Notes under the pieces: model-generated
Database searches by the model: none
Told to the model about the DNA's origin: nothing
What the model saw: only the letters and a program-made list of their open reading frames with translations
In this document: positions 1 to 5,459 of the stretch, one piece after another
Position numbering within the stretch: the stretch's first letter is position 1
Layout of the letters: the number at the start of each line of letters is the position of its first letter
Assembly (NCBI GenBank): GCA_038826135.1
Contig: JAWBON010000076.1
Location: forward strand, 1-5,459
Length of the DNA stretch: 5,459 nucleotides
Reading direction: 5' to 3'
Source: Candidatus Odinarchaeota archaeon
GTDB lineage: Archaea > Asgardarchaeota > Odinarchaeia > Odinarchaeales > Odinarchaeaceae
Position numbers and translations under genes: made by a program

Positions 1-352
1 ATATATTTAACTTTCCACTGGTAGTCTTTTATATGATGGGTGAGTGAGAATTATAAATGTTACAAGTATATTTTATAACTGTTGACGAAAATAATCTTAT
101 TAGAATTCAAAAGCAGTTAAGTAAACTCTTATTTTTAATCAAAATACTCCGCTATTGTGAAAACTTGGTTAACTGAGGTTCAGAGCTATTTGCTTATTAT
201 TGGTTTAACAATTAAATTTAGAAATTAAGGTTTCACTCAACGCTCAACACTAGTATTTAACTGGAACAACCCTTTTTCTCAAAAACACGGTAATCCACAC
301 AAGTATTAAATATTAATAAGTATGGTAATATTATAGCTACTAATTAGTCTAT

Positions 353-358
353 GAGGAG
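353..358 (+). promoter_or_regulatory. Shine-Dalgarno site (GAGGAG) for the small ORF at 364
   Basis: GAGGAG at 353-358 lies 5 nt upstream of the TTG at 364. It is complementary to the archaeal 16S anti-SD. Confidence 0.55.
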
Positions 359-363
359 ATCTA

Positions 364-612
364 TTGTCTAATAAATTTTCTAAGAATAAACCAGTGCATC
401 CGGATGAAAAAATCTTAGCTGATAAAAACCCTGTTGAAGAGAATGAAACCCCTGTGAACATCGAATCTTTCGAGAAAACAGCGCCTTTTATAACGCCTAT
501 CCAGTTTAATCCAAACATATGGACTGATGCATTTCTAGAATGGATAAAAAGATTTAACCCGGATCAGAATAGTACCGCTGGTAAAGAAGATAAAGTAGAA
601 GGCGAATCTTGA
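364..612 (+). CDS. Small hypothetical protein (82 aa), acidic, Pro/Asn/Glu/Lys-rich, probably largely disordered, with one amphipathic segment (WTDAFLEWIKRF)
   Basis: TTG start with a well-spaced GAGGAG; an in-frame TGA at 352-354 bounds the frame upstream; stop TGA 610-612. About 35% GC versus about 28% in the preceding 360 nt, with an A/purine-rich coding strand. I recognise no family. Confidence 0.6.
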   Translation: MSNKFSKNKPVHPDEKILADKNPVEENETPVNIESFEKTAPFITPIQFNPNIWTDAFLEWIKRFNPDQNSTAGKEDKVEGES

Positions 613-634
613 AGATTATAATAGTTAGAATATA

Positions 635-642
635 TTTTTAAG
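635..642 (+). promoter_or_regulatory. Putative TATA box (TTTTTAAG) upstream of thiC
   Basis: TATA-like element ~42-49 nt before ATG 684. This would put a start site near 665, ahead of an SD-like GCGGATGTG (668-676). Inferred from position only; the region is AT-rich. Confidence 0.3.
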
Positions 643-683
643 CTGACACTTATTCGAGATTATTGAAGCGGATGTGTTTATTT

Positions 684-1991
684 ATGTCTAATTTGATGCG
701 TGAAGCCCGCAGCGGAAACACTAATGATCTGCTGGTTAAAATAGCCAGAGATGAAGGGGTGGCGGCTGAGAAGCTTACAAGACTAGTAGCTGCAGGTAGG
801 GTTGTAATAGTTAGAAATTTAACCCGCTCTAATGTGTCTCCTATAGGTATAGGGGAGGGTTTAAGAACAAAGGTTAACGCGAATATCGGGACATCCTCGG
901 AGGTTATTGACTATAAACTAGAGGTTGAAAAAGCTAAGATTGCTCAAAAATACGGCGCGGACACAGTGATGGATCTCAGCACTGGTGGGGATATAGGTCT
1001 TGTGAGAAGAGAGATTATAAAAGCGGTTAATATCCCTGTGGGGACGGTTCCAATTTACGAGGCTGCTATTCAAGCTGTTAAGAAGAAGAACGCTATTGTT
1101 GAAATGGATGAAGATATAATCTTCAATACCATTCTTAAGCATTTAAAGGATGGTGTTGATTTTATAACGGTGCATGTTGGTGTCACTAAAGAAATAGTTG
1201 AACATTTAAAGGCGCATCCGCGTCTTCTAGGTATGGTTAGCAGGGGAGGCGTATTCCACGCTTCATGGATTCTCCATAATGAGAGGGAAAACCCCCTATA
1301 CGCTAACTTTGATTACCTGCTCGAACTATCCAAAGACTATGATATAACTCTAAGCTTAGGCGACGGGTTAAGACCAGGATGTATCGAGGACGCTACAGAT
1401 TGGGCGCAGATACATGAATTATTAACGATATCGGATCTTGTTAAGAAAGCTTGGGACGCTGATATTCAAGTGATGGTGGAGGGGCCTGGGCATATCCCGC
1501 TTAATCAAATAAAATCTAATGTGTTACTTCAAAAAACCCTGTGCAGGGGCGCCCCATTCTATGTCTTAGGCCCGCTGGTTACTGATATAGCACCTGGATA
1601 TGATCATATTGTAAGCGCTATCGGCGGAGCTTTAGCAGGTCTGTATGGGGCTGACTTTTTATGTTACGTAACCCCCTCTGAGCATTTAGCTATTCCAACT
1701 GAAGACGAGGTTAAAGAGGGTGTTATAGCCTCTAAGATTGCAGCTCATGCTGTTGACGTAGCTAAAGGAAACGTTAAAGCTTTAAAACAGGATTCAGAAA
1801 TGGCTAAGGCTAGAAGAGATCTTAACTGGGAGAAAGAATTTAAACTGGCTTTAGACCCTGCAAAAGCTAAGGAAATCTACAGCCGCGTTAAGGTTAAGAG
1901 TGAAGCCTGTACAATGTGCGGGGAATACTGCGCTGTTAAACTGCTTTCAAAATATCTTAATCTCGATGTTGATAAAAAACCTAGATGCTAA
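684..1991 (+). CDS. thiC: Phosphomethylpyrimidine (HMP-P) synthase ThiC, short archaeal type, radical SAM enzyme
   Basis: Family motifs: KVNANIGTS, GADTVMDLSTGGD, PVGTVPIY, GVDFITVHVGV, VSRGG, ENPLY, SLGDGLRPG, VMVEGPGH, GAPFYVLGPLVTDIAPGYDHI, LCYVTPSEHL, KIAAHAVD, and the C-terminal CxxCxxxC [4Fe-4S] motif CTMCGEYC. I moved the start from the track's TTG 663 to ATG 684 because MSNLMREARSG matches the usual archaeal ThiC N-terminus (MTQxExARxG) and has an SD-like element upstream. Stop TAA 1989-1991. The paralogs BzaA/B/F cannot be fully excluded. Confidence 0.88.
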   Translation: MSNLMREARSGNTNDLLVKIARDEGVAAEKLTRLVAAGRVVIVRNLTRSNVSPIGIGEGLRTKVNANIGTSSEVIDYKLEVEKAKIAQKYGADTVMDLSTGGDIGLVRREIIKAVNIPVGTVPIYEAAIQAVKKKNAIVEMDEDIIFNTILKHLKDGVDFITVHVGVTKEIVEHLKAHPRLLGMVSRGGVFHASWILHNERENPLYANFDYLLELSKDYDITLSLGDGLRPGCIEDATDWAQIHELLTISDLVKKAWDADIQVMVEGPGHIPLNQIKSNVLLQKTLCRGAPFYVLGPLVTDIAPGYDHIVSAIGGALAGLYGADFLCYVTPSEHLAIPTEDEVKEGVIASKIAAHAVDVAKGNVKALKQDSEMAKARRDLNWEKEFKLALDPAKAKEIYSRVKVKSEACTMCGEYCAVKLLSKYLNLDVDKKPRC

Positions 1992-2526
1992 ATATTATTA
2001 ATCCTATATCTTCAGAGCTTGGGTTTTCAAAAATTTTATGTATCCTAAAATTATTCTCGTCTAAAATAACTTTAATTTTTTCTAAGTTAAAGCTCTTTTT
2101 TAGAGCGGATAGAATAACCCGGCCATTAGGTGCAATGATTCTTCTAACCTCTTTTATAAAACACGCTTGCCCCTCCAGATTTTGCAAAACTGTAAAGGAG
2201 CATATTTGTTCAGCCGTGCAATCTCTTACAGGCAGATGCTCCACATCCCCTATTATAAAATTCTTGTAAAAATGACGTCTCTGCAAAGCTATTTTAGTCA
2301 TCTCAGGAGAGATATCTATTCCAATATATCTTAATTCCCGTAATTTTTTACACTTAAGGACCAGCGCTGTCCCGCTTCCAAGATCGAAAAGCAACCCGCT
2401 CTCCGGTAAATAATTTGAAACCATATTAAACTTTACGCCTTGAATCTTACCGTATCTCCTATCATAGTAGAGGGCGCTTCTATTATAATCCTCTTTAACA
2501 ATCAGTTTTTTACACATTTTCACCAC
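1981..2526 (-). CDS. Class I SAM-dependent methyltransferase (Methyltransf_11/UbiE-BioC-like fold), substrate unknown
   Basis: N-terminal Y...A..YD..Y segment (YNRSALYYDRRY), motif I LFDLGSGTA, acidic motif II YIGIDISPEM, IGDVEHLPVRD, AEQICSFTVLQNL, and EVRRIIAPNGRVILS. The start is ambiguous (GTG 2526, GTG 2523 or ATG 2517). Stop TAG at 1983-1981. Confidence 0.85.
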   Translation of the reverse strand: MVKMCKKLIVKEDYNRSALYYDRRYGKIQGVKFNMVSNYLPESGLLFDLGSGTALVLKCKKLRELRYIGIDISPEMTKIALQRRHFYKNFIIGDVEHLPVRDCTAEQICSFTVLQNLEGQACFIKEVRRIIAPNGRVILSALKKSFNLEKIKVILDENNFRIHKIFENPSSEDIGLIIFSI

Positions 2527-2536
2527 TATTTATTCA

Positions 2537-3352
2537 GTGACCTTTATGATAATTGATGATTCGTCTTCAGATAATGGTAAAGTCGAGATTATTAATAAAA
2601 CTAATTTGAAAGATTATTTCCCATACTTGGAGGAGCGTTTATCAAAGAATCATACGCTTTTGATAGTGGGTGTTTTCAGTGTTCACTACGAGGGTAGGGC
2701 TAGTTCAAACATAGGCTTCGGTGAACGTATTCTTATTATTAAAAAAGATAAGTCTGTGTTAATTCATCAGGAGAGAGGGGTATCCCCTATAAACTGGCAG
2801 CCGCCTGGTAACTTAATTCACGCCATGATGAATAATAAAAAAATAGTTTTAAAAATAATTAGGAGGAGGCCTCCTGAAATCCTGTTTATACAGTTTAATA
2901 AAATTTTTTTAATAGCGTGTCTCAGAATCCAGGATACAGCGGAGTTCATTATGGATGCTAGTGAAGAGCAGATACAGGAGGCTATAATTAGGAAGCCTGA
3001 TCTATTATTTAAAGGATTTAAACCCGTCATCTCCGAGAAGCATATTAAACCAGGGTTTATGGATATATACGGTTTTGATGTTGAAGGTAACCCGGTTATT
3101 GTAGAATTAAAAAGGAATCCAGCGACCAAGGAATCTATTATTCAACTGAAAAAATATGTTGATTCATATTCCTCCCCTGTTGCGGGTAGAAAGGTTAGAG
3201 GGATTATTGCCGCACCTGGTATAAGTAAAAGCGCCGAGCTTATGTTGAAAAAGCTGGGTTTAGAGTTTAAAAGAATCGACCCGCGTGAGTGTGTAGAAAT
3301 AGTTAAAAGATATAAAACAAGTAAACTTACAGATTATTTTTCAACGGTTTAA
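2537..3352 (+). CDS. nucS: Endonuclease NucS / EndoMS (mismatch-specific endonuclease)
   Basis: N-terminal domain motifs VHYEGRASS, GERILIIKKDKSVLIH and PINWQPPG. The C-terminal PD-(D/E)xK nuclease motifs are GFMDIYGFD...IVELKR, the QxxxY motif (QLKKY) and VRGIIAAP. Start is GTG 2537 or ATG 2546; stop TAA 3350-3352. Confidence 0.93.
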   Translation: MTFMIIDDSSSDNGKVEIINKTNLKDYFPYLEERLSKNHTLLIVGVFSVHYEGRASSNIGFGERILIIKKDKSVLIHQERGVSPINWQPPGNLIHAMMNNKKIVLKIIRRRPPEILFIQFNKIFLIACLRIQDTAEFIMDASEEQIQEAIIRKPDLLFKGFKPVISEKHIKPGFMDIYGFDVEGNPVIVELKRNPATKESIIQLKKYVDSYSSPVAGRKVRGIIAAPGISKSAELMLKKLGLEFKRIDPRECVEIVKRYKTSKLTDYFSTV

Positions 3353-3364
3353 ACAACCGAAACG

Positions 3365-3370
3365 TTTAAG
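3365..3370 (+). promoter_or_regulatory. Putative BRE/TATA (GAAACG-TTTAAG) for the ferritin-like gene
   Basis: TTTAAG is preceded by purine-rich GAAACG and lies ~25 nt before the SD at 3395, which fits a short leader. Positional inference only. Confidence 0.35.
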
Positions 3371-3394
3371 TTTTGAAGCTTTTTAAACTTCTAA

Positions 3395-3400
3395 AGGTGA
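3395..3400 (+). promoter_or_regulatory. Shine-Dalgarno site (AGGTGA) for the gene at 3407
   Basis: Classic archaeal AGGTGA, 6 nt upstream of ATG 3407. Confidence 0.7.
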
Positions 3401-3406
3401 ACTTTA

Positions 3407-3889
3407 ATGGCTCGCGATAAAACTGAAATAGAGAAGCTGTTGGACGAAGGTATAAAACTGGAAGAGACGATTGTTAGTAGGGCTGAGCGCACGGTTAAAG
3501 ATGTTAAAAACCCGCTCATCCGTGAATTAGTATCTGGTATTGCTTTAGACTCTAAGAAGCATGCTAACATGCTGCAGGGTTTAAAAGATTTGCTTGAGAG
3601 TAAAACACCATTCATAGGTGTTGAAGAGCGAGACACTCTTAGTAATGATATTAAACAGCATATAACGCTGGAGAGTAAAGCTATAGAGAAATATTCAAAA
3701 GTTTTAGACAGTGTTGATAAGCATGAAATGCAGCTTATTTTAAGCTATCTCATAGAGGATGAGAAAAGACATCACCAGCTTCTTAAGAGAATTGAAAAAT
3801 GGATAATTGAAGCGCAGACCTATACCGAGGAGGAATGGTGGGATATTATGTGGAAGGACGCGCTTTTCCACGGATCCCCGATGGGTTAA
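3407..3889 (+). CDS. Ferritin-like / rubrerythrin-like four-helix-bundle protein (160 aa)
   Basis: Two ungapped internal repeats offset by 70 aa. Each has an LE helix (E19, E89) followed 29 aa later by D-x-x-x-H (DSKKH 48-52; DEKRH 118-122), the ferritin-like superfamily pattern. Strong SD; stop TAA 3887-3889. Confidence 0.85.
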   Translation: MARDKTEIEKLLDEGIKLEETIVSRAERTVKDVKNPLIRELVSGIALDSKKHANMLQGLKDLLESKTPFIGVEERDTLSNDIKQHITLESKAIEKYSKVLDSVDKHEMQLILSYLIEDEKRHHQLLKRIEKWIIEAQTYTEEEWWDIMWKDALFHGSPMG

Positions 3890-3904
3890 TCTCCTCTTTA
3901 TACT

Positions 3905-3935
3905 TTCTATTATTAATAGAATAGAATGTTTTTTT
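3905..3935 (+). terminator. Putative terminator between the convergent ferritin-like and atpA genes
   Basis: Inverted repeat TTCTATT-ATT-AATAGAA (3905-3921) followed by a T7 run (3929-3935), 15-45 nt after the stop codon. Oligo-T tracts are the established archaeal intrinsic termination signal. Confidence 0.45.
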
Positions 3936-4005
3936 AGCTGTCTGGTTGCTGTAAGGAGTATTCAACTGGTGGTTATTAAATTTGATACCTCGGGGTTTCG
4001 TGGGC

Positions 4006-5459
4006 TTATCTTTTTATATGCATTGCTAAATGGATGAACTGCTCGTTAATATCTTTATCTATTTGATCGAATTCAGCATTCATTTTAGCCTTATCCTCGT
4101 ATGGTATGATCTTCATCCTAGCTATTTTTTCAACGACAGGTAGATCCAGTATTTCTCTAATTGTAACTCCCTTATCCACAGCGTCTCTCATCTTCTCATA
4201 GAAGGTTATTATCGCTTTAAGCATTCTATACATTTTATAAAGTGGACTGTAAGTATCAATCGGGTGTAGGGCGCTTTGCTGAAGATAGTCTTCTCTAATC
4301 ATTCTCGCAGCTTCAAGAATAGCCCTCTCAGACTCTGGGAGCGCATCAGGTCCGATTAATTGAACTATCTCTGTTAATTTCTCCTCCTCTTCTAGAAGCG
4401 TCATAGCTTTCTCCCTGAGCTTATTCCACTCAAGGCTGATATTCTCATCATAGTATTTTTGAAGGGTTTCAAGATACAGTGAGTAACTGTTAAGCCAGTT
4501 AATAGCTGGGAAATGTCTTCTTCTAGAAAGATTAGAGTCTAAAGCCCAGAATGTTTTAATTATTCTAAGAGTGGCTTGCGTGACCGGCTCTGAAAAATCT
4601 CCTCCAGGAGGGCTTACAGCACCTGTTATTGTAGCTGAACCCACTCTCGGCTTGGAACCTATAGTTGTAACTCTTCCAGCTCGCTCATAGAATTCAGCTA
4701 GTCGACTGGATAAATAAGCCGGATACCCTTCCTCGCCTGGCATTTCTTCCAATCTACCGGATAACTCTCTAAGAGCTTCAGCCCACCGAGATGTTGAATC
4801 AGCCTGAAGAGCTACATCATAACCCATATCTCTGAAATACTCCGCCATAGTTATAGCTGTATAAATACTAGCCTCTCTGGCCGCTACAGGCATATTAGAA
4901 GTATTAGCTACTAAAACAGTCCTGCTCATAAGAGGCTCCCCTGTCCTAGGATCCTTATAAGTGGGGAATTTTTCAAGAACCTCAGTCATCTCATTACCCC
5001 TCTCCCCACACCCAATATAGATCACAACCCTAGCATCGCTCCACATAGCCAGGCTATGGAGAGTAACTGTTTTTCCAGTACCGAAACCTCCTGGTATAGC
5101 CCCTGTACCTCCTTTAGCCATGGGGAATAGTGTATCTAAGATCCTCATTCCAGTGAGCATCGGCAACTCTGGCTCCAGCTTCTCCTTAAAAGGCCTCGGC
5201 CTCCTAGCAGGCCATTTCTGCAACATCCTTACAGCTGTCTTCTCACCATTAGCCTCAACATATGCTATGGGATCCTCTACACTATACTCACCCTCGGGAG
5301 AGATCTCAATAAGCCTACCACTAACCCCGTGTGGAACCATGATCCAATGTCTTATAAGCGGGGTCTCATCAACATAGCCTATGATATCACCGGGCCCCAC
5401 CTTATCGCCAGGCTTTAACTCTTTCGACGGGGTGAACACATACTTCCTATCCCTCGGAA
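4006..5459 (-). CDS. atpA: A/V-type ATP synthase catalytic subunit A (5'-truncated by the window edge)
   Basis: Walker A GGFGTGKT (5091-5068), [25 protein letters not shown], Walker B region [46 protein letters not shown] and [10 protein letters not shown]. The frame stays open to the edge (..[10 protein letters not shown]), so the track's GTG at 5439 is not the real start and roughly 100 N-terminal residues are missing. Stop TAA 4008-4006. Confidence 0.97.

Follow-up and report, generated by a model that had tools for sequence, protein, structure and literature searches.

The atpA gene at the end of contig C76 from a metagenome-assembled genome (MAG) of the Asgard archaeon Odinarchaeum consists of two parts with different ancestries, and the contig is, in all likelihood, an inter-genome assembly chimera of Odinarchaeum and a Sulfolobales-type archaeon rather than the carrier of a natural hybrid gene. 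Two lineages meet at a breakpoint within the gene, to either side of which the native allele occurs in the same bin and in the same metagenomic run, the depth of the assembled sequence steps down at the join, and the foreign gene exists independently elsewhere.

Gene content of the window

The window, that is, the whole stretch of DNA analyzed here, is contig C76 in its entirety (5459 nt), one of the 105 contigs of a MAG of 1.26 Mb with 38% GC, an estimated completeness of 93% and contamination of 0.65%. The features that are relevant for the analysis are listed in Table 1. The 3' ends of thiC and of the methyltransferase gene, which are encoded on opposite strands, share 11 nt (positions 1981-1991), and no ORF of at least 100 codons is present in the AT-rich stretch of 660 nt, with 29-33% GC, at the start of the window.

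Table 1. Features of the window and the native N-terminal part of atpA on contig C66
Feature	Positions	Strand	Remarks
thiC	663-1991	+	
Methyltransferase gene	1981-2526	-	Convergent with thiC
NucS/EndoMS endonuclease gene (nucS)	2537-3352	+	Pfam PF01939, PF21003; second synteny anchor
Rubrerythrin-like gene	3407-3889	+	Pfam PF02915; convergent with atpA; synteny anchor
atpA	5457 to stop at 4006	-	Frame open at the contig end
Native Odinarchaeum atpA, codons 163-483 and stop	4006-4971	-	Rest of the nucleotide-binding domain and C-terminal domain
Crossover interval, codons 154-162 (G N E M T E V L E)	4972-4998	-	Identical or nearly so in both parents
Foreign terminal piece, atpA codons 1-153	4999-5459	-	Sulfolobales-MAG (Thermoproteota) type; runs off the contig end
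Native atpA N-terminus	G000:C66:5576-6301 (L002 1162-1887)		Stops 6 nt past the intein insertion site

By its domain set, the product of atpA is the catalytic subunit A of the A-type ATP synthase: PF16886 (ATP-synt_ab_Xtn), PF00006 (ATP-synt_ab) and PF22919 (ATP-synt_VA_C) are all detected above the cut-offs. The gene on this contig is without approximately 110 N-terminal residues, and the N-terminal beta-barrel domain, PF02874, is absent for the sole reason that the contig ends. The reading frame is uninterrupted across the join, and the Walker A motif GGFGTGKT is present.

Two lineages within one reading frame

The foreign piece spans the barrel-sandwich domain and the P-loop and extends up to ...IYIGCGER. 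A protein database search started with residues 1-150 identifies, as the top match, the protein P0002 from a 'Sulfolobales archaeon' MAG (GCA_035559775.1), with 95% amino acid identity, ahead of a graded clade with 88-79% identity. The gene for P0002 (locus L018) is 92% identical to window codons 1-150 at the nucleotide level, and beyond codon 171 the identity drops to 64%. Its codon usage (AGG 39 and AGA 13; GAG 50 and GAA 1; GC3 of 0.54) follows the same habit as that of the foreign piece. The identity of this piece to the three Odinarchaeum congeners, G001, G002 and G003, is 55-65% for nucleotides and 60-64% for amino acids; for residues 1-180, the identity to G002 and G003 is 64%, no higher than to other families. 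In the maximum-likelihood tree, the N-terminal part falls within the Sulfolobales-MAG clade, with support of 100/98. A donor was not found within the class of the host, where the seven genomes from two genera are all 58-61% identical to the piece, and therefore the donor belongs outside this class. The Sulfolobales-type donor possesses the usual F-E-A-B-D-...-K ATPase cluster.

The remainder of the gene is native. Residues 186-483 show 94% amino acid identity to the three congeners and to Candidatus Odinarchaeum yellowstonii, which is retrieved by a protein search with these residues. The nucleotide identity of the native part is 82-93% to the congeners but only 64% to the P0002 gene, and the C-terminal part is located within the Odin clade of the maximum-likelihood tree, with support of 100/99.

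The two parts also differ in codon usage. The segment 4921-5457 (179 codons) has a GC content of 0.495 and a GC3 of 0.497, with 12 AGG and a single AGA, and 15 GAG and a single GAA, whereas for 4006-4920 (305 codons including the stop) the respective values are 0.407 and 0.334, with 16 AGA, 3 AGG and 3 CGN codons, and 18 GAG and 12 GAA. In thiC, AGG accounts for 4 of the 20 arginine codons and GAG for 13 of 29; across the MAG, AGG makes up 27% of the AGR codons and GAG 46% of the glutamate codons, with a median of 0.36 for GC3. In a background set of 2112 windows, each 179 codons long and taken from MAG ORFs of at least 200 codons, a GC3 of 0.497 or higher is reached in 0.14%, a GAG share of 0.93 or higher in 0.09%, and an AGG share of 0.92 or higher in none. 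Such values are rare enough for the codon switch to be considered real, beyond chance; a recount reproduces all the figures that had been reported for it in the earlier note.

A donor-versus-host codon log-likelihood leads to the same segment: the 5' segment of atpA scores 14-19, compared to a MAG mean of -12.4 (standard deviation 5.9) and a next-best score of 6.5. The scan with this statistic, which covers ORFs of at least 200 codons so that short pieces at contig ends may escape it, detects no donor-like segment in the MAG beyond contig C76. Contigs C59 and C84 contribute windows rich in GAG and AGG to the background set, yet do not rank high by log-likelihood. The other genes of C76 and the 3' part of atpA have host-like codon usage.

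The breakpoint

There are 492 positions in the gene at which the donor can be told apart from the three congeners. On the 5' side of the breakpoint, C76 carries the donor-type base at 143 of the 157 informative sites, and on the 3' side, the native-type base at 302 of the 335. The maximum chi-square over the 492 sites is 307, a value that is equaled in none of 2000 permutations. Aligned by codons with P0002 and the three congeners, C76 has the AGG codon at 4999-5001 as its last donor-only site, and native-only sites begin at 4984/4969-4974. The crossover stretch between them, GGT AAT GAG ATG ACT GAG GTT CTT (GA), amounts to about 24-27 nt that are the same, or almost so, in both lineages, the host and donor bases in it being deduced from relatives and from Logan contigs.

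Thus, the two halves, when searched and placed in trees separately, lead to two different lineages, and the chi-square value together with the trees upholds the main proposal of the earlier note, namely, that atpA is a mosaic of two lineages. The same applies to its view that the 5' part is the foreign one and crenarchaeal (here, of the Desulfurococcales/Sulfolobales type), which agrees with the P0002 match, the dissimilarity to the congeners, the non-host codon usage and the tree, and to its assignment of the 3' part to a Euryarchaeota/Asgard-like form, the Asgard type being borne out by the protein search and the tree. The breakpoint that it placed at about 4920 has to be moved: both the chi-square analysis and the codon alignments put that position 55-75 nt too far toward the 3' end of the gene, and the conserved block named there is already on the native side. 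The earlier placing was due to two AGG codons, at 4945-4947 and 4921-4923, which fall in sequence that is of Odinarchaeum type at the protein level.

The native N-terminus on a second contig

The native N-terminal part of the gene is found in the same MAG. Contig C66 ends with atpE-atpF-atpA, where atpA is represented by residues 1-242 and the last letters are ...GGFGTGKTV. This piece displays host codon usage (AGA 8 and AGG 0; GC3 of 0.34) and 88-92% amino acid identity to the congeners. It overlaps the atpA of C76 by 131 codons, over which the two are only 55% identical, so that an unrecombined, native copy of these 131 codons is present in the genome.

In all three congeners, including G002 with its closed chromosome, there is one atpA, preceded by atpF-atpE and followed by the rubrerythrin-like gene and nucS. 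The rubrerythrin-like protein of C76 shares 81-85% of its amino acids with the product of the gene directly downstream of atpA in each of these genomes. The gene order of the congeners matches the flanks of C66 and C76 combined, and therefore these contigs represent the two sides of one locus. The 5' part of atpA has one match in G002 and one in G003; the two matches in G001 are the halves of a single intein-split gene. In the trees, the N-terminal part from C66 and the C-terminal part from C76 are each sister to the Odin sequence P0125, with weak support (90/54 and 86/58, respectively). C66 stops about 27 nt (codons 132-140 in the window numbering) short of the native loose end in run X1, described below.

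The atpB gene of Odinarchaeum is located apart from atpA, at G000:C5:29885-30526 in the MAG and at G002:C1:598139-598723 in G002, where atpA is at approximately 683456-685200. In this closed genome, the distance between atpB and atpA is about 86 kb, and atpA is followed by the convergent rubrerythrin-like gene. Given that atpB is distant from atpA, the genes for the A-ATPase are dispersed in this genus of Asgard archaea.

A polymorphic intein site in atpA

The atpA gene of G001 contains a 529-aa intein (ORF residues 241-769; L015, G001:C1:571500-576500), which begins with CVLPNTEV, ends with IFHN, has a middle portion of homing-endonuclease size and is inserted in the P-loop at GTGK/TV. An intein at this site is absent from G002, G003 and C66, and the presence in one of the three congeners but not in the others makes the site polymorphic within the genus. 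In the more distant Asgard genomes G004, G009, G017 and G029, the atpA ORFs are split at the same place. A tblastn search with the G001 intein against the whole MAG, conducted with an atpA intein in mind, detects no close copy. Intein-like ORF segments are found on contig C9 (G000:C9:18430-20787, minus strand), with 24-33% identity to the G001 intein and E-values from 1e-12 to 2e-7; presumably, these are one or more inteins in another gene of the MAG.

Representation of the two parts in metagenomic runs

The metagenomic runs were analyzed as Logan contigs, and the contigs of four of them (X1, X4, X8 and X10) were aligned to the window. Run X1 is a hot-spring metagenome that contains 0.90 of the sampled words and, because of this share, appears to be the source run. 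A 683-nt contig from X1, with a depth of 6.49, fits positions 4355-5019 with 3 mismatches and then departs from the window with TATGATTATATTCGCATC. The reverse complement, GAT GCG AAT ATA ATC ATA, encodes D-A-N-I-I-I, which is the Odinarchaeum sequence (ADANIII in G002), where the window reads DARVVI.

Only two contigs from X1, of 183 and 247 nt, cover the foreign part. The donor-type contig begins at 4996 and overlaps the native contig by only 24 nt. The depth is 6.5-7.0 over 3400-5019 versus 2.3-2.6 over 4996-5437, a step that is coarse given that Logan reports the mean word depth of a contig rather than per-base read depth. The stretches of X1 without coverage (5179-5190 and 5438-5459) carry no evidential weight. 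A contig that would bridge the join is not found in any of the four runs, which, given that Logan contigs drop rare variants, is no proof against recombinant molecules.

For the stretch 4300-5459, about 0.44 of the sampled words also occur in 19 further runs, which come from 12 other studies. Runs X4, X8 and X10 contain the foreign part only, at about 99% identity (4949-5459, with 5 mismatches), and their contigs diverge from the window beyond approximately 4949, into the donor's own 3' continuation. In X4, the foreign piece is part of a 20-kb contig with a depth of 481; X8, which comes from the same study as X1, also carries the donor piece with its own continuation. The donor atpA fragment (4949-5459) is near-identical in hot-spring and 'lake water' metagenomes of these 12 other studies. 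Its recurrence across studies, combined with the depth of 481 in one of the runs, suggests that this uncultured Sulfolobales-type archaeon is widespread and sometimes dominant.

Probable origin of the hybrid gene

A misjoin between two genomes is the best explanation of the mosaic. The identities and the trees assign the two sides of the join to different organisms; the join lies within a stretch of about 24-27 nt, close to the word length of an assembler, that is identical or nearly so in both parents; the coverage steps down in X1; and among the Logan contigs no sequence spans the join, while the continuation of each parent is present, that of the host on C66 and that of the donor in X4, X8 and X10. 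The foreign piece is located at the very end of the contig and is the only donor-like segment among the MAG ORFs of at least 200 codons. We infer that the assembler produced the join. The route could be as follows. In a hot spring populated by Candidatus Odinarchaeum and by a co-resident Sulfolobales-type archaeon at about one third of the host depth, the atpA paths of host and donor would share a node of the de Bruijn graph, which corresponds to the stretch of about 24-27 nt. If k was small, or upon graph simplification, the walk would leave the host path for the donor path of lower coverage, so that some 460-470 nt of foreign atpA (4999-5459) would be appended to the end of C76, where the contig stops, and the true 5' part of the host gene would be left stranded on C66, ending in the P-loop. 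With such a short shared stretch, a misjoin is possible only at a small k (e.g., 21), through graph simplification or through scaffolding heuristics.

The earlier note had left two explanations standing, a metagenome assembly chimera and a genuine in-frame cross-lineage replacement, and had named the lack of spanning reads combined with a coverage step as the mark of an artefact. Both these signs are seen at the contig level, and the native N-terminus on C66, the loose native end in X1 and the depth step all favor the chimera.

The replacement would be a real and very recent homologous exchange between phyla in a sub-population of Odinarchaeum, with DNA of the Sulfolobales-type archaeon taking the place of the 5' part of atpA through a crossover in the common 24-nt stretch, and with C66 representing the unrecombined strain. 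Such an exchange is compatible with a join that keeps the frame, falls in a block that both lineages conserve and is part of an uninterrupted AtpA with three Pfam domains, and the contig-level data are compatible with rare junction-spanning molecules. It is nevertheless very unlikely. The same bin and run also contain the native allele, to either side of the breakpoint (C66 and the loose end in X1), no contig in the four runs bridges the join, and the depth falls from about 6.5-7 to 2.3-2.6. The foreign part shares about 99% identity with the gene of a donor that lives freely elsewhere, its codon usage is completely unameliorated, it is located at a contig end, and it is absent from all three congeners. 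A 24-nt patch of identity flanked by sequences that are 55-65% identical is, moreover, a very poor substrate for homologous recombination. Finally, a hybrid catalytic subunit would have to fit the B, E and D subunits of the host. It is similarly improbable that a minority strain exists with a hybrid atpA whose N-terminal approximately 260 residues, including the P-loop, were recently captured from the co-resident Sulfolobales-type crenarchaeon, which would be a recombination between phyla within the catalytic subunit of an essential enzyme, perhaps in connection with the P-loop intein site.

A specific version of such a connection, in which the cut of a homing endonuclease was repaired from a foreign, intein-free template with co-conversion of the flanking extein, can be assigned only a minimal probability. 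The replaced tract does include the insertion site GTGK/TV, which is occupied in G001; the atpA ORFs of G001, G004, G009, G017 and G029 are 1096-1169 aa long; and C66 ends 6 nt after the site. However, C66 reads GKTV at this point, intein-free and of the native type, the X1 contig has the native extein downstream (DANIII), and the MAG has no close copy of the G001 intein. The foreign tract, instead of being short and centered on the site, reaches the contig end, which is at least 390 nt upstream of it. The arguments against a real junction hold equally for this version. Least credible of all is a second atpA paralog in the genome, or mis-binning of C76 from another organism, which the two overlapping atpA fragments in the MAG might suggest, given that the C-terminal part of the C76 atpA and its neighbors belong to Odinarchaeum by identity and synteny, that the other C76 genes use host codons, that the closed chromosome of G002 has a single atpA and that a paralog would not change lineage in the middle of the gene.

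Implications and comparison with known systems

Interpreted as an assembly chimera, C76 lends no support to a natural hybrid ATP synthase in Odinarchaeum. Its value lies, modestly, in data quality. A deposited Asgard MAG contains a partial AtpA in which the first approximately 153 residues are crenarchaeal, and these residues are missed by the standard contamination metrics (0.65%). AtpA is a common phylogenetic marker, and a chimeric version of it could distort single-gene trees, yield false calls of horizontal gene transfer and seed artefactual 'mosaic' proteins in databases. The reliability of Asgard MAGs is disputed in the literature, and anomalous phylogenetic behavior of ribosomal proteins from Asgard MAGs has reportedly been described in one paper. 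The present case provides a curation flag for one such MAG and a warning for Asgard phylogenomics in general. The remedy is to trim positions 4972-5459 and to join C66 to C76 over the gap of about 27 nt.

Transfer of the catalytic subunit of A/V-type ATPases is a known phenomenon, exemplified by the archaeal-type ATPases of Thermus and Deinococcus. As in those bacteria, the phylogeny of the catalytic subunit on C76 conflicts with that of the host. However, the cases of Thermus and Deinococcus involve whole genes or operons that are fixed in their lineages and adapted to the codon usage of the host, whereas the foreign part of C76 consists of only the terminal 460 nt, is unameliorated and absent from three congeners, and coexists with the native allele in the same sample. 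The P-loop intein site of the archaeal A-ATPase subunit A, known as vma-1b (a term that occurs in PMC4760082 and PMC4071816), provides the second comparison. The affected region of C76 includes the insertion site, which is occupied in the congener G001, as would be the case for co-conversion at this site, but an intein is absent from both the window and C66, and the foreign tract is not centered on the site. The atpA of C76 is neither a case of horizontal transfer of an ATPase nor one of intein-driven extein conversion.

Inter-genome chimeric contigs, in contrast, are a well-known class, of which C76 is a member. These are misjoins at sequences shared by co-occurring organisms, and they are the targets of tools that check for misassembly and chimerism, such as metaMIC, DeepMAsED and GUNC. 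Like other members of this class, C76 has two parents from one sample, a join in a universal gene, at a short stretch that is conserved, a coverage step and a terminal foreign piece, with the true continuation left behind at the end of a different contig, C66. Unlike the usual cases, the parents of C76 come from different phyla (Asgard and Thermoproteota), and the stretch that they share is only about 24-27 nt long. Because the parents are so distant and the shared stretch is so small, this misjoin is unusually 'clean', being in frame and invisible to marker-gene estimates of contamination.
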